In this document: piece by piece, positions 1 through 23,652 of the stretch
How the letters are laid out: the number at the start of each line of letters is the position of its first letter
Numbering within the stretch: position 1 is the stretch's first letter
Source of the DNA: Naegleria gruberi
Taxonomy: Eukaryota
Length of the DNA: 23,652 nucleotides
NCBI GenBank assembly: GCA_000004985.1
Contig: GG738952.1
Reading direction: 5' to 3' (one strand)
Notes under the pieces: generated by a model
Told to the model about the DNA's origin: nothing
Seen by the model: the letters and a program-made list of their open reading frames with translations, nothing else
Database searches by the model: none
Program-made: the position numbers and the translations under genes

Positions 1-1
1 T

Positions 2-385
2 TTGGACAGATTTGGCATTATTGATATCAACAACAATGCAAGATCAGTTTTGATGAACAAGACAAGAAGTTCTTCTCCTGGAAATCATGTTAGAAAGGGA
101 ACTTCATGTCCAGCTGGTTATGTTGCTCTGGAAAAGTTTAGAAATGCTGATGGTGCCTTTGGTGTTCGTGTCAATATTTATAATGCCAATGGGAGTGTAT
201 GGAAGACTTATTTCCAAACTCAAATGCTCAATTCTGGATGTGTTGATGTTCCGTATAAGAAGGTTATGCTTTTGGATCCATTTGTTTCATGGAGTGATGA
301 CAATTTAAAGTTTACTGCTTGTGCTATGTGTACTCCTGCTGTTAGTGGTGGAAATAATTTGAGTTGTAATTGCCCTACTTTCTAA
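2..385 (+). CDS. hypothetical Cys-containing protein, C-terminal part (5' end lies outside the window)
   Basis: Frame is open from the window edge to TAA at 383-385 (127 codons). Seven Cys, beta-rich composition. No family recognised by eye. Confidence 0.35.
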   Translation: MDRFGIIDINNNARSVLMNKTRSSSPGNHVRKGTSCPAGYVALEKFRNADGAFGVRVNIYNANGSVWKTYFQTQMLNSGCVDVPYKKVMLLDPFVSWSDDNLKFTACAMCTPAVSGGNNLSCNCPTF

Positions 386-710
386 TTGTTTATAGAAAGG
401 GTCATTATTGAATTTAATAAAATTATGTAGAATAATGATATTTCGAAAAGAAAATATGTTAACTTAAGAAACGACCAAGGTACGGCAGAAAATAGGAACG
501 GGAATAGGTATGCAAACAAGGCATGGATATTTTTACAATTTTTACAAGAAATAAATAAACAATATGAATTTTAAATTAATCGTAATATTATAGAATGAGT
601 CCTTTATTACATAAATTTAATTTTTTACCTGAAAAGGTTGAACAACTATCGAATAAATATATTATTATTTCAATATTAAATTTTTTTATTGTAAAAGAAT
701 TTCAAAATTT

Positions 711-3074
711 TTAAAATTTATAATAATTCATGATTAACATAAATTGATTCAAGTAAAACTTGGAATCAATGTAAACAACTTGGCATCTAGCATTGATATC
801 TTTCCAATCAACGTTTAAATTGGAAGATTTCACTCTATTCAATTTTCTGAATTGACATACTTGGTGATAATCATTTGTAACAATCCACACTTTTCCAAAT
901 TTAACTGTATCTTTTGTATGTGATTGAATACATCCTATGTATAATTTTCCTTCTTGTTTAAACATTAAGTATTGATTTGGAGCAATTGCTTTAAACCATT
1001 GTTTTGATTTCTTTCGTAACCAAGGATATTTAGCATTAAGACTGACATGTAACTTTTCAAATGCTGCACCCCGCTTTTCAACATCCTTATGATTCGATCC
1101 ATCATTAAACTTTTTAAAAAGTTTGTGTTTCAATTCGAATAATAAAGCCCAAAAGTATCTAGGACTTCCCCATTCTTGACAATCTTCAAATAAATGAGTT
1201 ACCCAATGGAAATTAACATTATGACATTTGTTTGGATATAATTCAACATAATGTTCTCTGAATTGGAGGAAAATAGATTTGGATTTTTCAATAGAAAGAA
1301 TTGTTACCTCATTTCTTAATAACATACTAGTCCATGCAATATGTTCTACCCAACAAACAACATGTCTAGTTCTTTTTTCTTGTGAAATATGTTTCAATTC
1401 CTTATTTGAATAAATTAACTTGTAAATTATTGGAATACTATAAAAACCAAATTCTAAAAATTCGTCAGCTGAACAATTCAAATAATTTGATGCTCTCATT
1501 CTAATTGATTCTCCAGAACTTAAATAAAACTCATCTATAATATCCTGAAAATCAGAAAATAATCTTGGGTATGAAAAATATTCTATTAATGCAGTCAAAT
1601 GTCTTCTTAATTCACCTTGAACAAACACATGCATAAAGTCAACTGTTGAATTCTTAAATACGTCATGATTTCTTAGCTTATACAATGGGTTATCTTGTTT
1701 TTCAAGTGTAACACCATTTTTTTTCATTTGAGTGAGCTTTCTTTGTACAGTATTGTAATCAAATTTTGAATCAATTAATTCAATTTCTTGTTTTGATAAT
1801 AATTTAAACCCTTTTCTTTCCTTTTTAGGTGTTGTTTCAATACTTTCATGAATTGAAACAGCTTCATCTACAGTTCTAATGCTAAATGTATGTTCTAAAA
1901 CTGGTTCATCTTCCATATTATCAGTTTCTTGATTTTCTTCATCTTGATCATCTTCTTTTCCTGTTTCTGGATTGAAATAATTACATTCTTCATCAATATC
2001 ATTTGGATTGTGCGTTTGGAGATCAGTTTCAACTTGCAATTCTTGTTCTGTTTCCGTTTCATGTTCTTTACAGGGCTTTGGTATAAATTGTTTCAAATTT
2101 AAAGACGGATTCTTGAAACAGAACTCATTGTATGAATCAATTAATTCATCTGGAGTTGAGCTGTACATATTTTTTGGACAATGACATCTGGAGCAAAGAT
2201 ATTGTTCCATGAATAAAGTAAACCATCTTTGAACTGAATCCCAAATCCAAGGACCTAATACGTATTGAAGAGATACTTCTTTTTGTAAACCTGAATGTTT
2301 CACAATAAATGTTTTCCCTTCAATTTCATTATATTCATTAACAAACATTTCCAACATTTTAAATAAACCCTTAATATTTCTACATTTCCCAAGTAATGAA
2401 ATGGATTCCATTGAGCTTGTCATAAAATTATGTTCAAAGTTGAATAAAGTAAAATAAAATCCAGTAACTTGACTTGTACCTGTTCTATTCTTTTGATATT
2501 CATCTAAATATGGAGCAAATACAATAGGAGTTGAATCAATCTTGTTGGCAATCTTCATGAAACCATTTGTTTTGAATGGTTGTTGTTCTCTATTGAAGTT
2601 AAGAGCTCCATCTTTAGTATAAATATTATTAGAAATAAAAGGATCTGCAAGCAGATTGTTGATAGTTTCCCTTAAACTATAATAAACAAAATCATTATCA
2701 TCTAGTGGTGAAATAGGTTTTTGAAAATCAATAGGTTTTCTACAAATAGAATCATAAGAAGGAATATTAATATCCTTTAAAGCAAATATCTCAACAACTC
2801 TTTCATACTGAACTTTTGACAATCTGTCATTTTTAACTAACATGAACAGACTCCATTCAAATTCATCTTTGAAAGGAGCATATTTTGATTCGAATCTATT
2901 ATGAATATGTTCAATTTCAATATTATTTTCAATTTGTTTTGATTCAATTATTGAACTACAATCAAATAAATCTCCAATAACTTTCTTATATGATTCTTCT
3001 AATTCATCACCAACTTCCTTAACTGATTTATCACTATTGNGCTCAAATATTAATGTTTTTGAATTTTTGCTCAT
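711..3074 (-). CDS. CACTA/EnSpm TNP2-like (or related KDZ-type) DNA-transposon transposase; N-terminus runs into assembly gap
   Basis: Continuous minus-strand ORF of 788 codons from ATG (rc of 3072-3074, directly at the gap edge) to TAA (rc of 711-713). C-terminal motif HWVTHLFEDCQEWGSPRYFWALLFELKHKLFKK (coded about 1049-1154) fits the DUF4218/Transposase_21 signature HL.xE....GP.....W...FER....LK of TNP2-family transposases. The true start may lie inside gap 3077-3989. Confidence 0.55.
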   Translation of the reverse strand: MSKNSKTLIFEXNSDKSVKEVGDELEESYKKVIGDLFDCSSIIESKQIENNIEIEHIHNRFESKYAPFKDEFEWSLFMLVKNDRLSKVQYERVVEIFALKDINIPSYDSICRKPIDFQKPISPLDDNDFVYYSLRETINNLLADPFISNNIYTKDGALNFNREQQPFKTNGFMKIANKIDSTPIVFAPYLDEYQKNRTGTSQVTGFYFTLFNFEHNFMTSSMESISLLGKCRNIKGLFKMLEMFVNEYNEIEGKTFIVKHSGLQKEVSLQYVLGPWIWDSVQRWFTLFMEQYLCSRCHCPKNMYSSTPDELIDSYNEFCFKNPSLNLKQFIPKPCKEHETETEQELQVETDLQTHNPNDIDEECNYFNPETGKEDDQDEENQETDNMEDEPVLEHTFSIRTVDEAVSIHESIETTPKKERKGFKLLSKQEIELIDSKFDYNTVQRKLTQMKKNGVTLEKQDNPLYKLRNHDVFKNSTVDFMHVFVQGELRRHLTALIEYFSYPRLFSDFQDIIDEFYLSSGESIRMRASNYLNCSADEFLEFGFYSIPIIYKLIYSNKELKHISQEKRTRHVVCWVEHIAWTSMLLRNEVTILSIEKSKSIFLQFREHYVELYPNKCHNVNFHWVTHLFEDCQEWGSPRYFWALLFELKHKLFKKFNDGSNHKDVEKRGAAFEKLHVSLNAKYPWLRKKSKQWFKAIAPNQYLMFKQEGKLYIGCIQSHTKDTVKFGKVWIVTNDYHQVCQFRKLNRVKSSNLNVDWKDINARCQVVYIDSKFYLNQFMLIMNYYKF

Positions 3075-3076
3075 TT

Positions 3077-3989
3077 NNNNNNNNNNNNNNNNNNNNNNNN
3101 NNNNNNNNNNNNNNNNNNNNNNNNNNNNNNNNNNNNNNNNNNNNNNNNNNNNNNNNNNNNNNNNNNNNNNNNNNNNNNNNNNNNNNNNNNNNNNNNNNNN
3201 NNNNNNNNNNNNNNNNNNNNNNNNNNNNNNNNNNNNNNNNNNNNNNNNNNNNNNNNNNNNNNNNNNNNNNNNNNNNNNNNNNNNNNNNNNNNNNNNNNNN
3301 NNNNNNNNNNNNNNNNNNNNNNNNNNNNNNNNNNNNNNNNNNNNNNNNNNNNNNNNNNNNNNNNNNNNNNNNNNNNNNNNNNNNNNNNNNNNNNNNNNNN
3401 NNNNNNNNNNNNNNNNNNNNNNNNNNNNNNNNNNNNNNNNNNNNNNNNNNNNNNNNNNNNNNNNNNNNNNNNNNNNNNNNNNNNNNNNNNNNNNNNNNNN
3501 NNNNNNNNNNNNNNNNNNNNNNNNNNNNNNNNNNNNNNNNNNNNNNNNNNNNNNNNNNNNNNNNNNNNNNNNNNNNNNNNNNNNNNNNNNNNNNNNNNNN
3601 NNNNNNNNNNNNNNNNNNNNNNNNNNNNNNNNNNNNNNNNNNNNNNNNNNNNNNNNNNNNNNNNNNNNNNNNNNNNNNNNNNNNNNNNNNNNNNNNNNNN
3701 NNNNNNNNNNNNNNNNNNNNNNNNNNNNNNNNNNNNNNNNNNNNNNNNNNNNNNNNNNNNNNNNNNNNNNNNNNNNNNNNNNNNNNNNNNNNNNNNNNNN
3801 NNNNNNNNNNNNNNNNNNNNNNNNNNNNNNNNNNNNNNNNNNNNNNNNNNNNNNNNNNNNNNNNNNNNNNNNNNNNNNNNNNNNNNNNNNNNNNNNNNNN
3901 NNNNNNNNNNNNNNNNNNNNNNNNNNNNNNNNNNNNNNNNNNNNNNNNNNNNNNNNNNNNNNNNNNNNNNNNNNNNNNNNNNNNNNNNN
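3077..3989. other. assembly gap (poly-N, 913 nt); isolated N also at 3040
   Basis: Run of n characters. Confidence 0.99.
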
Positions 3990-3991
3990 AG

Positions 3992-4810
3992 AGGAGATGG
4001 CCATTCAAAATTATTCGAAAGGAGGATGGAACTATTCGATTGGGTGTTATTAATGGTGAATTATCGATATCTGAAATGATTGGATTGATTTTGAAAGAAT
4101 TGAAGCAAGATGCTGAAAGATATTTGAATACTTTAGTTACAGAGATTATTGTGTCAATTCCAAATTATTATTCGAATTGTCAGAGAATTATAATGAAAAA
4201 AGCTGGCGAGTATGCTGGCCTAAAAATTGCAAGATTCATACATGACACCTCTGCATCTTGTTTCCAATATCTTTGGAAGGAACATGGAGAGAGGAGGGTT
4301 TTCCTATTTGACTTGGGAAGGAGTGGATGTTCTGCATCGATAATGATTGTAGAAAGTGACATTTTTGAGACTAGAACGAGTGAAGGATTCTCTAATGTTG
4401 GAGGATCATTATTGGACGAAAGTCTGGTTAATTATTGTTGTGAACAATTTTACAAATCATTCAAAAAACATTTACAAGAAAATCCAATTTCAATGAGGAG
4501 ACTGAATTTGGCATGTGAAGAAGCAAAGAAGAGACTTTCGAATGAATTAGAAACAAAAATCAGTCTTGAATCTCTTATGGATGGAAATGAGTTTGAGATT
4601 ACAATAAGTAGATCACTTTTTGAAGAATTGAATATTGAGTTTTTTAGAAAATGCATGAATTTAGTGACAAGAGTTCACACAAGATCATTAATTACAAAGC
4701 AAGAGATTGATCATGTGATTTTTGTTGGTGGAGGAGGTGAAATTCCAAAACTAAAAGAGCTAATATCTAACTATTTCGGTAAAACTCTCTATCCTAAACC
4801 TCTTTTACCA
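3992..4810 (+). CDS. Hsp70-family nucleotide-binding-domain-like protein, internal fragment bounded by two gaps
   Basis: Translation RRWPFKII...YLNTLVTEIIVSIPNYYSNCQRIIMKKAGEYAGLKIARFIHDTSAS...FDLGRSGCSASIMIV...VGGSLLDE...RRLNLACEEAKKRLS...IFVGGGGEIPKLKELISNYF is colinear with Hsp70 motifs (HWPFKVV, VPAYFNDSQRQATKDAG, DLGGGTFDVS, RLRTACERAKRTLS, LVGGSTRIPKVQ). It is strongly diverged. The frame hits TGA at 4871-4873 just after the 50-N gap. Confidence 0.6.
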
Positions 4811-4860
4811 NNNNNNNNNNNNNNNNNNNNNNNNNNNNNNNNNNNNNNNNNNNNNNNNNN
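4811..4860. other. assembly gap (50 N)
   Basis: Run of n characters. Confidence 0.99.
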
Positions 4861-4862
4861 TA

Positions 4863-5680
4863 GTGGTGGCTGATACTACTTTAAATTTAGCCAACACGGC
4901 TCCTCCACAGCCAAAGCGCACTCGTAAAAAGAAGGCCGATATTAAGAAGAGCATGGTGAATGCTAATGCATCAACAACATTCAAAGCTGCATTGAATGTT
5001 GTTGTGCAACATGCATCTGCATCATCAAATGTTGCTCACAAGCAGACTTCTGCAAGCACCACCACAACAGGTAAAGCAACATCTAAAAATTCAAATCGTA
5101 GGAAAAGAGCAAAGAAACAAGCACCTCCACAACAACCAGAATCAACTCCACCATCTGTGTCCAATAATAATAATGATGGCACAAGCATGAATGCTCTCCT
5201 TTTGGATGAGAACAGAAAGAGAGATATTATTCATTTTGTCACATCTACTTTGGATGTGCCAAGAAAGATGGATACCAAGAAACTTCTCAAAATGGTTCAC
5301 AAAAGATTCAAGTTGAATTATTCACAATTGAGTCCTCAAATGTTGGTTTATCAAATTTTACATCCCACTTTATTTTTCTATCAGACCCTTGAAAAGGAAA
5401 CTCTTGAGGGTGGTTCTGTAAAGAAGGTTTTCACTCTTCATTATGATCCAGACAGAATTTACAAATTACCAAATTTGAAGAAGAGAAAATATAGACATGT
5501 TTGGAGATTTAATAATGTCAAATCTGGAAAGAGACCTTTGGGGGATGGAATGAAATTCCAAAAACCATTGGAAGCTTATGAACTTCCTGATAAGATTAAG
5601 AATGTTTTGGATAATAAGAAAATATTGGAAAAACATGCAATGAATGCTCAACTCAAGAATGAATTGTCTGGTGAATTGAA
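4863..5680 (+). CDS. basic Ser/Thr-rich protein with NLS-like tracts; open into gaps at both ends
   Basis: Frame is open from gap edge 4861 to gap 5681 (272 codons). The first in-frame ATG is at 4953. KRTRKKKADIKK and RRKRAKK motifs. Could be a separate gene or the continuation of the Hsp70-like gene across the 50-N gap. Weak DEK-C-like stretch (DIIHFVTSTLDVPRKMDTKKLLKMVHKRF) is recall only. Confidence 0.35.
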
Positions 5681-6268
5681 NNNNNNNNNNNNNNNNNNNN
5701 NNNNNNNNNNNNNNNNNNNNNNNNNNNNNNNNNNNNNNNNNNNNNNNNNNNNNNNNNNNNNNNNNNNNNNNNNNNNNNNNNNNNNNNNNNNNNNNNNNNN
5801 NNNNNNNNNNNNNNNNNNNNNNNNNNNNNNNNNNNNNNNNNNNNNNNNNNNNNNNNNNNNNNNNNNNNNNNNNNNNNNNNNNNNNNNNNNNNNNNNNNNN
5901 NNNNNNNNNNNNNNNNNNNNNNNNNNNNNNNNNNNNNNNNNNNNNNNNNNNNNNNNNNNNNNNNNNNNNNNNNNNNNNNNNNNNNNNNNNNNNNNNNNNN
6001 NNNNNNNNNNNNNNNNNNNNNNNNNNNNNNNNNNNNNNNNNNNNNNNNNNNNNNNNNNNNNNNNNNNNNNNNNNNNNNNNNNNNNNNNNNNNNNNNNNNN
6101 NNNNNNNNNNNNNNNNNNNNNNNNNNNNNNNNNNNNNNNNNNNNNNNNNNNNNNNNNNNNNNNNNNNNNNNNNNNNNNNNNNNNNNNNNNNNNNNNNNNN
6201 NNNNNNNNNNNNNNNNNNNNNNNNNNNNNNNNNNNNNNNNNNNNNNNNNNNNNNNNNNNNNNNNNNNN
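5681..6268. other. assembly gap (588 N)
   Basis: Run of n characters. Confidence 0.99.
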
Positions 6269-6603
6269 TCTCTGGAATTAAGAGATATGAATAAAACATG
6301 TAATACGTATGACATGTGTGGTTGGTAATTTCTATTCCTTCAAATTCTTCCTAATATTCTTCCATTTTACATTAGATACACCAAGCTACTCCAATCTGAT
6401 ATTGAAAATGAGTAAGAAGAGTATGGCGAGTTAGTACCATGAATGTTACATGTGACCACGCATGTCATGGGAGATACAAATGTTGTATACTTGTCTTGTT
6501 GACTCAAACATGTGTGTTGGTGTATCACATGCGTCGTTTTTGTTTGTTTATAACAGATCAATAGCAAACACTTTATGCACCAAGTAATTTAATTAGACAA
6601 ACT

Positions 6604-7299
6604 TTGAGACAACTACACACTACATGCACTGAAAAACTTGATTATGATGTAGAGCATCATGAAAGAGCTGATGTTAGAGAGGAAGCAAAGGTCTTAAAAG
6701 AAGCATGTGAAGCATTTCTTTTAAGTAAATACGACTATTTAATTGCATACGAATATCATCTTCCTTCTCATTACAAAGGAGATGTAATTCTTGCTAAACT
6801 TCGTAATGATGGAAAGATTGATATTTTGGCATTGGAAGCAAAGCATATTAACTATTCACCAGATGTGGTTTGGAGAAATCAAAAACGAAAACTTCAAAAA
6901 CTCAGAGAACAAGTTACGAGATGTGGCAACAATGCCTCTCACTATTTGACTGAAATTCTTGAATGGGATACAGATTCGATTGGTACAATCAAACCATTTG
7001 GAGTTTACAATGGCCAAAATGGAGAGCTCAGAGATCACACAAAGGATCTCATTGAACCAGAACATTTTGAGCAAACAACAAGATTGGATTCAGAAGTACC
7101 TGTAACAAGCACTACTACTAACCAAGGAAATGGCTCATTCTGGGGAGCACTTGCTGTTGTTGGGGCAGTTTCTTTAGGAGCCATGTATGTAGCTACCAAT
7201 AATAATAACCCTCCCAATCAACAACAACAACAAATTCAACAACAAGGAAGAAGAAACAATGAAAATGAAGAAAGCCAACAAGAATGCTTAATTATGTAA
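6604..7299 (+). CDS. tail-anchored hypothetical protein with PD-(D/E)xK-like motif; 5' end/start codon unresolved
   Basis: 231-codon open frame ending TAA 7297-7299. The ORF-track start is TTG. No in-frame ATG before codon about 198, so an upstream exon is likely. E...GD...EAK arrangement (EEAKVLKEACEAF / HYKGDVILAKL / KIDILALEAKH). Single hydrophobic helix FWGALAVVGAVSLGAMYVA near the C-terminus, followed by an N/Q-rich tail. Confidence 0.4.
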   Translation: MRQLHTTCTEKLDYDVEHHERADVREEAKVLKEACEAFLLSKYDYLIAYEYHLPSHYKGDVILAKLRNDGKIDILALEAKHINYSPDVVWRNQKRKLQKLREQVTRCGNNASHYLTEILEWDTDSIGTIKPFGVYNGQNGELRDHTKDLIEPEHFEQTTRLDSEVPVTSTTTNQGNGSFWGALAVVGAVSLGAMYVATNNNNPPNQQQQQIQQQGRRNNENEESQQECLIM

Positions 7300-7721
7300 T
7301 TTAGATACCATTTTAAATAAAACAGTAAGACATTCGTTTATTTGAGAGGATAAGTAGCTTTCATCATCTGATTCAATTTTTACTTCACAGCTTTAAGAAT
7401 GTAAAGTATTTGTCATAATTTAGTCTTTTCCTCTGTATTCAAAACGCACCATTGAGAGAAAATGGAAGCTGAGTCATTACCAAGTATTGTTGTTTATTGA
7501 GGTGGAGAGAGAGTACAGTCCCGTCTCGAATAGTAAAAGGTCAATGACAATGCATCACATAAATTATTATAATTATTTTCATGTCTCAATCTCAAAAGTC
7601 CTGTGAAAGCTTTAAGATTTCTTGCCAAAATTTTTCAGGTAATTTGGAAATTCTATTTTGATCTATGAAGAGTTGTTTTCTGTTGACAATGCTAAACTTG
7701 AGAATCTCTCTCAAAAATTGC

Positions 7722-14818: not shown

Positions 14819-16792
14819 TTAATAATAAATGTGTTTTTTAAGGTGAAAATCTACAAAACACTTTTGATGAAGGTAGGAATTACAAGCAGGACATTTGATA
14901 GGAGTGAGAGAATGAAAATTCTTACAATGCTCACAAAGTCCACGAGTTTTGACACTGGATGGGAAATGTATTGTTCTTTTGAAATTTGGGTTGGTGGATT
15001 CACAATGAGATAATGTTGCCTCTTGCAAATATTCATTGAGGGTCAAATTAGTTAAGTTTCTAACATGCTTATAAATTAAATATTGATTAACGAGAGCTAT
15101 ACGTAGAACTTCAAAGAGATGGATGATTTTCCAATTATTTACCTCGAAGGGAACATCCATTTTGTAAAGATTGATTCCAGACAATTCAACACAACCCATT
15201 CTTTCATATTTCTGAACAAGTGGTTGTGAATGAAATGTTTGATTACTTCCCAAATTAGTTAAAAAATTAACCTTTTTGTGATCATTGAGAGAAACAGCAG
15301 CCATGTGATTGTTTTTATGGACAGCTTGAGTCCACTTTTTAGTTTTGCTTCTTTTGAGATGTTTCAACAATCCATCACTGAAAAGAAATGTTGGTCTATT
15401 AGCCCTCACTGTCATGACATAATTCCATTCTTTTTCTGATAATTGATTTGCTAAATTTAATGATCCATAATAATTGTCGACACCTAAAATATGATTCTGT
15501 GGATCATCAATATGCTCAATAAGATCTAAAACAATTTTATCTGATTTATGTTCGTGTTTTGACAACCAAAATGCATAAACATACCCAACCCAATCAGATA
15601 GTGTATAATATTTCAATCCATAATTGTGAGGTTTGGTGGGGAGAAACTGTTTGTCACTAATCTTTCCCTTGAAAGGAGCAATTATTTCATCCACTGAAAT
15701 TTCTTTGAAACATTTCCAAAATTTTCTAGAATTCTCATTCACTCTCATTTCCAAAAAATCAGAGTCACATGTTAAATTCTGCTTGATTTGATTAAACATT
15801 GATCTACTCATTAAATATCTGAATATTCCATTTCCATAAAGGGCTGCATCAAGTCCTGATATTGTCCAATAATTGCAAATGTTTGGAATTTTACATGTAG
15901 TATTCATCAATATAGAAATATTTAAAAAGTTAGTAATTTGCTTTCTTGAAAACTTTTCTTCTAATATTTTGTTTTCAGTTTTACATTTTGTGAAATATTC
16001 ATCAAAATCAGGAAATATCTTTTTTGGAGTTCTAACTGGCTGATCATATTCTATATCTGAACATAATTCAATGGATTCAGATGGATTAGAGTAATTGTTC
16101 ATTCTCTTTCTCTTTTTGGATTTGTCTTTAATTGCAAGTTTATACATTTTAATCTCATCTGAGTAAATTTGCCAATATTCAACCTTTCTATTGGTTCTCT
16201 CATAAATGTGTTCTATAATATCAGGTGTCCAAATCAATTGAAATGATTCCTTTATGGATAAATCTTGTTTCACATTAATTGGACCAACTATTAGTGGACT
16301 TTCAATATTTCTTTCTGGTAAGGTTTTGTGTTGAATCCAATTATCAGTCAGTACTTCTTTTCTCAAATTTTTACATTTAATTTGACATGCACATTTAACT
16401 GTACAGGGAAGCTTATTCTTCTGACAGACACATGAAGTGCATGAAGTACAATTACTGCAAAATATTGTTCTTTCCATTGGAATTTCCTCTTCTGTTAATT
16501 TTCTAGCAACAAATTCCTCCTTCTCCTTCTTTGCATCTGGTGTTAGGTGTTTACAAGGTGGCATACTTTCTTCTTCATTGTCAACTCGTTCATTATCATC
16601 GTTATCATCTTCAAAATCATGACAAGAATTAGAAACTCCACTCTCTGATGGTGCTTGAGTATTGCCAGCAAGGTGTGAAAACAAATCATCATTGAGCAAT
16701 GACTCAATAGTACTATTATCATCGAAGAAGGTATCAGAATGTGAATGATCATTACATTCATCTTGAGTAGTGTGTTGGTGCAGTGAGTACAT
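14819..16792 (-). CDS. piggyBac-family (DDE_Tnp_1_7) transposase-derived protein with N-terminal CXC-like Cys cluster and C-terminal Cys-rich (PHD/RING-like) domain
   Basis: 657 codons, ATG rc 16790-16792. Colinear with T. ni piggyBac transposase: MSRSMFNQIKQNL versus MSRDRFDFLIRCL. ISVDEIIAPFKGK...KPHNYGLKYYTLSD versus LTIDEQLLGFRGR...KPSKYGIKILMMCD. LGVDNYYGSLNLANQL versus ITCDNWFTSIPLAKNL. MGCVELSGI...NNWKII versus KGGVDTLDQ...NRWPMA. The third catalytic position is Glu rather than Asp. C-terminus CEHCKNFHSLTPIKCPACNSYLHQKCFVDFH. N-terminal CSNCTSCTSCVCQKNKLPCTVKCACQIKC (coded about 16373-16459). Confidence 0.8.
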   Translation of the reverse strand: MYSLHQHTTQDECNDHSHSDTFFDDNSTIESLLNDDLFSHLAGNTQAPSESGVSNSCHDFEDDNDDNERVDNEEESMPPCKHLTPDAKKEKEEFVARKLTEEEIPMERTIFCSNCTSCTSCVCQKNKLPCTVKCACQIKCKNLRKEVLTDNWIQHKTLPERNIESPLIVGPINVKQDLSIKESFQLIWTPDIIEHIYERTNRKVEYWQIYSDEIKMYKLAIKDKSKKRKRMNNYSNPSESIELCSDIEYDQPVRTPKKIFPDFDEYFTKCKTENKILEEKFSRKQITNFLNISILMNTTCKIPNICNYWTISGLDAALYGNGIFRYLMSRSMFNQIKQNLTCDSDFLEMRVNENSRKFWKCFKEISVDEIIAPFKGKISDKQFLPTKPHNYGLKYYTLSDWVGYVYAFWLSKHEHKSDKIVLDLIEHIDDPQNHILGVDNYYGSLNLANQLSEKEWNYVMTVRANRPTFLFSDGLLKHLKRSKTKKWTQAVHKNNHMAAVSLNDHKKVNFLTNLGSNQTFHSQPLVQKYERMGCVELSGINLYKMDVPFEVNNWKIIHLFEVLRIALVNQYLIYKHVRNLTNLTLNEYLQEATLSHCESTNPNFKRTIHFPSSVKTRGLCEHCKNFHSLTPIKCPACNSYLHQKCFVDFHLKKHIYY

Positions 16793-16994
16793 TTTCTTTG
16801 AATTGGTTTTTTAATATTCATTCTAATATTAGTGTTTTTTAAATCACCATTATTTACTTCAATCTATATTAACACAAATAGATTTTCAACTCATCTTCAA
16901 TTTTTTTACTCTTGTTTACAATCAAATTGAAATTGGAACATCAAAGAATGTCGAGAATGTTGTGTGTTATCTGGAAATAAACAATAAAAAAAAA

Positions 16995-19900
16995 ATGAAA
17001 AGAACATCATCAGAGGCTGAATCTAACTCTGGATATGAAGGGCAAAAAATTGCAAAGATCTCTAATGAATCATCATCACCAACTCCATTATTGAATTCCT
17101 CTGCAGTGTCATCCGCAGCAGCAGCTAATAATTCAATGATGACAAAATGTTTTCCGATGGAATTAGGAATTTTGGACGAAATTTGTAGTTTTTCCTCTTT
17201 GGATACACAATGTTCATTGTATGCAACTTGTACATCAATTAGGAATATTATGGATGGGGATAATTTTTTATATCATTATCAATCAAGAAAGATTGCAATG
17301 TTAATGAAAGAAGCATGTAGAGAATTTACTTCAGAGGTAGATACGAGAAACTTCTTTCTTGGAATATGTTATAGATTAAATGCTGAAATTGCAATTTTGG
17401 ACAAGGAAATTAAGGAAAATATAATGATAGACAAGAATTTAGGAAGCTTATTTTGCTTTAATGTTGTTAAAACAGGAAATTCTTCATTCACTTCCTCAAT
17501 TAAGAAACTCCTTGTAAGAGATTCGAATCAGTATTTATTGATCAAGGTAGATTATGCTACTTTTCGATCTTTTAATCACTTACTTTCAACATTTGTGATT
17601 TCATGTAATAATAGAGTTCTTATTCATTATGAAAAAGCCAGTTTGGAAGAAATANNNNNNNNNNNNNNNNNNNNNNNNNNNNNNNNNNNNNNNNNNNNNN
17701 NNNNNNNNNNNNNNNNNNNNNNNNNNNNNNNNNNNNNNNNNNNNNNNNNNNNNNNNNNNNNNNNNNNNNNNNNNNNNNNNNNNNNNNNNNNNNNNNNNNN
17801 NNNNNNNNNNNNNNNNNNNNNNNNNNNNNNNNNNNNNNNNNNNNNNNNNNNNNNNNNNNNNNNNNNNNNNNNNNNNNNNNNNNNNNNNNNNNNNNNNNNN
17901 NNNNNNNNNNNNNNNNNNNNNNNNNNNNNNNNNNNNNNNNNNNNNNNNNNNNNNNNNNNNNNNNNNNNNNNNNNNNNNNNNNNNNNNNNNNNNNNNNNNN
18001 NNNNNNNNNNNNNNNNNNNNNNNNNNNNNNNNNNNNNNNNNNNNNNNNNNNNNNNNNNNNNNNNNNNNNNNNNNNNNNNNNNNNNNNNNNNNNNNNNNNN
18101 NNNNNNNNNNNNNNNNNNNNNNNNNNNNNNNNNNNNNNNNNNNNNNNNNNNNNNNNNNNNNNNNNNNNNNNNNNNNNNNNNNNNNNNNNNNNNNNNNNNN
18201 NNNNNNNNNNNNNNNNNNNNNNNNNNNNNNNNNNNNNNNNNNNNNNNNNNNNNNNNNNNNNNNNNNNNNNNNNNNNNNNNNNNNNNNNNNNNNNNNNNNN
18301 NNNNNNNNNNNNNNNNNNNNNNNNNNNNNNNNNNNNNNNNNNNNNNNNNNNNNNNNNNNNNNNNNNNNNNNNNNNNNNNNNNNNNNNNNNNNNNNNNNNN
18401 NNNNNNNNNNNNNNNNNNNNNNNNNNNNNNNNNNNNNNNNNNNNNNNNNNNNNNNNNNNNNNNNNNNNNNNNNNNNNNNNNNNNNNNNNNNNNNNNNNNN
18501 NNNNNNNNNNNNNNNNNNNNNNNNNNNNNNNNNNNNNNNNNNNNNNNNNNNNNNNNNNNNNNNNNNNNNNNNNNNNNNNNNNNNNNNNNNNNNNNNNNNN
18601 NNNNNNNNNNNNNNNNNNNNNNNNNNNNNNNNNNNNNNNNNNNNNNNNNNNNNNNNNNNNNNNNNNNNNNNNNNNNNNNNNNNNNNNNNNNNNNNNNNNN
18701 NNNNNNNNNNNNNNNNNNNNNNNNNNNNNNNNNNNNNNNNNNNNNNNNNNNNNNNNNNNNNNNNNNNNNNNNNNNNNNNNNNNNNNNNNNNNNNNNNNNN
18801 NNNNNNNNNNNNNNNNNNNNNNNNNNNNNNNNNNNNNNNNNNNNNNNNNNNNNNNNNNNNNNNNNNNNNNNNNNNNNNNNNNNNNNNNNNNNNNNNNNNN
18901 NNNNNNNNNNNNNNNNNNNNNNNNNNNNNNNNNNNNNNNNNNNNNNNNNNNNNNNNNNNNNNNNNNNNNNNNNNNNNNNNNNNNNNNNNNNNNNNNNNNN
19001 NNNNNNNNNNNNNNNNNNNNNNNNNNNNNNNNNNNNNNNNNNNNNNNNNNNNNNNNNNNNNNNATTGATCGTGTTGGAGAACCATCCTTCAGATTATGGT
19101 CATATCAAAAATACCAAACATGCCCTGGATTATGATATTNTATTGAAAGCAATCTCTGGAAATAGTAATCATCTTAAATATGTTCCAGTTGACCTGCCAT
19201 TTTTTGATGAACTAGTTCAAGTTGCCATGGAAAAAAACTTATCTTTATCTTGTCTTCCACTAGAATATCCACACTACAAACAGGTAGCTAAAACACTCAT
19301 AGCCAGAAATGGGTCATCTATTTATTATTTAGAAAAATCATGCTTCAATGATAGAGAAATTTTGCTGAGTTGTCTACGGGTTTCAGATTCATCAGATCAT
19401 GATTTTATTCTAAGCCAAGTTACAGATCATCAACTGTGGGATGATGAAGAAGTAATAAGAGCTCACTTATCATCGCACCCAAGACATGTCTTTGATGAAA
19501 TAGAAAGAAGAATATCCAGTAATAGATCATTAATACTTAAAATGGTACCAGAATTTGAAGTTTCTATTTATGAACTCTCTGAGGATTTGTGGAATGATAA
19601 AGAAGTTGTCATGCAAGTTTTTAATGCTATAGAATATAAGAAATTGCCTAAACATATCAGAAACGACAAGGAAGTATTATTGGCATACATAAAATACAAA
19701 CCAAATGAAGGAACAAAGTTTCTGAACCCTGAATTAGTCAAGGACTTGGATTTCCTAAAAAAGGTTCTTAACTATTCACCAAATGCCTACAAGTTTTTAA
19801 CTCCAGAGTTGAAATTGGATAGAAATTTAATTTTTGAAATTGTGGAGAATAATCCATGCCTATTCAAGTTCCTTGATTCATCCTTTAGAAATGATAGAGA

Positions 19901-20207
19901 GCTAATTATGATGATTGTTAAAAAATATGGAACCGATCACCTGGATGTCATTCCAGAAAGTCTAAGAGCCGACAAGGAATTGATTTGGTCATCTGTTGAA
20001 AAGAATGCCGACTTTTTCAACAAATATCCAAGTGCAATTACAGACAGAGAGTTGCTACTTCATGCTGTGAAACATTATCCATACACATTACAATATGCAG
20101 ACCCTCCACTGTGTGATGATTTTGAAGTAATCATGACGGCATGTAAGAATAGTGGAATGGCACTCAAATTTGCCTCTCCAAGATTGAAATTGATTCATCC
20201 CTTGTGA
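16995..20207 (+). CDS. F-box-like N-terminus plus DUF4116-type repeat protein (interrupted by gap 17655-19063)
   Basis: ATG 16995 preceded by A9; the track start at 16962 is GTG. FPMELGILDEICSFSSLDTQCSLYATCTSIRNI resembles an F-box. The C-terminal third carries tandem units of about 35-50 aa of the form L(R/K)xD(K/R)E(L/V)I..(V/I)(K/E)...(D/A)...F(L/N)..(P/S)..L (FRNDRELIMMIVKKYG..., LRADKELIWSSVEKNADFF..., IRNDKEVLLAYIKYKP...), typical of DUF4116. Stop TGA 20205-20207. Confidence 0.6.
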   Translation: MKRTSSEAESNSGYEGQKIAKISNESSSPTPLLNSSAVSSAAAANNSMMTKCFPMELGILDEICSFSSLDTQCSLYATCTSIRNIMDGDNFLYHYQSRKIAMLMKEACREFTSEVDTRNFFLGICYRLNAEIAILDKEIKENIMIDKNLGSLFCFNVVKTGNSSFTSSIKKLLVRDSNQYLLIKVDYATFRSFNHLLSTFVISCNNRVLIHYEKASLEEIXXXXXXXXXXXXXXXXXXXXXXXXXXXXXXXXXXXXXXXXXXXXXXXXXXXXXXXXXXXXXXXXXXXXXXXXXXXXXXXXXXXXXXXXXXXXXXXXXXXXXXXXXXXXXXXXXXXXXXXXXXXXXXXXXXXXXXXXXXXXXXXXXXXXXXXXXXXXXXXXXXXXXXXXXXXXXXXXXXXXXXXXXXXXXXXXXXXXXXXXXXXXXXXXXXXXXXXXXXXXXXXXXXXXXXXXXXXXXXXXXXXXXXXXXXXXXXXXXXXXXXXXXXXXXXXXXXXXXXXXXXXXXXXXXXXXXXXXXXXXXXXXXXXXXXXXXXXXXXXXXXXXXXXXXXXXXXXXXXXXXXXXXXXXXXXXXXXXXXXXXXXXXXXXXXXXXXXXXXXXXXXXXXXXXXXXXXXXXXXXXXXXXXXXXXXXXXXXXXXXXXXXXXXXXXXXXXXXXXXXXXXXXXXXXXXXXXXXXXXXXXXXXXXXXXLIVLENHPSDYGHIKNTKHALDYDIXLKAISGNSNHLKYVPVDLPFFDELVQVAMEKNLSLSCLPLEYPHYKQVAKTLIARNGSSIYYLEKSCFNDREILLSCLRVSDSSDHDFILSQVTDHQLWDDEEVIRAHLSSHPRHVFDEIERRISSNRSLILKMVPEFEVSIYELSEDLWNDKEVVMQVFNAIEYKKLPKHIRNDKEVLLAYIKYKPNEGTKFLNPELVKDLDFLKKVLNYSPNAYKFLTPELKLDRNLIFEIVENNPCLFKFLDSSFRNDRELIMMIVKKYGTDHLDVIPESLRADKELIWSSVEKNADFFNKYPSAITDRELLLHAVKHYPYTLQYADPPLCDDFEVIMTACKNSGMALKFASPRLKLIHPL
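17655..19063. other. assembly gap (1409 N); isolated N also at 19140
   Basis: Run of n characters. Confidence 0.99.
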
Positions 20208-20486
20208 AAAGATATTGCATTTAATCATGAAGAATTAAATTTGAGCAGATATCAGGATAGACAGATTCTGGTTGATCGCCATAAGGATTATTTCCATCTT
20301 GTCATTCGGATTAGCCTTGAATGATTTGAGCTGAGCAATAATTATCACAAAAATAACAGAAAGCAATGATAAATCTTTATAAAATCCACATGATGAATAA
20401 GTTTATTGGCTTGCAGTGCAATGCGAAATAATATTAAAAAAAATATTAAGATCGAGAACATATATCTGCAAAAACCTTAATACAAA

Positions 20487-20615
20487 ATGAGCAAATTTTG
20501 TAATGACAGAGAAATTATGGCAAAGCTAGAGGAAGAGTACAAGGAATTGGAAAGGGATACTAAGAACAAGAGCTCTAATGCAAAAGAAGAAAAAAAACAA
20601 GATAAAAAGAAGTGA
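20487..20615 (+). CDS. small 42-codon Lys/Glu-rich ORF (speculative)
   Basis: ATGAGCAAATTTTGTAATGAC...AAGAAGTGA translates to MSKFCNDREIMAKLEEEYKELERDTKNKSSNAKEEKKQDKKK. Below the ORF-track cutoff. Sits in the 440-bp convergent intergenic space. Confidence 0.15.
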   Translation: MSKFCNDREIMAKLEEEYKELERDTKNKSSNAKEEKKQDKKK

Positions 20616-20648
20616 TTGATCTCCGATTTAATAAAATGTGATAAAAAG

Positions 20649-22179
20649 TTAAAGCTCAAAGTCATGTCTTATTTGTGTCAGAATTGAAGTTTTCTTCATT
20701 AGTTTAGAAACTTCACTCTTCTCAAACTTATTCTTTGAAATATCTAGAAATTCCAATAATGGTAAAGAAATATTTTCATCAGATTTCTCAATTAATTTAA
20801 CAATCATACATTTTCTAGCTGAAATATGTTTTAAATTTTGTAAATTTCCATTCACAAACAATAATTCACTCAAATCACTTATTAAAATATTAATATCCAA
20901 ATATAGATATTCCAAATAGGAAAAATTATTACATTGTGAAATGTAGGTCAATCCTTCATTTCCTATTATGTTATTTGCCAAATCCAACAATTCAATTCTA
21001 TCCAACACTCCATCACATAAATATTTTACACCTCTTGATGTAATATTCGAAAATGGAAGAAACAAATGAGTGAGATTGTAAAGACTAGACGAAATTAACA
21101 TGACACCTTCATCTCCAATTTGATTAAATCCCAAATATAGCTTCTTTACATTCAATATAGAATCACTCATTGATAAATCAACAATACATTTGATTGGAAG
21201 TTTACAAAGCGATAGATCTAAATGAATTAAATTGGAATTTGGTAAATTTTGAAGATGCGAAGCACCTTCCATAATTGGATTATCACTCAAATCTAAAACT
21301 TTCAATTTTGTGAAGGATTGGAAATAATTTCCATGGATTCTTGATTGAGATCATTATTACATAATTTCAATTCTTCCAATTGTTTAAATTTAGAAATTTC
21401 CTTAACGCATGAATATCCTAAACTANNNNNNNNNNNNNNNNNNNNNNNNNNNNNNNNNNNNNNNNNNNNNNNNNNNNNNNNNNNNNNNNNNNNNNNNNNN
21501 NNNNNNNNNNNNNNNNNNNNNNNNNNNNNNNNNNNNNNNNNNNNNNNNNNNNNNNNNNNNNNNNNNNNNNNNNNNNNNNNNNNNNNNNNNNNNNNNNNNN
21601 NNNNNNNNNNNNNNNNNNNNNNNNNNNNNNNNNNNNNNNNNNNNNNNNNNNNNNNNNNNNNNNNNNNNNNNNNNNNNNNNNNNNNNNNNNNNNNNNNNNN
21701 NNNNNNNNNNNNNNNNNNNNNNNNNNNNNNNNNNNNNNNNNNNNNNNNNNNNNNNNNNNNNNATCAATCATTAATTGTGTCAAGTGTTCCATTTCAATTT
21801 CTGAAATTTTCTCCAAAACATCTCTCGGTAAAAGTCTTGGTAAACTCAAACTCGTTAATGAACATTTCAATACATTAATGTGTTCATATAATAAATGAAT
21901 ATTTTCCTTTTTAATATACATGTTCATTAAATTTAATTCCACAATTTTAAAACAATTATTTTCATTCATCTGATGATCATCATCAATTAGATGATGAGTA
22001 GTAATAAATTTCGTCATCATGATTTGATGAAAAGTATTAAATTGATTAAATTTTAAATGGATCGGAATGAGTGAGGAAACATATTTCCATTGTTTAGAAA
22101 CTCTACTGGTTGTAAATAATAAATTCCACGGAGTCATGTAATGGAAAATGACAAATAGAGTATCATTATCAAAAAACAT
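20649..22179 (-). CDS. F-box / ribonuclease-inhibitor-type leucine-rich-repeat protein (interrupted by gap 21426-21762)
   Basis: ATG rc 22177-22179. N-terminal DTLFVIFHYMTPWNLLFTTSRVSKQWKYV matches the F-box consensus (LP.EIL..I...L....L.....VSKrWr.lv). C-terminal exon-side has RI-type LRRs (LDLSDNPIMEGASHL, LYLGFNQIGDEGVMLISSSL, LDLANNIIGNEGLTYISQ). Stop rc 20649-20651. Confidence 0.65.
21426..21762. other. assembly gap (337 N)
   Basis: Run of n characters. Confidence 0.99.
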
Positions 22180-22580
22180 TTTTCCAACACTGTTCCCAAG
22201 AAAGTTTAATTTTTTTAATCTTTTTTAATCTTTAAATAATTTAATAAATTGTTTTTATATACACTAAACCTTTTTACAATCAATCCAACCAAATCTACCC
22301 CCAATAGAGGCCATAGTTTCAGTTTATTCTTATTGTTGGAGTTTTACTATTGTTCATGTAAATTGTAATTTAGCTTTTAATAGAGAAAAAGAAAAAACCA
22401 ATGAATTGATTTTTCTGTAGTCATATCATGCGTGAAGTTAGTGAAATTATATCTTTGAATTGATTGGACTTCTTGTAAAAATTCGAACTGTTTCAAACTA
22501 AGTACAATAAATTGGCGCCAAATATTTGAAAATCAAAACATAAAAAAAATCAACGCATCCCAATAGCTCTCTCACAACAG

Positions 22581-23428
22581 ATGGAAGTCAAACGTATGAA
22601 TTTTACAAAACTCGTCCGAACAACACTATTAAAAGTAGCCAACAAGGACTCTGCTAAACACCAAGAAGGCTACATGAAGAATGTTATTAAATTTCATGGA
22701 TTGAAGGCTCCGATTGTTGAAAAATGTTGGAAAGATACTCTGAAAAGTAATTTACAAACAAATATACCAGAATTGAAGGATCAGGTGGATGTTAGTTATG
22801 AATTAATAGCAAGTAAATATTTTGAAGAGAAATCTATTGGAATCAAGGTTGGTTTTTATTTGATAACTGAGTATTTAATTTGGAATATATAATAATGAAT
22901 TAGATATTGGCATCAAATGTTAAAAACTTTGTACCAAAAAAGAAGAAGAAATCAACTGAAGATGATGAAATTGGAGTTAATGGATTATATGTTGTGAATG
23001 GAATTGAGGAGAATTTATTTGATAAGGAACATGTTTATGATTGGGCAACTTGTGATACTATTAGCTCAACTGTAATTTGTGAGCTCATTAAAAGAGATTC
23101 AAGTTTGGCACAAGTTGTTCAAAAGTGGAAAGATTCCGATAATTTGTGGAAACAACGAAGTGCTTGTGTTAGTTTTGTAAAGATTGCCAAGCATGGAGAA
23201 TATAACGACTTGATTATTGATATTTGTAGTACAACAGTGAAGAATAGCGAAAGATTTGCACAACTTGGAACTGGATGGGTGCTGAGAGAATTGAGTTTAG
23301 CTGATTTGGATTTGGTAACTGATTTTATTAAGGAAAATTATTCACATTTCAGTAGAGAAGGTCTTAGATATGCTGTCGAGAAAATGTCAAAAGATGACAA
23401 GGAAGAACTCATGTCCTATGAACCTTAA
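22581..23428 (+). CDS. AlkD/AlkC-family (HEAT-like repeat) DNA alkylation-repair glycosylase; two exons, about 22581-22847 and 22904-23428
   Basis: ATG 22581. Exon 1 contains AKHQEGYMKNVIKFHGLKAPIVEKCWKD, matching the family N-terminal motif (YMKN.F.G...P.lRkiak.w). Exon 2 contains NLWKQRSACVSF and GTGWVLRELS, matching nfWl.Ra.iv and aiGWaLRe. The frames differ between the two ORFs. A 56-bp GTTGGT...AATTAG intron (22848-22903) joins them in phase 0. Alternative donor GTAAAT at 22812 (exon 1 would then end at 22811). Stop TAA 23426-23428. Confidence 0.6.
22848..22903 (+). other. putative short spliceosomal intron (GT...AG, 56 nt)
   Basis: gttggtttttatttgataactgagtatttaatttggaatatataataatgaattag. 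Removing it fuses the two AlkD-like ORFs in frame. It contains in-frame stops. Confidence 0.4.
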
Positions 23429-23652
23429 ATCAAATATTGTAAATATTTTAAATGATATCCATTCCATTTAATACAACTGTAAGAATCACTACGCACATTT
23501 CCTTCAATTGTTCAAATCCCTTAATTTATTTAACCTCAGAAAGGTTTATTTCTAAATTTGTAATATCAGAAATATAAACTCCACGAGTTATTTTTGATAG
23601 AAATAATACCATAGAAAAACAATTCATGAGTCAGTCAACAGAAATTATAGAC

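Follow-up and report, generated by a model that had tools for sequence, protein, structure and literature searches.

Could an intact transposase gene that stands alone among host genes be a host gene itself, or is it a transposon copy that has lost the means to move? This question is raised by the window, which comprises a complete scaffold (23.6 kb) of Naegleria gruberi NEG-M. On its minus strand it carries an intact piggyBac-superfamily transposase ORF of 657 aa (14819–16792, ATG to TAA), for which the N. gruberi gene set has no entry. An earlier note, made from the DNA letters, had proposed a candidate domesticated transposase. The evidence given below points to another explanation, namely that the ORF is probably an immobilised and catalytically weakened copy of a Naegleria/heterolobosean family of CXC-bearing piggyBac-like transposons. 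The term "PGBD-like", as used by Bouallegue et al. (2017), most likely fits the copy, which would then be neither an active element nor a proven gene of the host.

The origin of the ORF from a piggyBac transposase was borne out. Residues 279–569 (15086–15958, minus strand) match the Pfam family DDE_Tnp_1_7 with an E-value of 5.7e-34 and 118.4 bits, against a gathering cutoff of 22.4. The C-terminal Cys-rich domain (CRD), which was also part of the earlier claim, lies at aa 620–650 (14843–14935, minus strand; CEHCKNFHSLTPIKCPACNSYLHQKCFVDFH) and aligns with that of the relatives; its layout, C-x2-C...C-x2-C...H-x2-C...H, is of the cross-brace type by which membership is judged. The catalytic core, the first two catalytic Asp residues and the CRD are thus what the ORF has in common with the Trichoplusia ni (T. 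ni) piggyBac/IFP2 transposase (PDB 6X67). An AlphaFold2 model built on a 3-sequence alignment was too low in confidence to be of use (mean pLDDT 34, pTM 0.26).

Is the catalytic site intact? The triad was mapped by phmmer alignment to T. ni piggyBac (6X67). D368 (SVDEII; 15689–15691, minus strand) corresponds to piggyBac D268 and D439 (GVDNYYGS; 15476–15478, minus strand) to D346, and the position of D447 is taken by E536 (GCVELSG, codon GAA; 15185–15187, minus strand), as the earlier note had read it. The triad is therefore D368-D439-E536 and not the D-D-D of T. ni piggyBac (D268/D346/D447). Among the relatives that cover the third site, 120 of 123 have Asp and 2 of 123 have Glu. Furthermore, the second N. 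gruberi copy, NAEGRDRAFT_77104, which is carried by a scaffold of 1,190 bp, reads GCVDLSG and has Asp there, which makes Glu536 private to the window copy. In T. ni piggyBac, the D447E change lowers the excision frequency from 1.4e-2 to 4.4e-5, i.e., by ~300-fold (PMC2533014). Another difference from T. ni piggyBac is shared by all the Naegleria copies: the position of D450 is occupied by Gly (Gly539 in the window copy).

The ends of the window copy were found to differ in their state of preservation. The 3' terminus and its subterminal motif are recognisable at 14688–14733 (minus strand; + strand reading CCCTTTGTTTGGTATTGAAAAATTGGCAAAGGTTCCCCCTATTTTC) by homology to the corresponding termini in N. 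lovaniensis and N. fowleri, with alignment scores that were reached by 0/300 and 2–4/300 shuffles. The conserved subterminal motif reads AAAAATTG...GTTCCCCC, and it is overlapped by ctattttctagtcgcTTAA at 14729–14747, which had been singled out before as the only string resembling a piggyBac end. The string is present, but its TTAA does not mark the true 3' terminus, which homology places at 14688. The flank of the terminus is TTAT (14684–14687), which replaces the canonical TTAA target-site duplication; for piggyBac, TTAT and ATAA have both been described as rare target-site duplications (PMC5381638).

On the 5' side, no TTAA+CC-type terminus was found in the 300 nt that precede the ATG, and the N. 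lovaniensis-type terminal repeat had no match with up to 3 mismatches in the whole window or in the N. fowleri locus L002. Similarly, local alignment of window positions 16793–17300 with the 5' ends from N. lovaniensis and N. fowleri gave scores no better than those of shuffles. What may be a decayed 5' terminus, TTTG followed by CCCTTCATATCC (17031–17046, minus strand), is a weak candidate that has no statistical support; it precedes the ATG by 250 nt (the distance in N. lovaniensis is 246 nt) and falls within the opening codons of the adjacent ORF. Since the 3' terminus is recognisable at 14688, the previous statement that the gene has no visible ends holds on the 5' side only. When compared with the criteria for piggyBac-like elements (PBLEs; PMC5381638), the window copy falls short of a pair of terminal inverted repeats, its 3' end alone being recognisable, and, with TTAT at its 3' flank, it lacks the TTAA duplication. 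Glu536, the TTAT flank and the lack of a recognisable 5' terminal repeat set this copy apart from T. ni piggyBac and agree with the earlier judgement that an active canonical element is unlikely. Given the ~300-fold loss of excision caused by the same substitution in T. ni piggyBac, these three features indicate that the copy is most likely immobilised and weakened.

Could the family as a whole still move? The N. lovaniensis locus L001 contains an intact 663-aa D-D-D ORF enclosed by TTAA-CCTTTACGCC...GGCGGAAGGG-TTAA, with CCCTT...AAGGG termini whose inverted-repeat score was 21 compared with a shuffle maximum of 17 (0/300). The WD40 gene that flanks this copy has an N. fowleri orthologue (P0013). 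N. fowleri has three copies whose DNA is 96–98% identical; they lie on three contigs, and their flanks are unrelated. The similarity starts exactly at TTAA, and one copy (L004) is complete and bordered by TTAA at either end. The annotated N. fowleri "genes" FDP41_010905, FDP41_013642, FDP41_009240 and FDP41_009241 are fragments of the Naegleria piggyBac-like transposon. When the N. lovaniensis and N. fowleri elements are compared, identity is 91% at the 3' end and 74% over the coding sequence. An Acrasis kona relative is located between a candidate pair of similar ends, TTAA-CCTTC...GAAGG-TTAA. For N. lovaniensis, a RepeatMasker count of 29 PiggyBac fragments has been published (PMC6125883). 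In N. gruberi, a homology search with a 14-sequence profile returned no copies beyond the two, by means of a word index that misses known members.

The sister-species copies resemble piggyBac-like elements elsewhere: they measure ~2.8 kb, their terminal repeats open with CC(C)TT, and they have TTAA duplications. Judged from these genomic copies, the Naegleria family is still recognisably mobile, being TTAA-specific with imperfect terminal repeats of ~20 bp that start with CC(C)TT. From what is established for piggyBac, its members would move by cut-and-paste: the RNase-H-like D-D-D core would cut and join DNA at TTAA, and the C-terminal Cys-rich domain would bind the element ends. The N-terminal 9-Cys CXC-like zinc module typical of this lineage may add a second contact, with DNA or with chromatin. 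The window copy would then represent a member that has retained an intact protein and the 3' end, while its 5' terminal repeat has been lost to view, its flank reads TTAT and its third catalytic Asp has changed to Glu.

Does the N-terminal cluster point to co-option by the host, as had been suggested? The cluster (CSNCTSCTSCVCQKNKLPCTVKCACQIKC) occupies aa 112–140 (16373–16459, minus strand) and has the pattern C-x2-C-x2-C-x2-C-x-C-x6-C-x3-C-x-C-x3-C. It is kept in every Naegleria copy that covers the region and was found in at least 14 relatives in the clade, the others of these CXC-bearing relatives coming from metagenome or Logan contigs. Among the cluster-bearing relatives that were inspected, every one whose sequence extends to the third catalytic site has Asp in that position, including the intact, repeat-flanked N. 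lovaniensis copy. The presence of the cluster in such relatives largely undermines the suggestion of co-option; by sequence comparison, the extra Cys cluster is a normal trait of the CXC-bearing piggyBac lineage. In a 14-sequence alignment, seven of the nine Cys are invariant and one is nearly invariant, and the automatic alignment displaces the second, C115, in some of its rows. The nine-Cys pattern is compatible with a Zn3Cys9 cluster.

The resemblance of this cluster to the tesmin/TSO1 CXC domain, also proposed before, stood as far as the Cys pattern is concerned, but the gathering score of the Pfam family TCR (PF03638; 23.5 bits) was not reached. The window cluster gave no match to TCR and the N. 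lovaniensis cluster gave a sub-threshold one (11 bits, E = 0.56). TCR was nevertheless the family matched by most clade members, with sub-threshold matches in 9 of 14 (best E = 0.0056), and the sole chain recovered in a PDB search with the cluster was LIN54 (5FD3; E = 7). The likeness lies in the nine Cys and in the second half, C-x-C-x6-C-x3-C-x-C-x2-3-C. On the other hand, all the clade matches stay under the Pfam gathering score, the first half of the clade cluster is spaced C-x2-3-C-x2-3-C-x2-C, and LIN54 has a tandem CXC pair, whereas the Naegleria/clade cluster is a single unit.

The module takes the place of part of the N-terminus, which is usually disordered in piggyBac-like elements. 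In piggyBac elements generally, this region is reported to be unconserved and unalignable (PMC5381638). A literature search, with Repbase outside its scope, found no paper that links piggyBac with tesmin/CXC or describes a CXC-bearing piggyBac clade. A similar arrangement occurs in the fungal KDZ (Kyakuja-Dileera-Zisupton) transposases, in which a Cys-rich CxC module, presumed to bind DNA, lies upstream of a DDE-type transposase; by description the fusion is alike, but the transposase belongs to a different superfamily.

Could the window copy nevertheless have been domesticated in N. gruberi alone? The host might have kept it as a DNA-binding protein, through the CXC and CRD modules, or as an attenuated nuclease in which Glu536 is an adaptive dampening. 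We regard this as doubtful, although several observations favour it. The ORF is fully intact despite the missing 5' terminal repeat and the non-TTAA flank, it keeps 26 of 28 family-conserved residues, with the catalytic D to E as the sole private change, and it is wedged tightly between host genes (NAEGRDRAFT_76288 and the 5S gene on one side, the DUF4116 gene on the other) with an upstream spacer of ~200 nt. Furthermore, had the window copy diverged neutrally by ~6% in its amino-acid sequence, the probability of finding no stop codon would be ~0.05, which suggests that some coding constraint acted until recently. The intact ORF, the retained residues and this probability also count against the reading as a transposon copy. 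However, conserved sites have changed about as fast as the other sites between the two N. gruberi copies (1/10 vs. 14/116), and between species dS is saturated (pS 0.72–0.76), so that Ka/Ks is uninformative.

Domesticated PGBD genes are recognised by a single copy, an orthologous position and Ka/Ks evidence (PMC5381638). The window gene is not single copy, as NAEGRDRAFT_77104 is 88% identical to it over 126 aa, and its position is not orthologous, as the flanking genes differ among the N. gruberi, N. lovaniensis and N. fowleri copies. In tblastx comparisons of the window with L001 and L002, the transposase was all that the loci had in common. DUF4116 genes lie divergently upstream of the transposase in both species, but they encode repeat proteins that are 21% identical and differ in architecture and are thus not orthologues; synteny was consequently rejected as support for domestication.

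The window copy resembles the domesticated piggyBac genes (PGBD1-5, PiggyMac, Tpb2, Kobuta) in being a piggyBac-derived ORF without a complete pair of terminal repeats, and some PGBDs also have an altered catalytic residue, as Glu536 is here. It differs from them in copy number and position, and also in that the sequences most closely related to it are genuine copies of a transposon. The copies in N. lovaniensis and N. fowleri are either bounded by transposon ends or truncated. The earlier note had itself named near-identical copies flanked by terminal repeats and TTAA as an argument against domestication, and this is largely what the three N. fowleri copies (one with both ends) and the N. lovaniensis copy provide. 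Together with the second N. gruberi copy and the non-orthologous positions (the note had proposed to test for an orthologous single copy in related species), they leave the domestication proposal without support and favour an immobilised transposon copy.

What, then, is the 21-nt inverted repeat (GATTTAAAAAWCASTAATATT) that brackets the transposase ORF and a neighbouring 5S rRNA gene? One arm (16825–16845, minus strand) is 32 nt upstream of the transposase ATG, and its partner (14429–14449, + strand) is 33 nt upstream of the 5S gene, which is bona fide (100 bits), lies between this arm and the ORF, and is convergent with the transposase gene. The arms pair at 19 of 21 positions, both contain TTAA, and the repeat is unique in the window, its score being reached by 0–2 of 300 dinucleotide shuffles. 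The repeat is a candidate for a chance match, a shared promoter-like motif or an alternative terminal repeat. Both this repeat and the lack of a recognisable 5' boundary count against the transposon-copy reading. Neither L001 nor L002 has a 5S or other Rfam match at the gathering score, and the 5S rRNA was accordingly rejected as a conserved cargo.

A further reading, which we consider unlikely, is a lineage-specific exaptation in which an immobilised transposase with both zinc modules and a deliberately attenuated D-D-E site would be expressed from a new upstream region that shares the 21-nt motif with the 5S gene. As an independent part of the same proposal, the CXC-bearing piggyBac clade (Heterolobosea and metagenome eukaryotes) would be an undescribed architectural subgroup, its tesmin-like CXC unit reading transposon ends or chromatin. 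An active or recently active element that truly ends at the 21-nt repeat (TTAA-AAATCAGTAATATT...) and carries the 5S gene as cargo is very improbable: the close match of the TTAA-containing arms, the enclosed 5S gene and the spacing of 32–33 nt from each arm to the start of an inward-pointing gene would suit it, but the interval encloses, at 14688, the homology-defined 3' terminus with its CCCTT and subterminal motif, the arms do not start with the C-rich motif common to the relatives, the N. lovaniensis and N. fowleri loci have no 5S gene, Glu536 speaks against activity, and the equal spacing fits a promoter-like motif or chance equally well.

The reading of the window ORF as an immobilised, weakened transposon copy gives an ordinary explanation to an apparent domestication candidate. 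At the same time, the comparison brings to light a piggyBac clade in which an N-terminal 9-Cys CXC-like module is conserved. Within this clade, the N. lovaniensis copy is intact, with a D-D-D triad, both terminal repeats and TTAA, and is thus a candidate autonomous element, which matters because, to our knowledge, few genetic tools are available in Naegleria.

The window ORF is an intact copy from a piggyBac-like transposon family of heteroloboseans. The window spans the full length of a small Naegleria gruberi NEG-M scaffold, in which two ORFs adjoining the transposase ORF match the N. gruberi proteins NAEGRDRAFT_76287 and NAEGRDRAFT_76288 exactly; the transposase ORF itself (14819–16792, minus strand, 657 aa) is unannotated, as it is absent from the protein collection. 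It matches Pfam DDE_Tnp_1_7 (E=5.7e-34), and a phmmer comparison with T. ni piggyBac (PDB 6X67) pairs D368, D439, and E536 (codon GAA, 15185–15187) with the three catalytic Asp. Together with the C-terminal Cys-rich domain (aa 620–650) and the N-terminal Cys cluster CSNCTSCTSCVCQKNKLPCTVKCACQIKC (aa 112–140), these features bear out all the sequence-level observations of the earlier note.

NAEGRDRAFT_76288 (12471–14315, minus strand), which carries a Cys/Arg/Ser-rich low-complexity insert (CCRCEESRECCRECCRRSC...), shares a 90%-identity cluster with NAEGRDRAFT_53384 (974 aa, encoded on a scaffold of 236 kb), so the window scaffold may have arisen by segmental duplication or may represent a diverged haplotype. 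The window contains eight N runs, which are gaps in the assembly (3077–3989, 5681–6268, 17655–19063, 21426–21762, and smaller ones), and the neighbouring F-box-like/DUF4116 ORF (16995–20207) is broken by a 1,409-nt N run.

When 1.84 billion representatives were searched with a profile, 10,287 relatives were retrieved. The nearest annotated proteins are one of 663 aa from N. lovaniensis, at 44% identity, and one of 408 aa from N. fowleri. Also among the closest relatives are two additional gene models of N. fowleri, located on other contigs, and a protein of Acrasis kona, another heterolobosean. N. gruberi itself contributes a second protein to this closest group, NAEGRDRAFT_77104, which comprises 126 aa, is encoded on a scaffold of 1,190 bp, and is 88% identical to the C-terminus of the window protein.

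The N. lovaniensis gene is enclosed by a 30-nt inverted repeat, TTAA-CCTTTACGCCTAACGAAAAAT ... ATTTTTCGATAGGCGGAAGGG-TTAA (locus L001, 9751–12507), whose score of 21 exceeds those of all 300 dinucleotide shuffles (maximum 17). With an intact 663-aa ORF, both terminal repeats, a TTAA at each side, and a D-D-D triad, as follows from the GCVDKSG in its ORF, this copy (C9374_009882) qualifies as a candidate autonomous element. Outside the TTAA, the flanks TTTCC and GGAAA complement each other as well, so that the target is palindromic, and the copy lies 45 nt upstream of a WD40 gene.

In N. fowleri, three copies, each on its own contig (loci L002, L003, and L004), share 96–98% DNA identity over 1.55–2.8 kb. 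In two of them the similarity begins exactly at TTAA-CCCT(T/C)C, with unrelated upstream flanks, and the L004 copy terminates in ...GGCGGAAGGG-TTAA. Reading frames are broken in all three, and the two copies other than L004 are truncated, that at L002 at both ends, with an annotated 'intron' that spans a frameshift. The gene models FDP41_010905, FDP41_013642, FDP41_009240, and FDP41_009241 (L002 10001–11475, L003 6001–6948, and L004 6001–7827) are pieces of this one transposon family. Over the 3′ terminal 67 nt, N. lovaniensis (L001 12442–12507) and N. fowleri (L004 8572–8638) are 91% identical, whereas the coding sequence is ~74% identical, with synonymous sites saturated. An end better conserved than the coding sequence is the pattern expected of transposase-binding ends and indicates that the transposon end has been under constraint.

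The CXC-bearing A. kona homologue AKO1_004894 (629 aa) is flanked by TTAA-CCTTCTGACAAC and GTCGGCAGAAGG-TTAA (L005 3063–7107), a candidate end pair that is supportive only and would delimit a putative element of ~4 kb. RepeatMasker has listed 29 'PiggyBac' fragments in the N. lovaniensis genome (PMC6125883). No flanking genes are shared among the loci of the three Naegleria species; the divergent upstream DUF4116 genes of N. gruberi and N. lovaniensis were considered as synteny and rejected, being 21% identical and different in architecture.

The earlier note saw no ends around the window copy. Its 3′ flank does bear the family terminus, TTAT-CCCTTTGTTTGGTATTGAAAAATTGGCAAAGGTTCCCCCTATTTTC on the plus strand from 14684, the N. 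lovaniensis counterpart being TTAA-CCCTTCCGCCTATCGAAAAATAAAAATTGAAAAAGTTCCCCCAGTATTTC; when the corresponding ends of N. lovaniensis and N. fowleri were aligned locally to this flank, 2 of 500, 0 of 300, and 2–4 of 300 shuffles reached the observed score. The string at 14729–14747 singled out earlier overlaps the subterminal motif of this end, but the terminus itself lies at 14688, flanked by TTAT, a rare yet reported piggyBac target-site duplication (PMC5381638). On the 5′ side, no end comparable to the 3′ terminus was found. The sole CC[CT]TT within 500 nt, TTTG-CCCTTCATATCC at 17046, lacks statistical support; it lies 250 nt from the ATG, the equivalent distance in N. lovaniensis being 246 nt. 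With one terminal repeat, the window copy is 'PGBD-like', neither a complete piggyBac-like element (PBLE) nor a domesticated piggyBac gene (PGBD), as Bouallegue et al. 2017 define these classes.

Of the top relatives aligned by HMM, 120 have Asp at the third catalytic position, 2 have Glu (the window protein being one), and 1 has Ala. NAEGRDRAFT_77104 reads GCVDLSG there, so the change to Glu536 is private to the window copy. In T. ni piggyBac, D447E lowers excision from 1.4e-2 to 4.4e-5 in a blue/white assay (PMC2533014). Every Naegleria copy has Gly at the D450 position, among them the intact one of N. lovaniensis with its two terminal repeats. The window copy is probably immobile and catalytically weakened.

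Could the window copy, then, have been domesticated for a host function, as proposed earlier? Saturation of synonymous sites is evident in the comparisons between species (pS 0.72–0.76), and around the first catalytic Asp a segment combines 97% protein identity with a pS of 0.75 between N. lovaniensis and N. fowleri. Such sequence comparisons show that the transposase was strongly constrained in the past, a finding that fits a host gene as well as a lineage of active transposons. Of 28 family-conserved residues, the window protein retains 26, and if ~6% amino-acid divergence had built up neutrally on this copy, the probability of no stop codon would be ~0.05, which implies constraint until fairly recently. 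This is the chief argument for a host function, and because of it domestication keeps some standing, though we consider it unlikely. The earlier proposal holds in part: the copy is probably immobile, but it belongs to a transposon family.

A 21-nt inverted repeat (19/21; GATTTAAAAATCAGTAATATT at 14429–14449, partner at 16825–16845) is unique in the window, scores above nearly all shuffles, and has a TTAA in each arm. Each arm lies 32–33 nt upstream of an inward-pointing gene, namely the transposase ATG or a full-length 5S rRNA gene (14483–14601, plus strand; Rfam RF00001, 100.3 bits, E=3.7e-21) that is followed by a T-run, is convergent with the transposase ORF, and lies 87 nt beyond the element's 3′ end. 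That these arms are alternative terminal repeats with the 5S gene as cargo is very improbable, since the homology-defined 3′ end falls inside the interval and the scanned loci L001 (N. lovaniensis) and L002 (N. fowleri) contain no 5S gene; the two genes may share the repeat as a promoter-like motif, or it may have arisen by chance.

The extra Cys cluster, taken earlier as a sign of domestication, does not serve as one. The nine-Cys module occurs in every Naegleria copy covering the region and in at least 14 retrieved relatives, and the clade members read through to the third catalytic site have Asp, making the module a clade trait rather than a domestication add-on. The window module has no Pfam match. 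Sub-threshold matches to TCR (tesmin/TSO1 CXC) occur in 9 of 14 clade members (best E=0.0056), with MSL2-CXC in one and metallothionein in one, and the sole PDB match of the 14-member profile is LIN54 (5FD3, E=7). 'CXC-like' is therefore a fair label, tesmin family membership not being established.

No description of this architecture was found in the literature searched, Repbase lying outside that scope. To judge from what N-terminal zinc modules do in other transposases, and the CXC domain in LIN54, the module may bind DNA, for example the conserved subterminal motif. What is new is the domain architecture: judged from sequence, the transposase of this heterolobosean piggyBac-like family bears a lineage-typical, CXC-like putative zinc module.
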